Below are positions 1 to 64,000 of a stretch of 64,000 nt of DNA, in pieces. How positions within the stretch are numbered: the stretch's first letter is position 1; the number at the start of each line of letters is the position of its first letter. The notes beneath the pieces are model-generated. The model was not told the DNA's origin and did not search any database. It saw only the letters and a program-made list of their open reading frames with translations. Source of the DNA: Ignavibacteriota bacterium. GTDB lineage: Bacteria; Bacteroidota; Ignavibacteria; UBA10030; UBA6906. The stretch covers positions 8,257-72,256 of the forward strand of contig CAWEHG010000009.1 in the NCBI GenBank assembly GCA_963808715.1, read 5' to 3'. A program made the position numbers and the translations under genes.

Positions 1-2306
1 GTTCCGCTGGTCAATCCGCCGCCGTCAAACTCCACTTCGTATCTCCCCGCAGGCTTCAGCGCATCTACAAGAACTCCGACCTCTCGCCCGAGGGGATCGA
101 ACACTGCCAGCCTGACCGGACCGGCAACCGGGAGAGCGTACCGGAGGATCGTCGAGGGATTGAACGGATTCGGGTAGTTCTGCTCCAGTGCGAATCCTCC
201 GATCGGTTCGGCACCGGCCCGCTCAACCACCGTTGCCGTACCGCGGTAACTCCACCGGACGGCATCGAACACCAGCTCCTGCCGGTCCGCCGTAGAAGCA
301 TCTCCCAGCCTCACCACTCCGGCGCTCCCGGCGCCGAGATCATATGTCCCGAGCGAAACCCAGGCGTCGCGGTAGGCCTTCTGGTCGATCTCGACCGTCC
401 GCTGCCCGGCGATCGTGCTGACCTTGTACCGTGCCGCGGTGGCGTTGCTGTACGGGATGTAGGCGAACACCTCGTACGCCCCGGCCTGCGCCAGGTTCGG
501 GGTCCATGTGGCGAAGCAACTGTCCGGCGCGCTCCCCGCGTGCGTGTAGGTGTACCAGAAATGTCCGGCGTACCCCTTGTTGGCGTCCTTCCAGCTCATC
601 ATCGAAACCGGCGCCTGATTGTAGAGGAGGAACCCCGTGTCGATCTGCAGGTCGTCAACGAGCGTATCGGTGACCGCGGGACGCGTGTACGAACCGGAGA
701 CCGCCCAGTAGACGTATCGCCCGAAATTGACGTGACCGTTGTTCCACCCCGGCCAGTCGTAACGGGCGTTCTTTCCATAGGTGTTCGGGTATCCCGGCTT
801 GTTCTTGTCGCCGTACGGATCGTTCGTCACGAACGTCCCGTTCCCTTCGTACCCGTGCGCGAGGACGATGTGCCCGGCGGTGGTCAGGTCCACGCAGAGG
901 CTGTAGGGCCGACCCGCCTCCACCTCGTTCACGGCGGTCTGGAGCGAAGGACTGTCGAGCGTGGAAGCGGCGATCCCGTGCCTGTTGTAGTAGCTGGCCA
1001 TCATCGAATGCGGACTCCCCGACGCCCCACATGTAGCCGAATCCCCCCTGAGCGAGCCGTTTGTTCGGGTCGTAGGCCTGCCACTGATAATCGGATTCTT
1101 TGAACCTGTAGCGGTCGGACACGTATCGTCCCCATACGTTGACATGCCCGGTCGGCGTCGAACACCACCCCGGCCATGGGGGAAGGGCGCGATAGTGCGC
1201 GAGAAGCATGGCGGCGGTCGTCGGCCCGCAGGCTGAATGGCCGTTGAACCAGTCGGGCGTGTCGTAGACCTGGTTGACGTACGGAATGTCCAGCGCCGTG
1301 GCCTTCCGGAGAGCGAGAGGTTCCTCATAGAGTCGCGGCTGGATCGAGATGTTCGGACCAACTCCTCCGTATGACCGTCGGCGGGCTGGATCGACCGCAC
1401 TGACCTCTGGTCGTATGTGTGGCAAAGGATCGACCCGCCGTCGATAGCGAACGACGGATCCATCTCGCACACATCCGGCGTCGAAGTGATCTTTGCCTGA
1501 TCCGACCCGTCCGCGCGGCACTGGAACAGGTCGCTGTTCACCAGCCGCCCTGCGGCGACCTCTTTGCGATAGAAGACGATGCGCGTACCATCGGGAGACC
1601 ACGCCGGGGCGAGGGCCTGACCGAGTTCAACGGTGCTGCCGTCCTGGAGGTTGAAGACGAATGCGTTCCCGGCAAGATCACTATAGAGGAGCCTTGTGCC
1701 ATCGGGAGACCAGGCAGGGAAACCATGGCCATTGCCTCCGGCGCATATCTCTCGTTCCGCACCCGACGTGAGATCCCTGATCCGGACCACACCGTCGTTG
1801 TCGGAATAGGCGATCCTGGAGCCGTCGGGGGAAATGGGGGCGATATTGCTGTAGGTGCCGATCTCAACAGCGACCTCACCGCTTTCCCGCACGACGACCA
1901 GCTTTGTCCCCACCATGAACGCGGCGGAGCCATCGGCAGAAAAACTCACCTGGCCGGCCAGGGGAACGGGAGAATGGAGGCGACGAATGGAGCCGGAGGC
2001 GATGTCGAAGAGCTCCGGGACCTGCAGGCCATCGTCCAGGATCCTTTTGTAGCCGATGGTCTTCCGGTCCGGCGAAAGGGACCAATATCGTCCGGTTCCC
2101 CTCCCCGAGAACAGCTCCTGAACGCCAGATGCGCTCGCCAGGAAGAGCCCGGAACCGTAGTTGTCCGATACGAGAACCCCTTGCTGAACTTCCACCGGGC
2201 AGGTCACATATCCCCCCTCTTCGACCCGGTCCTGGCCAGGAGCCGGCGCGAAGCCGAGCAGGAGAAAGGCTGAAATTGCGTAGAAACTCCGGTTGTCGAG
2301 CTTCAT
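1..2306 (-). CDS. T9SS-sorted secreted multidomain protein (PD40 beta-propeller repeats + C39-like cysteine peptidase + golvesin-C-like domain + Por C-terminal sorting domain); C-terminus cut by window edge
   Basis: ATG 2306 (MKLDNRSFYAISAFLLLGFAPAPG, signal-like) opens a minus frame with no stop down to base 3, so it is absent from the ORF track. Repeats SPDGSRIAYS/SPDGTRLLYS/SPDGTRIVFY. The peptidase block LDIPYVNQ..GHSACGPTTAAMLLAHY is readable only in the frame of track ORF 655..1602, implying two compensating frameshifts near 1370 and 1020. The tail LEQNYPNPFNPSTILRY..VFDPLGREV is the T9SS sorting signature. Confidence 0.7.
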   Translation of the reverse strand, partial: MKLDNRSFYAISAFLLLGFAPAPGQDRVEEGGYVTCPVEVQQGVLVSDNYGSGLFLASASGVQELFSGRGTGRYWSLSPDRKTIGYKRILDDGLQVPELFDIASGSIRRLHSPVPLAGQVSFSADGSAAFMVGTKLVVVRESGEVAVEIGTYSNIAPISPDGSRIAYSDNDGVVRIRDLTSGAEREICAGGNGHGFPAWSPDGTRLLYSDLAGNAFVFNLQDGSTVELGQALAPAWSPDGTRIVFYRKEVAAGRLVNSDLFQCRADGSDQAKITSTPDVCEMDPSFAIDGGSILCHTYDQRSVRSIQPADGHTEELVRTSRSSRDSMRNLSLSGRPRRWTFRTSTRSTTRPTGSTAIQPAGRRPPPCFSRTIAPFPHGRGGVRRRPGMSTYGDDTCPTATGSKNPIISGRPTTRTNGSLRGDSATCGASGSPHSMMASYYNRHGIAASTLDSPSLQTAVNEVEAGRPYSLCVDLTTAGHIVLAHGYEGNGTFVTNDPYGDKNKPGYPNTYGKNARYDWPGWNNGHVNFGRYVYWAVSGSYTRPAVTDTLVDDLQIDTGFLLYNQAPVSMMSWKDANKGYAGHFWYTYTHAGSAPDSCFATWTPNLAQAGAYEVFAYIPYSNATAARYKVSTIAGQRTVEIDQKAYRDAWVSLGTYDLGAGSAGVVRLGDASTADRQELVFDAVRWSYRGTATVVERAGAEPIGGFALEQNYPNPFNPSTILRYALPVAGPVRLAVFDPLGREVGVLVDALKPAGRYEVEFDGGGLTSG

Positions 2307-2340
2307 GATCCACGAACCCGCGTCTGGATGATGCTGTCCA

Positions 2341-2356
2341 TCTCTATACATAGAGA
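2341..2356. promoter_or_regulatory. Palindrome TCTCTAT-AC-ATAGAGA in the divergent intergenic region 2307-2469, candidate operator
   Basis: Perfect 7-bp inverted arms read directly. It lies in the AT-richer spacer between the divergent starts at 2306 (-) and 2470 (+). No binding protein identified. Confidence 0.25.
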
Positions 2357-2469
2357 AGCTACGGAAAATCCACCGCATCCCCAAGAGATGCGCGTCACAC
2401 CTTGATTATCATGAAAAAACAAGACATTTTGCATATGGCAAGGTGTATCATTCCTGAAATACTACCTCC

Positions 2470-3519
2470 ATGACTTCACGAGAACGCTGGCTGGCACTTC
2501 TTGCCGGGGAGAAACCCGACCGCATCCCGACGGACTACTGGGCCACGGACGAGGTGACCGAGCGCCTCCAGCGGGAACTCCGTTGTCCGACGCTGGAGGA
2601 CCTCTACACCACACTGAACATCGACGGCGTCCTGAAGATCTTCCCCAGACGGACCGTCGAGCATTTTCCAGGGGATCCGCGCGCGGACATCTGGGGGATC
2701 AGGCGGAAAGCGGTCCAGTACGGCACCGGATCGTATGACGAATTCGATTCCCACCCCCTCGAGGCGGTGTCCACGGTCGAGGAGATCCACAAGTTCCCCT
2801 GGCCGAAGGCGGCGGATCACGATTTCGACAGCTTCCGCAGGGAGATCGAACGGGCCCCGCATCACCGGATGATCCGTTCCGGGGAGTATGAGCCGTTCCT
2901 CCTCTACTGCGCCATGCGGGGGATCGAGCTCGCCATGATGGACCTGCTGGCAGAGCCGGAGATCGTCACCACCGCGCTCAAGTACATTTTCGACTACTAC
3001 TACGAGCTCAACGCGCGGATCTTCGAGATCGGACACGGGAAGATCGACGTATTCTATCTTGCGGAGGATCTCGGGGGGCAGAGCAGCCTGCTGTTCCGCG
3101 TCGAACAGATCCGGAAGTATTTCATTCCGAACCAGCTGAAGATGGCCGACCTGGCGCGGAGCCATGGCGTGCACGTCTTCTATCATACCGACGGCTCGGC
3201 GCGGGATATTCTGCCCGATCTGATCGACACGGTGGGGATCGAGGTCCTGAACCCGATCCAGTGGCGCTGCCCGGGGATGGAACGGGAAGGGCTGGTGCGC
3301 GATTTCGGGAAGAAGGTGATCTTCCACGGCGCGATGGACAACCAGCAGACGCTCCCGTTCGGCACGGTGGAAGACGTCCGGGCGGAAGTTCTGGAGAACC
3401 TGCAGATCTTTTCGGGCGCGCGCTGGATCTGCGCCCCCTGCCACAATCTTCAGCCGGTGAGCCCCACGGCGAACATCGTGGCGATGTACGAGACGATCCA
3501 CGAGCACGGCACATTGTGA
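2470..3519 (+). CDS. URO-D (uroporphyrinogen decarboxylase) fold protein, MtaA/MT-I-like methyltransferase candidate, paralogue 1
   Basis: Intact 349-aa track ORF. Family-style blocks PDRIPTDYWA, FYLAEDLGGQ, VFYHTDGSARDILPDLIDTVGIEVLNPIQ, CAPCHNLQP. Immediately upstream of a corrinoid protein gene. Confidence 0.75.
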   Translation: MTSRERWLALLAGEKPDRIPTDYWATDEVTERLQRELRCPTLEDLYTTLNIDGVLKIFPRRTVEHFPGDPRADIWGIRRKAVQYGTGSYDEFDSHPLEAVSTVEEIHKFPWPKAADHDFDSFRREIERAPHHRMIRSGEYEPFLLYCAMRGIELAMMDLLAEPEIVTTALKYIFDYYYELNARIFEIGHGKIDVFYLAEDLGGQSSLLFRVEQIRKYFIPNQLKMADLARSHGVHVFYHTDGSARDILPDLIDTVGIEVLNPIQWRCPGMEREGLVRDFGKKVIFHGAMDNQQTLPFGTVEDVRAEVLENLQIFSGARWICAPCHNLQPVSPTANIVAMYETIHEHGTL

Positions 3520-3547
3520 ACAACGACAGCACCCACACCAGGAGGCC

Positions 3548-4189
3548 ATGACCATGGCGGATTTGCAGCAGCTGCACGACGCGATCCTGAACGGTAACTT
3601 CAAGCTTGCGCGCGAGGTGACGGAAAAGGCGCTGGCCGAGAAGGTCGACCCGCAGAAACTCGTCCACGACTACATGATCCCGGCGATGGACGAGGTCGGA
3701 CGCCGGTACGAAGCGAACGAGTACTTCGTCCCCGAGCTCCTGATCGCCGCACGGGCCATGAAGGCCTCCCTCGAGCTGATCCGGCCCCTGCTGGTCGCCA
3801 GCGGCGCCGAATCGGCGGGACGTGTCGTGATCGGCACGGTGAAGGGCGACCTGCACGACATCGGCAAGAACCTCGTCGCGGCCATGCTGGAAGGGGCGGG
3901 CTTCGAGGTGATCGACCTCGGCGTCGACGTGTCGGCGGAGAAGTTCGTCGCCGCGGCGAAGGAAAAGAACGCCCACGTCATCGCGATGTCGGCCCTCCTG
4001 ACCACGACGATGGGGTCCATGAAGACCACGATCGAAGCGATGAAGTCGTCCGGACAGCGCGGGCAGTTCAAGGTGATGATCGGCGGGGCTCCGGTCACGC
4101 AGAAATACGCCGACGAGATCGGGGCCGACGGCTACAGCAACAACGCGAACGCCGCGGTGGCCCTGGCGCGGAAGCTGGTCGCCGCCTGA
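3548..4189 (+). CDS. Methyltransferase cognate corrinoid (B12-binding) protein
   Basis: Intact 213-aa ORF with DxHxxG signature GDLHDIGKN, then SALLTTT and MIGGAP. The N-terminal helical cap resembles MtaC/MtbC-type carriers. AGGAGG lies only 2 nt before ATG 3548, so ATG 3554 is an alternative start. Confidence 0.85.
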   Translation: MTMADLQQLHDAILNGNFKLAREVTEKALAEKVDPQKLVHDYMIPAMDEVGRRYEANEYFVPELLIAARAMKASLELIRPLLVASGAESAGRVVIGTVKGDLHDIGKNLVAAMLEGAGFEVIDLGVDVSAEKFVAAAKEKNAHVIAMSALLTTTMGSMKTTIEAMKSSGQRGQFKVMIGGAPVTQKYADEIGADGYSNNANAAVALARKLVAA

Positions 4190-4191
4190 CC

Positions 4192-5068
4192 ATGACCGGA
4201 TTGAAGGAGATCCTCGCCGGCGCTCCGGTCCTCCTGGACGGCGCGTGGGGAACCCAGCTGCAGTCTCTCGGGCTTCCCACCGGCGACGTTCCGGATGCGT
4301 GGAACCTTCTCCGGCCCGCCGCCGTGAAGGAGGTGGCCCGTCGGTACGTCGACGCGGGGAGCGCGGTCATCCTGACCAACACCTTCCGTGGGAACCCCAT
4401 CTCGCTCGCGGGGTTCGGGCTGGCCGACCGGATGGAGGAGATCAACCGGGCCGGCGTAAGGCTCTCCCGCGAGGCCGCGGGAGACAGGGCCAGGGTCTTC
4501 GCCTCGATCGGCCCGAGCGGCAAGATGCTGATGAGCGACGAGGTCACCGAGGCGGACCTGCGCGCGGCCTTCGAAGCACAGGCCGGGGCGCTGGCGGCGG
4601 AAGGGGCCGACGCTCTGGTGATCGAGACGATGAGCGATCTGGAGGAGGCCACGATCGCTGTCCGCGCCGCGAAACAGACGGGACTGCCGGTCGTCGCCAG
4701 CATGGTGTTCGATTCCGGCAAGGACCACGACCGGACCATGATGGGCTCCACGCCCGAGCAGGTGGCCGTCGCGCTCGAACGAGGCCGGCGCCGACGTCAT
4801 CGGCGCCAACTGCGGCCTCGGGATGGACGGGTACGTCCCCGTGGCACGGAGGCTGCGCGCGGCGACCGACCGGCCGGTCTGGATCAAACCGAACGCCGGA
4901 CTCCCGGAGATGATCGCCGGCATGGTGCGTTACAACACCACCCCGGAGCAGTTCGCCTCCTATGCCCCGGCGCTCGCGTCGATGGGGATCTCGTTCATCG
5001 GCGGGTGCTGCGGCACGACACCGGAGTTCATCCGTGCGCTCGCGCGGACGCTGGGGCGGCAGCCGTGA
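4192..5068 (+). CDS. Homocysteine S-methyltransferase domain protein (MetH N-terminal-like), one frameshift
   Basis: LLDGAWGTQL, ILTNTF and the zinc motif FIGGCCGTTPEFI. The body is in track ORF 4192..5823 and the tail in ORF 4823..5068. One extra base near 4783 turns ALERAGADVIGANCGLG into ALERGRRRRHRRQLRPRDG. Stop TGA 5066-5068. Confidence 0.75.
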
Positions 5069-5823
5069 CCCCGCGAAAATTCCGGCTGATCAGCTGCGAG
5101 GTCCTCTACCGCGAACTGTGCCACACCGTCGCGTCGTCGCCCCACCAGATCGACGTGGGTTTCCTTCCCAAGGGGCTGCACGATATCGGCAGCGCCGGCA
5201 TGGTGGAGCGCCTGCAGTCCGCCGTCGATGCGGTGCCCCCGTCGTCGTACGACGCGATCCTGCTCGGCTACGGCCTCTGCAACAACGGCATCGCCGGTCT
5301 GCGCGCACGCCACACCCCCCTGGTCGTCCCGAGGGCGCACGATTGCATGACCCTCTTCTTCGGCAGCCGCGCGCGCTACACCGAGTTCTTCACCGACAAC
5401 CCCGGGACCTACTTCTTCACCAGCGGGTGGCTCGAGCGTGGGGAGGCCTCCGGCGAGCTCCGGCAGATCTCCATTCAGCATCAGACCGGCATGGACGCCG
5501 ACTATGAGGAACTCGTGAAGAAATACGGCGAGGACAACGCCCGGTTCCTCTACGATCAGCTCTGCGACCATACCAAGCACTACCGGCAGGTCACCTTCAT
5601 CGACATGGGCATCGGGCCGCAGGAACAGTTCCAAGCCATGGCGGAACAGAAGGCCGCCGACCGCGGGTGGAAGTTCACGTGCGCCCGCGGCGACCTGCGC
5701 CTGCTCCGGGACCTGGTGCTCGGGGAATGGAACGCGGAGGAATTCCTCGTCGTTCCCCCGGGCCAGCGGATCGCCGTCTCCTACGACGACGGGATCGTCA
5801 CAACCGAACCGGCGGACGGATGA
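5065..5823 (+). CDS. DUF1638 domain protein (accessory protein of corrinoid methyltransferase clusters)
   Basis: GTG 5065 overlaps the upstream stop (GTGA). RLISCEVLYRE, LLGYGLCNNG, VVPRAHDCMTLFFGS resemble DUF1638 as I remember it. The track shows it only as the 3' part of the false fusion ORF 4192..5823. Confidence 0.6.
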   Translation: MTPRKFRLISCEVLYRELCHTVASSPHQIDVGFLPKGLHDIGSAGMVERLQSAVDAVPPSSYDAILLGYGLCNNGIAGLRARHTPLVVPRAHDCMTLFFGSRARYTEFFTDNPGTYFFTSGWLERGEASGELRQISIQHQTGMDADYEELVKKYGEDNARFLYDQLCDHTKHYRQVTFIDMGIGPQEQFQAMAEQKAADRGWKFTCARGDLRLLRDLVLGEWNAEEFLVVPPGQRIAVSYDDGIVTTEPADG

Positions 5824-7332
5824 GCGTCACGATCACCCTCAGGCCCCTGGGGGCTTCGTTCGAGGTCCCCGAAGGGTCCCCCCTGCAGGACCATCTCTTT
5901 GCCTACGGCGTGGAATTCCCCTGCGGCGGCCGCGGCCGCTGCAAGGGGTGCAGGGTCCGCGTCGCCGACGGGACCCTCCCGGTCACCGCTCCCCAGCGGC
6001 AGATGCTCTCCGCGGAAGAGCTCGCTGCCGGATGGCGGCTGGCCTGCCAGTGCTCGGCGACCTCAGGACCTCACCCTGGAGCTGGCGCAGTGGGAAGCCG
6101 CGATCCTCTCCGACGATTCCCCCCTCTCGTTCCATCCGCGCGACGGCTACGGCATCGCCATCGATGTCGGAACCACGACGATCGTCGGCCAGCTGCTCGA
6201 TCTGCGTGAAGGGAAGGTGCTGGCGGTCCGGAGCGCTCTGAACCAGCAGGCACGGTTCGGCGCCGACATCATGAGCAGGGTAGGCTTCGCAGTGGCCGAA
6301 CACGGGCAGGAACAACTGGTCCGCTCGATCCGCACGCAGACGGGGAGACTGGTCGCCGAGCTGTTGGCCGCCGCCTCGGTTCCGGCGGCCGGCATCGCAG
6401 AAGTGATCCTCGTCGGCAACACCGTCATGCACCATCTCTTTTGCGATCACGACCTGACCCCCCTGTCGGCGTACCCTTTCGAATCCGCCACGCTGGGGGA
6501 GGCCCGCTTCGCCGCGGCGGACCTCGGATGGGACCTCCGCCCGGAGGCAAGCGTCCGTTTCCTCTCCTGCATCGGCAGCTTCGTCGGCAGCGACATCCTC
6601 GCCGGGATCGTGGCCACCCGGCTCCACGAGCAGGAGTCGATCGTCGGACTGGTGGACCTGGGGACCAACGGCGAGATCGTCCTCGGAAACCGCCACCGCA
6701 TGATCTGCACCTCCACGGCCGCGGGACCTGCGTTCGAGGGGGCCCGGATCTCCATGGGAATGCGGGCCTCAACAGGCGCCATATCGGAGGTCCACCGCAA
6801 CGGCGGAACACTGGTCTGCCACGTGCTCGGGAACGTGGCACCCCGCGGGATCTGCGGCAGCGGACTCGTGGATGCGGCCGCCGGGCTCCTGGATCTCGGG
6901 ACGGTTCTCCCGAGCGGACGGATGCCCGGAGGTGATACGATCCTGGCGGAGCCCGTGCGGATCACCCCCACGGACATCCGCGAGTTGCAGCTCGCCAAAG
7001 GGGCCATCGCCGCCGGCGTCCGCCTGCTCTCGAGGGAACTTGGCACAAGCGCTGCAGCGATCGGGCGAATGTCGCTCGCCGGAGCGTTCGGCAACTATGT
7101 GAGTGTGACCAGTGCCCGCAGGATCGGGCTCTTGAACCTGCCGGCGGACGTCATCGTACCGGCGGGGAACACCGCGCTCCACGGGGCAAAACTTGCGTTG
7201 TTCGCTCCTTCGGAGCTTTTTAACGCGATCGCGGCCCGCGTCCAGCACGTCGGGCTCAGCGAGCTCCCCGATTTCCAGGATGTGTATGCCGAAGAGATGG
7301 GCTTTCCAATCACAGACGGAACTCCCCCATGA
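5820..7332 (+). CDS. Reductive activator of corrinoid enzymes (RACE; 2Fe-2S ferredoxin + ASKHA/DUF4445 ATPase), one frameshift
   Basis: ATG 5820 overlaps the upstream TGA (ATGA). N-terminal CGGRGRCKGCRV ferredoxin motif, then IAIDVGTTT, LVDLGTNGEIV, TSTAAGPAFEG. A frame break near 6055-6070 joins track ORFs 5667..6209 and 5899..7332. Confidence 0.8.
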
Positions 7333-8321
7333 GCAGACTCCACGAGCACCTCATCGCTTCGCCTCACAGGCTGGCCATGCCGGTCCTCTCATTCCCCGGA
7401 GGCCAGCTCGCCGGGCGCTCCGTCCGCGAGATGGTCACCGATCCCGCCGCCCAGGTGGAAGTCCAGCAGGCTCTTCACCGAAAATACGGCACGGCGTTCC
7501 TGCTCTCCGCCATGGACCTGAGCGCGGAGGCCGAGGAGTTCGGCGCCTCCATCCTGCTCAGCGACGATGAGATCCCGAGCGTCACGGGCCGCAGGGTGAC
7601 CGACCGCGCCGGGATCGACCAGCTCCGTGTCCCCGCCGTCGGGGGGAAACGCACCGCGGTCTATCTCGAGACCGTACGCCGGCTGGTGGCCGCTTCGCCG
7701 GGTGTCCCGGTGCTGGGCGGTATGATCGGGCCGTTCTCGCTGGCCGGACGGTTGTTCGGCGTCAGCGAGGCACTGCTCGAGACCGCCGTGGATGCCGAGA
7801 CCATGCACGCGCTGATCGACAAGGCCACGACCTTCCTCCTGGCCTACGCCGCAGAATTCAAGAAGGCCGGCGCCTGGGGAGTCATCGTCGCCGAACCGAC
7901 GGCGGGACTGATGTCCCCCCCGGCAGCGGCGGAGTTTTCCTCTCCCTACGTCCGGAGGATCATCGAGTCAGTGACCGACGACCGTTTCGAGATCATTCTG
8001 CACAACTGCGGCGCGCGTCTCCCCCACCTGAAGGCCAGCCTGCAGTCCGGCGCACGTATCCTCCATTTCGGCAAGCCGATGGATATCGTCGCGGCCCTTT
8101 CCGAGGTGAGCCACGACGTGGTCCTGTGCGGGAACCTCGATCCTTCCGAGGTGTTCGTCGGGTCCACCCCGGCGGAGGTTCGCTCCGCCACCGGCAGTCT
8201 GCTGGCGGCAACAGCCTCCAGGAGGAATTTCGTGATCTCCTCGGGCTGCGACGTTCCCCCGAACGCAACCCCCGCGAATATCGAGGCGTTCTTCAAGGCG
8301 GTCGAAGCACATCAACGGTAG
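7329..8321 (+). CDS. URO-D fold protein, MtaA/MtbA-like methyltransferase candidate, paralogue 2
   Basis: Intact 330-aa ORF. ATG 7329 overlaps the RACE stop (ATGA). Blocks MDLSAEAEEFG, IGPFSLAGRL, IVAEPTAGL, ILHNCG, ISSGCDVPP. TAG stop. Confidence 0.75.
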   Translation: MSRLHEHLIASPHRLAMPVLSFPGGQLAGRSVREMVTDPAAQVEVQQALHRKYGTAFLLSAMDLSAEAEEFGASILLSDDEIPSVTGRRVTDRAGIDQLRVPAVGGKRTAVYLETVRRLVAASPGVPVLGGMIGPFSLAGRLFGVSEALLETAVDAETMHALIDKATTFLLAYAAEFKKAGAWGVIVAEPTAGLMSPPAAAEFSSPYVRRIIESVTDDRFEIILHNCGARLPHLKASLQSGARILHFGKPMDIVAALSEVSHDVVLCGNLDPSEVFVGSTPAEVRSATGSLLAATASRRNFVISSGCDVPPNATPANIEAFFKAVEAHQR

Positions 8322-8346
8322 GACCAACCACTTCCAGGAGACTCCG

Positions 8347-9522
8347 ATGCGCACATCACGTCTGTCGCGGCGCAGGGCCCTCGGAACACTGGCGGCATCG
8401 CTCCTTGCTGTGCCGGCGGGCCGCCTCTTTTCGGGCACTCTTCAGACGACTCCCACCACTCCCCAGACCCCTCCGCCGAAGCCCGCCACCAACATCGCGG
8501 ACGCCTTGAAACATCCCCGCACGGCGGCGTCGCTCCCGGGACGATTCCCGGGCAAGGTCGTCCGGGCCGTGGATGCGCGGGCGTGGACCTCCAACGAACC
8601 CGATGTCGAGGTCGTGAACAGGATGCTCGAACGGTCTCTGCTCGCCCTTACCGGAGCCGCAGGGATCAACGAGGCCTGGAGCATGTTCGTCACGCCGGAC
8701 GACATGATCGGACTGAAGGTGAACCCGGTGGCCGGCAAACTCCTCTCCACCAGCCCGCAGCTGGTCCACGCCATCATCCGCCAGCTGACGGCGGCGGGCA
8801 TTCCCAGGGATCGCATCGTCATCTGGGACCGGCGGGAGTTCGAGATGCACGAAGTCGGGTTCACCGCGGAGACCTTCCCCGGCATCCGGATCACCGGAAC
8901 CGAACGGAAGGACGCCCAGGGATCATTCCACGACAAGGAGGGGAAGCTGCATAGCGAGAAGGTCATCGACCGGGACTGGTACTACTGGGCCGATGTGGAG
9001 GGCGAGTACGACGACGAGCACCCTTCCGTACATGGTGAACGAGGGGAAGTACTCCTACTTCACATCGATCTGCACGAAAGAGGTCACCAAGATCATCAAC
9101 CTGCCGATCCTCAAGAACGCGGGCTCGTCGGTGACGCTCTGCCTGAAGAATCTGGCGTACGGGGCGATCTCGAATACCGGGCGCCTGCACAAGCAGCTCT
9201 GGGCCGAGACCTGTGCGGAGGTGCCGGCATTCCCGCCGCTGCGCGACAAGGTGGTGCTGAACATCGTCGACGGCATCAAAGGCTGCTACCAGGGAGGACC
9301 CGCGGCGCAGATCCGCAGTACATCACCAATTTCAACACCCTGCTTGTCGGGACCGACCCCGTCGCCGTGGACAGGGTCGGGTACGAGATCATCCTCAAGA
9401 AGCGGATCGAGGAGAAGATCCAGAAGGAAGAAAACCCGAAGGGACGGCTATTCCTTGAACTTGCGGAGAAGCTGGGGCTGGGCGTGGCGGATCCGTCGAA
9501 GATCGAACGGGCAGAGGTGTAG
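8347..9522 (+). CDS. Tat-signal DUF362 domain protein, two compensating frameshifts
   Basis: MRTSRLSRRRALGTLAASLLA twin-arginine leader. IGLKVNPVAG and IVIWDRREFE are DUF362-like. The central part (LPYMVNEGKYSYFTSICTKEVTKIINLPILKNAGSSVTLCLKNLAYG) is readable only in the frame of ORF 8993..9877. Breaks near 9015 and 9300. Confidence 0.55.
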   Translation: MRTSRLSRRRALGTLAASLLAVPAGRLFSGTLQTTPTTPQTPPPKPATNIADALKHPRTAASLPGRFPGKVVRAVDARAWTSNEPDVEVVNRMLERSLLALTGAAGINEAWSMFVTPDDMIGLKVNPVAGKLLSTSPQLVHAIIRQLTAAGIPRDRIVIWDRREFEMHEVGFTAETFPGIRITGTERKDAQGSFHDKEGKLHSEKVIDRDWYYWADVEGEYDDEHPSVHGERGEVLLLHIDLHERGHQDHQPADPQERGLVGDALPEESGVRGDLEYRAPAQAALGRDLCGGAGIPAAARQGGAEHRRRHQRLLPGRTRGADPQYITNFNTLLVGTDPVAVDRVGYEIILKKRIEEKIQKEENPKGRLFLELAEKLGLGVADPSKIERAEV

Positions 9523-9526
9523 GCGG

Positions 9527-10366
9527 ATGAACTCTGCCCTGGAAAGACTCCGGAACTCTTCTGCACGCGGAATGCGGTGTGCCGTCGTGGCCGCGCTCGC
9601 CGCTCTGCTCCCGGCCGTCGGGAGAGCCGCTGAGCCCCTCCTGCGTGCCGGTGATCTCCAGGGGCTCTCCGTCACGGCCGCGACGACGTACGAAGGGAAG
9701 GCCCTCTACGGATACATCGACGGCGGCGCGGATCTGTACCGGGAATACGGTTTCGTGCGGCTGACGGTCCAGAGCTCTCACCCTCGACGGGGAGGAGTAC
9801 ACGGCGGAGATCTACCGCATGGCGGACGACTCCGCGGCCTTCGGGATCTTCTCGGTCTCCGCCTCCGATGGGGCTGACTCGCTCGGGCCTCACTCTGCCT
9901 CCACCCTCTACCAGTCCCAATTCGCCTCAGGCCCCTTCTTCGTCCGCGTGGTCAACTATACCGGTTCCGCCGGCGCTTCGAAACGATCCGAGCAGATGGC
10001 TTCAGTGATCCGGGCGAGAACAGGCACCTCGGCGTTTCAGCTTCCGGAGGTCCTGCGGAAGTTCCAGGGAGAGGCGGGCCGGGTTCGCTACGTGCGCGGG
10101 CCGCTGGGTATTCAGAACGGCGGGCTCGACGAATGGAGCGATCCCCTGGAAGGGCTGGAGCCCTACTCGGGCTACCTCGTCTCCGCCGGCCAGACCGGGC
10201 GGATCGTCCTGTTGCAGTTCACGACCCCTGCCGCCTCAGAAGAGTTCCTGCGCGGACGGATCGGCCGGCGACGCCGGGGCAGGGCTTCCGGAAGTACTCC
10301 CCCGCACAGGTCCTCGTGGTGGACGGACCCGAAGAGCTGCGCACGGCGATCCTCAAGGATCCGTAA
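9527..10366 (+). CDS. Hypothetical secreted protein, two frameshifts
   Basis: ATG 9527 lies 4 nt after the DUF362 stop. Hydrophobic leader CAVVAALAALLPAVGRAAE. Pieces in three track frames (8993..9877, 9819..10487, 10133..10366) join at about 9778 and 10265. Block GKALYGYIDGGADLYREYGF. No family recognised. Confidence 0.4.
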
Positions 10367-10379
10367 CGATATCGCCCGT

Positions 10380-11768
10380 TCAGTCCTGGACGGTTTTGAT
10401 GAAGAATGTGTAGTAGGGTTTCTTCTCGGCCATCCGCAGCATCATCAGTCCGAGTTCCCTCGCGTGATAGTCCCCCCACATCGATGACTCCCCGCACGGT
10501 ACTTTTCTCCCGTCCGGGACGTGGTCCCACCCGTTCGGCCGGTGATAGACCGAGTGGAGGATCAGCCCCTGATGATCTTCGTCCGTCGAGAGGTAGGGCT
10601 CGTCGAAGAGGGTCTTTGCGATCGTCAGGCCCGCCTGGAGGTATCTCCTCCCCGGCTTGAACCGGCCCAGGGTATTGAAGTACCCGCCGAGACGCAGGAA
10701 TCCCTGGGCGGCGATGGCCGCCGCGGAGCTGTCGACCGGCTCGTGCTCGTTGTAGGGATCCGCCGGAGCGTCGAGGTAGTTCCCCAGTTTGACCAACCCG
10801 GGAGCACCGGTGTCCCAGTAGGGGATCCCGTCGGTGGAGGTCTGCTCGATATAGAAATCGGCCACCGCTTCCGCGGTCTCCTCGAAGCGTTTCAGCGCCT
10901 CGTCCTTGCCTCCGTAGGGTTTCAGGGCTTCGTCCGTGAGGGTTCTCAGGAATTCCAGCTCTTCGGCGTACCCGAGCAGTATCCAGGCGAGCCCGCGGGT
11001 CCAGGTGCTGAACGGGCTGTATCCCTGCTGGGTGCTGGGACAGCGGTAGGAGCCGTCGTTCAGGTTGAAGATCGACTCGTGGGCGACCCGTCCGCGAATG
11101 TCGTAGGAGTCCCGTCCCTTCCCGAAGTAGACGTTGTACTTCGAGGTGGCATCCGCATGCGCCATGAGGCGGTCCAGCAGGGAGATCTTCCGGTCCCGTT
11201 CAGCCATCAGCACGTGCCCGAGCTGGTGGGCCACCGCGAGCGACCGGACCGACCGGATCGTATCCGCGAACAGGGAATGCGGCCCGTTGAACGAATAGAT
11301 GAACCCCTCGCCGTTGCCCAGGTCTGTCCATCGGCTCGCCTGGACCGCGCCGCTCACCTTCAGGGCCATCTCGCAGAATGCTTTCTGCCACTCGTCGGCC
11401 GGGAGGATCCCTTCGCGCAACAGCCTGTGCAGGTTGCCGTAGGTGCTGACGTTGTTGAAGCCGTGGTCGTGCACGCCGATGTGGCTGACATGGGTGGCCA
11501 TATGCTTGAGGGTCCCCTGCCGGCCGATCTCGAGGAACTGATCGTCGCCGGTGGCGTCGAACTGCAGGATCGCGGAACCGAACTGAAACCCCTGGGTCCA
11601 CTCGGTCCATCCGCGCGAGGTATAGTTCCCCTTCTCGGTGAAGACCGGCGTTCCGCGCCCGGGGTCCCAGGAGCGCTGCAGACCCAGGATCTTGGTCCCC
11701 GACAACTCGAAAAGCCTCCCGATACGCTCCCGGAGGTCCATCACGTCGACATCATAATCGATCAGCAT
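10380..11768 (-). CDS. GH88/GH105-like unsaturated glucuronyl hydrolase family protein (six-hairpin), cytoplasmic
   Basis: Intact 462-aa ORF with no signal peptide. Blocks HDHGFN, YSPFSTWTRGLAWILLGY, DSSAAAIAAQGFLRL, CGESSMWGDYHARE. Family call is from motif style, not a search. Confidence 0.6.
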   Translation of the reverse strand: MLIDYDVDVMDLRERIGRLFELSGTKILGLQRSWDPGRGTPVFTEKGNYTSRGWTEWTQGFQFGSAILQFDATGDDQFLEIGRQGTLKHMATHVSHIGVHDHGFNNVSTYGNLHRLLREGILPADEWQKAFCEMALKVSGAVQASRWTDLGNGEGFIYSFNGPHSLFADTIRSVRSLAVAHQLGHVLMAERDRKISLLDRLMAHADATSKYNVYFGKGRDSYDIRGRVAHESIFNLNDGSYRCPSTQQGYSPFSTWTRGLAWILLGYAEELEFLRTLTDEALKPYGGKDEALKRFEETAEAVADFYIEQTSTDGIPYWDTGAPGLVKLGNYLDAPADPYNEHEPVDSSAAAIAAQGFLRLGGYFNTLGRFKPGRRYLQAGLTIAKTLFDEPYLSTDEDHQGLILHSVYHRPNGWDHVPDGRKVPCGESSMWGDYHARELGLMMLRMAEKKPYYTFFIKTVQD

Positions 11769-11804
11769 ACGAATCCTCTATTCAATAGTTCGCTACGATC
11801 CAGC

Positions 11805-12593
11805 CTACAGCCGCCGCAGATGGAAGCCACCGTCCACGTAGATCACGGAGCCGGTGGAGTACGGGAAATCCCCCGCGACCAGCGACGCCGCGGCCTTCCC
11901 CGTGTCCTCGTCGGTCCCCCAGCGGCGCTGCGGGACGAGCCCCTGCTCGATCATCGTGTCATACTTCTCTTTGACCCCGCTCGTCATGTCCGTTGCCATG
12001 ATCCCCGGGCGCAGTTCGTACACCTGAATACCTTCATGAGCCAGGCGCACCGCCCAGAGCTGGGTCACCATGGTCAGTCCCGACTTGGAGACGCAGTACT
12101 CTCCGCGGTTGACGGAGGCAGTGTTCGCCGAAATGGACGACACCATGACCACGGAGAACCCGTGCGGCAGCAGGGGCCTGACCTTCCCGGAAAGCCAGTA
12201 GTTCGCCAGGATCTGCGTCAGGAAGAACGGGCCTTCCAGGTTCACCTGCATGACCTCGCGAAATGAATCGAGGGAGGTCTGGGTGACATCCGCCCGAACC
12301 CGCGGGCCCATGCCGGCGTTGTTGACCAGCGCATCCACCCGCCCGAATGCCTCAAGGCTCCGTTCCAGCAGGGAAGCCCGGTCAGCCGCTTCACCCACGT
12401 TCGCCTGGACCGCGACGAACCGCTGGCGCGGATCGCTCTTGACCGATTCGCACAGGCCCACGGTCTCTTCGGCTGCACGGCTGTTCCCGGCGAAGTTCAC
12501 CACCACCGAAAAACCCTTGCGCGCCATCGAGCAGGCGATACCCCGCCCGAGGCCCCTGCTGGCGCCGGTAACGAGGACGACAGGGAGTTCCAT
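11805..12593 (-). CDS. SDR family oxidoreductase (3-ketoacyl-reductase-like)
   Basis: ATG 12593 (MELPVVLVTGASRGLGRG, TGxxxGxG). NNAG. YCVSK (YxxxK). It forms the 3' part of track ORF 11805..13550, whose 5' part is out-of-frame read-through of the next gene. Confidence 0.85.
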   Translation of the reverse strand: MELPVVLVTGASRGLGRGIACSMARKGFSVVVNFAGNSRAAEETVGLCESVKSDPRQRFVAVQANVGEAADRASLLERSLEAFGRVDALVNNAGMGPRVRADVTQTSLDSFREVMQVNLEGPFFLTQILANYWLSGKVRPLLPHGFSVVMVSSISANTASVNRGEYCVSKSGLTMVTQLWAVRLAHEGIQVYELRPGIMATDMTSGVKEKYDTMIEQGLVPQRRWGTDEDTGKAAASLVAGDFPYSTGSVIYVDGGFHLRRL

Positions 12594-12601
12594 GGCTGCT
12601 C

Positions 12602-13510
12602 CTATGTTGTTCCTTTGCGCCGCAGGGCTGCGAGCGCCTTCCTGGTGAATACCGTGCGTGCCAGGTCGGCATAGAGCTCCGGCCGTCGCGAAGCGGTGAC
12701 CGCCGCGGTCCGCCCGAACTTCTTCTCGAAAAAGAAATGGGTGATCCGCTGGCGCTCGAGATCCAGGTCCTGCGTCACCATGCCGACCCCCCGGCCCGCA
12801 TCGGCGAGGATCAGCCCGTCCCTTCCGATGATGCTCGTCCGCCCCAGCATCTTTCCGGGCATCCAATCCCCTTCTTCGTATCCGTACGAAGCGGAGACCA
12901 GATACAGTCCGGTGTCCACGGCACGGGCACGGTACCGGATCTCCCAGTCGACCTCGCCCCACGAGCCCTGGACGTGGGGGAAGAGCAGCACCTCGGCCCC
13001 GCGCAGCATCAGCACCTGCGCGACCTCGGGGTACTCCACATCCATGCAGGTCATGATCCCCACGCGGCAGCAATCGAGCGAGAACACCGTAAGGTCGTTG
13101 CCGGCCCTGATCCCCAGCCGCTGTTCCTGGATGATGGGATGCGCCTTCTGATAGCACCCCGCGATCCTTCCGCGCCGGTCGAGGAGCACGACCCAGCTGC
13201 TCAGGACCCCCCGGTACGTGCCGAACACCGGCACCGCAATGTTCATCCGGTGCGCCCGCGCCATGATCCCCACCGCCTCGACGAACGGTCCGGGGATCGG
13301 GTCGGGCCGGTAGTCGCGGCGGGCAGACGAGGTGCTCCGGTGGTAGAGATTGGAGTACTCCCCGAGAAGGACCAGGTCCGGAGACTGCCGGCCGGCGGTT
13401 TCGAGCATATCGCAGAGGACCTCGAGGGTCCGCCGTCGCCGTTCCTGCAGGTTCCTGCCCGGGACGTCCGCGGGAAGCTGGACACCCATCACTCGCACGA
13501 TCCTTGCCAT
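12602..13510 (-). CDS. Carbon-nitrogen hydrolase (nitrilase superfamily) protein
   Basis: Intact 302-aa ORF. Glu-Lys-Cys triad context LGEYSN, YQKAHP, GIMTCMDVEYPE. Confidence 0.8.
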   Translation of the reverse strand: MARIVRVMGVQLPADVPGRNLQERRRRTLEVLCDMLETAGRQSPDLVLLGEYSNLYHRSTSSARRDYRPDPIPGPFVEAVGIMARAHRMNIAVPVFGTYRGVLSSWVVLLDRRGRIAGCYQKAHPIIQEQRLGIRAGNDLTVFSLDCCRVGIMTCMDVEYPEVAQVLMLRGAEVLLFPHVQGSWGEVDWEIRYRARAVDTGLYLVSASYGYEEGDWMPGKMLGRTSIIGRDGLILADAGRGVGMVTQDLDLERQRITHFFFEKKFGRTAAVTASRRPELYADLARTVFTRKALAALRRKGTT

Positions 13511-13512
13511 GG

Positions 13513-15273
13513 CTACCCCTTCTCACGTGATACGTACAGCAGCACCCCACCCATCGCCAGCAGGAAGAGCCCGGCGATCAGGTTGATGATGGACGGGGAG
13601 ACCGGCCCCGACGGAAGTGCCACGCATGCCCCCAGGACCACTGCCAGGACGACGCATACCTGTCCGAGAAGCCTGTAGACCCTCAGCCCGGCCGGATCGA
13701 ACGCCGCCCGTTCCGCGATCACCGGCTCTCGCAGATCCCGTTCCAGCGCGAGCAGGCCCGCGTGCCGCGGGTCGTCTTTGCGGAACCAGAACGCCGATCC
13801 GAAGAACACCAGGGTCGCCGCCGCGGTCTCGCTGAGCATGTTCCGGGTGAACGCCTGGTCTTTCCACAGTCCCAGGGACATCAGGACGACCGCGGTCACG
13901 ATCGCGGCGGTGCAGGAGGCCATCCCCGACCACCAGGGAGTGCGCCGGTAGATCATCCCCAGGGCGACGGGCATCATGAACGCCGCCCCGAGGGAATAGT
14001 ACTCCAGCGCGAACGCGAAGGCCCCCCCCAGCTTGGGGATGAACAGTGCCGTGACCGTCCCGAGAGCCCCCACGACCAGCATGGTCATCCTGGCGAACCG
14101 CAGCTGCCGCGACTCCGGCGGTTCTCCCCGGCCGAACCGCTTTTTCAACGGCACGTAGATATCGCGGGTCAGCGTCGCCGCCAGCCAGTTGAACGCGTCG
14201 TTCGCCTGACCGAGCGTGGCCGAGAGGATGGCGGAGACGACGAATCCGATCATCCCGTGGGGGAGCAGGAGGAGCGCCAGGCTCACGAAGGACGCTTCCG
14301 CAGGGACGGCAAGCGAGGGCCAGATGGAAGCGATATCGGGGAAGATGATCCGCGACGCCATGACCGGGAGGATCCAGAGCAGGGGACCGACCAGCGACAG
14401 GACCGCGCACAGGATCGCCATCTTGCGCGCGTCCCGTTCGTCCGGTACGCTCTGGTATCGCTGCACGAGTGACCAGGCGACGTTGTACCCCAGCATGATG
14501 TTGATGAGGTACGAGAGCAGGAAGAGCGGTTCCGCCATCTCCCCGTTCAGTCCGAAGTACCCCGGCGGGGCCTCCCGGACCAGGCGCTCGATGCCGCCGA
14601 AAAATCCTGTCCCCGCCCCGAGGTACTGGAACGAGACCACGAACACGATCAGCGTCATCGTCAGGATGATCACGAACTGGACCGAATCCGAAAGCACCGC
14701 CGCCCAGAGCCCGCCGACCATCGTATAGACGGTCATGACGGTCCCGACGACGAGGATCGACATCTCGAACCCGGTGAGCGATACGAACCCGAGATCGAAG
14801 CTCCTGTCGGCGAATCCCAGGGCCGTCGAGACGAAAATGCAGAGGATGTAGAGCCCCTGGCCGATCCCCACGATCTGAGGGATCACCGCCGTGACCGAGT
14901 AGAAATAGGTGGTGGACGGAGAGAACCTCCGGCTCAGGAACTCCAGCGGCGTGTTGATGCGGGCACGGCGCCACCGGCTGGAAAAATACGCCGCCCCGAC
15001 GAGGTAGGCCCAGAAGGCGGAGGTGAAGATCAGGATGGTCCCCGCGCCCCGCAGGTAGATGAACCCCGCGGCGGCCACGAACATGAAGGCCGAGAACCCG
15101 GAGACCCAGTTGGAAAGTCCCGCGATGAGCCACGGGACCTTCCCCCCTCCCTTGAAGTACTCGTCCGTGTTCCTGTTCTTCCGGGCCGCATAGAACCCGA
15201 CCCAGAGGACGATCACGAAATAGAGGACGATCAGCCCGTAGTCGATGCCGTTGACCGTGTTGAACGCTGGCAT
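13513..15273 (-). CDS. Sodium:solute symporter (SSF) family transporter, copy C
   Basis: Intact 586-aa ORF made of many hydrophobic segments. SSF-type N-terminus YFVIVLWVGFYAARKNRNTDEYFKGGGKVPW. Starts 2 nt upstream of the CN-hydrolase gene. Confidence 0.8.
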   Translation of the reverse strand: MPAFNTVNGIDYGLIVLYFVIVLWVGFYAARKNRNTDEYFKGGGKVPWLIAGLSNWVSGFSAFMFVAAAGFIYLRGAGTILIFTSAFWAYLVGAAYFSSRWRRARINTPLEFLSRRFSPSTTYFYSVTAVIPQIVGIGQGLYILCIFVSTALGFADRSFDLGFVSLTGFEMSILVVGTVMTVYTMVGGLWAAVLSDSVQFVIILTMTLIVFVVSFQYLGAGTGFFGGIERLVREAPPGYFGLNGEMAEPLFLLSYLINIMLGYNVAWSLVQRYQSVPDERDARKMAILCAVLSLVGPLLWILPVMASRIIFPDIASIWPSLAVPAEASFVSLALLLLPHGMIGFVVSAILSATLGQANDAFNWLAATLTRDIYVPLKKRFGRGEPPESRQLRFARMTMLVVGALGTVTALFIPKLGGAFAFALEYYSLGAAFMMPVALGMIYRRTPWWSGMASCTAAIVTAVVLMSLGLWKDQAFTRNMLSETAAATLVFFGSAFWFRKDDPRHAGLLALERDLREPVIAERAAFDPAGLRVYRLLGQVCVVLAVVLGACVALPSGPVSPSIINLIAGLFLLAMGGVLLYVSREKG

Positions 15274-15279
15274 GGACGT

Positions 15280-17604
15280 CTACCGTTTTGACGGCGACTT
15301 GAACCCCGGGACCCTCCACTGAAAGTCGGGATCCACGTAGGGTTCGTCGTTCTCGTGTCCCTGCATGAGTGCGATCTTCCTCCGGAGCTGGTCGGCGAAG
15401 TTCCCGTGGTAGTAGATGAAGGTGGTCTCCCCGACGTCCGAGAAGATCATCCACGGGGTCCGTGAGCGTTCTGCGTGTGCCAGAAGCGCCTTCGTGTTCT
15501 CGATCTCGTCGAGCACCATCTGCCGGAGGATCTCGCGGCATTTCTTCTTTGTTGACTCGTCGCGCGACTCCAGGTAGTTGTGCACCCCCGCGATCCACGC
15601 GGTCACGTTCCGCTGGTTGCGGTACCAGCAGAGCATCGCCACGTACCGGTCGTGGAGGTCCTGCGCTGCGGCCTCCCCCTTGCCGCCCCGGGCGCGCGCC
15701 AGAAGTGCGGCGGAACGGTCGTGCGCCTGCTGCATCACCGGCATGACGTTCTCGTTGATCATGGAAAGACATCGCATCGCGTCGTCCGGCTGGATCAGGT
15801 CGAACCCGACGTCGTACCGGAAGTCGACCCGGCAACGGTTGTGCGGAGGAGCCAGAAGGAACTCCTCATAGTATCGCCGGTCCTCCTCGGAGATCTTTTC
15901 GATGTCGGGGACGATCGGGCGGACGAACAGCCGGTACCAGACCCCCCAGCCGGAATAGATCTGCACCGGGACCGGGAAGGCCCTGTAGGCGTCGTCCGAC
16001 AGGTGCCACAACTGGACCAGCTCCGGGGCGAGCTCCGGGCCGATCCACTCCGCCGCTTTCGAAGCCACGAACCGGTCGTACGACAGTCCCGGATCGGCCT
16101 GGAACGCCCTCAGCAGCTCTTCGTTGATGTTGAAGGGTGTCAGGGAACGCGGGGTCGTGCCGCCGGTGTAGGCCAGCGTCGATACGGACTGCCGGGCCAT
16201 GGCGACGAGCTTCTCGTGCACCAGTCGCGGGAACGGAACGCCCAGCAACGGCTCATGGTTCCAGACGGAGCCGCCGGAGAAGTAGACGTCCGTTTCAGCC
16301 CCTTTGGTCCGGATCTGATCCATGACCGTCTTCTCTGCCGGATCGAACCCGTTGAACAGGGCCGTGCCGAGCGTGGCTTTTCGTTCCGGGTATCGGGGAT
16401 GCTTGTACTCTACCTCCCATCCCCGGGAGACCAGCGAACCGGTTTCCACGTCGATCCCGTCCTCCAGCTGGGCCCACAGGTATTTGTGTTCCGCGACGAA
16501 GGCCTCCAGGCGGAGCAGTGTACGGAACTTCGGGTTGACCTTGCGGCCCGCGTCGCGCAGGACCTTGTGGAAGCGGATCAGGTTGTTCGCGGCCGACTCG
16601 GCGATCTCGGTGTCCCCTTTCCACTCGCGGATGACGTAGCCCCCCCCGTTCCGTCCGACGTACAACGAGCTCGTGTACTCGAAGCCGGCGCCGCTGTCGT
16701 TGGACCAGATGGCGATGAAGTCCAGCAGAGGGACCTCCCGCACGAGGTTCTCCATCAGCTCGGCGTAGTGTTCCCGTACCACCGGATGGGCGATGGAAAG
16801 GTTGTACCGCGGATGCCAGCTCCGGATGGGATGATCCACCCTCGCCCCCCGGAGCATGGGATACCGCTCCAGCAGCGCGTCCGGAACGGATCTCGGCTCG
16901 AAGCAGGTGATCCCGGCCGAGAGGCCGTACTTCTCGGCCAGCGCCGCGTTCGTCTTCAGGAAATTCAGGTTCGCCTGAAGGTAGTCGCTGTCATAGTACC
17001 CCCGGTTCAGGCGGCTGGAGACGAACTGGTCGAGCGCGGGGCAGTAGGTATAGAACCTGTGGAGCACTTCTCCGACGGGGCCGCGCTCGAAGGGGACCGC
17101 AAAGGCGAGACCGTTCACTTCGGCGTGTGAGAACCCGAGTCGGGCGAGGTTCCGGATATGTTCTTCCCGGTCGAAATCCCGGAGGGTCCGGTTGTGCATC
17201 GTCAGGAAGCTGTCGTACGAAGGGCGGACCCGCGGGAATGCCGGCGTGATCGTTTTCCCCTGGCGGAACTCCTCCACCGGCAGGTCGATCCATTCTTCGA
17301 TCGCCGAACTCCACGTCCGGAAGAGGAGATGTGGGGCGGACGCGAGGATCTCGATCCCCCCTCCGGGGAGCAGCCGGACGATCCCCCACCCGTTCGGGCC
17401 GCGCAGGGCCGGGTGCTCGGGAGCGGCACCGGTCTGGACGGCGATACGAACGCCCGTGGCGGGCAGCGGTCCGCCCGTTCCGGGCGTCGCCCGGGGAGCC
17501 CAGCCCCCCCTCAGTTCTGACGCAACGGTCTGCTCCACCCGCGGACCGCCGGCGGAGGTGTGGATCGTCGTGACCGTGGAGAAGAATTCCCTAAGTGTTG
17601 GCAT
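15280..17604 (-). CDS. Large cytoplasmic protein of unknown family (family X, intact copy)
   Basis: Intact 774-aa ORF with AGGGAG 8 nt before ATG 17604 and no signal peptide. Shares long blocks with the broken copy at 59703-61916 (RGARVDHP, NDSGxGFE, SSLYxGRNGG, IREWK). No named family recognised. Confidence 0.7.
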   Translation of the reverse strand: MPTLREFFSTVTTIHTSAGGPRVEQTVASELRGGWAPRATPGTGGPLPATGVRIAVQTGAAPEHPALRGPNGWGIVRLLPGGGIEILASAPHLLFRTWSSAIEEWIDLPVEEFRQGKTITPAFPRVRPSYDSFLTMHNRTLRDFDREEHIRNLARLGFSHAEVNGLAFAVPFERGPVGEVLHRFYTYCPALDQFVSSRLNRGYYDSDYLQANLNFLKTNAALAEKYGLSAGITCFEPRSVPDALLERYPMLRGARVDHPIRSWHPRYNLSIAHPVVREHYAELMENLVREVPLLDFIAIWSNDSGAGFEYTSSLYVGRNGGGYVIREWKGDTEIAESAANNLIRFHKVLRDAGRKVNPKFRTLLRLEAFVAEHKYLWAQLEDGIDVETGSLVSRGWEVEYKHPRYPERKATLGTALFNGFDPAEKTVMDQIRTKGAETDVYFSGGSVWNHEPLLGVPFPRLVHEKLVAMARQSVSTLAYTGGTTPRSLTPFNINEELLRAFQADPGLSYDRFVASKAAEWIGPELAPELVQLWHLSDDAYRAFPVPVQIYSGWGVWYRLFVRPIVPDIEKISEEDRRYYEEFLLAPPHNRCRVDFRYDVGFDLIQPDDAMRCLSMINENVMPVMQQAHDRSAALLARARGGKGEAAAQDLHDRYVAMLCWYRNQRNVTAWIAGVHNYLESRDESTKKKCREILRQMVLDEIENTKALLAHAERSRTPWMIFSDVGETTFIYYHGNFADQLRRKIALMQGHENDEPYVDPDFQWRVPGFKSPSKR

Positions 17605-17658
17605 AGAATAACTCCCTGGTGTCGTGAGACCGTGAGACGTAGTGTGTTGGTATGAGTT

Positions 17659-18675
17659 CTATTTTCCTGTCACTGCTTCTTTCGCCGCGAGCAACACCTC
17701 CGTCGGGGTGCCCAGAGGGACGACGCCCGTTCCGAGGATGAATCCCGGATACCCTCCGGCGGCCGCAACTTCTGCCACCGCCCTGCGGTGCACCTCTTCC
17801 GGCCGATCGGTGAGGAATCCTGTCGGGTCGAGGCTTCTTCTGAAGGCCCGGCCCGCCCGTCTGCAGCGCTCGAGAAACGGCGCCAGTGGCGTCCGAAAAT
17901 CGCACAAGATATTGTTCGCTCCCGTTTCCAGATAGGCGTCGAGGATCGGAAGCGTGTTCCCGCCGATGATCAACGGTACGTGTTTCACCCCCTCCCGGTG
18001 GAGGAGATCGATCAGCTGCCGCGCGGGCTCGATCGCGAGAGCGCGGTACGAAGCCGGCGAGATGACCTCCGGGGAAGCGTGGGAATCATAGATGACCACG
18101 CCGCATCCCCTCCTGGCGAATGCCCGCGCGTAGGCGGCGAGCACACCGACGCAGAATCCCATCAGTTCGCGGACGACATCGGGTTCGCTGCGGACGGCCA
18201 TCAGGAGGTTCTCGGCCCCCATCACGCCCGCTGCCATGGAGAAGGGGCCGCTGAGCGCGCCGCGGACGACGGTCTGTCGGCCGATCGCCCGCTCCACCCG
18301 TTCCGCGGCATGAAGGAACAGGGGCATACGCCCGTCCACTTCCGGATCCGGTACGCGCAAAGCACTGACAGGGGCTCCCTCCGCCAGGACCTCTCCGCCG
18401 GGGAGCAGAGACGGGATCCCGGGATCGTCGCCATCCGGATAGTGCACCCGCGCCCCCGCGGCTTCTGCCTCCACGTTGTACGGATCGACCCCCACGACGA
18501 TCGCATCCGCCTGCAGCTCCTCGAATTCCCGAAGCGTGGCCTGCACCAGCAGATCCGCGTCGCGGCAGAGGCGTGAAGGGACGCTTCCGACGAACCAGGC
18601 CTTGTGTTCGAGCACCGCCGGTACGAACGGGATCCGGTCGGGCTTGCGGCCGTCGAGGACATCCAGCAATCTCAT
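17659..18675 (-). CDS. URO-D fold protein, paralogue 3
   Basis: ATG 18675 (MRLLDVLDGRKPDRIPFVP). Blocks SGPFSMAAGVMG, VVIYDSHASPEVISP, LIIGGNT, FILGTGVVP. The track fuses it to the upstream kinase (ORF 17659..19704). Confidence 0.75.
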   Translation of the reverse strand: MRLLDVLDGRKPDRIPFVPAVLEHKAWFVGSVPSRLCRDADLLVQATLREFEELQADAIVVGVDPYNVEAEAAGARVHYPDGDDPGIPSLLPGGEVLAEGAPVSALRVPDPEVDGRMPLFLHAAERVERAIGRQTVVRGALSGPFSMAAGVMGAENLLMAVRSEPDVVRELMGFCVGVLAAYARAFARRGCGVVIYDSHASPEVISPASYRALAIEPARQLIDLLHREGVKHVPLIIGGNTLPILDAYLETGANNILCDFRTPLAPFLERCRRAGRAFRRSLDPTGFLTDRPEEVHRRAVAEVAAAGGYPGFILGTGVVPLGTPTEVLLAAKEAVTGK

Positions 18676-19611
18676 TGCAGAGGCCCCCGTTGTTCCACCA
18701 GAACTCCTCCTTCCAGGGCGGCGATCCCGGCGCTCGAGGCGCAAGAGACCTCCCACCTCTGCTGCATTGGCGGCCCCAGCGGCCGCCCCCCGCACGAGAG
18801 CGCGGGCGAAACTCTCCCCTGCCTCGAGCGACGCCAGAAAGCCGGCGATCATGGAGTCGCCGGACCCCGTGGCGTTCACCGGACGCACCGGGGGCGGAAC
18901 GATCTTCCACCAGTCTGTCCCATCGGTCGCGTAGCACGGTCGCGGGCCGTCAGTGATGATGGCAGAGCGGATCCCTATCCCCACGAACCGCCGGAGCGCC
19001 ATTCTGAATTCCTCGTCGGTTTCCAGCGTCCCGCCGAACGTCTGCCGGAACTCATCCGCATTGACCTTGACCATTTCCGGCAGCGCCTCCACCCCCAGCC
19101 GGAACGTTTTCCCGTAGGAATCCAGAGCGGAGGCCTTTCCGGCCCGCCGGGCGGCGCCGATGATCCGGGCGTAGACGTCGTCGGTCGCCGCGCAGGGCGA
19201 GCTCCCGCAACAGACCACCCACCGGGCTCCGGGGAAGAGGGCAACACACTTCGCCACCAGAGCGTCCGCCTCGGCCGACGTCACGGTGTGGGGCGGTTCG
19301 AAGATCGCCGTCCAGGTGCCGTCCGGTTCCCGGTAGGTCACCCCCTCGCGCGTGGCGGAGGCGACCTCGACGAAATCGTGCGGGATCCCTTCCGCGGAGA
19401 GCAGATCCGCCAGCATTTCACCCACCGGTCCGCCCCAGCATCCCGTCGCCACTGTCGGCACGCCGAGCAGGTGCAGCTGGCGCGCGACGTTCACCCCCTT
19501 GCCGCCCACCACCATGCCTACGTGGGTCGCCCGGTGGGTCCTCCCCCGCGTGAGGTTCTCCACCTCGACCGTCTTGTCGAGCATCGGGTTGAGCGTGACC
19601 GTCAGGATCAT
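18672..19611 (-). CDS. PfkB-family hexose-phosphate kinase (1-phosphofructokinase/tagatose-6-P kinase type), probable frameshift near 3' end
   Basis: ATG 19611 overlaps the aldolase stop (ATGA). MILTVTLNPMLDKT, GGKGVNVARQL, NATGSGDSMIAGF. Shifting one base near 18750 gives ..AGIAALEGGVLVEQRGPLQ-TGA, and this TGA (18672-18674) overlaps ATG 18675. Confidence 0.7.
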
Positions 19612-20439
19612 CGCAGCAGTTTCAGGGCCGAAGCCACCGTTGCCTCTTCGTGGACCACCGCGCAGAGGGCGGCGATCATCTTCTCCATGCGCGGATGCTG
19701 CCACACGTTCCGTCCGATGATGACGCCGTGGGCGCCTGCCTCCACCGTGTCGTGCGCCAGGCGCAGGAGGTTTTCGTCGGTGCTTTTCATCGGCGGACCG
19801 CCTGCCACGACCACCCGCGCGCCGGCGGCCGAATCGACCACCGAGCGGAAGCCGGCAACGGTCCCCACGAACCGGGTCTTCACCACTTCCGCCCCGGCTT
19901 CCACACCGATCCTGACCACCTCCGCGGTCTCGCGGACAGGATCGACGGCCTTCCCCGAGCGCTTGAAGATCTCGGTCCCGAAATGGTTGTTGAGAAGGCT
20001 GGGGGCGATGATCTCGGCGACGAGCGGGACCCCCAGGTCATCGGCCTCCGCCGCCGTCTTTCCCAGGCGGATCATGGACTCCGACTCGATCGGCGTTCCG
20101 AGGAACGTGAAGACGATCATCGCGTCAGCGCCAAGGGCGAGTCCCTGCCGGACCGTGTACATCTCCTGGTAGTCGGTGGGCTTGACCACGTACTTCGTGA
20201 ATCCCCCGTCGATCCTGAGCATGATGCCCAGGTCTCCGGCCGCCGGGGCGACGTTCTTCAGGATCCCCGGCGTCACCAGGATCCCGTCGGCCTTCGTCCG
20301 GGCGATCCGTTCGGTCAGAGTGAACGGGTCCTCGATCCCGGGAACGGGCCCGGAAAAAGAGCCGTGGTCGAACGGGATGATCACCACTCGTTGGTTCTTC
20401 CAGATCTTCTGCAGGCGCAGCTGTTTTCCGGTGATGCAT
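19608..20439 (-). CDS. Class I aldolase, DhnA/LsrF (DeoC/LacD-like) family, frameshift just after start
   Basis: Body is track ORF 19608..20387 (VVIIPFDHG, LRIDGG, VVKTRFVG, GRNVWQH). The conserved N-terminus TGKQLRLQKIWKNQR has no in-frame start. ATG 20439 (GAGGAA 6 nt upstream) is one base out of frame, so an indel lies near 20428. Confidence 0.65.
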
Positions 20440-20460
20440 ATCGTTCCTCAGCCTCGATCG

Positions 20461-22777
20461 TCAGTGATTGACCTCTTGATCCAACGCCTTCAGTTCTCGG
20501 TTTTCACCACGTCTTCCCAGAGCCTCCACTTCGAGAACCCCACCCGCGGCGGGGTCCCGTCGAGCTGCAGGGAATGCGAATTCGGGAGAGCGCCGACCAG
20601 CGTGTTTCCCACGGTGCGAGATCTTCAGGAAGTTCGAGCAGGCGTACCAGAGGGTTCCGGGTTCCTGCCTCGCGCACAGGAAGTACCCGTCCGTCTCGAA
20701 ATCGCCGAACGAGACCTTCCCGAGATCGTACAGGGCCCGTGGACGGATGTTCTCCCGCGCCAGTTCCATCTCCAGATCGATCCGCGCATAGATCGTCCAG
20801 CGGCTCTTTCCCGAAACCAGTTCGAGCGCCAGCGCGCGCGAGGGAGCGCTTACCGGAAGCAGCCGGACGGACGGGAGTGATGCCGGGAGCTTCGCGGAGC
20901 GGTCGTGCGGCACCAGCAGGGTCACGAAGACCTCATGGTCGCCGGCCTTATACTGGCTTGCGATGGATTGGTAGACGGCCGTTTCCTGGAGACCGTGCCG
21001 GCTGATCGGTTCCACGCTGTCGACCTTGGCGTAGGTCTCGGGGAAGCAGACCGCCAGCGATCGGTCGCGCGGGAAGACGTACCCGGGAAGCGTATCCGTG
21101 GCGACGTCGTACCAGTGTTCGCCCCGGGAAAGGATCTTTCCGGCATGCCAGAAATTCGTGAACGTGAAGTAGTCGGAGCGGAGGATCTTCACGCCGTCGA
21201 TCACCACGAAACAACCGGGTTCCTTCACGTAGACGACGATCCGGTCCCAGCGGTACCCCAGCGCCTCGTCCTCGACGCGGGTCCGGCTCATATCCGCCTC
21301 CCGGGTCTTCAGGAAATCGACCTCTGGCCGTTTGCACCGGCCTGTAGGCTCCGGAGTTCCGCGCGAACTCGAGCGGCGATTGCGCGGGGTCCCGTTTGTT
21401 CAACCGGACCACCAGCCGGTTGTGGAAATAGTCCTGTCGCCAGGCGCCGTACTTCCCGCTCGGCAGGCCGTCACGGTACCCCGCATCGTGCAGGAGCAGC
21501 GACCCCCGGTCCATCAGCGAGACGATGCTGTTCTCGTCCGCGTGGCCGTGGTGCATCTTTTCTTCCTCCACGGAGATGGTGTTGCGCAGGTAGGTCCGAT
21601 CCAGGAGTCCGCCGTCCCCCTCGTCGCGGTAGTTGACCAGAAGGTATGTGCTGGTCGGGTTCCCAGCCGTTCCGGAACACCACCTTCTTGCCGATGACGT
21701 CATCCAGCACCTCCTGGCTGAGCGACGTCGGCCGGGCCGGGCGTGACCGATTCGTCGGTCCAGCGGTAGGCATCGGAGAGGTGGTAGGCATCCCCCACGC
21801 TGAATCCGGCTCCTGGCCGGCGGGCGGCTGCAAGGACCGACGCCGCGGCCCATTTCCATTCGGGGTGCTTGAAGACCGCCGCTCCCTTTTCGAAGAAGGC
21901 GACCATCCGCAGTCCCGCCGCGGACGACTGCCAGCCGGCGTCTCCGTAGTCCGGGATGGTGCCGGAGGGTCCGATCAGTTTCGTGTAGAACTCGAAGTAG
22001 TACCGGACGAACGCGGACGAGTACACTTCCGGGTGCCCGGCCGCTTCGGCGTACGAGAAGAGCGCATGCAGCCAGACCGGGTTGTAGTTCGAGGCATCCT
22101 CGATCTCCCAGTGACCGAGGTTGTCCATCGCGATGACCCGGGCCATCTGCCGCCAGGCCGCGGCGCGGGGATGCTCGGGAAGCGCCATCGCCGCATACTG
22201 AAGCGCCTCCGCCCGTAGCATCGCCCGGTTGTGACCTCCCCACTCGGGGAACCGGAAGATGAAATCCACGCTCTGCGCCAGGTCCCGTTCGATCTTCTCG
22301 CGCTGGGCGGCGGTCATCACCCCGCTGCCGCGGATCCGGAGATATGCCCTGGCATAGGGAGGAAGGAAGAAGAAGTTGCTGAGCGCGGGAACACCGTCCG
22401 CATACTCGGCGCGGGAAGCCGCGAACCCTTTCGGGAGGATCTCCCGCAGGTCTCCGTAGGTCGCCAGCAGGGTCGCGGCCCGCTCGGCGTAGTCGCGCTG
22501 GCCGGTCTGCTCGTACAGGAATCCCAGCGTGGCCGCGAGATAGATCGGGTGGGCCGGGGCATCGTACCCCCAGAGAATGTTGGGCTTCGAGGTCTTCTTC
22601 CACTGCTCCACGATCCCGGGATTCTGCTTCCATCCCTTCTTCCGCGGCCTTGACGATCTCCTGGAGGTAGACCTCCTTCTGCGCGAACGCGGCCGCAGGC
22701 AGCAGAAGGAGCGCCAGGACGGCCCTCGCGAACAACGAACACACTGGAGCGCTGGCGAACCCGGGGACAGCATTCAT
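20461..22777 (-). pseudogene. Heparinase II/III-like polysaccharide lyase family protein 1, Sec signal, reading frame broken at least 4 times as sequenced
   Basis: ATG 22777 (MNAVPGFASAPVCSLFARAVLALLLLPAAAFAQ) overlaps the upstream TGA. Pieces lie in track ORFs 20948..23557, 21700..22773, 21471..21833 and 20461..21291, with breaks near 22640, 21720, 21650 and 21300. HHGHADENSIVSL motif. An alternative C-terminus ..VGNTLVGALPNSHSLQLDGTPPRVGFSKWRLWEDVVKTEN ends at 20490. Confidence 0.65.
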
Positions 22778-23841
22778 GATGTAACTCCCATGTCGTGGTG
22801 ATAGACGTTTCTCTCGTCGAGCATCGTGAGGTAGTTCTCGACCGGCACATAACTGGGGACCGAATTGCCCGCACCGAGCGCGTACCGCCCGCGCGCGCCG
22901 CACGTTTCCAGCAACAGGCGCGTCTGCGCGCGAACCTGCGCAGGAGTACCGCCCGAGAGGATGTTCAGGTCCAGCCCCCCGAGCACGGCGATGCTGTCGC
23001 CGTAGGTCTTCTGGAACTCCTGGACAGGCATGATGGCGTCCTCGAACGAGTGTTTCCCGTCGATCCCGACCGTATCGATCAGGTCGGTCATGATCGCGGC
23101 GAGGTTTCCGCACGAGTGGAGGAAATAGGGCAAACCGTGCTCGTGCGCAAGAGCGGCGAAGCGCGCGTGCCACGGCAGCGTGTATTCCCGGAGCTTCGCC
23201 GGCGAGATGATCGTGGCGGTTCTGTAGCCCATGTCGTCGCCAGGGAAGACCACCGCCAGCCGGTCGAGCTGGACCAGGTGGCGGTAGAACCCCAGCATCA
23301 GCTCTCCGAGCCTGTCGGCGACCGCCCGGACCAGCGCCGGATCCTCGGCGAGCGCGTAGGACAATCCTTCGACCGACATGATCCAGGAGAGGTGTTCGAA
23401 GACACCGCCGCCGTGACACGAGATCAGCCCCATCCCCTCGGGCAGATGGGCGTTCAGATACTCGAACGGGAAAAAGTCGAACTCCTCGACCTTCGGCCAG
23501 GGATACCGTTCGAAGTCGTGCCAGCTCGTGATCGTCCCGTGGGAGCTGTCCGTCCACTCGCGGTCCTTGGCGGATCCGGGGGAAGCGTCCGGAGCGATCT
23601 GGAGCCGGCGCGGCAACGGGAGCATCTCTTCGAACCGGACAAAATCGTATCCCATCCCGTGCCAGAAGGCGATGAAGTTGTCGAGGTATACGCCGAGGCG
23701 TTTCCGGTCGGTGACCCCGGGGGCCGGGCGGTCCACCCAGACGCGGCCGAGCAGATCGCCGAGGACGGGTTTCATGACCACGTCATCCACGATGTACTCG
23801 ATGAGCGGGACGTAGGGGGTCCGCTGATCCCCGCGCAGCAC
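22774..23841 (-). CDS. URO-D fold protein, paralogue 4
   Basis: 355-aa track ORF. Blocks FVRFEEM, VFPGDDMGYRT, PYFLHSCGNLAAIMTDLIDTVGIDGKHSFED, ALGAGNSVP. The GTG start is uncertain: the upstream in-frame PDIDRFLR looks coding and ATGs at 23898 and 23886 are out of frame. Confidence 0.7.
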   Translation of the reverse strand: MLRGDQRTPYVPLIEYIVDDVVMKPVLGDLLGRVWVDRPAPGVTDRKRLGVYLDNFIAFWHGMGYDFVRFEEMLPLPRRLQIAPDASPGSAKDREWTDSSHGTITSWHDFERYPWPKVEEFDFFPFEYLNAHLPEGMGLISCHGGGVFEHLSWIMSVEGLSYALAEDPALVRAVADRLGELMLGFYRHLVQLDRLAVVFPGDDMGYRTATIISPAKLREYTLPWHARFAALAHEHGLPYFLHSCGNLAAIMTDLIDTVGIDGKHSFEDAIMPVQEFQKTYGDSIAVLGGLDLNILSGGTPAQVRAQTRLLLETCGARGRYALGAGNSVPSYVPVENYLTMLDERNVYHHDMGVTS

Positions 23842-23898
23842 GCGGAGGAAGCGATCGATATCAGGCCGTGGGACGGGAAGAGGAGATCATGGAGTCGT

Positions 23899-24836
23899 TC
23901 ATATGCCGTATGTCGTGGTTGCCGGATCGGCCGGGCCGGCCTGGTCAATGGCCGCGCACAGCGCTGCGTAGTCCCCGATGGACTCTCCGAGTGCCGCGGG
24001 GACCACCTGGCAGGCCGCGAAGGCCTCCGGCAGCGCCTCGGCGCGCATCACCTCGACAGCCGGACCGACGAGGGCGTCCGCGATGCGCATTCCCAGGCCG
24101 CCGAGGATGATCTTCTCCGGATTCAGCAGATCCAGCAGCATCGCCAGCCCGCGTCCGAAAGCCCGGGAGGCGCGGTCGAATACCGCGCGCGCCTGCGGAT
24201 CGCCGCTTTTCCACGAAGAGTAGATCCCGGAGGCGCCACCGGTCCATCGCCCGGGGAACATCATCTCTCCCAGCAACGCGATGCCGGTGCCGCTGCAGAA
24301 CCCTTCGAGGGATCCGGCCTTTCCGAAGCACGGGGGGCCCTCTTCGGCGACTCGCACGTGGCCGATCTCACCCGCCACATCGCTGGTTCCCCGGTAGAGC
24401 TGCCCGTTCAGGATCAGTCCCGCCCCGAATCCCGTTCCCATGGTCAGGAAGATGATGTTCCTGTATCCCCGGCCGGCGCCGAAGTGGAACTCCGCGAGCG
24501 CGCCCGCGTTCCCGTCGTGCTCCACGTACACGGGAAGGCGGAACCGCTCGAAGAGCATCGTCTTCAGCGGGATCGAATCCCAGCCGGGGAGGTTCGGGGG
24601 GACTTGACGATCCCCTGCAGAACGTCGAGCGGGCCGCCGATCGAGACGCTGATCGCCGCAGCAGTCCCCCGGGTGCGTTCCCGCGCTGCTTCGATCGCGG
24701 AGCACAATTCGTCGAACATCGCCGCGAAACCACGGCGGGGTTCGGTCGGGAATTGCCGCTTCCAGGTGATCGTCCCCGCTGTGCTCCCAAGGACCACCGC
24801 CGTCTTCGTCCCGCCGATGTCGCAACCGATGATCAT
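23899..24836 (-). CDS. ROK family sugar kinase, one homopolymer frameshift
   Basis: MIIGCDIGGTKTAVV (ORF 24564..24836) continues as ..PNLPGWDSIPLK..VEHDGNAGALAE..GEIGHVRV in ORF 23899..25011. The join lies in the G run at 24596-24601 (KSPPNLPGW needs one more C on the coding strand). Confidence 0.75.
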
Positions 24837-24863
24837 ATGAAAAGGATCGCCGCGGCCCGTTTC

Positions 24864-25998
24864 TCAGGAAGCAAGCAGGCGCTTCACGATCTCCGATGCC
24901 TGATGGAGTTGAACGAGGTCCAGATATCTCGCTCGGCCGTATGGGCCTGCGCGATATCCCCCGGGCCGAAGACGACGGTGGGGATCCCGTGTCGGTTGTA
25001 GATCCCCGCATCGGTCGCGTACGGTGCGGTCTCGACGACCACGGTCCCGGTCACCTCCCGGATCGCCTTCTCGAGAAGGCCGACCACGGGAGCCGTTTCG
25101 GGAACGTCCATCCCGGGGACATCCAGGTACGGTTCCTCCATCCGGATGCCGGGGAGGTCGTCCAGCAATGACCTGGCCGCCCCCAGGACCTCGGCGGTCG
25201 TCTCGCCTGGCAGCGTTCGCCGGTCCACGTCGATGTGGCAGCGGTCAGGGACGATATTCACCGCCTGCCCCCCATCGATCACACCAACGCTCAACGAGCC
25301 GGTCCCCAGTGCCTCGTGCGCAGGAGAGGTCTTCAGCATTGAGGCGTACTGTTCGAGGCGTACCAGCGCTGGCGCCATCCGGTGGATGGCGTTCGTCTCC
25401 CCGCTCAGGGTATGCGGAGTGGGCGGCCCTTCCCTCCGAGTGGATCTTCCACCGGGTGACCCCTTTGTGCGCCCTCACGATCCGCAGCCGGGTGGGTTCC
25501 CCCGCGATACCGAAGTCCGCGCACAATCCCCTGGCGGCCGCCTCCCGGGCGCCGGTGAACAGGAACTCCTCGTCGGCCACCGCCGCGAACACGATGTTGT
25601 AGCGGAGCGCCGCCGGCCGGCGCGCGGCTTCGCCGACCGCGAACAGGAACGCGGCGAGCGACCCCTTGGTGTCACACGCCCCCCGGCCGTACAGACGTCC
25701 TTCCTTCAACGTCGGGATGAATGTCCCGACCTCCATGCCCTCGGCAGGTACAGTATCGAGATGCGCCTCCAGGAGGACGGTGGCGGACGCTCCGGCATGG
25801 AACCGCCCGACCGACGTTGGGCGTCCGGGGCGACCTCCTGCCGTTCGACGTCTGCTCCAAGTGCGCCGAGCGCCCGGGCCACGTAGTCCGCCACCGCCGC
25901 CTCTCCATAGGCTGCCCCCGTGCGGCCGCGCTGCGCCCCATGGGGTTTATACTGGGGATGGCCAGCAGATCCGCGAGCAGAGAGACGAGGGGGTCCAT
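24864..25998 (-). pseudogene. M20 family metallo-deacylase (ArgE/DapE-like), four frame breaks as sequenced
   Basis: ATG 25998 (MDPLVSLLADLLAIPSINP). HLDTVPAEG, GRGACDTKG, AVADEEF, then the C-terminal half in ORF 24884..25378. Breaks near 25900, 25800, 25385 and 24945. True tail ..RYLDLVQLHQASEIVKRLLAS with TGA at 24864-24866. Confidence 0.7.
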
Positions 25999-25999
25999 G

Positions 26000-26900
26000 T
26001 CACGACTTCCGAACCGGGTTCCGGAGTTCCCCGATCTTCTCGATCCGGCAGACCACCTCATCCCCGGGAAGAATCGGACCGATCCCTTCAGGGGTCCCGG
26101 TGGAAACCACATCCCCCGGCTCGAGGGTGATCCTCTGCGAGATGTACGCCAGCACCCGGGGAACCGGGAAGACCAGGTGTTTCGTGCTGGAGCGCTGCCG
26201 GAGCTTCCCGTTGACGCGACATTCGATCTGCAGGCGTCCCGGATCCTTGATCTCGTCTGCGGTCACCATCCACGGTCCCATCGGCCCGAACGTGTCGAAA
26301 CTCTTCGAGCGGAACCAGGGCTCTTGCTTCGCGAGATCCGCAGCCTGCATCTCCCTCGCGGTCACGTCGTTCAGTACGGTATATCCCGCAACGTACTACA
26401 GCGCCTCGTCCGGCCGGATCCCCTTCGCCGTCCTTCCGATGACGACCGCCAGTTCCACTTCATGGTCCACCCTCCCGACGTCCGTCGGAAACACGGATCG
26501 GCTCGTCGGGCCCGATGACCGACGATCCCGCCTTCGCAAAGAGGATCGGGCTCGTGGGGGCACCGGTGCGTTCGCCTCCTTCGCATGAAGGGCGTAGTTC
26601 CGTCCGAGGGCCACGATTTTCTCCGCGGGCGCGCGAGTGGGGCCTTCATGCGTGCCTCTTTCGGTACCCGGTATAGTTTTTCCAGCCGGTTGCCGCGCAC
26701 GAACCGGTCCACCGCCGCGAGCTCTTCCAGGTCGAACTCCTCGTGTTCCAGCAGATCCGTGATCGTCCAGGCCGGATCCGTGTGAATATTGTGGACCTGG
26801 AGGTAGAAGACCGCAGCGGCCTTGGTGTAGTTGATCCACGAAGCTGCGGAACGGACCCAATCAGGGGATTTCCGTCATGTTCGAACTGGGCGACCTTCAT
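26000..26900 (-). pseudogene. Fumarylacetoacetate hydrolase (FAH) family protein, four frame breaks plus an in-frame TAG
   Basis: MKVAQFEHDGNPLIGSV at 26900. KIVALGRNYALHAKE, PILFAKAGSSVIGPDEPI, VDHEVELAVVIG, then EAL-TAG-YVAGYTVLNDVTAREMQ (TAG 26396-26398 in frame). C-terminal ORF 26000..26365 is intact. Breaks near 26848, 26625, 26550 and 26485. Confidence 0.7.
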
Positions 26901-29592
26901 GGCATCATCCTCACGAGCAGTGTGACGATCTCATTGGGGTTCATGGTCACGGCGACCTCTCGTGTCTCCCGGACCTCGATCGGTTCGACCGGAGTCTCGG
27001 TCAAGCCGCGCGCGCCAGGCCTGGCGGAGAGCGCCGGCGAACCGGAGGACCGCCGCTTCCGGTCCCTTCGACGGGTTGTAGTATGGTATTAGCTCATCGC
27101 CTCCGGCCTCCGATTCCTTCAGTGCGCTGAAGACGATCCGCGGGTTGTCAAGGGAACAGAAGCTGCCGCGCAGCGGGGGCAGGTCCGCGTTCTTCCTGCG
27201 GACCGCCAGGAGCGGAAGGTGGAAGGCTTCGCTCGGCCTGGTTGATGGCGGAGAGGTTTCCCTCCCAGGGGCCGTCCAGCGGCATCAGCCCGTAGCGGAA
27301 CGTGTGGACCCCCGCACACTGGGCATCGGGCGTCTCGTTGTGCCAGCCGGCCTTTCCTCCCGGACGGGTGATCAGGTCCTCACCCGCCAGCAGCCCCACA
27401 CACCGGAGGAGCGTTACGGCGATCGACCGCGGGCGATCGAGCCGCAGCTCGTATTCCGGCAGTCCGTCGGTGAGCACGAGCAGCCCGCGCTTCCCGTCCG
27501 CGGCCGCGACGAAACGCTGCATCGGAGCCACTGCCGCAGGGTGCTCGATCGTGAACTGTTTCACCGGATAGGTGCGTTGTTCCCGTTCCACGACGCAGAA
27601 TTGCGAGTCGGCGAAAACGCTGTTCCTATGCGTGCCGGTCGGGAACAGGACCCGCAACCGGTGGTCCTTCGCCCTGTTGTCCACGGTCGTGACGATCTCC
27701 AGCATGTCGGCATCGTGCGCGAGGTACAGGTCGCTGGAGATCCGGACCGGAACGGTCCTGGCCGACCTCGCCTTGCGGTCCGGGGTGGCCGACGCGGGGA
27801 TCCGCATCGTTGTTGTCACCCGCAGGCAGGCCCGGAGCGGCCCGCGTTCGACCAGCGACACTTTCGCGGTCCGCGACCGGACGACCCTGTCGCGGCGCGG
27901 GTATGAGTAGTTGTATTCGTCCCCCACATCGCCCGAATCCTCGAACACGTTGAGTCCCGGGAACCGCCGACCGCGCCGTTTATCCACCAGGGTCACTTCG
28001 CCCCTGGCGTTCACCTCCACGCGCAGCGATGCGTTCTCCAGGAACCGCGCTCCGGTCCGCAATGCCGTGGCGTGCCGGGGGAATCCGCTGCGCCGCTCGA
28101 TCGAGAACCCCGGCGACCCCCATCGCCGGCATGGTCATGGCATGTCGATCAGGACCGGTGCCCCGCTCGGCATAACTTCTGGCGCGGATAGTTGTAGCTG
28201 GGTGTAAGAGATGTCGTATTCCTGCTTTCGTTGGAGCGCGTCTGGAAGGTGAACCTCCTTCCCCACGGGCATCCTTCAGGACGAATCCCTCGGCGGCGCT
28301 GGCAGTTTCCGGATCAAGCACGACGTCGGGATTCAGCCCCACGACCATATCCTGTAGCTAGAACCGGACATCCGCTTCCACCACTCCGAACGCCGGAACG
28401 GGGACGGGTTGAAGACCAGCAATGCCCTGTCGCTCCCGACGGCGTCAGATCATCCGCCTGTACTCTCGCTTCCAGCCCGCATTCCGTGACCGACTCCCGA
28501 TTTCGCCGCTCGCGCCCAAAAGCGGACCATCATTTCCCGGTGAACCGGGTCGATGCTGCATCCGCAGATACTGTCGTGCGGATGGTTCTGCATCAGGGTC
28601 CTCCATCCGTGCTGCACGAGCGGTAGCCGCGAACCCCTCCCTGTGCCACTGTCCATCGCGTTCAGGGGTTCGGCGTAGCGCTCGAACAGCTTCTGGCTGC
28701 CAGTTCGCCTGCTTGATGTACATCCGGCTGGAATAGACTCCCGCCGAGCACCGCAAACGCGTACCGGTAGCCGAACCGGAGTTCCCCCTCCATCTCCGGA
28801 AGAGCGCCGAGCCCTTTTCGGACCGCATCCGTGTAGCCCTGCACCGTGCTGTGGTCGAAAACCCCGTCGAACGACCCCGGATCATCTCCAGGGTGGCGGG
28901 GAGTTTCGGGTCGGGCCAGTGGTGATCGCCGCCGTTCATCATCAGCCGGTGCGAGTCGCTCGCACGAGCGGTCGAGTTCATTCTTCAGCTGCCGCGAAGC
29001 GCCCCCGCACTTGTTCGGGGGAGTCCTGGTGGAAGTAGCCCGCGCTGTAGCCGTGGCGGAACAGGTGCGCCATCAGGGCACCCCTGCCGTCGGGGGCGAT
29101 CCACCAGTATTCGGAAGAGGTCTGCCCGGGTTCCCCGCCAAAGCCCCGATACACCAGGGCGCGTCCATGCCGAACCCGCTCGAGAATCGCCGGCATCATC
29201 GCAATGTGGCCGAAAGAATCGGGGATATAGCCGATGTTCATGCCCGCCGCCTAATCCCGGGCCCCGGGGCCCCAGCCTATCCCCAGGTTCCGGACCGTGG
29301 CCTCGGCGCTCACGAGGAATTCGTCCGGCAGACGTACCAGGGACCTACGACACCCTGCCCGAACGAGATCAGCCGTCGCAGCTACTCTCCTTTTTTCGGG
29401 ACGCACCGCAAATAATCGTCCAGGACGCAGCGTCTGGCCGTCCAGGGTGAAACGGCGGAACGCGGGGTCGCGTTCCGGAACAGTCAGCAGATCGTCGACC
29501 ATCCCCACCAGCATGCTGCGGAACTGTTCGAAGGTCTTGGACCATTCCCGGTCCCAGTGGGAATGCGACACGATATGATAGGTCGGGGTCAT
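26897..29592 (-). pseudogene. GH38 alpha-mannosidase / mannosylglycerate-hydrolase-like protein, at least ten frame breaks plus an in-frame TAG
   Basis: MTPTYHIVSHSHWDREW at 29592. GYIPDSFGH. HRLMMNGGDHHWPDP. NHPHDSICGCS. The C-terminal domain is in ORF 27148..28062. True tail ..TETPVEPIEVRETREVAVTMNPNEIVTLLVRMMP ends at TGA 26897-26899, overlapping ATG 26900. In-frame TAG at 29251-29253. The GPWYV motif near 29331-29360 is readable only in a locally shifted frame. Confidence 0.7.
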
Positions 29593-30576
29593 CGGATCTG
29601 GCCTCGTCCGGCTCTGTTTCTGATCTGCGGATATCTAAGAAGCGGCGGATCGCCGTGGAGGCACCATCGCGGCGACCCAGCTAGCAGCCACGGCGTTACC
29701 GAATTGTGCCGCATCGAACGGGTCGGCCCCCCGGATCTCCCGCGAGGAACCCCGCGATGTACGCGTCGCCCGCCCCCGTCGCATCGACGACCTTCCCACG
29801 TGCCTTGCGGGGCTGTACGCCGACCGTCCGGCGTGGTCCACGAAACACCCTCATTACCGAGTTTCACCCCCACAACGCCTGCCCCCCGCCTTGCAGCATT
29901 CAAGGCAACCATCTGTCCGCGGGTCTCCCCTCCCGTCATCGCCTCCCCCTCCCCGTAGCTCGGGATGAAATAGTCCACGCGCGGCAGGAGCGAGCAGTAG
30001 CGCGGGGGTTCGCGGCGAGGAACCCCGCCCGTATCGAGAAGGATCCGCAATCCCGCGTCCTTTCCTGATCGCGGCGAACGCCGCCGGGATCTCCGGCTCG
30101 CACTCCGGCAGCAGCCCCAGGTAGCCGAACGCGAAGTACGAAGAGCGCCGCAGACGATCATCGCCAAGGTGAGGCGAGCAGGTCTTTCGCCCGGAAGTTC
30201 TCCATGCAACCCCGCGTGAACAGGAACGTCCGTTCCCCGTCCCGTCCACCACTACGAATCGTGGCGGAGGTCTGGCCGGAGGCGTCCACGATCACGCCCG
30301 AGGTGTCGATACCATGTTCCAGCGAACGGCCGGCGTGACGAATCCTGCCGAGGCGTCGTCTCCCGACGCGGGTGACCACCCCCACGCCACCCAGCTTCGC
30401 AAGATCGATGCCGCATTGGCATGTTCCCCCCCGTCGTCAGTGGCGATGGTATCGATCGGCTGCATTCCACCCGCGCCGCGGGGGGCTGTTTCAGTTCGAC
30501 GGGCCGGCCGAGCATATCCACAGCGACAATCCCGCAACGACCACATCTACCGAGCCGGGATCCCTGTTGTTGCCAT
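29589..30576 (-). pseudogene. PfkB/ribokinase-like carbohydrate kinase, heavily frame-broken; boundaries approximate
   Basis: Fragments spread over three frames: VDVVVAGL, IVAVDMLGRPV, LGGVGVVTRVGDDASAGF, EHGIDTSGVIVDASGQTSATI, ERTFLFTRG, DYFIPSYGEGEAMTG, KVVDATGAGDAYIAGFLAG, FGNAVAAS. ATG 30576 is the candidate start. One frame ends in a TGA overlapping ATG 29592. Confidence 0.5.
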
Positions 30577-30579
30577 GCG

Positions 30580-32389
30580 TCACGCTCCGTGATCGTGAGC
30601 TTCTGAAATCGAGGATCCGGCGTCGGCTTTCCATGGCGTATCTCGAGCTTCTCGCTTCCCGTGGCCGCCTTCAGGAACGGGCCATCGAACAGCGGCGTGG
30701 CGCTGAGGTCGACCGCTTGCCGTTCAACGATTCGCCTGTCGGGAAACGCGAATGCCAGGGTGCCGTTCCCCAGCGACGCATACCTGACGGAAACCGCTCC
30801 GGGTTTCAGAACGCGCGAGGGCTTCCGGGTGCGCAGGGCGCCGCAGAAGCGGTCGAACGATCCCGCCTCCTCCCGCGACCGCACCTCGATGACGTACCCG
30901 TTCTGCAGGTGCCGGCTTCGCAACCGCCAGTTCCCGCTTCCTTGCTCCGGGGAAGGTCCTTCGGCCAGCCGACGGGGTCTTCTCCTGCCCCGGAGTGTCC
31001 TGCTCCTCCATCCACTCCCCCGCCGGCCAGGGGATACCAACCGACGTACGTGTCGCCCGCCTTGCAGAGGATCCAACCCGACGGATCGACGATACGCTCC
31101 TCGAGATTCCTCGGGAAGAACCCGTCGATATGTTCGGTCATGGTCCCGCCGGGGATGTCGTACAACACGAGCAGGGTGTTCTTCACCTGGAACGTCCGTT
31201 CGAACGGTGAGCCACCGGTCCATTTGTCCGGGTTGTTGTAGGTGCTCTTCGATGCGGTCACGTCCGCGATGAGCGGCTTGAGCTCCTCGGGGAAGAACAT
31301 CCCCAGCTCCCAGCTGGACCAGTATGGATGCAGCCCGAAGATCGTGGTGTAGGGCCGTCCGTAGAGGTAGCGGACGCTCCACGTATGTTGCTGGATCGGC
31401 TGCAGGATCCCTCCCTGGAGGGAACCGATCCCGTAATCCTTCGTCACATAGGTGTACTTGTAGACGGGAGGGTTCTTTTCGGAGCCGAACCGGATCACGT
31501 TGCGCACCCGTTTCCGCTCCCGGTGCACGAGGGGCCGAACGATCGAGGGCGATATCCAGAACGATCGCGGGGGACGATAATCGCTCAACGCGGGAGCAAG
31601 ACCCAGCCGCTTTGCGTGGGCTCTCCCGAACCGAAATAGAGATAGGCGAACGCCGAGGCACCCGAGAGGAGGGGTTTGAACACCGCGGGCTGGTAGATGC
31701 GGCTGAAGCCCCCGAGGTACTGACCGTCGAGGTGTTCCGCCCCGAAGTCGGCGAGGAGGTAGTCCATCATCATCGTCCCGCGCTTCTTCATCTCCGGATC
31801 GCGGGCGAACTGCGAGAGGAGCACCATCGAGATCGCGTATTCCGGAAAATAGTCGGGAGAATCGAACTCTCCCTGGCCGATCGTGGTCGTCACCTGCACC
31901 CAGTGGATGAGGTACTCGCGGGCGTCACGGAGGTTCTCGTCGGAGCTTTTGCCGTTGAACCATTCGCTCCCCGGCAGGCCGGGCCACTGTTCCGCTGCGA
32001 GGAATAGCGTGGCATAGTACATGGCCCAGTGGTTTTCCGTGTCGCCCCTGTACGGGGCGTAGGTCTTCCAGGCGTTGCGCACGGCGGCAGCCGTCGCGGC
32101 GGACATCTTCCCCTGTCCGTGCAGGAAGGTCCCATGACCGGGAACATCCAGAACATGTCCCGCGGGGTTCGCGCAGCAGGCCGACGAACATCGTGTCGGC
32201 TTCGGCGATGCGGACATCGTGCGCGTACCTGGCCGCCACCGTGTAAAAGCTCGGCGCCATGGCCGTGTCATACGCGGCCGCAATGTAGGCGGCCCTTACG
32301 GGATATTCCTGCAGGACGCGCTGCGGATCTTGGGAAAGAACCGTTCCCGCCGCGAGGAACGAGACGAGGAGGATCAGTGATGCCTTCAT
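30580..32389 (-). pseudogene. Secreted protein of unknown family (family P, copy 1), at least five frame breaks
   Basis: ATG 32389 (MKASLILLVSFLAAGTVLSQ). Paralogue of 34446-36222: RGDTENHWAMYYATLFLAAEQWPG, GQGEFDSPDYF, KRVRNVIRFG, GSLQGGILQPIQQHTW, FFPRNLEERIVDPSGW. Pieces lie in ORFs 31925..32539, 31585..32283, 30806..31588, 30724..31011 and 30252..31661. The end is inferred at TGA 30580-30582 by homology with copy 2 (..SER-stop). Confidence 0.55.
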
Positions 32390-32432
32390 GAACGACCTGT
32401 CAGACGGTAAGTGAAACTGTGCAGTGAGCTGT

Positions 32433-33428
32433 TCAGTGGATCTCGATATGCCAGACCTGGGCTCCGGCCTTGCCGACGTGGCGCCAGGTTTCCCCGGCGT
32501 CGTCGGTCCGGAAGATCCCGCCGCCGTGGGATGCCGCATACACGCGCCGGCTGTTGCGGGGATCGACCGCGAGCGAATGGAAGGTCAGATCGGTCAGCCC
32601 CAGGTTCACGCGTTTCCAGCGCCTCCCTCCATCCACCGACCGGTAGACTCCCGTGACATAGCCGGCGGCGTACACGGTGTCCGGTGCACCCGGGGCGAAC
32701 GCCACGGCATAGAAGGTCGTGTGGTCGACCCCGGCCTCCGATTTTTCCCACCAATCGCCGCCGTTGCGCGAGACGTAGATCCCGTTCTCCTCCGTGGCGG
32801 CGATGAGGACCCGCGGGTCGGACGGATGTTGCGCGATGGCCCGGACGCCGCGGACATGGAGGGCCATGCGCTCCCACGTGACCCCGCGGTCAAGGCTCCT
32901 GAACGCTCCGTCCTCGGCGGCACTGTACAGCCGGTCGGGAATCGCGGACATCCACCCGGACGCAGGAGGTGAATCCGCCCGCTCCGCCGGCGCTGAGATC
33001 CCGCCACGTGGCGCACCCGTCGCTCGTCCCGAAGACCCCGTACGGCGTGGCCGCATACACTACGTTCGGGTCACGAGGGTCGGGTTCCACCCAGAGGACC
33101 TCCGTCATTTTCCAGGTGGTGGTGATCCGCCAGCTCTTCCCGTTGTCGGTGGATCGGTGCACCCCATTCCGGCCGCGATATACAGGGCGGGTCCCGACTC
33201 CCCCGGCCCGAGGGCACAGCCGAACGCGCGGATGTTCTGCGGTCCCGTATGATCCCAGACCGTATCGGCGGATGGGTGCTGGAAGAAGATGCCGGTCTGC
33301 GGGTTGGGCGCCCCCACCACGAACAACTTTGTGGCGACGACCGATACGTAGACCGTGGACTCCTGGGCTGCCGCCGTACCGGCGGCGCCGATCAGGACCA
33401 CTGCAGCGATGAAGCGGTAGAGGCTCAT
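32433..33428 (-). CDS. Asp-box (BNR) beta-propeller protein 1, Sec signal, two frameshifts
   Basis: ATG 33428 overlaps the upstream TGA. MSLYRFIAAVVLIGAAGTAAAQ. STDNGKSW, TSDGCATW, SLDRGVTW, SVDGGRRW, TDDAGETW. Pieces in ORFs 33105..33740, 32890..33462 and 32433..33056, with breaks near 33175 and 32950. Confidence 0.6.
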
Positions 33429-34449
33429 GGGTAGTATTCGATCTGTTTGACGATCGCGCCACGGAGCCCGGCGAACTTCCACCGCACCCCGTGATCCGTG
33501 GATTCGTACACGCCGGAGGCGTGGGTCCCGATCACCAGATGGTTCCTGTCCGCGGGATCGATGGAGATCGCCGTGATGGCCTCGCACTCCACCGTGAACG
33601 GCACCCGCGTCCAGCGTTCCCCCCTGTCGATGCTCCGCCACAACCCGGTGCCGTATCCCCCCGCATACACCTCGCTCGCATCCGCGGAGAATCGTATCGC
33701 ATAGACGGGGTCCCGCCCGAGATCGTGGACGGGGTCCCATGTCCGACCCCCATCAGTGCTCCTCCGCACCCCATCCTCTTCCGATCCGAGGAGCATCGTA
33801 CGAGGATCAAGGGGATCCTGGGCGAAGGCGACCGGGAGCGAGACGCCGCTCCGGAGGGGAACCCACGTCTCCGCGCCGTCAGTCGACCGGTAGACGTCAT
33901 CCTCCACCAGCGCGTAGAGCGTCTTCCGGTCCGCCGGATCGAGGAGCAGACGCTGCACATACCACTTCGCGAAGCCTGCGTTCCGCTGCACCCAGGTTTC
34001 TCCGCCGTCCGTGCTCCTGAAGACGCCGAACGGCGTCGCTGCGAAGATCCTCCTCGAATCGCCCGGATCCGGCACGACGGCCAGGATCTCCTCGGTCCTC
34101 CATCCCGTGAGCACCTTCCAGGTCAGGCCGAGGTCCGTCGAGCGGTGCACCCCGTTGCCGCCCGCAAGGTAGAGCAGCCCATGCGGGCCGTGTGCAGTGT
34201 AGCCGAGGCCGAAACAGATGGCATTCGACCGGTTCAGCTTCGTCCAGGCCGTGTCGTGGCCGTCGCGGACGAACCCGCCGTAGGTCCCGCGGTTGCTTCC
34301 CGCGACGGAACCGCGGACCAGGAAGACCGCCGCATACATTCGCGGGCCTTCGGCCGCGTCTCCGGGCCCGCCCCGAAGACGAACGGGGAGGAGAACAGGA
34401 GCAGAAGAACCGCACCGGTGATCCTGTCTCCGAGCCGACTGTCCATCAT
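33425..34449 (-). CDS. Asp-box (BNR) beta-propeller protein 2, one frameshift in the leader region
   Basis: Track ORF 33425..34339 (STDLGLTW, STDGGETW, STDGAETW, STDGGRTW, SIDRGERW, STDHGVRW). A signal-like N-terminus MMDSRLGDRITGAVLLLLFSSPFVFGAG starts at ATG 34449 (overlapping the family-P copy 2 stop) and joins near 34365. Alternative start ATG 34339 gives no signal peptide. Confidence 0.7.
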
Positions 34450-36222
34450 CGCTCCGACACCACCCCCCTGGCGAAGTCGAGCACCCGGGTCCTTCCCCTC
34501 GCGGTCAGCGTGATGATCCCGGTCCCGATCTCTCCGTTCACGAACGGTCCATGGTACAGGCCATACCCTGCGAACGAGTGGGGTTTCCCGTCCAGGGTCC
34601 GTGTCCCATCCCATCGAAACTCCATCACCTTGCCGTCGGCCGTCACGAACCTGACGGAAGGGGTTTTGGTCCCCATGGCCACTCGCGGGGTTCGCTTCCT
34701 GAGAGAGGCCTGGAATTCGGCGCCACCCCTCCGATCCGCCGGCCGCCTCGACCACGAATCCGCTGCGGCCCGACGGCGTCCGGAGCCGGAAGTTCACCGC
34801 CTCTTCGATCCAGTTCCCCGCGACGGTCGGGTAGAGCCCCACCATCGTCTTTCCCGACCGGCAGAAGATCCACCCGGAAGGATCGACGATCCGTTCGTCC
34901 AGATTCTTCGGGAAGAACCCGTCAGTGTGCTGCTGTACGGTCCCCGGAGGGATATCATAGAGCACGATCAGCGAACCTCTGTGCTGGTAGACCTGCTCGT
35001 AGGGAGACGAGGAGTTCCACTTGTCCGGACTCGTATAGACCTTGTGATACCGGTCGACCTCTCCGGCAAGGAACTGCTGCTCTTCCGGGAAGAACATGGC
35101 CAGCTCACGGCCGGACGCGAACGGATGCAGGGTAAAGATCGTGTTGTTCGGTTTCGGCGAGAGAAACGTGACGTCCCACGTGTGTTGCTGGATGGGCTGC
35201 AGAATGCCTCCCTGCAGCGAACCGATGACGAAATCCGGTGTCATGTACGCGTACTTGTAGACGGGCGGATTCCGGACCTCGCCGAACCGTATGACATTGC
35301 GGACCCGTTTGGTTTCCGTATGCACATAGGGTTTCGAGCGGTCGGTCGCGATGGCATAGACCACCGGGGGGACCCGATAGGTCGAGAGGGCGCCGAGCGC
35401 CGCTTCCCACGACCCCCGGTGGCGCGGCCGGTACCGGAGTTCAGACCACGGTTCGAACCGGGGTTCGCCGAAAAAGAGCCACGCCCACATCGTCGCCGGC
35501 GCGGAGAGGGGGTTGATCATGTCGTCGGGGTAGTCCCGGCTGTGTCCTCCTCCGTAGTTCCCACCCAGATGTTCCGCCCCGAAATCGGCCAGCAGCAGAT
35601 CGACCATCATGCCGGCGCGCCGTTTCATCTCCGGATCCGTGGCGAACTCCTGCAGGACGAGCATCGGGCCAAGGAATACCGTGAAGTAGGTGGGCGAGTC
35701 GAATTCCCCCTGCCCGCGCGTGGTCGTGATCTTCATCCATTCGCGCAACCACTCCGCCCCGTCGCGGAAATTCTCTTCCGAGCTCCGCCCGTTGAACCAT
35801 CGGTCACCGGGCTCACCGGGCCAGGTCTGCGCGGCGAGGTAGAGCCCGGTATGGTACATCACCCAGTGGTTCTCCGTATCGCCCCGGTACATCGTGCGGA
35901 CGCGGAACGCCTCGCGGATCTTCCGGTGAAGAGAATCGGGCAGAACCGCTCGGCAGTGGAGATAGGTGCCGATCAGCTCGTAGGCGTAGAACATCCCGCC
36001 GATCGCCTTGTCGCGCGTCAGCGAATCGATCATCGCGTAGGCCACCGGAAGTTCGCGCCCGAGGCGGATGCGCGCCGCCGCGGTGAAGAAACTCGTGTCC
36101 GGTTCCGACGCCGCCACCTCCAGAAGCCGTCGGGCGCGGGTCTCGTAGGCGGAGTCCTGCGCTTCAGGCGCCGCAACTCCGCCGGACAGCAGGACGATAC
36201 ACATCGTGAGGAACGCGATCAT
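34446..36222 (-). CDS. Secreted protein of unknown family (family P, copy 2), one homopolymer frameshift
   Basis: ATG 36222 (MIAFLTMCIVLLSGGVAAPEAQ). About 500 aa are continuous in ORF 34234..36348. The tail (VAMGTKTPSVRFVTADGKVMEFRWDG..VLDFARGVVSER) is in ORF 34446..34682. The join lies in the C4 run 34726-34729 (..EAAGGSEGGAEFQASLRKRTPRV..). Confidence 0.65.
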
Positions 36223-36259
36223 ACTCCTCCACAGTGACAGATGCCAGGAACGAAACGTT

Positions 36260-37261
36260 TCACGGTTGGCGGTGCGCCCCGGAGGAAAGAGAGAGGCCCC
36301 AGACCTGTGCGTCCTCCTGGCTGGACCAGATCCAGCTCTTCCCTCCATCCTCGCTCCTGAAGAGCCCCCCGTTCAGGGTTCCCGCGTAGACCACGCCCGG
36401 GTGCTGCCGGCTGACCACCAGCGCGTGGACGTCGCGGTTCGTCAGTCCCTCCGTACGCTGCTTCCAGCTCTTCCCCCCGTCGTCCGACCTGTAGACCCCT
36501 CCGCCATGGGTCCCGACGAAGATCACGCCCGCCAGGTCGACGGCGATCGCATAGACGGTATGGTGCTCGAGTCCGGAGGACGACCGGGTCCAGGACCTTC
36601 CGGCGTCCCTGGAGACCAGGACGCCGTGCTCCTCGGTCCCCGCGAGGAACACCTTCGGGAGCAGTGGATGCTGCACCAGAACCCGGATGCCACTCTCTCG
36701 GGCTCCGGCAAGACTCCATGATCCGCCGCCATCGACGGATCTGTATATCCCGTGTTCCGATGCCGCCAGGACGTGATTCCCGTTCGACCGGTCCACGCAA
36801 ACGTCGCTGACGAATCCGCCGGCGATGCTCTTCCCCACCTGCTGCCAGGTGACCCCGAGATCGGTCGAGCGCACTACCCCGTAGGCGCTGGCGCCGAAGA
36901 CACGCGAGGGGTGAGTCGGGTCGGTCTTCACCTTCAGCACCTCCGTCACCCGCCAGTCCGTGGTGACCCTCCATGTGGCTCCGCGGTCCGTCGACCGGAG
37001 GATCCCGTTTCCGCATGCCGACCAGAGCGTTCCGTCGGTCCCGGCCTCCGAGTAGAACACCCGTATGTATTCCCGCCAGCCCCGGTGGTTCCAGGTGGCT
37101 CCGCCGTCGGTGGACACGAACAGTCCCACCACGGGATTCTCCGTGCTTCCCAGCCGGTGCTTTCGGGAATTGAGGATCGACATGTAGAGCGTATCGACCT
37201 GCGCGGCTGCCAGCAGCGGCTGCACGAGAACCGCCATCGCCAGCATCCACCTCCGGAACAT
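36260..37261 (-). CDS. Asp-box (BNR) beta-propeller protein 3, Sec signal, intact
   Basis: ATG 37261 (MFRRWMLAMAVLVQPLLAAAQ) inside track ORF 36260..37345. STDGGATW, STDRGATW, STDLGVTW, SVDGGGSW, SRDAGRSW, SDDGGKSW, SEDGGKSW. Confidence 0.8.
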   Translation of the reverse strand: MFRRWMLAMAVLVQPLLAAAQVDTLYMSILNSRKHRLGSTENPVVGLFVSTDGGATWNHRGWREYIRVFYSEAGTDGTLWSACGNGILRSTDRGATWRVTTDWRVTEVLKVKTDPTHPSRVFGASAYGVVRSTDLGVTWQQVGKSIAGGFVSDVCVDRSNGNHVLAASEHGIYRSVDGGGSWSLAGARESGIRVLVQHPLLPKVFLAGTEEHGVLVSRDAGRSWTRSSSGLEHHTVYAIAVDLAGVIFVGTHGGGVYRSDDGGKSWKQRTEGLTNRDVHALVVSRQHPGVVYAGTLNGGLFRSEDGGKSWIWSSQEDAQVWGLSLSSGAHRQP

Positions 37262-37277
37262 CGTCCGGCACGTCAGA

Positions 37278-39651
37278 CTACTTGATCGCAACGGGAATCC
37301 CTCCTTGTAGCTGCTCGCGGCCGAATGAGCCGACCATCGTACCATTCACGCGGACGTCATACGCTCCGGGATCCACGCCCCTGAATCTGAGCATGATCGA
37401 GCGCGGGGTCGCAACATTGTCCGCGAGCATGACCGACACGCTGCGTCCTTCCGCCCGGACTTCCGTGATCCGGCACCCGTCAATCCCCACTCCCCACGCC
37501 CCCGCCACGTCGACGAGCGCGTCACCGTATCGTGCCCGGAGCATTCCCAGCGAGACCGCCGAGCTGCCGGTCCCCCAGTGGATCCCGGTCACACCGCCCA
37601 ACCGGTCAATTGCGCTGTGAGCGTAGTTCTCGCCGGTGCGCGGCGACTCCGCAGATTCGAACAGGGAGAACATCGCCCTGGCTGCGGCCACCGAACGTTC
37701 CAGGTATTCGCGTTCCCCGGTGAGTTCAAAATAGTCCGAGAGCGTCATCGCGAAATATCCCTGCCGGGCGTCGCTCCATTCTCCGTCGGTGTTCTGCACG
37801 CCGAAACCGCCGAACAGCGCCCGGGAGAGCCACGCCGGACTCCAGACCTGCTGATAGAGGAGCAGGTAGTCGAGAATGGCTGTGCCGAGATCACGGTACA
37901 ACCTTTCGCCCGTCACCCGCGCCAGAAGTGCGCATGCAGCCGCGGCCTGGTCCATCACGAGGGTGTTCTGTGCGTACTGTCGGGTGAAGGGATCATGGAA
38001 GCCCGGTGCCTTGCGCGAACAGGAAAAGAACGTCTCAAAATCGAACCATTTCCGCTGCGGGATCACCTCCGCACGCAGATACCCCACGGCACGTTCGGCG
38101 GCCTCCAGGATCGCCGGCTCGCGAGACCGTTCGTACCAGGCCGCCAGGAAAAGGGCTGCACCGGCCACCTCCGCGCTGCCGGTCCTGAACGTGTCCGCCG
38201 GCTGCAACGTCCCCGGCTCGAACCACGAAGGGAAGCCACCCCCGGCGGACTGGCGGCTCAGGAGGAACCGCGCAAAAGCCCCGCATCTCGAGTGGATCCT
38301 CTCCCGTTGCTCCGGGACGAGGTCCGCCCACTGAAGGAGCCAGTAGTTGTTCCAGGCGTTGTTGAAGGTTGAATAGCACCGCCCATCGCGGATCCCTCCC
38401 CAGCCCTGGTCACCGACCCAGTGGCCACCCGTGCTGTCGATATAGAAGATCGACGGACCGATCCCCTGCTCCTGCGGGGCCGCCAGCGCGAGGTTCAGCA
38501 CCCGCACCGCACGGGCGGTCTTCGTGCTGTCGCCCGTCCCGGCACCATACCGGTACCATCCGTACGCCGTTCGCAGTGCGTTGAACCAGACGGTGAACCA
38601 GCAGTCATTGTTCGCCGAGAGAGGGAGTTCATTGCTCCAGCTCAGCCGGCCCTGCCGCAACAGGGTCACCGGGATCCCGTCGAGCACCGTATCCAGTGCT
38701 ACCTGTGCCGCATAGTCGGTCCACGCCTTCCGCTCGAACTCACGGAAGGGGACCCGCTGCGGTCCCCCGTCTCCGAGGAAGTTCTTCCTTCCGGTGCGAT
38801 CCCAATGGAACCGGACCACCGGGCGGTATCCCTCACCTGCGGTGGCCTGACAGTCGACAAAGACGTAGTACCCGTACCAGAACCGGCTTTTGTAGAACTG
38901 CGTCGTCATCTTGTCCGAGTGCGTATAGAACACATGGGACCGTTGACGCCAGTTCATCGCTCCATACGACACCATCGGCCCGGGTTCGGCTCCCACCTGC
39001 AGATCAGCGCAGGTCTGGATGCTCCTCCATGGAACGATCCGTTCGACCGCGGGAACGAGCGCCGCCACGACCGTTCCCCGCTGGATGATCACGGCAGGCG
39101 ACCGGAAGGTGTGGTCGGCGATCACGTCGTCCGGATCGGGCCGCAGCTGGGGGGTCCAGGTCAGGTCCGGCCGGACCTTCCGTTTCCCGTCGGGGACGAA
39201 CGAACAGGTCGAGAGGAGCGAACTGACCTCCGAGAGCCCCTCCACCGCGTCATAGATCTCGACCCGGACGAAGGGGTCACCCTGTTCCATGGTGACCGTC
39301 TTGGTCACCCGGTGAACCCCGGCGCTCCCCTGCAGCCGCACGGAGATGCGTGTCCCGGTCGTTTCCGCCACGCTGATGGATGGTGAGGCGGATCGCGGTC
39401 GCGCGGCCGTCCGCCTTCAACGTCAGGTCTGCCCGTTTCTTCGAACCGGCCTCCAGGACCAGCCGCCAGCGGTCGCCCAGAGACCAGTAGGTCTCCGCAT
39501 ACCCATTCGGTCCGCGGGCGAAGCGGACACGGACGGCCTCATTCTCCAGGATCCACACCCCCCCGCTTTCGCGGCGGAGCGTCACGCCGGCGGCCGCCGT
39601 GTGGAACGCCGCCGCCAGCAGGAACATGACCGGAAGGATCGCCCACCTCAT
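37278..39651 (-). CDS. Secreted ~790-aa protein of unknown function (beta-sandwich N-terminus + six-hairpin-like body?), one frameshift
   Basis: MRWAILPVMFLLAAAFHTAAAG at 39651 (ORF 39277..39651) joins ORF 37278..39371 near 39370 (..ATAIRLTIH/SVAETTGTRISVRLQ..). The remaining 697 aa are intact. Trp/Gly-rich blocks GGHWVGDQGWGGIRDG, FNNAWNNYWLLQW, GGGFPSWFEPG. No family recognised. Confidence 0.6.
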
Positions 39652-39679
39652 CCCGCCTCTCCGTCCGTGGCCGTCGGGC

Positions 39680-41306
39680 TCACCACCGCACCCGCCTGAG
39701 GATCCGCCGCATGTTCAGCCCGAACATCTTCTTCTTTTCTTCCAGCGAGCAGTGGCTGTACGCCATCCACCCGAACTGCGGGATGGGATCGCGCATCGGC
39801 TGATCGCTCCCGAAGAGGACCCGGTCCGCGCCCACATGCTCGACCATGAATTCGATCACGCGGTAGGTCACCGCGGTGAGGGTGATCTCCAGCGACACGT
39901 TCGGGTTCTTGAGGGCGATGTCGATCCCCTTCCGCGCGTCGGTGAACGACCCTCCGGTGTGGGCCATGATGAACCAGATGTTGGGGAACCTCGGTGCGAG
40001 GTCGTTCATCTCCCGCACCACGTCGTCGGAGGGATGGATCAGGCAATACGCATGCATCCGGTTCCCGTATTCGTACCAGGGGAACCAGACCGGGTCGTTG
40101 TACGGAATGAAGGTTCTCGGGTAGTACGGCTTCATGCCGCCCATGCGCCAGCTCTTGTGGACCTTCCGGAGTTCGCGCGGCCAGTCCTTCACGTACTGCG
40201 GCGACAGCGATGCATACCCGTGGTAGAAACCAGGGTACTGCTTCATGGCCCGGTGGGTGATCTCGTTCCCGGGATCGGAGTCGGTCCAGATCGCCAGGAA
40301 GCTGCTGATGCACATCGCGTCGATCCCCATCAGCTTCGCCCTCTCCTTCATGGAGGCGCCGTCGGAATCCGGACAGTGGATGAATCCGGTCCCCTCCCCC
40401 TTCTCGTGGTTGATGTGGGCGTGCGAATCGATCACGAGGACGTCGTCGAGCGGTTTCCCCTGTCGGACCTTCTTCACGATGGCGTCGCCCCCGGCGGCAG
40501 ACGCGCGGTACGGTGCGGGGAGCCGTTCCAGCTTGAGCAGCCGGGCAACGTTGCCGGCGGCGATCCGCTGCTTCTGCTCTTCGGAGATCGTGCTGTAGTC
40601 CACGAACGCCTTGGCCGCGCCGGGTGATTTTTCCAGGGCACCGGTCCCGAAGAGGATCCGGTCCACGCCGAACCACTCCACAAAGTGTTCGACCGCACGG
40701 TTCCCCTGGTGGGCCGAGAGTTCCAGGTGGAGGTTCCGGTGCTTCGTCATGAGCCAGTGGAGATGCCGCGTGGCATCCCAGCGGGCCCCCTGCAGGACCA
40801 CGTTCAGCGCCGGGTAACGGCCGAGGATCACATCCAGATCCGCGACCAGCACCTGGTTCGAAGGTTCAAAGATATCCGGGCCGTAGAGGTGTCCTCCCTC
40901 GAGAAGGAGCGGGATCTCGTTCCGCTGGAGGGCGCGGAGCAGCTCACCGCAGACGTCGACGTTGAACGGATAGCGGTGAGAGCGCGGATACATCTTCACC
41001 GCCCGGATGTTGTTGTCCCGCAGCTCCTGGACGAGATCTTCCGGGGGAGCCATCTCGCGCGTATGGTGGGGCATGACGGCCCACACGCCGTAGAGCCGCT
41101 TCTGGTCGCGGATCTCCCGGCTCAGCATCCGGTTCCCGTACATGGGGTCGTACTCGCGCGAGGCCGCGTGGGCCACGAGCGCGCCGTGGATCCCGCACCA
41201 TTCCATCTCGGCAGACGAGGTCTGCGGTCTCGTAGCGGGCTTCGGGGTCTTTGGGTCCGCGTTTCCCGACCGTGGCGAAACAATCGATGAAGGTCCGTTG
41301 AGTCAT
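39680..41306 (-). CDS. Tandem-domain amidohydrolase-2 (metal-dependent TIM-barrel hydrolase) protein, one frameshift near the start
   Basis: Track ORF 39680..41206 plus N-terminus MTQRTFIDCFATVGKRGPKDPEARYETADLV from ATG 41306 (join near 41215). The second half carries VLVIDSHAHI (HxH). Both halves end in a ..G(V/A)DR(I/V)LFG(T/S)..EE(Q/K)K.. pattern. Confidence 0.7.
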
Positions 41307-41308
41307 GG

Positions 41309-42557
41309 TCACCACCACGCAGGAGTGAACGAAGCGCCTTCTTTGACCTCGGCCGCCACCGCCCGGCGCAGGGCGCGGCCGGCCTTGTCGATGACTTCGT
41401 CGATGATCGGCCGGGGTGTGCGAATACGAGATGAACCAGCGGGGATTGCCGAAGATCCCTTCGACATAGAGCTCCCTCTGCCAGAGGAACTCCAGCCGCG
41501 CGTGGTACCCCGGATCCTTGTGGATGAACTTCAGGAACGGCGCCACGGGAAGGCCGGCAGGGACCGCCTCCACACCGATGTCGTGGGCGATGACCCGGAA
41601 CCCCTCCATCAGGCGGAGTCCCATGGCCCGGAGATGTTCGTGGACCGGCTCGCGCCGCATGATCTTGAGGGTCGCGATCGCCGCGGCGATCGACAGCGCC
41701 TCGCCGGCGTAGGTCGTCGTCATCTTGAAGTCGTACAGTTTCTCCATGTACTTCTTCCGCCCGACGTAGGAGGACAGGGGGAACCCGTTGGCGATGGCCT
41801 TGGCATACCCCGCAAGGTCGGCCTCCACACCGAAGAACTCCTGCGCCCCGCCCGGTGCGAGCCGGAAACCGGTCAGGATCTCATCCATGACCAGGAGGAT
41901 GCCCTGGTCGGCCGTGGCCTTCCGCAGGAAACGGATGTAGTCGCCGCTCGTGTCCTCGTTGAAGTCGTAGGGAGTCGATATCACGCAGGCCAGCCGGTCT
42001 GCGTACGTCCGGATCAGTCGGTCCGCCGTCTCGCAGTCGCCCCAGGGGATGATCTTGACGTACTCCTTCATGAACGACGGTACGCCGTTATTCGGGCTGT
42101 CCTCGGTCTGGAACCAGTCGGGATAGCCGTGGTAGCCGCTCATCAGGATCATGTCGCGCTTCATGTACGCGCGCGCGATCCGGATATTGGAGAGGTTCGC
42201 GTCCTCGCCGGTCTTCATGAACCGGACCATCTCGGCGTTGGGGACCATGGCGTGGACAAGCTCCGCGAGCTCGAGCTCGATGGGGCTCGCCATGCTGAAC
42301 AGGACCCCGCGGGAGAGCTGCTCGCGCACGGCCTCGTCGACCTCGTCATAGCAGTAGCCGAGCGTCACCGGCCCCAGCGCGAGGCGGAAGTCGATGTACT
42401 CCTTCCCTTCCATGTCCCACAGCTTGCACCCCTTCCCGCGCACAATGTATTTGGGCATCGCGGGCGCGAAGGCAGGGTAGGGACGCTTGGCGTTCGTCTG
42501 CGTACCCCAGGGGATCAGGCGAAGGGCCCGTTCGAAGTGCTCGTCGGATGGTCTCAC
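41309..42557 (-). CDS. Class III aminotransferase (glutamate-1-semialdehyde aminomutase-like), one frameshift near 3' end
   Basis: GTG 42557 (GGAGGTGA upstream) overlaps the heparinase-2 stop (GTGA). TQTNAKRP, FMKTGEDAN, LVMDEILTGFRL, GYAKAIANGFP. The tail ..HTPADIDEVIDKAGRALRRAVAAEVKEGASFTPAWW-TGA (41309-41311) requires removing one base near 41405. Confidence 0.8.
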
Positions 42558-44559
42558 AGGGTCACCTCCGGGATATCGGTGGTCACGCCGATCCGCGCGC
42601 GGATCGTGCGGCCGCGGTGCGTGCCGGAGAGTCTCCAGCCCTGTTCCTCCCGCGCGGCCACGATGATCCCGTGGTTCTCGCCCGCCGGGGCGGCGGTGCA
42701 GACCGTCAGGAGGGTGTGATCCTTCGCCGCCGGGGAAAGGATCTCCACGAAGGGGTGCAGGCCGTATTTCTCGGGAAGTTCGAGTGTCGCGGCCCGTGCG
42801 GAGCATTCGCCGGAGGCCTGGCCCTGCAGGCTTGCTCCCGGCCGGACGATGCGGAACATGAAGGCCCCGGCGGTGGCCGTCCCCTTTCCGTCGGAGTTGT
42901 CGACCTGGAAGCGCAGCTGGACGGCATGGGCGTCTCCGCCGAAGCGGACGCGGTCGAGAACGACGAGGATGTCCGGCTTGATGAAGAGCAGCGTCCGCTG
43001 AACGAGCACGACATCGGGAAAGACCAGGCGGTAGGCCTCCGTGGCATCGCTCGTCACCACCATCCGCTCGTCGGACGCGACGTAGCGATCGACGTGGGCC
43101 TCCGCCCAGGAAGCGTTGGTCCCTTCGTGGCCGTCGTGATACTGGTGCCCTTTGCCATCGATCAGCAGGGCCGTGTGCGCGGCGGTCAGCCGGAGCAGCC
43201 AGTTGGGTTCCGTGTGAGAGTAGGCCGCCTTGTACGGATCGTGCAGGAGCCGCTCGCCGAAGGCGGCGAAGACGATGCTGTTCCGGTCGGCATGCTCGTG
43301 GTTTGCGGGACCGCCGCTGCGCAGGGCCAGGACCGATGCACCCGCATCCCAGCCCGTCCGGGAGACCACGACGTCGTTCACCAGCCGGACGTCCTGCAGC
43401 GCCGCCGGAGGCCGGGCCGGCTCCATCGAGGGATCGTACCAGATCGCCGCATAGTGATTGGCAATGGTCCCCACCGTCGTGGCCATATGCTGCGCGAGCC
43501 CGTCGCGGAAGTTGCGGGCCACCCACGCGGCCGCGGAGACGTCGCCCATCTGCCAGGCGTCCCCGAAGTTGACGCAGTCGTTGGGCCGGTCGTGCGTCGG
43601 CATCGACATCGCCATGCCGTACCGGACCGTCCCGGGGAAGTTGATGATCTTCCGTTCGTCGATCCCCAGCCGCCTGCGGATGACCTCGACGGCGAGCGTC
43701 AGATGCAGAACGGTGTAGCCCCAGTAACCGACCCCTTCGTCGTACGAGCCGTCGGACCCGAACATCGAGGAGAACGCGCGTGCGCTCTGGAGAGCCATGT
43801 TGATCCACGACTCCGCCTGCGGATGGCGGCCGTACAGGAGGCAGCCCGCCATGGCCAGCCCGGCGATGGGGATCACTTTGAGGTTGGTGGAATTCAGGAT
43901 CAACGGCCAGCGGCCAGGTCGAACCGGAACTGATAGTCGGTCTCCGGATCGATGGACCAGCCCCGGACCCGCTCGGGGTATTTCAGACCGTAGAGGGTGC
44001 GGTAGCATGCGGGCGCCCCCTTCTCGGCGATCTGCTTCTCCATCTCGGCCTTCAATGCCGGCGTCAGCCGGTCGTCCAGCCATTCGCGTGCGCTGACGAC
44101 CGCGATGGTGGCTTCGGGGGCGCGCTGGAGCCCGATGGTGGCTTCGCCCGCTTCGAGGAAGTAGTCCCATTTCTTGTAGGCAAGCATCCGCTCGAGCGCC
44201 AGCAATGCCAGGTCGGAGTGGACCGTGTCGCCCGTGACCGCATAGGCGAACGACTCACGTTCCAGGATCTGCCGTGCCCGGAGGAAATGGGCGACGTGGT
44301 TGTTCAGTTTCAGTTCGTTCGTCAGGAAGGTCCGGTCGGCCGCCTTGTCCGCCTCCACGAGGGTCTTCCAGAAGGGCTGAAAGCGGGGGAGCTTCAGGGT
44401 TTCCTTGATCCGCGGGAGGTCGGCCGCGTCCCAGAGCAAACCGGGAACCGCGGACGGTGCCGCCACTTGTGCGGCCGCCTCCTGGAACCGGGGAGCCAGG
44501 AGCAACCCGGCGGTGGTCAGACCGGTTCGCTGGAGGAACTCACGACGGGTGCTATTCAT
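42554..44559 (-). CDS. Heparinase II/III-like polysaccharide lyase family protein 2, Tat signal, one frameshift
   Basis: MNSTRREFLQRTGLTTAGLLLAP at 44559 (ORF 43900..44559) joins ORF 42554..44170 near 43908 (..YQFRFDLA/RWPLILNSTNL..). GGPANHEHADRNSIVF motif. Confidence 0.75.
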
Positions 44560-44619
44560 GGGACCATCCCTGCTGTTCTCGTTTCGGTCGGGCTCCGCGT
44601 GGGGACCCCGCCGTTCACC

Positions 44620-45624
44620 TTATTCCAGCACCTCTGAGATACGCACCGTCCTGCGCTCCGCCACCGACCGGGTCATGGCTTCGATGGCGGCGAGGGCCCG
44701 CAGACCGCCGGGCCCGTCCGTTTCCGGCTGGCGGCCGGTGAGCACGCACTCACCGAACTCTCTCATCTGGAGCGTGTAGCTCCGCGTTCCCTCGTCCGGG
44801 AAGTCCTCGTCCTTCGTCTCCGTGACGGCGCCGCCATCGATCCGTTCGATGTGCACCCGGGTCGGCGTGCAATGCAGCAGCCCTTTCGTGCCATAGATCC
44901 GGAGGAAGAAGGCATCGGGGGTGACATAGTACGATGCCAGCGACACGGGGACGCCGGAGGCAAGCTTCAGGAGAGAGGCAGTGGAGTCGTACACGGCCCC
45001 GGGCATGGCGATCGCGGCCGCGATACAGCTGACCTCCTCGACGGGGCCGAGGAGGAACTCGACCGTATCCACGAGATGGATCCCCAGCTGCATCATGGGA
45101 AGAAGCGGGCAGGTGCGCGGGTCGGCCTTCCAGGGGGGAAGTCCGGGAAGCAGGCCGGCGGGCCGCGAGAGGTTCCCTTCCACCGCGGCAACGGTCCCGA
45201 TGGTTCCGTCCGCGATCAGCGCGGCCGCGCGGCGGAAGGACTGGCGCCTGCGCGTGTTATGGCCGACGAACAGGACGCGGCCCGCATCGGCGGCCATCCT
45301 GAGGATCTCCTTCCCTTCGCCGACATCATTGGCGATCGGTTTCTCGACGAAGAGGTGTTTTCCCGCCCGGGTCGCCAGCCGGACCTGCTCGTGATGGAGG
45401 TGGTTGGGCGTGACCAGGGCCACCGCGTCGAGCGCCGGATCTGCCAGGAGATCCTCGTAGGAACGGGCCGCGCGGACCTTATGTTTCCGCGCCACGGCGT
45501 CCATCGCCGCGGCGTCGATGTCGAAGCAGGAAGTCAGCGTGAGCGTGCCGGACTCCCGGATCGCGTTCAGGATCGTCGTGCCGTGGTTGGCCACGCCCAC
45601 GAGGCCGACGCGTACAGTGGACAT
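44620..45624 (-). CDS. Gfo/Idh/MocA family NAD(P)-dependent oxidoreductase
   Basis: Intact 334-aa ORF. VRVGLVGVANHG Rossmann start and the LFVEKPIA motif. Confidence 0.85.
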   Translation of the reverse strand: MSTVRVGLVGVANHGTTILNAIRESGTLTLTSCFDIDAAAMDAVARKHKVRAARSYEDLLADPALDAVALVTPNHLHHEQVRLATRAGKHLFVEKPIANDVGEGKEILRMAADAGRVLFVGHNTRRRQSFRRAAALIADGTIGTVAAVEGNLSRPAGLLPGLPPWKADPRTCPLLPMMQLGIHLVDTVEFLLGPVEEVSCIAAAIAMPGAVYDSTASLLKLASGVPVSLASYYVTPDAFFLRIYGTKGLLHCTPTRVHIERIDGGAVTETKDEDFPDEGTRSYTLQMREFGECVLTGRQPETDGPGGLRALAAIEAMTRSVAERRTVRISEVLE

Positions 45625-45660
45625 AGGTTCTTTCAGTGGTGGTGACGGAGATTACCGCGT

Positions 45661-46464
45661 TCAGGGTTCCCGCATCAGTGCGCGGAGGACCTCGGCGTTG
45701 CGCCGGGAATTCTCGACCAGCGGATGGCAGTGCGTCTCGATGGTCACATGCTGGACGGGTCGGTCGCGGACCAGCGCCTGCATCTGTCCGCGCCAGTCGA
45801 TCACACCGTCGCCGATGGGGACGCACTGGATCAGGGCCCCCTTCAGGGTATCCTTCGCGTGGACGTTCATGATGACGTCCTTGATGGCCGCATAGCCGTC
45901 CGGGTACGGGCGCTCGTCGGTCCCGTACGCGTTGCACGGATCCCAGTTGGCGCCGAACGCCGGGGACCCGACCTCGCGGATGATCGAGCGCGTTTGCGCG
46001 CCGGTACCGCACCAGAAGCCCGGTTCGTTCTCAACGGCGAGTTTCATCCCTTCCGTCGCGGCAAGGCCGGCGGCGCGGCGGAGGTATGCCACGGCCTTTC
46101 CGCGGTTGTCCTCCGACTCCCCCTTCTCACGCTGGAAGCCGAAGGTGATGATCATCCCCGCTCCGAGCTCCCTGGCCATGGCGATGGTCCTCGGGAGCAC
46201 GGAATCCAGTTCCTCCTCGATCTCCCGGGTACGGGACAGCGGATGTTTGAACGTCCCCGGCGACAGGGCCGTGATCGTCACCGATCCGTCGCGAACCCTC
46301 GCGGCCACCTCGCGCACCTCTGCGGGATCCACGGCGGGGACCCTCCCGGTACGCAGGCAGCGGATCTCGAACCGCGTGATGTCCCAGGTCAGCGCGTGCC
46401 GCGCGGCGGCGCCGAAATCGGGGTCCACCTCATCGCTGACGATCCCCAGGGCGATCGGGGTCAT
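45661..46464 (-). CDS. Sugar phosphate isomerase/epimerase (xylose-isomerase-like TIM barrel)
   Basis: ATG 46464 overlaps the IclR stop (ATGA). MTPIALGIVSDE.., KLAVENEPGFW, FGANWDPCNA, HVTIETH. It forms the 3' part of track ORF 45661..46866. Confidence 0.8.
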   Translation of the reverse strand: MTPIALGIVSDEVDPDFGAAARHALTWDITRFEIRCLRTGRVPAVDPAEVREVAARVRDGSVTITALSPGTFKHPLSRTREIEEELDSVLPRTIAMARELGAGMIITFGFQREKGESEDNRGKAVAYLRRAAGLAATEGMKLAVENEPGFWCGTGAQTRSIIREVGSPAFGANWDPCNAYGTDERPYPDGYAAIKDVIMNVHAKDTLKGALIQCVPIGDGVIDWRGQMQALVRDRPVQHVTIETHCHPLVENSRRNAEVLRALMREP

Positions 46465-47279
46465 GCTGTTCCTCCTCCGTTGCCGGAGAGCGCGGCGGCG
46501 GGATTGACATCCATGAACCCGATATTGTGCGAGATCACTTCCGCCTCGCGCTTCAGGATGGAGACGAGCTGGGAGACCTGCTGTTTGTTCCGCCGCGCGC
46601 GGTCGGAGTGCATGGCGGTCATCAGCGAGGCGCAGACCCGGCCGTGATGGTCGCGGATGGGGACCGCGATCGCGCAGAGGTCGGGCTTGTACTCCGCGTC
46701 GGCGATCGAGTAGCCCTGGGCCCGGACCTCGGCGAGCCGTTTCTTGAACCGTGCCGGGTTCGTGATGGTGGCAGGGGTGAACTTCCTGAGGCCGTGGCGT
46801 TTGATGACGTCGTCGATGGCCTCTTCCGCAAGTTCGGCGATCATCACCTGCCCGGTCGCCGTACAATGGAGGGGCGACCGCTGCCCGAGCCGGGCCACCA
46901 TGCGCCAGATCTCCGGGGTGTCGGCGCGGTCGATGATGATCACGTCTTCCTGGTCGAGCACCGCGACGTAGTAGCTTTCGTGGGTCTCGTGGGACATCCT
47001 GACCAGGTGCGGATGCGAGATGGTCTTCAGGTCGATCTTCTCGAGCGCGCGGTTCCCCCAGTCGATCAGCTTCATGCCGAGGGAGTACTGGCTGCGGTCG
47101 TGGTCCTGCGTGACGATCGAATACTGCTCAAGGGTCAGAAGGATGCGGAACAACGAGCTCTTGGGGATCCGGGTCTGGCGCGACAGATCCGCCAGCGAGA
47201 TCCCCTGGTGGGAACCGGCAAGGATCTCCAGCACCTGCACCGTCCTCTGCACAGCCGGTACCGTGTAGTCCTTCGCCAT
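46461..47279 (-). CDS. IclR family transcriptional regulator
   Basis: Intact 272-aa ORF. N-terminal winged HTH (VQRTVQVLEILAGSHQGISLADLSRQTRIPKSSLFRILLTLE) and a C-terminal IclR effector domain (YSIADAEYKPDLCAIAVPI). Confidence 0.85.
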   Translation of the reverse strand: MAKDYTVPAVQRTVQVLEILAGSHQGISLADLSRQTRIPKSSLFRILLTLEQYSIVTQDHDRSQYSLGMKLIDWGNRALEKIDLKTISHPHLVRMSHETHESYYVAVLDQEDVIIIDRADTPEIWRMVARLGQRSPLHCTATGQVMIAELAEEAIDDVIKRHGLRKFTPATITNPARFKKRLAEVRAQGYSIADAEYKPDLCAIAVPIRDHHGRVCASLMTAMHSDRARRNKQQVSQLVSILKREAEVISHNIGFMDVNPAAALSGNGGGTA

Positions 47280-47315
47280 GGTGGCGCCTGTTTATGTAAG
47301 GGAATAGCGTTTAAT

Positions 47316-47325
47316 TAGTGCACTA
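47316..47325. promoter_or_regulatory. Perfect 10-bp palindrome TAGTGCACTA upstream of the IclR gene, candidate operator
   Basis: Read directly. It lies 37-46 nt upstream of ATG 47279, inside the AT-richer 109-bp spacer 47280-47388, the second-largest gap in the 36-gene array. Confidence 0.3.
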
Positions 47326-47388
47326 CTCAACGATACAGAAAAGGTCCGCAAGAGGCAAGCCGCCCCACGGGGAGCGGAGCGGCTCCGG

Positions 47389-49306
47389 TCACTTCCGGTC
47401 GTACTCCGCCGCACTGCGGATCTCGGAGCGCTTTCCGAAGTACCACATCAGAGCGCCGAACACCACCATGATGACCACGATCGCGCCGAGCACGGTGGCC
47501 TCTCCCGGACCGAGATCGGTGAAAAAGATCAGGCTCATCAGCAGGCCCATCACGATGGTCGTCCCTCCCACCAGCGGGAACGTGGAGATCTGCTTCCTCC
47601 CGGCACCGAACACCTCTTTCGCCACGTCCACCGGCGTGTCGAGCTTCTTGAAGAACTCCACCACCACCGCACGCTCCGCGTCGGTCTCCGTCGCGAACAG
47701 GTGGCCGAAGAGATAGGTGCTGCCGCCGAGGATGAGCGCCGCCGCTCCCGCCGCAGCGTAGGGGATCCATGCGCCATCGCCCCACAGTGCGCCGCCGTTC
47801 ACGTTCAGGAAGAAGATCGCCCCGTACACCGCCGTCACCGCCGCCCCCAGCAGGACCAGCTTCCCCTTGTGCTCCAGGTACCACCTTCCCAGAATATAGG
47901 ACGACGCGAAGATCCCGAAAGAGGTGACGAACGCCAGGTACACCTGCGGACCGATATCCCAACCGAGGAACCAGCGCGCCACGACGCCGACCAGCAGCCC
48001 CCAGGAGATCGAGGCGACCGCGCTCCAGCGCGGCACCCGCCGCATCAGCAGCCCGAACGCCACCGGCACCACCACCGGGATGTTCAGGAGCGTGAAGAAC
48101 GTCTGCATCCAGTTGAAGATGCCGAACTGGCTGTTGTTGAAGACCACCGCCATCACCGGTGACGAACAGCCCCAGCAGGATCGAGAAGATCCTGCCGACC
48201 TTCAGCAGCCCCACGTCCGTGATCCCGGGCTTGAACCATCCCTGATAGATGTCGCGCGACAGGATCGAGGAGACCATGTTGTAGACGGAGCTGAGCGTGC
48301 TCATGGTGGCCGCCAGCATCGCCGCGATGAACACCCCGATCAGGCCGTTCGGGAGCAGCTTCATGCACAGAGCGATGAAGACCAGGTCCTGGGGGTTCTT
48401 CCCGATGTAGGGCTTGAAGAACTCCACCTGGCTCAGGTCAGGCCAGATCACGCTGGCCACCAGCGGCGGGATGCCGAACACCAGCGGCACCGTGACGAAG
48501 AGCCCGCCGGCCAGCAATCCCACCTTCCGGGCGTCTTTTTCGTCCTTCACGCTGTAGAACCGCTGCGCCGCCCCGGCGGCCGTACCCAGGCACATGATGA
48601 GGAAGATCGAGACCAGCCAGTGCTCGGTGTAGTGGACGCCGTTGTACATGTGATCGAACGACAGTGCCGGCAGGGCCGCGAGGAGCTTGTCCAGCCCCCC
48701 CACCAGCCCGAGGCTCAACGGCATAACGATGAACGTGATGCTCAGGAGGATCACCCCCTGCACGACGTCGGTGACCGAGACCGCCCAGAGCCCACCCATG
48801 AAGGTGTAGAGCAGGATCACCACGCCCGTCACGATCGTGACCATCGTGATGTCGAGTCCCATCACCGGCGCCAGGAGCTTGCAGGTGGCCGCCAGCTGCA
48901 CCCCGGCCGACAGGGTGAAGTTGGTGGCGATGACCATGCTGAGGATCTGCTGCGTCGTGAAATTGAAGCGGGTATAGGTGTACTCGACGGGAGAGATGGA
49001 GCGGGTCCGGCGCCAGCGCGACGCCGTCATCTGCGAGCCCACCAGGTACGAAACCGACCAGGTCCCGAAGTAGCAGATCGCGAACCAGCCCGTGGCATAG
49101 GCGAACCCCGCCGCGCCGGTGAATGTCCAGGCGCTGAAGTTCGCCATGTAGAGCGTCATGCCCGACACCCACCAGGGGATCATACTTCCCCCCGCGAAGT
49201 ACTCTTTCGCCCCCTTGTTGACCTTCATGAAGTAGAGGCCGATCCCCAGCATGAAGAGGAAATAGGCCCCGATCACCAGATAGTCGTAGATGTTCACGCC
49301 GTTCAT
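47389..49306 (-). CDS. SSF family symporter, copy B (tandem duplicate), one frameshift
   Basis: ATG 49306 (AGGAGA upstream). MNGVNIYDYLVIGAYFLFMLGIGLYF. RWRRTRSISPVEYTYTR. The 3' third is in ORF 47389..48156, joined near 48158. The track fuses it with copy A into a false 1317-aa ORF. Confidence 0.75.
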
Positions 49307-49350
49307 GGAGTCTCCTGTGTCATCCTGCCGTTCGGCTGCAACTGCCTCGA

Positions 49351-51280
49351 TCACTGCACGCCCCCGGCACCGCGGATCTCCGACCGCTTGCCGAAGTACC
49401 ATAACGCCGCTCCGATCACGAAGAAGAGGCCGATCATCGTCCCGACCACGACCTCGCTCCCCTGCAGGTCGGTCAGGAAAGACGAGGCTCAGCAGCGCCG
49501 CCATGATGATCAGCGTGATCCCCACCAGGGGGAACACCGACACCTGCTTCTTCCCCGAGCCGAAGACCTCGTTCTGGACGTCCACCGGGGTGTCCAGCTT
49601 CTCGAAGAACTTCTCCACCTGCGCCCGCTGCTCGTCGGTCTCCAGCCTGAACAGCCGCGCGAACGGGAGAAGGCTGATCCCGTACAGAACGGCGGCCGTC
49701 CATCCGAGGCCGAGTCCGAGCGTGAGCCTGTCCGCCGCATCCACCAGCGACAGCAGCGGGCTGACCTCCGGCCGGATGAACAGGGTGACCAGCAGCCCCA
49801 CCGCCGCGGTCACCGCCGTGGCGAGCGCGACCAGGAGGGGTTTGTTCCGCTCGTACAGCGCCCCGGTCCACCGCGACGTCGCGAAGATCCCGAAGGTCAT
49901 GGCGAACGAGAAGAACACCTGCGGGCCGATGTCCCATCCGAGCAGCCAGCGACCCGCGGCCCCCGCGATCAGTCCCCAGCTGATCCCGGCGACCGCCGAC
50001 CACTTGGGGATCCGGCGGAAGAGCAGTCCGAAAGCGAGCGGCACGGTGACGGGGATGTTGAACAGCGTGAAGAACGCCACCATGATGTTGAAGATGCCCC
50101 ACTTGCTGTTCACGAAGACGATCGCCAGGATCGTCACGAGGACCCCGATGGAAATGGACGCGATGCGGCCGACCTTCAGCAGCTCGTCGTCTCGCGTCTG
50201 CGGCCGGAACAGCCCCTGGTACATGTCCCGGGCGAAGATCGACGACACCATGTTGTAGACCGAGCTCAGGGTGCTCATCGTCGCGGCCAGCATCGCCGCC
50301 ACAAAGGCCCCGATCAGTCCGTTGGGGAGCAGCTGCATCGCCAGCCCGATGTAGACCAGGTCCTGCGGGTTGTTGCCGGCGTACGGTTTGAAGAAGTCGA
50401 CCTGCATGAGGTCAGGCCAGATGACCTTTGCCACGAGCGGCGGGATGCCGAACATGATCGGCCCCGTCATGCCCAGGGCTGCCGCGAAGTAGCCGACCTT
50501 GCGGGCCGAACGTTCGTCCTTCACCGAGTAGAAACGCTGACCGGAACCTCCCGCGAACCCGATCGACGAGATCAGGAGGATGGAGAGGAGCCACCACTCG
50601 TCGTAATGCACCCCGTTGTAGGTGTGGTCCATGGTCAGCGGCGGGAGCTTGGCCAGCAGGCCGTCCAGTCCGCCTACCAGACCCAGGCAGAGGGGGACGA
50701 GAATGAAGCAGGTGCAGAGGAGGATGATCCCCTGCACTGCGTCGGTGATCGACACCGCCCAGACCCCGCCGAAGAAGGTGTAGGAGAGCACGACGATACC
50801 GGTGATGATGGTGAGCGTCGTCATATCGAGCTGGATCACCGGGGCCATCAGCTTGCAGGTGGAGGCCAGCTGCACACCCGCGGAGAGGGTGAAGTTGATG
50901 GCGATGACCCAGCTCAGGAACTGCTGCGTCGTGACGTTGTACCGGGTGTAGGTGTACTCGACCGGAGAGATCGACCGGGTCCGGCGCCAGCGAGCGGCCG
51001 TCATCGTCGTCCCGATGACATACGCGATCCAACCGGTGGAGAAGTAGAGCAGGACGAACAGCCCGTCGGTGTAGGCGAACCCCGCGGAGGCGGTGAAGGT
51101 CCAGGCGCTGAAGTTCGCCATGAACAGGGTCATGCCCGAGACCCACCACGGGATCATGTTCCCGCCGGCGAAGTACTCCTTGCCGCTCTTGTTGATCCGG
51201 GTGAAGTAGAGGCCGATCGCGAGCATGAACAGGAAGTACCCGCCGATCACCAGATAATCGTAGAGGTTGACCGTTTTCAT
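49351..51280 (-). CDS. SSF family symporter, copy A (tandem duplicate), one frameshift near 3' end
   Basis: ATG 51280 overlaps the upstream TGA. MKTVNLYDYLVIGGYFLFMLAIGLYF. By homology with copy B the tail is ..LVFLTDLQGSEVVVGTMIGLFFVIGAALWYFGKRSEIRGAGGVQ with TGA at 49351-49353, needing a shift near 49478. Confidence 0.75.
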
Positions 51281-52542
51281 GATGCGCTCCGAACGCCGTC
51301 GATCACCCGGTCCACCTCCTCGGGAGAGTTGTAGATGTGGGTCGAGATCCTGAGCGCGGCCATGCCCCCTTCCGCCACCGCGCGTGTGCGGAGCTTGAAC
51401 GTGTCCAGATGCTCCTGCAGCTTCAGGTTCGTGATCGACCGGTGCTGGAACGTGATCATCGCGCTGCGGAGCGCCGGATCGGCCGGCGAGAGGACCTCCA
51501 CGCCGGGGATCCCCCGCAATCCGTCATACAACCGTGTGGACAGCATGCGGTCCCGGGCCCACACCTGGTCCATCCCGATCCGTTGCAGGAACTTCACCCC
51601 CGCGTGCAGACCCGCAGCGGAGCGGGACGCTCACCGTGCCGTATTCGTACCGCTGCGCCGACGGATGGAGGCTGCTCGTCATCTTGAGGGAATCGTAGGC
51701 CCCCGCCGAATAGGCACCGACGTACTTTGACTGGATCACGTCCCACATGTCCCGCCGCACGTAGAGCAGACCGGTCTCCTTCGGGCCCAGCAGCCACTTG
51801 TGGCCGCTGGTGGCGTAGGCGTCGCACCCCAGATCGTGCAGGCTGAACGGGAACATCCCGGCGGTCTGCGCCCCGTCCACCAGGAACCAGATCTTGCGCG
51901 CCCGCGCCAGAGCGGAGATCTCTTTGACCGGCAGGACCATCCCCGTGGTGGTCATCACGTGCGGGACGGCGATCAACCGGGTCTTCTTCGTGATCAATGC
52001 CTGAAGGCGGGTGAGGTTCTCGGCGGCCGACGCCGTGGAGGGCTCGAACATCTTCAGCACGCAGCCGGACCTTTTGCGTGAGCTCGAGCCAGGTCAACGA
52101 GTTGCCGACATGCTCGTGCGTGGTGGTGATGATCTCGTCACCTTTCCCGAGCGGGAGTCCGTTCGCGACGATGTTGATCCCCTCCGTCGTGTTCCGGATG
52201 AACGCCACCTCCTCGAGGTCGCACCCCAGAAGCCCGGCGACGTCCGTCTTGATCTCTTTCCACAGAACGTCGTTGTGTGCCCGTCTCGGACATGAATTCC
52301 AGCTCATCCATCTTCGCCTTCACCGCATCGATCACCGCGTACGGCGATGCCCCCAGCCCGCCGGTGTTGAAGTACGCACGGTCGCGTGTCAGCGGGAACT
52401 GGAGCCTCAGGAATTTCCAGAACCGCTCATCGTCCGGCTCAAACGTCGGCCACGATGCCGCCCGGGCCTCCGGAGTGGTCCACGGCACCATGGTGCCCGC
52501 CGCCAGCAGACCGACCCCCTGCAAGAATTCTTTCCGTTTCAT
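51277..52542 (-). pseudogene. Class V aminotransferase-fold PLP enzyme with Tat-like leader, three frame breaks
   Basis: MKRKEFLQGVGLLAAGTMVPW at 52542. FNTGGLGASP, IRNTTEGINIVANGL, TTHEHVGN, ATSGHKWLLGPKETG, YEYGTV, tail in ORF 51277..51597. Breaks near 52290, 52072 and 51630. Confidence 0.65.
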
Positions 52543-52569
52543 AGGATCCCTTTCCCGCCCGGGGCGGTT

Positions 52570-54856
52570 CTACACTTCGAGGTGAATGTTCACGTGCGAT
52601 CCCTTCGGCGCGTGCGGGAGCCTGACGGCCCCCTGCTCTACCGGCACTGCCTTCCCGTTGACCGTGGCCTTCGATCCGCCCCGGACGATCTCCACATCGT
52701 ACGTCGCCCCGCGCACCGTCTGCGAAAGGGAGAGACGGTCGAGCCCCGAGAGCAGACGCGGCCTCACGACGACCCCCTCCAATCCGGGTCGGAACCCTGC
52801 GATGTGATGGACCGCCAGGGAGATCACTTCGTACCAGACCCATGGCACCACGCCGACCGGCGGCGCGGGGGGCGTGATGCTCTGAGCGTACCGCTCGAAC
52901 CATCCTCCCGACCGGCCGCCGTGAACGGTGTTGAGCCAGTTCAGGATCCGCCACACCTTGTCGTCATCTCCGGCTTCGAGATAGGCCTGGGCCACGATCG
53001 CGGAGCAGAGCGGCCAGGGACCCGGCAGATCGGGTTCGCTGTCGGTGTTGTACCGGGAGTATCCTCCGAAATCCCAGCGCTGGTTCCAGAGCCGCTCCAC
53101 CCATGCGAGGGTGGTCTTGGACAGCTCCCCCTTCGGGTCGATCATTTCGTAGGCGATCGGGAAGACCTCCGTCGTGTCCGGTTCCATCTCCGGCCGGTCG
53201 TTCAGCGCGAGAGGACTCCCCGGAGGCATCCGGTTCCGGTCCACCGGCAGGCAGTAACGCTGCCAGTCGCCGATCAGCGTCCGCCGCTTGATCAGGTGGC
53301 CATCCTCGATCAGACGAAAGCGGGGGTGCATCAGCATCCCGTTCTGCATCGATCCGGAGATCGCCTCCCAGCGTTCCGCGGTGGCCTTGTCCCCCACGAG
53401 CCTCGCGACCTGCGCCCCCTTCTGCAGACCGAAGACGACCCAGAACTGGTAGCCCAGCTCGTAGCCGTCCTCCATCCCGTGGACGTCGTCCCGTTCCCAG
53501 AACTCCCGCTTGTTGTGCACCATGGCACATTGCGTGTCCAGGAACTTCTCGCTCAGCGGAAAGTCCCCGCAGAGGCGGATCCTCGGCCACTGTTTCTTGA
53601 TGAACGCGGTTTCGCCCGTCCAGCAGAGGTAGTTCCAGACCCCGTACAGAAGGGTCCCGCTGTGGTTCAGCTCGGTGTAGTCGTCACCATACCATCTGCT
53701 CGACTCCGCCGCGCGCCCGTCGGGGCCGATGTTCTCCCGCACGTTCCGCTCCAGCATGACACGGGCCTCGTCGACCCAGCCGCATCGCAGCAGCGCCTCG
53801 GAGGCAAGGACCTGGTCGAAGAGCCACTCCATATTGTACATCCAGGTGCCGCCGTCCAGCCTGCCGGATCGGGAGACCGCCGAGCGGAGCCCGGCTGCGG
53901 GAGACGTCGAAGAGATGGTCCACCACCGGATGGTCGCAGGTGAAGCTTTTTCTGGCGAGCGCGGGCGAAGGGACCGCACGGATGGTCGAGCGTTTTCCTT
54001 TGAGCGCCGACTCCGCCCCCTTGATCGCATAGACGAACGTACAGCTCCCGGTCGCGCCGGGTTGGATCCCGGACAGGGGCGCCAGAACATCGTATCGTCC
54101 GGCCACCATCGCCTTGTCGCTCAGCGCCAGCAGCTTCATCCGTGCAAGCCCGACGGCCCCTGCGGTGGTATCCTTCGGGTCGGTAGCGATCCGGTCAAAG
54201 AGCCCGAAGTTCGCGTACAGAGAGATCCTGACGAGGGCGTCCATCGATCGCGCCCCCCGGTTGGTGACGTTCACGCGCCGGAAGAGCATGGCTCCGCGTT
54301 CGGGCACGAAGAACTCCTCCCGGACCTCGCACGCCCCCGCGGTCCAGCGGACGACGACCATGGGGGAGCCATCTACTCGTTCCCAGGCGATGCTTTTGAG
54401 GTTCTCCCGCGTGAGGGAGAACCCGGTGACGCCACGGTAGGCCCCTTCCTTTCGCTCCGTGCCGGCGGGGGTCTCGTTCAGGGTGATCCCGACACGCGTG
54501 TTCTTGAAACCCTGTTCCGGGTGGTACAGAAATGTGGTCCACTTCCTGCTGAAGATCTCCGTGTCCCAGATGGTGAACCCGAAGAACGACGCTTCGGGGT
54601 TCTCCGGACTGTGCTGGACGACGGCTGAGATCTCGCCATTCCCCAGGTGGAAGTATTCTATCCCTTTCACGAAGGTGACGTAATCCGAGTGCATGCGCTG
54701 CCCGGGACCGGCCGGCCCCGGAGACCCCGTCGTCTGTTGCGCAGGGGTCCCCGTCGTCTGCTGATCGGCCGCAGGTTGGGCCGGCAGAAAGTCCAGTATT
54801 CCTGCGGGCAACAACACCCCGAGTGCCGGGGTCGAAAGGAATTCACGTCGTTTCAT
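52570..54856 (-). CDS. GH15-like (glucoamylase/glucodextranase-type six-hairpin) protein A, Tat signal, one frameshift
   Basis: MKRREFLSTPALGVLLPAG at 54856 (inside ORF 53684..54880) joins ORF 52570..54090 near 53900. MYNMEWLFDQV, NKREFWERDDVHGMEDG, NQRWDFGGYSRYNTDSEPD, HGGRSGGWFERY. Paralogue of 54873-57167. Confidence 0.6.
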
Positions 54857-54872
54857 TGGTCGTTCGTCGTTG

Positions 54873-57167
54873 TTACACAAGGATCCTGATGTCCATCATG
54901 GCGGTCTTCGCCGGTTTCGCGGCGCTCTTCCCCTTCGCACTCTTCGCCGATTTTTTGGCCGGTGCGGCCTTCCCCGGATAGGGCACCGTGAGGACCCCGT
55001 CCTTCAGAGCTACGGTCTTTCCGTTCACCGTAGCGGAGGGCTTTCCGGCGGAACGTTCCACGGTCAGTCGCACCTGCATGCCCCGCAGGGAGAACACCTG
55101 GCGCATCCTGTCAATGCCTTCCAGCAGACGCGGTCGGATCGTCAGATCATGGATCCCGGGCCGGAAGCCCAGCAGATGGTGGACGACCAGCGCGGTGATC
55201 TCCGCATAGGTCCACCCCACGATACAGACCGGGGGCGCGGGAGGGGTGATGCTCGGTCCGTAGCGTTCGAACCATCCTCCGGACCTCCCGCCGTGGATCG
55301 TGCGGAGCCACCGGAGCACGCGCCAGACCTTCTCGGAATCCCCGGCCTCGGCATAGGCGCGGGCCAGGAAAAGCGACGCAAACGGCCAGGGGGCCGGCGG
55401 ATCGGGCTCGCTGTCGGTGTTGTACCGGGAATACCCGCCGAAGTCCCAGCGCTGGTTCCAGAGCGACTCCACGTCCGCGAGGGTGTTCCGCGACAGTTCT
55501 CCGCGCGGGTCGATCATCTCGAACATGATCGGATAGACGTTCGAGGTGTCGGGATCGCACGCGGGGCGCGCGACCGTGGCGGCCGGAGAGCCGGGAGGCA
55601 TCGCGGCGCGGTTCGGAGGGATCATGTAGCGCTGCCAGCGGCCGTCACGGGTCCTCCGCTTGATCAGATGTCCTTCTTCGATCAGCCGGAAGACCGGGTC
55701 GGACAGCATATGATCGCGCAGGGAAGCCGCCGCCTTGAACCACCGGTCCGCGGTGTTCCGGTCGCCGACCCATGCCGCGAGTTCCGAGCAGACGGACAAC
55801 CCCAGGGCGACCCAGAACTGGTATGTCAGCTCGAACCCGTCCTCCAGGCCGTGGGAGTCGTTCCGTTCCCAGAACTCGCGCTTGTTTCGCAGCATCCCCG
55901 CCTTCGGGTCCAGGAAGACGCTTTTGAGCGGGAAGTCGCCCGCCAGGCGGATCTGCTTCCAGTATTTCTTCACCAGCGCGACGTCCCCCGTCCAGCAGGC
56001 GTACTGCCAGATGCCGTAGAGAAGCTGGCCGTTCTGGTCGAGTTCCGTGTGGTCGAACCCCGACCAGCGGCTGGATTCGATCGTGCAACCGTCCGGTCCG
56101 ACGGACTTCTCGAGGATCTTGACGAGGATCGTCCGCGCTTCGTCAACGAAGCCGGCCTGCAGCATGCCGACGGCGACCATAACATCGTCGCGCACCCACT
56201 CCATGTTGTACATCCAGATACCGGAATCGCGCTTCCCCGTCCGCGAGACCAGCGCCTTCAGCCCGTTGCGGGCGATACCGTAGAGCCCGTCGAGAAGATC
56301 ATCGCCGCTTTCCATCACGGGCTTGGTCGACCAGTAACGGACGGTGTCGGCCGTGACCGCCCCATAGGTCTTCGCGGTCACCCCTTTCTCCGCGCCGTTC
56401 AGGGCGTAGACGAACCTGACCGTCTTTCTGCCACCGGCGTCCAGCGGGCCGGCCTTGACCGAAATATCGTACCGGCCGCCGGTGGTCACGGGTCCGTCCA
56501 GCGAGTAGAGTTTGATGCGGCCGTACCCTCTCCCATTGACGGACGAAGGATCGACGCCGATCTCGTCATAGATGGCGAAGTTCGGCACCAGCATCAGGTG
56601 GAGGGAGAGATCCTGCGTTCCCTGTCCGCTGCTCGTGACGGTAACGTTCCTGAACAGCACCTGCCCCTTGCTGGGCACGGAGAGTTCCTCGGTCACCTCG
56701 ACCGGTCCCGCCTTCCACTCGATCCGCAGCACCGGGACCTGTTCGATGGTCCGCCATTCGATGGTGGTGAGCGAGTCCGGCGTGGCCGCGTACGCGGTCC
56801 CGTCCGCCCTGACCGTCAGCGCGGACCTCTCAAAGCCGCGCTCCGGATGGAAGAGGAGTGTGCTCCATTTCCGGGCGAACCGTTCCGCATCCATGAGCGT
56901 CAGCCCCAGGAACGTGGGCTTCCGCTCCGCCGACCGGTCCGGAGCGTACTGGACGATGGCGATGATCTCGCCGTTCCCCAGCGGGAAGTACTCGACGCCG
57001 GAGATGTAGGTGTTGAAATCAGGGTGCAGCCGCTGCTGGAATTTCGACTCCTCCGTGAGCGGCGCCCGCTGCGGATCGGTCATGGCGAGCGCAGCCCGTC
57101 CGCTGAATCCCGGAACGAGCACGCCGGCGGCGGGGAGTGCGAGGAAGTTTCGGCGCTTCATGAGCAA
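54873..57167 (-). CDS. GH15-like six-hairpin protein B, Tat signal, intact
   Basis: Intact 764-aa ORF. MLMKRRNFLALPAAGVLVPG. MYNMEWVRDDV, NKREFWERNDSHGLEDG, NQRWDFGGYSRYNTDSEPD. Ala/Lys-rich tail insert GKAAPAKKSAKSAKGKSAAKPAKTA before the last strand. Confidence 0.65.
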   Translation of the reverse strand: MLMKRRNFLALPAAGVLVPGFSGRAALAMTDPQRAPLTEESKFQQRLHPDFNTYISGVEYFPLGNGEIIAIVQYAPDRSAERKPTFLGLTLMDAERFARKWSTLLFHPERGFERSALTVRADGTAYAATPDSLTTIEWRTIEQVPVLRIEWKAGPVEVTEELSVPSKGQVLFRNVTVTSSGQGTQDLSLHLMLVPNFAIYDEIGVDPSSVNGRGYGRIKLYSLDGPVTTGGRYDISVKAGPLDAGGRKTVRFVYALNGAEKGVTAKTYGAVTADTVRYWSTKPVMESGDDLLDGLYGIARNGLKALVSRTGKRDSGIWMYNMEWVRDDVMVAVGMLQAGFVDEARTILVKILEKSVGPDGCTIESSRWSGFDHTELDQNGQLLYGIWQYACWTGDVALVKKYWKQIRLAGDFPLKSVFLDPKAGMLRNKREFWERNDSHGLEDGFELTYQFWVALGLSVCSELAAWVGDRNTADRWFKAAASLRDHMLSDPVFRLIEEGHLIKRRTRDGRWQRYMIPPNRAAMPPGSPAATVARPACDPDTSNVYPIMFEMIDPRGELSRNTLADVESLWNQRWDFGGYSRYNTDSEPDPPAPWPFASLFLARAYAEAGDSEKVWRVLRWLRTIHGGRSGGWFERYGPSITPPAPPVCIVGWTYAEITALVVHHLLGFRPGIHDLTIRPRLLEGIDRMRQVFSLRGMQVRLTVERSAGKPSATVNGKTVALKDGVLTVPYPGKAAPAKKSAKSAKGKSAAKPAKTAMMDIRILV

Positions 57168-57195
57168 TGGGCCTTTCCTGGTACGAGATTCGACA

Positions 57196-58791
57196 TCAAC
57201 GATACTCCACGATCACATTCGTGTTCCCCCTGACCGGGAACGCCGCGTCCGCGTAGCAGCTCTGCTCCACACGGCTCGCCCTGTGGCGCACCGTGCGCCC
57301 GTTGACCCTGAGCGCCGCCGGCCGCGTTCCGGCCGGAAGCTGCAGATGAAGCGCCACGTCGGCATTTCCCCGAACTTCCAGAGCGATCGTCCTCTGCTCC
57401 GGACGATGGACATAGGCGTACGCCAGGCCGGCACCGGAGGCCGCGTAGGAGACCGAAACCTCGACCTCCGTGCATGCCGCGGAGATCCAGCGCGGCGACA
57501 ACCGGACGGAGCGGAACAGACAGCTCAGGTCCTCGATCCCGGCGAGCCCTTCGATCAGGGCATACAGCATGGCCGACGAGCCCCATCCGTCGGTCGGCAT
57601 CGCGTCGGGACTGGTGCTGGTCTCGATCGTGGAGGGCCGGCCGTCGGGGAAATACCAGAGGAACGTCTTCCGGTCCCGGGTCAGCTGCTCGTACTTGAGC
57701 AGCTGCGCGCACCCGTATTCTTCCAGCCCGTGCTCGAACGCCGCGCGGGCCAGTTCCCCTCCCACCAGGGGCATGATCCCTCCGTTGCAGTACATCCCGG
57801 GGACGATCTTCTCGTCGCCGAAGATCCCTGCCGGAAAAGGGGGATCCACACTGAACCACTCGGCAAAGGTGTCGGACCTCTCGCTCCGGCGCTGGTATTC
57901 GCGCAGGATGGAGACCGCCATCCCATGGTCCGCGAGGCCGCGGTTGATGTCCATCGGGTTGCTGAGCGTGAGTTGAGCCTCCTCATCGACCCCGTTCACG
58001 GAGCCGGGGACGAGGGGAACCCGGTGGCGGTAGAACGTGCCGTTGAACGACGCGGCGTTCGCGCGACGGCGAAACTTCCCGGCGTACGTTTCCCAGCCCT
58101 TCGCCCGCGCTTTCTGTCCGAGGGAGCCGTACATCCGCGCCAGCAGCCGGAAGGCCTCGTAGTATCCGGAGCTGTCCCCGTGCATGATCCCCCAGTACGT
58201 ATCGTCCGTGACCTGGAAGTTCAGCCAGTGGTGACGCCCGGCCGTGTAGTCGAAGTCCCAGGTGTCCATGGTGTAGGCGCGCTTGACCAGCTTGTGCGAC
58301 GGATCCCAGCGCCACGGGTCGCTCAGGACGTAGCGCATCGCCCGCTCGGCATGGGGGAGCATCCGTTTCATCCAGGCCCGGTCTCCGGTGGCCTGCCAGG
58401 CGAGGTAGAGAGCCTTGATGAACCGGTATTCCACGTCGGCTTCCACCGGGACCCGCACGAACTTCAGCCAGTTCTCCCGTTCGCAGGGGACCTTCTCCGG
58501 CTGCATGGTGAAGTAGTCGAACAGCCAGCCGTCGGCCGTCTGGGTCTCGGCGAACCGTTCAACGGTGCTGGTCATATCCGGTTCCCAGTACTTCGCCCCT
58601 CGAAGCATGTCGGAATGATCGCGGATCCAGATCGCGGGCGTATCGGGCGAGCGGTAGCCACGCACGGGTTTGCCCATCACGTTGAAGGTGATGGTATCAT
58701 GCTCCAGGAACCACCGAATGCGCTCGACGAGGGCGTCGAGCCGGGCGTTGCCGGTGCGGATGGTGGTCTGCGGTTGAGCCGTGCGGGCCAT
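57196..58791 (-). CDS. Cytoplasmic six-hairpin-glycosidase-like protein, family not recognised
   Basis: ATG 58791 (MARTAQPQTTIRTG) inside track ORF 57196..59136. 531 aa with no signal peptide. AIWIRDHSDMLRG, YTMDTWDFDY, MYCNGGIMPLVGGELARA, PTDGWGSSAMLYALIEGLAGI. Confidence 0.5.
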   Translation of the reverse strand: MARTAQPQTTIRTGNARLDALVERIRWFLEHDTITFNVMGKPVRGYRSPDTPAIWIRDHSDMLRGAKYWEPDMTSTVERFAETQTADGWLFDYFTMQPEKVPCERENWLKFVRVPVEADVEYRFIKALYLAWQATGDRAWMKRMLPHAERAMRYVLSDPWRWDPSHKLVKRAYTMDTWDFDYTAGRHHWLNFQVTDDTYWGIMHGDSSGYYEAFRLLARMYGSLGQKARAKGWETYAGKFRRRANAASFNGTFYRHRVPLVPGSVNGVDEEAQLTLSNPMDINRGLADHGMAVSILREYQRRSERSDTFAEWFSVDPPFPAGIFGDEKIVPGMYCNGGIMPLVGGELARAAFEHGLEEYGCAQLLKYEQLTRDRKTFLWYFPDGRPSTIETSTSPDAMPTDGWGSSAMLYALIEGLAGIEDLSCLFRSVRLSPRWISAACTEVEVSVSYAASGAGLAYAYVHRPEQRTIALEVRGNADVALHLQLPAGTRPAALRVNGRTVRHRASRVEQSCYADAAFPVRGNTNVIVEYR

Positions 58792-58793
58792 GA

Positions 58794-59579
58794 TCACTCC
58801 CTGGCGATGACGGGGAACAGGGGCCCGTGGAACTCCTCCCCGGGCACAAGGTTGCCGCGGTCGCCGACGAGGTGCGGATGGCTCTTGTAGGTGATCCCCT
58901 GGGGGATGTAGATCGTCACCATCGCCCGCCGCGGCGCGTCGGTGGTATTGGCCCCGGCATAGTGCAGCGTGAGGCCGTCGTGGAACGTGCAGCTTCCCGC
59001 CGGCATCTCCACCGTCACCGGCTTCACCCGGGCCGCCGGGGGAAGGACCTCCAGAATGCTTCCCGGGGCCGCGTTGCCAAGATCCACAGCCTCCAGCGGA
59101 CCCAGCTTGTGGGAGCGCGGGATGAAGGACATGCATCCGTTGGCGACCGAGACGTCGTCGAGGGCCATCCAGCAGGAGAGAGCGCCCCCCTGGTTCATCG
59201 GCCAGTAGACCTTGTCCTGGTGCCAGGCGGTCTCCTTGCTGTCCTTCGGATACTTGACGAGCGCCTGGTCATGCCAGAGGCGGACCGACCGGGAGCGGGT
59301 GAGCCGGCGCGCGATCTCGCCGATCTTCGTGGTATGCGCATACTCCTCGAAGAAGGGGTCCCGCTCCCAGAGATTGACCATTTGCAGGAAGACCTTGGTG
59401 TAGCCCTCGTCGCTCCGGGGTCCGAGGTTGAGCTGTTTCTGGCGCACCTCTTCCGCGGCGCGGTCAACGGCGTCCCGCACTCTGCGCACCTCTTCGGGCG
59501 TCAGCACGTTGTCCAGACGGATGAAGCCGTTCTCCTGGTAGAAGACCACCTGCTCTTCGGTGATCGGATACTTTTCCAT
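58794..59579 (-). CDS. Phytanoyl-CoA dioxygenase (PhyH) family Fe(II)/2-oxoglutarate oxygenase
   Basis: ATG 59579 with GAGGAGG upstream. MEKYPITEEQVVFYQENGFIRL. WHQDKVYW (HxD). SCTFHDGLTLHYAGAN (distal His). Intact. Confidence 0.8.
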   Translation of the reverse strand: MEKYPITEEQVVFYQENGFIRLDNVLTPEEVRRVRDAVDRAAEEVRQKQLNLGPRSDEGYTKVFLQMVNLWERDPFFEEYAHTTKIGEIARRLTRSRSVRLWHDQALVKYPKDSKETAWHQDKVYWPMNQGGALSCWMALDDVSVANGCMSFIPRSHKLGPLEAVDLGNAAPGSILEVLPPAARVKPVTVEMPAGSCTFHDGLTLHYAGANTTDAPRRAMVTIYIPQGITYKSHPHLVGDRGNLVPGEEFHGPLFPVIARE

Positions 59580-59620
59580 GCCCCCCTCCTCAGCGATGAT
59601 GTTCTCTGATCTTTGTTTGC

Positions 59621-59679
59621 CACGGAGACACGGAGGCGAACTTTGGGTGAGCAATACGACAATCCTCCGTGTCTCCGTG
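59621..59679. repeat. 16-bp perfect inverted repeat (CACGGAGACACGGAGG / CCTCCGTGTCTCCGTG) with 27-nt loop
   Basis: Read directly, arms 59621-59636 and 59664-59679. It lies in the largest spacer of the array (59580-59702), 24 nt downstream of the family-X copy 2 stop on the coding strand. No U-tract follows. Confidence 0.4.
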
Positions 59680-59702
59680 CCTCCGTGGCCAACAGTGTGA
59701 AG

Positions 59703-61916
59703 CTATGGCATGCGCCACATGTAGTCCGGGTCGATGCGCGGGATGTCGTCGATGTGCCGTTCCATCAGCGCGATCTTTTTCTCGAGCAACTCCCCGAAAT
59801 TCTCGCCGTAGCTGTGCAGCGTCTCCCCGAACCGGGAGACCGGCAGGAACATGACCCCGCTCTTGTGCCAGAGCTCCAGCAGTGTCCGGGCCGAGTCCAG
59901 TTCGCTGAGCATCATGGCCCTGCAGAGCGACCGCGCGGCGGCCTGGTCGTCGGGGGTCTTCGCCTGCAGGTACCCGTGTACGCTTTCCGTCCAGGCCATG
60001 GTGTTCTTCATCGTCGTGTAGAAGCACCGGGCAGCGATCAGGCGGTCGCGCAGGTCCGCGAAGACGGCCCGGGCGTCGCGGGCGATGCGCTGGCGTCGCA
60101 GCACCTTGCCGCAGCGCGCAAGCGCCTCGGCCAGCGGAGGCAGGACGTCGCGCTCGATGGCCTTGCGCCGTTCGCCGGCCTGCTCCGGCGTAAGGAAGTT
60201 CCACATCATGTCGTTGTTCAGATCCACGCGCGCCGGGTTGTTGAACGTCGCCAGCAGAAAGTCCTCGTAGTAGGCGCGTTCCGGTTCCGGGATGGCATCG
60301 ATGTCGGGGACCAGCGGGCGCACCCAGAGGCGGAACCAGGGGAAGCCGAAGGTGCTCATCGGGAACACCGGAAGGAAATCCGCGGACCGCAAGGTCGCTC
60401 AGGGCCCACAGTTCCACCAGTTGCGGCGCGAAACGGTCGCTCACCCACGAACGCGCGACCTGCAGCAGCCGCTCGTCGATCTTCCCGCCGCCGCCGAACT
60501 GCACCCAGCGGACCACCTCACCGTTGACGTCGTAGGGGACCAGTGACCGGGGAACCGCCCCCGCCAGTGCCGCGCCCGTCGCGGCAGCTCCGGACAGCCG
60601 TTCGTGCACGAGCCAGGGGAAGGGAAACCCCAGGACGTTGGTGTCGGTCAGATCCAGCTTCAGGTGGCGCCATGCGCCCCCGGCGGCCAGAGCCTTTTCG
60701 TCCTCGGGGGTGGTCGCCCGTTCGAAGAAGGCGAAATCCCCGGCATCGATCCCATCGCCCAGGTCGCGGGATCAGGAATTTCCGTTCGGCGTAGAACGGG
60801 CCCAGGTCGCAGACCAGCCGGAACGACGGATTCACCGCGCGGGCCTCGTCCCGGAGCAGCCGGTAGTAGGTCAGGACGTTTTCCGCCGCCGTCCGCGCGA
60901 TCTCGTCGTTGTCCTTCCACTCGCGGATAAGGTACGGTCCCCCGTTCCTGCCGGCGTAGAGCGAGCTGACGAACTCGAATCCCGATCCGCTGTCGTTCGT
61001 CCAGACGTGGATGAATCCGAGGTCCGGGACGGCACGCAGCACGCCCGCATGAGCTCGCGGTAGTGTTCCTGCACCGCGGGGTGAGCCATCGCCAGCGTGT
61101 ACCGCGGCCGGAAGGTCTCCCGCGGGTGGTCGACCCGGGCGCCGCGGAGAAATCCATATCGCGCCCAGAACTCCTCGGGCATCGACCGCGGCGAGTTGAT
61201 GTGGAGACCCGGGGACCAGTCCGTACCGCCGCGCGAGGCGGCGTTCTCGCTCCAGGGCGGCGAGATTCGCCTCAGGTAGTCCGGCGGATAGTATCCCGCC
61301 GAGCAGCGCGGCTCGATCGACGAACTGGTCGAGGTCCGGACTGTAGTCGTAGAACCAGAAGTACCGGTCGCCGGGAGGGCCTGATTCGTACGGGCGGGGG
61401 ACGCCGAGGCCGTTGATCGCTGACGTGGGTGAATCCCAGCCGCGCCAGCTCCGCGAAATAGTCCTCGCGGCGGAAACGTTTCGAGAACCGGAGGCTGCCG
61501 ACGACGAAGTCGCTCAGATTGCGAAGCCAGGCAGGCCGGGGGACGATCGTACGGCCCCCGGCGAAGGCGTCGACGGGCTCGTCGCAGCCACTCTTCGAGA
61601 GGCTCACCGTCAGGGCGAAAAGGAACGAGGGATGGGAGGCCGAGAGGAGTCCGGTCCCTCCGGGATCGAACCGGGCGGACATCCAGCGGGTGACCTCCGG
61701 TTCCGGCGGGGCCCCTCCGATGCGGAGGTGCAGGGTCTTCTGTCCCGCGGCGGACTCCCCCGTCATGACGATCTCCGCGTGCCGCGCAACGGCCGTACGG
61801 AACAGTTCCGCCACGGTCGCGGCGGCCGGAGGTGCATCGGGTGGAAGCGCAAGTCTCTGGAGATCCCCGAGCAGCTCGCGCACGGTCTGGATGGATGTGT
61901 CAGGACCGAGCTGCAT
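59703..61916 (-). pseudogene. Family X copy 2 (paralogue of 15280-17604), at least five frame breaks
   Basis: ATG 61916 (MQLGPDTSIQTV). Pieces in ORFs 61272..61916, 60871..61182, 60518..61042, 59590..60609 and 59703..60392. RGARVDHPRETFRPRYTLAMAHPAVQEHYRELM, FIHVWTNDSGSGFEFVSSLYAGRNGGPYLIREWK, KKIALMERHIDDIPRIDPDYMWRMP. Confidence 0.55.
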
Positions 61917-61919
61917 CGG

Positions 61920-62949
61920 TCAGGCGCCGAGCTCCTTCCGGACGATCCGCGCCCCTCGCGACCATGGCCTGCAGTTTTCCGAAGGCCCGTTCGCGAGGCA
62001 TGAATTTCATGCCGCAGTCGGGGCTGAGCCAGAGTTTCTCCGCCGGGATGTATTCCAGCGCCTGGCGGATGCGGCGGGCCACCAGATCCGGCGATTCGAC
62101 CTGCTCCGACCTTCACGTCGATCACCCCCACCACCACCTCTTTGTCGATCTTGTAGGTCTTGAACAGGTCGAGACCCGCGCCGTCCGAGACGGCGAATTC
62201 CAAGCTGATCTGGTCCGCGTGCGTCTCGAGGATGGCCGGGAACAGTTCGGCATACTGCCCGGAGAAGAGCTTCTTCAGCTGGTAGTTGCCGTAGCAGGTA
62301 TGGAGGGCGATCTTCGCCTTCACGCCCTTGACCAGCCGGTTGAACGACTCGACGAGCCAGGGCATATCCTGGGGATATCCGACCCAGATCGGTTCGTCGA
62401 TCTGGATGAAGTCGCATCCTGCGCCGACCAGGCCCTTCAGTTCCTCGTTCAGGATGTCCGCCAGGTCGAAGCACCAGTTCCCGGTCGGTCGTGTAGTATT
62501 CGTTCGTGGCCCGTTTGGCGAGCATCTGCGGGCCGGTGACGCAGACCTTCGTCCGATGCCTGGCGTACTCGCGAAGGAACCGGAAGTGGCGATCCATCCC
62601 GAGGCTCTCCTTCCTGCCGGACCTTGTCGCGAACGACCGGATCGGGCATCTGGATGGAGGGATCGAGATTGCCGATGGACTTCATCTTCCCCGCCATGTC
62701 GAACCCGTGGATCCGCATGGAGAAGAAGTTGACCATCGTTTCCCGCCGGAGCTCGCCATCGGTGATGAGGTCCACGCCGGCCAGTTCCTGGTCGGTGATC
62801 GCGGACTTGACCGCGTTGTCGTGCGCCTCCTCCACCTGGGCGGGGGTGAGGGCATGGCGTTTGCCAAGTTCGCGGACCTGGTCCAGCCATCTGGGATACG
62901 AGTAGCTGCCGATGACCGTGGTGGGGAGGAGCGGGAGGGGGTGCGGCAT
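61920..62949 (-). pseudogene. Cobalamin-independent methionine synthase (MetE C-terminal / Meth_synt_2) fold protein, four frame breaks
   Basis: ATG 62949 (MPHPLPLLPTTVIGSYSYPRWL). DLITDGELRRE, CDFIQIDEP, IALHTCYGN (His-x-Cys), LWLSPDCGMKF. Pieces in ORFs 62449..63042, 62007..62597, 61763..62890 and 61900..62082. The tail ..RIVRKELGA ends at TGA 61920-61922, 3 nt before ATG 61916. Confidence 0.6.
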
Positions 62950-62973
62950 GGGGTTCCCCTTTTCAGGAATTCT

Positions 62974-63008
62974 GATATCGGATATCTGATATCCGATATT
63001 CGATATCT
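62974..63008. repeat. Five tandem heptads GATATCg-GATATCt-GATATCc-GATATTc-GATATCt
   Basis: Read directly, with units starting at 62974, 62981, 62988, 62995 and 63002. It lies 25-59 nt upstream of ATG 62949, the first start codon of the 36-gene array, in locally AT-rich sequence. Confidence 0.5.
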
Positions 63009-63101
63009 GAAATAGGAAGGGGGAAGTCACCCATGGGTACACGTTTCGGTATTTCGCGTGGAGCCCACAAGGTGACCGCCCCCTCGTTCAACCGCTACGG
63101 T

Positions 63102-63134
63102 GTGGCCCCGCGGGACAGTCTTCCGCGGGGCCAC
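63102..63134 (-). terminator. GC-rich hairpin (12-bp perfect stem GTGGCCCCGCGG/CCGCGGGGCCAC, 9-nt loop), candidate terminator of the outer-membrane gene
   Basis: Read directly. It starts 21 nt downstream of the stop at 63156-63158 on the coding strand. No U-tract follows, so classification as an intrinsic terminator is tentative. Confidence 0.45.
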
Positions 63135-63155
63135 GGAGCCAGGGTAGGCCCCGGA

Positions 63156-64000
63156 TCACTTCATGTCGATCGCCAGCGTCACCCGGTGAACCGCATCCAC
63201 CAGGTCCATCTTGTGTAGGCGTAGTCGAGGTGAACGTCGTAGTCGCCTAGGGCGACCTTGAAGCCGGCGCCCGCGGTGAAGGCCTCCACGGTCGTCTTGA
63301 TCGGCCGGGCTGAAACCGGTCCCACCGTCATCGACCCCCGTGTAGTTGAACTTGTATCCCCCGCGGATGGCGACCATGTTCATGAACATGTACTCGCCGC
63401 CCAGGAAGTAGTACTGCACCCCGTCCTGCGGCTTCACGCCGTCGACCGTCAGCAGGATCTGGTTCATGTCGTCCTTGTACGGGATCATCGACGTCCCGAG
63501 GCTGAACGTCAGCGGGATCTGGGCACCGAAATCATAGAACTTGATGTCGCTTCCCAGGTTGCTCAGCCGCGCGCCGATCTTCCAGTCCAGCACGCCGATG
63601 TCGTACACCGAGCCGAAGTCAAAGGCGACGGACGACGCGTTCTGGTCGTCGATCTTCTCGCTGATATACTTCACCGTGACGCCCAGCGAGAGTTGATCGG
63701 TGATGTTGCGCGCGTACGTCAACTGCATGACCATGTCCCGGTAGTCGTAGGTCGACTGGTGCGCCTCGTCGATCTGCAGCGCTTCGAGCGCGGCATTGCC
63801 GGGATACAGTCGCGGTCGGCCGGGATGCCCGAGATGCCGAACATCATGAACCCGATGCCGATGGTCCCGATGTCCTCGAGGTTGTACGACACCGCCGCCG
63901 CCTGCTGCGTCAGGTCGGCGAACCAGTGATTGTGGGTGAACGACGCCTGCAGGCTCTGGTCCTTGGCCAGGGCGATGCCCGCGGGGTTCCAGAACATGTT
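63156..64000 (-). CDS. PorV/PorQ-like outer-membrane beta-barrel protein, N-terminus beyond window, at least three frame breaks
   Basis: FWNPAGIALAKDQSLQASF..IGIGFMMFGISGIP (ORF 63719..63997) continues in ORF 63156..63734 with alternating beta-strand-like sequence. The tail PIKTTVEAFTAGAGFKVALGDYDVHLDYAYT is readable only in a shifted frame between about 63300 and 63215. The family call is weak. Confidence 0.4.
   Translation of the reverse strand, partial: HVLEPRGHRPGQGPEPAGVVHPQSLVRRPDAAGGGGVVQPRGHRDHRHRVHDVRHLGHPGRPRLYPGNAALEALQIDEAHQSTYDYRDMVMQLTYARNITDQLSLGVTVKYISEKIDDQNASSVAFDFGSVYDIGVLDWKIGARLSNLGSDIKFYDFGAQIPLTFSLGTSMIPYKDDMNQILLTVDGVKPQDGVQYYFLGGEYMFMNMVAIRGGYKFNYTGVDDGGTGFSPADQDDRGGLHRGRRLQGRPRRLRRSPRLRLHKMDLVDAVHRVTLAIDMK

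Follow-up and report, generated by a model that had tools for sequence, protein, structure and literature searches.

The two copies of an unassigned exported protein family (here, P) and three exported Asp-box propellers (BNR) that are interleaved on one strand of the 64-kb window, the whole stretch of DNA analysed here, raise three questions: what do these proteins do, do they act together, and is the repeated arrangement recent or old? We address these through the integrity of the genes, the distribution and phylogeny of their relatives, the operon in which they lie, and the predicted folds of both protein types.

Gene order and frame breaks

Three-frame translation and base-level checks place the five genes on the minus strand in the order BNR3–P2–BNR2–BNR1–P1 (Table 1), as an earlier note on this DNA had read it, including the two ATGA overlaps that join the stop of P2 to the start of BNR2 (34449-34446) and the stop of BNR2 to the start of BNR1 (33428-33425). 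The signal peptide of BNR3 is MFRRWMLAMAVLVQPLLAAAQ. P1 and P2 are 47% identical overall, and all six motifs that they were said to share, among them RGDTENHW, GQGEFDSP, KRVRNVIRFG and NPPVYKY, occur once in each copy. The three propellers are 32-39% identical in pairwise comparison. The same note credited each with five to seven SxDxGxxW boxes, a count that holds for BNR3 (seven, all strict) and BNR2 (five) but is a little high for BNR1, which has three strict boxes and reaches five under relaxed matching.

Table 1. Genes of the BNR/P module and of the surrounding gene string, in window coordinates
Feature	Position	Strand	Remarks
BNR3 (333 aa, exported seven-bladed Asp-box propeller)	36260..37261	-	ATG 37261; 'upstream-of-first-P' lineage
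P2 (exported, ~592 aa, lyase-fold family P)	34446..36222	-	ATG 36222, TGA 34448-34446; 'first P' lineage
BNR2 (341 aa, exported propeller)	33425..34449	-	ATG 34449, TGA 33427-33425; 'middle-1' lineage
BNR1 (331 aa, exported propeller)	32433..33428	-	ATG 33428; 'middle-2' lineage
P1 (605 aa when intact, second lyase-fold paralogue)	30580..32389	-	ATG 32389, TGA 30582-30580; 'second P' lineage
Q (~760-800 aa; 697-aa body verified)	37278..39371	-	ORF; conserved upstream partner
Heparinase II/III-like lyase (PL35/PL15 relative)	42557..44559	-	head of gene string; frame break near 43922
PfkB sugar kinase	about 30553-29633	-	tblastn mapping; heavily frame-broken
GH38 alpha-mannosidase	29514-26900	-	tblastn mapping; heavily frame-broken

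It is important to note that BNR3 is the only clean open reading frame among the five in this contig. P2 is broken once (near 34719-34721), BNR2 once (near 34351), BNR1 twice in a mutually compensating manner (near 33168 and 32935), and P1 at least four times, its 3' third falling within an error-rich stretch of the contig. These breaks could be genuine, the part of the operon that comprises P1, BNR1, BNR2, PfkB and GH38 being in the course of decay to pseudogenes in the organism itself; four of five module genes are affected, and positions 28000-31000 show 8-18% mismatches and many indels relative to both sister copies. We nevertheless consider decay very improbable. Each of the four broken module genes has an intact version in the same-bin contig C2 or the sister contig L010, which are near-identical assemblies: P2 on L010 (P0001, 98% identical), BNR2 in C2 (L015), BNR1 in both, and P1 in C2 (L015:7676-9670), which indicates that the genes are real and the breaks assembly noise. 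The GH38 gene is likewise intact in C2. The positions of the breaks differ between assemblies, single-base indels are spread over all genes (190 gaps in 19 kb relative to L010), and rpoB is fragmented too, in a 4.2-Mb bin with an estimated completeness of 61.8%. Moreover, the flanks are only 1-2% divergent from a sister copy, so that 15% mismatches and 5% indels would lie beyond the reach of neutral decay in place. We accordingly rejected gene decay in favour of assembly noise, and annotation of the broken frames in this window as pseudogenes is unwarranted.

Partnership, paralogue lineages and operon context

A BNR gene lies no more than 700 nt away on the same strand for 102 of 110 P genes, at 77 loci mostly in Ignavibacteriota/Bacteroidota MAGs, and the two kinds of gene occur together in related genomes. 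The two are also found fused as single BNR-P proteins, in 11 of 63 representatives as well as in P0030, P0040 and L079, with the signal peptide of P replaced by a short linker. Their phylogenies mirror each other: the 'first P' and 'upstream BNR' clades both contain 36 rows, made up in each case of 25+8+3. Adjacency, fusion and mirrored trees all support the two-component unit that had been proposed from the window itself. P1 belongs to a 'second P' clade of 26 rows and BNR2 to a 'middle-1' clade of 18 rows, both with support of 100. The 'middle-2' lineage of BNR1 groups with the single middle BNRs of four-gene operons, and its smallest well-supported clade also includes middle-1 rows.

On these trees the P and BNR paralogue clades are ancient and position-specific, and BNR2 is by its placement a third, extra propeller lineage. 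The earlier suggestion of a duplicated unit therefore stands insofar as there are two sets of P/BNR paralogues, with the refinement that the duplication is ancient and tied to position. Recent tandem duplication was rejected because the lineages of both P and BNR are old and their positions fixed across many genomes.

The module is embedded in a longer gene string whose order is IclR, AP_endonuc_2, GFO/IDH/MocA, heparinase-like lyase, class-III aminotransferase, tandem Amidohydro_2 and then Q, followed by BNR, P, BNR, BNR, P, PfkB, GH38 and FAH. The stop of Q is 16 nt ahead of the start of BNR3, and in about 35 loci Q immediately precedes BNR-P; Q has no match in Pfam or NCBIfam and none by profile among PDB sequences, with weak six-hairpin hints. 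The family profile of the heparinase-like protein matches 8khw (E 1.4e-20) and 3a0o (E 3e-19) in the PDB. The order P-PfkB-GH38 recurs in other loci, and orthologous loci also hold genes for a DeoC aldolase and an MR_MLE dehydratase. Around 'BNR-P only' loci there are SSF symporters, GFO/IDH/MocA, CotH and a heparinase-like gene, as well as a P with a fused CBM9; no decisive clue to substrate emerges from these. The five genes are best explained as the central part of an old and conserved catabolic operon in an uncultured bacterium of the Ignavibacteriota/Bacteroidota type.

Family P and its predicted fold

Family P comprises 1284 clusters at 50% identity and is widespread among Ignavibacteriota/Bacteroidota, KSB1/Zhuqueibacterota and Calditrichota MAGs of soils, sediments and groundwater. 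The earlier note could not name this family, and sequence searches likewise assign none. Pfam gave zero matches for P even at E<=1, assigned no family to fragments of P1, and left the P region of 63 divergent members without a family; NCBIfam gave 0 matches; and PDB searches with profiles of the close (A1) and divergent (A3) family returned nothing relevant. Signatures of Hepar_II_III_C and DUF4962 are absent from P, as are matches to Lyase_8 or alginate lyase models across Pfam, NCBIfam and PDB sequences, and hhalign gave a probability of 0.2% for the P profile against the operon's own heparinase-like protein and against a profile of 36 sequences from its family. By sequence or profile, then, P resembles no described lyase family in any of these searches. 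Neither the sequence nor the fold searches mapped P to a known non-glycan function, and the literature on PL35, Ignavibacteria, newly described PL families and the pairing of BNR with a lyase, where searched, yielded no paper on a P/BNR module. Divergent members carry additional CBM9, F5/8-type-C, CARDB, dockerin, cohesin, BACON, Laminin_G_3 or CHB_HEX_C domains, which suggests a role in glycan metabolism.

Predicted structure was more informative. The AF2 model of P is confident (pLDDT 87.3, pTM 0.88): a helical toroid occupies the N-terminal part, up to about residue 295, and the beta strands that follow form a C-terminal sandwich. In a Foldseek search of the PDB ranks 1-18 were all lyases (prob 0.69-1.00, with most of the first 13 at 1.00), from PL35 (8khw/8khv/9o3q), PL15 (3a0o/3afl), PL17 (4ok4/4ojz/4nei), PL8 (2wda/1rwa/6f2p/2brv/1hn0) and PL33 (8r6z), with global TM-scores of only ~0.4 and E-values of ~1e-5. 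The resemblance to the toroid-plus-sandwich build of polysaccharide lyases, first noticed from the letters, is thus borne out by the model, which has the two-domain arrangement of the PL8/12/15/17/21/33/35/39 lyases.

The best matches are PL35 enzymes, namely GAGase II/VII (8khv, 8khw) and the chondroitinase 9o3q, at prob 1.0, TM ~0.4 and E-values from 1e-5 to 2e-4. They have in common with P a length of ~580-620 aa, with an (alpha/alpha)6 toroid at the N terminus and an antiparallel beta-sandwich at the C terminus. They differ in sequence, at ~10% identity, and P has no match by HMM or profile; the operon's heparinase-like gene, by contrast, matches 8khw at 1.4e-20. To our knowledge, PL35 enzymes do not have a propeller partner such as that of P. 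The exo-type alginate/oligo-uronate lyases PL15 Atu3025 (3a0o/3afl) and PL17 Alg17c (4nei/4ok4), at fold ranks 2-7, have the two-domain architecture of P, but are 700-776 aa long with an extra N-terminal domain, and their sequence relationship to P is undetectable.

Conservation points to a candidate active site. Close relatives of P have a mean column identity of 62% and ~130 invariant columns, among them R113-G-D-T-E-N-H119, G170-Q-G-E-F-D-S-P-T-Y179, H227/R229 and G338-G-I-L-Q-P-I-Q-Q-H-T-W349. Among representatives of 25-57% identity, N118 and H119 are each conserved in 84%, Y179 in 90%, R229 in 92%, H347 in 68% and H366 in 78%; one divergent member in four has Arg or Gln at the position of H347. 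PL35 lyases have an Asn/Tyr/His catalytic set, and PL15 and PL17 an adjacent His/Asn neutraliser pair, a Tyr ~54-57 residues on and a His in the sandwich domain; across PL12/15/17/35/39 the spacings of the Asn(His)/Tyr/His triads are 53-57 and 130-166 (Table 4, PMC12088678). P has N118-H119 and Y179, with 61 residues from N to Y, longer than in PL15/PL17, and 168 from Y to H347. Asn118-His119, Tyr179 and His347 would thus be spaced roughly like a lyase catalytic triad, comparably to PL35, a correspondence of spacing. The many conserved basic residues of P (K305, R306, R308, R312, K323, K401 and R479) would suit an anionic ligand. Four acidic residues (E117, E173, D175 and E409) show 90-95% conservation in the divergent family, more than H347, and would fit a hydrolase or a metal site as well.

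The propellers and a proposed glycan-cleaving function

The AF2 model of BNR3 is a seven-bladed propeller (pLDDT 90) with an Asp box in every blade and a conserved polar residue, one per blade, at N85, Y127, E169, E210, H252 and N297. Its Pfam matches are Sortilin-Vps10 and BNR; BNR_2 (PF13088) scores 22.9 bits, under the cut-off of 31.4. PSII_BNR scores are 24-33 bits, around the cut-off of 27, and BNR3 has partial NCBIfam matches to 'F510_1955 family glycosylhydrolase' of 108-123 bits, below the cut-off of 175. The best Foldseek matches of BNR3 are Reut_B4987 (3b7f; TM 0.73), single GH74 domains, DAIP (5fzp/6fhp) and Ycf48 (5oj3/5ojr), with TM ~0.6 to the top propellers other than 3b7f; all are single seven-bladed propellers or half-domains of the same size as BNR3. 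In GH74 enzymes a single chain of ~700 aa contains two tandem seven-bladed propellers, which together form the catalytic cleft. The BNR proteins, at 331-341 aa, have one propeller each, and Foldseek places BNR3 on only one half of GH74 chains (target TM ~0.3). Sialidases have six blades where BNR3 has seven blades and seven Asp boxes, and none is among its top 50 fold matches. Of the possibilities raised earlier for the propellers (sialidase-like, GH74-like or non-catalytic binders), the first can be dropped, while the resemblance to a single GH74 domain or to Ycf48 stands. We know of no case in which 3b7f, GH74, DAIP or Ycf48 serves as the dedicated partner of a lyase-fold enzyme.

We hypothesize, leaning only slightly toward this over its negation, that P and BNR make up a two-part secreted glycan-cleaving enzyme in which P is catalytic and probably a lyase acting on an acidic glycan. 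Catalysis would fall to P, of a new sequence family in which an (alpha/alpha) toroid precedes an antiparallel beta-sandwich, and P would most likely cut a uronate-containing glycan by beta-elimination outside the cytoplasm. Asn118/His119 may neutralise the carboxylate, with Tyr179 and a His of the sandwich domain (His347 or His366) as acid and base. Each P would have a dedicated exported seven-bladed propeller, whose role would be to bind or position the substrate or to complete the cleft; the presumed pairs are BNR3/P2 and BNR1/P1, which would leave BNR2 as an additional propeller. SSF symporters might then import the products, with GH38, PfkB and sugar-acid enzymes completing their breakdown. 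The presence of a PL35/15-like lyase, PfkB, GH38, FAH and GFO/IDH/MocA in the same string supports such a pathway; counting against a lyase are that the operon already holds a recognisable one, and that the GH38 and aminotransferase neighbours indicate no specific uronan.

If P is a propeller-dependent lyase or other glycan-cleaving enzyme, its CAZy family and its enzyme architecture would both be new, and it would provide a function for a ~20-kb operon that is among the most conserved sugar islands of these uncultured heterotrophs. The family itself, with >1,200 clusters, is extremely conserved and yet missing from Pfam, NCBIfam and PDB sequences. It is tempting to go further and speculate, though we find it rather doubtful, that P and the propeller form an obligate heterodimer, fused to a single chain in some lineages, with the active cleft between the toroid/sandwich and the top face of the propeller, constituting a new CAZy family whose target glycan has no degrading enzyme known so far; the two paralogous pairs would then take successive steps or different linkages.

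P may instead use a lyase-like fold for other chemistry on an extracytoplasmic glycan, with the propeller, as a Glu/Asp glycoside hydrolase or a uronate C5-epimerase. We regard this as unlikely, if deserving of serious attention: E117, E173, D175 and E409 are better conserved than H347 in the divergent family, no profile links P to lyase families, dermatan-sulfate epimerase, of the same fold class, is among the PDB matches of the heparinase-like profile, and the adjacent GH38 alpha-mannosidase suggests neutral, mannose-containing substrates. However, the order of toroid then sandwich is that of lyases, as are all confident Foldseek matches, while GH63, GH92 and GH95 have TM-scores of <0.2; the conserved Asn-His...Tyr...His pattern has lyase-like spacing, the operon includes sugar-acid catabolic genes, and an exported bacterial epimerase would be unusual in a catabolic operon.

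In the reverse assignment the propellers would be the enzymes, GH74-like or akin to the propeller lyases of PL24/25/42, and P a non-catalytic binder or scaffold. The likeness of BNR3 to single GH74 propeller domains and to the putative BNR glycosyl hydrolase 3b7f, the partial glycosylhydrolase match in NCBIfam and the polar residue conserved in blade after blade would fit such a role. We think it improbable: GH74 activity needs two propellers per chain and BNR supplies one, the NCBIfam match is below its cut-off, and the non-catalytic Ycf48 and DAIP, both protein binders, match the fold equally well. A catalytic P is also in keeping with its far greater conservation (62% mean column identity) and with the fusions, in which the CBMs sit on P.

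The module and its operon

The contig holding the module belongs to a 4.19-Mb metagenome bin (44 contigs, 65% G+C). Module genes were called from three-frame translation of the minus strand with base-level checks, and their neighbours were placed by tblastn mapping (Table). The coding-strand order proposed in the earlier note (BNR3, P2, BNR2, BNR1, P1) is borne out, its ATGA start/stop overlaps are present exactly at 34449-34446 and 33428-33425, and all six motifs that it quoted as shared by the P proteins occur once in each copy. Its count of five to seven SxDxGxxW boxes per propeller holds for BNR3 (7) and BNR2 (5), but not for BNR1, which has three strict boxes and five under a relaxed pattern. 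All five products open with Sec-type leaders; P2 and P1 are 47% identical, and the propellers 32-39% identical pairwise.

Table. Genes of the module and flanking operon in window positions, with reading-frame state in the window contig (C9), a second contig of the same bin (C2) and a sister contig from another sample (L010)
Gene	Position	Strand	Placed by	C9	C2	L010
IclR	47279-46509	minus	tblastn
AP_endonuc_2	46467-45664	minus	tblastn
GFO/IDH/MocA	45615-44623	minus	tblastn
Heparinase II/III-like lyase	~44559-42557	minus	tblastn
Class-III aminotransferase	42557-41312	minus	tblastn
Tandem Amidohydro_2	41306-39680	minus	tblastn
Q (just before the module)	37278-39651	minus	tblastn
BNR3	37261-36260	minus	translation, base-level check	intact	broken	broken
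P2	36222-34446	minus	translation, base-level check	broken	broken	intact
BNR2	34449-33425	minus	translation, base-level check	broken	intact	broken
BNR1	33428-32433	minus	translation, base-level check	broken	intact	intact
P1	32389-30580	minus	translation, base-level check	broken	intact	broken
PfkB	~30553-29633	minus	tblastn
GH38	29514-26900	minus	tblastn	broken	intact	broken
FAH	26838-26009	minus	tblastn

The operon is a breakdown island for a sugar or sugar acid, although gene content does not single out the polymer; in orthologous loci, genes for DeoC aldolase, an MR_MLE dehydratase, SSF symporters and LarA are present as well. The heparinase II/III-like gene heads the operon string and has a second copy on contig C6; its family profile matches PL35 (8khw, E 1.4e-20) and PL15 (3a0o, E 3e-19), and the family consensus has a Tat-type leader (SRRxFL). 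The Amidohydro_2 protein (~540 aa) is about twice the usual domain length, with its Pfam match mainly in the second half (259-504), in keeping with a tandem barrel. Q (~760-800 aa), whose gene directly precedes BNR-P in about 35 loci, is a second family without assignment in this operon: it has no match in Pfam, NCBIfam or PDB sequences, and only weak six-hairpin hints (GlcNAc 2-epimerase, GH76, C5-epimerase) at E 1e-3 or worse.

The P-BNR partnership and its history

Scanning one genome per GTDB species gave 313 P-encoding stretches, from which 77 loci were kept, mainly from Ignavibacteriota/Bacteroidota MAGs, with others from KSB1/Zhuqueibacterota, Calditrichota and a few further groups. For 102 of 110 P genes, HMM annotation of these loci finds a same-strand BNR gene no more than 700 nt away, so that P and BNR do co-occur in related genomes, and at least one of the eight exceptions (in locus L079) is itself a BNR-P fusion. 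Such fusions account for 11 of 63 diverse P representatives and also occur in P0030 and P0040, in both of which a short linker takes the place of the P signal peptide. About 35 loci share the full string AT3, Amidohydro_2, Q, BNR, P, BNR, (BNR), P, PfkB, GH38, and the five-gene version seen in the window is found again elsewhere. The family is patchy: 11 of 41 relatives have it.

In the tree of P, the copies standing first (as P2) and second (as P1) in the operon form separate clades of 36 and 26 rows, both with support 100. The propeller tree has an upstream clade (as BNR3; 36 rows) whose locus-type composition matches that of the first P, as well as a clade of the first middle propeller (as BNR2; 18 rows, support 100) within a larger one that also takes in the second middle propeller (as BNR1) and single-middle BNRs (42 rows, support 99). 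These old, position-specific lineages show the module to be a BNR-P pair duplicated long ago, plus an extra propeller, and a recent duplication was rejected on the same grounds. Adjacency, fusions and matching clades together uphold the duplicated two-component unit suggested from the window. A third P paralogue in the bin (G000:C34:246773-248908), ~61% identical to P2, is split by a frame break and is adjoined by a short BNR3-like DNA match.

Family P and its propeller: predicted folds and function

A frame-corrected P2 query retrieved at least 1946 homologues, nearly all 586-625 aa long, with neither a name nor a Pfam domain, and an exhaustive HMMER search (E<=1e-3) resolved 1284 clusters at 50% identity. 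The earlier note could not name the family, and neither can we: there was no Pfam match even at E<=1, none in NCBIfam, none among PDB sequences with close or divergent profiles, and no publication in a literature search; nor did P map to a known non-glycan function. Conservation is nevertheless very strong (alignment columns of 60 sequences average 62% identity). AlphaFold2 was run on the intact P2 copy of L010, which is 98% identical; the model (pLDDT 87.3, pTM 0.88) consists of helical hairpins as far as residue ~295 and a beta-sandwich from there on, in agreement with the lyase-like build anticipated for the two halves. Foldseek ranks 1-18 against PDB are all polysaccharide lyases of helical-plus-sandwich build, from PL35 (GAGase VII/II and a chondroitinase), PL15 (Atu3025), PL17 (Alg17c), PL8 (chondroitin AC/ABC, hyaluronate and xanthan lyases) and PL33 (BT4410). 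Most of the first 13 have probability 1.00 and the others of these 18 have 0.69-0.99, at E 1e-5 to 4e-3, global TM ~0.2-0.4 and sequence identity ~10%. Profile-profile comparison found no relationship between P and the operon's own lyase-matching heparinase II/III-like family; P is therefore a sequence family of its own with a predicted lyase-like fold. Divergent members bear CBM9, F5/8-type-C, CARDB, dockerin, cohesin, BACON and similar modules, so that the family belongs with carbohydrate-active proteins that act outside the cell. In Zhuqueibacterota and 'Cytophagia' MAGs (L090:7992-12894, L098:7884-12804), P has a C-terminal CBM9, and the next gene encodes a CotH-family protein with lamin-tail and FlgD-Ig domains, to which L098 adds a Por secretion tail.

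BNR3 matches the Pfam models Sortilin-Vps10 and BNR, and its homologues number in the thousands, for the most part annotated as 'photosystem II stability/assembly factor-like'. The protein models as a propeller of seven blades (pLDDT 90), nearest to 3b7f, an uncharacterised BNR protein (TM 0.73), and then to single GH74 xyloglucanase halves, DAIP and Ycf48. Of the suggestion that the propellers could be sialidase- or GH74-like, only the fold likeness to single GH74 halves survives for BNR3: seven blades and a BNR_2 score under the cut-off rule out a sialidase, and a single propeller, where GH74 has two, rules out that enzyme. One conserved polar residue per blade recurs outside the Asp boxes (N85, Y127, E169, E210, H252, N297), which suggests to us a candidate ligand site on one face.

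The residues of P best kept among divergent members (25-57% identity) are E117-N118-H119, G170/E173/D175/S176/Y179, H227/R229, K323, W349, H366-P367, E409, Q413, Y422 and W451. In the published catalytic sets of PL12/15/17/35/39 (Table 4, PMC12088678), an Asn that often neighbours a His precedes a Tyr by 53-57 residues, and this Tyr precedes a His of the sandwich domain by 130-166; P has as candidate counterparts N118-H119, Y179 (+61) and H347 (+168), a spacing compatible with this pattern when read along the sequence. On balance we lean towards P being a new family of putative lyase-type glycan-cleaving enzymes that would work with a dedicated exported propeller. A hydrolase or epimerase on a lyase-like fold is a distinctly less probable reading, kept in play because the acidic residues of P are very conserved, and it is quite improbable that the propeller, rather than P, is the catalyst.

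Frame breaks and sister copies

BNR3 is the sole clean ORF of the five in the window contig; P2 and BNR2 have one frame break each, BNR1 two that compensate, and P1 at least four. The 14.2-kb contig C2 is 91% identical to window 24000-37099, and L010, from a long-read assembly, is 93% identical to the window locus. It is very improbable that the broken genes are true pseudogenes, given that P1, P2, BNR1, BNR2 and GH38 are each intact in one or other sister copy. Differences between copies are mainly scattered single-base indels (190 gaps in 19 kb between window and L010), and rpoB is fragmented in the source bin as well. Window 28000-31000 stands apart from both sisters (8-18% mismatches, many indels), which are far closer to each other there than to the window, while its flanks differ by 1-2% from one or other of them; this pattern fits poor polishing and is at odds with decay in place. 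Comparison of the three copies thus identifies the frame breaks as probable assembly noise. C2 also has a mosaic identity to the window, differing by 1-2% over 32000-37000 and by 10-16% over 24500-28000, and this, taken with the divergent 28000-31000 stretch, has the look of mixed strains combined with locally poor polishing.
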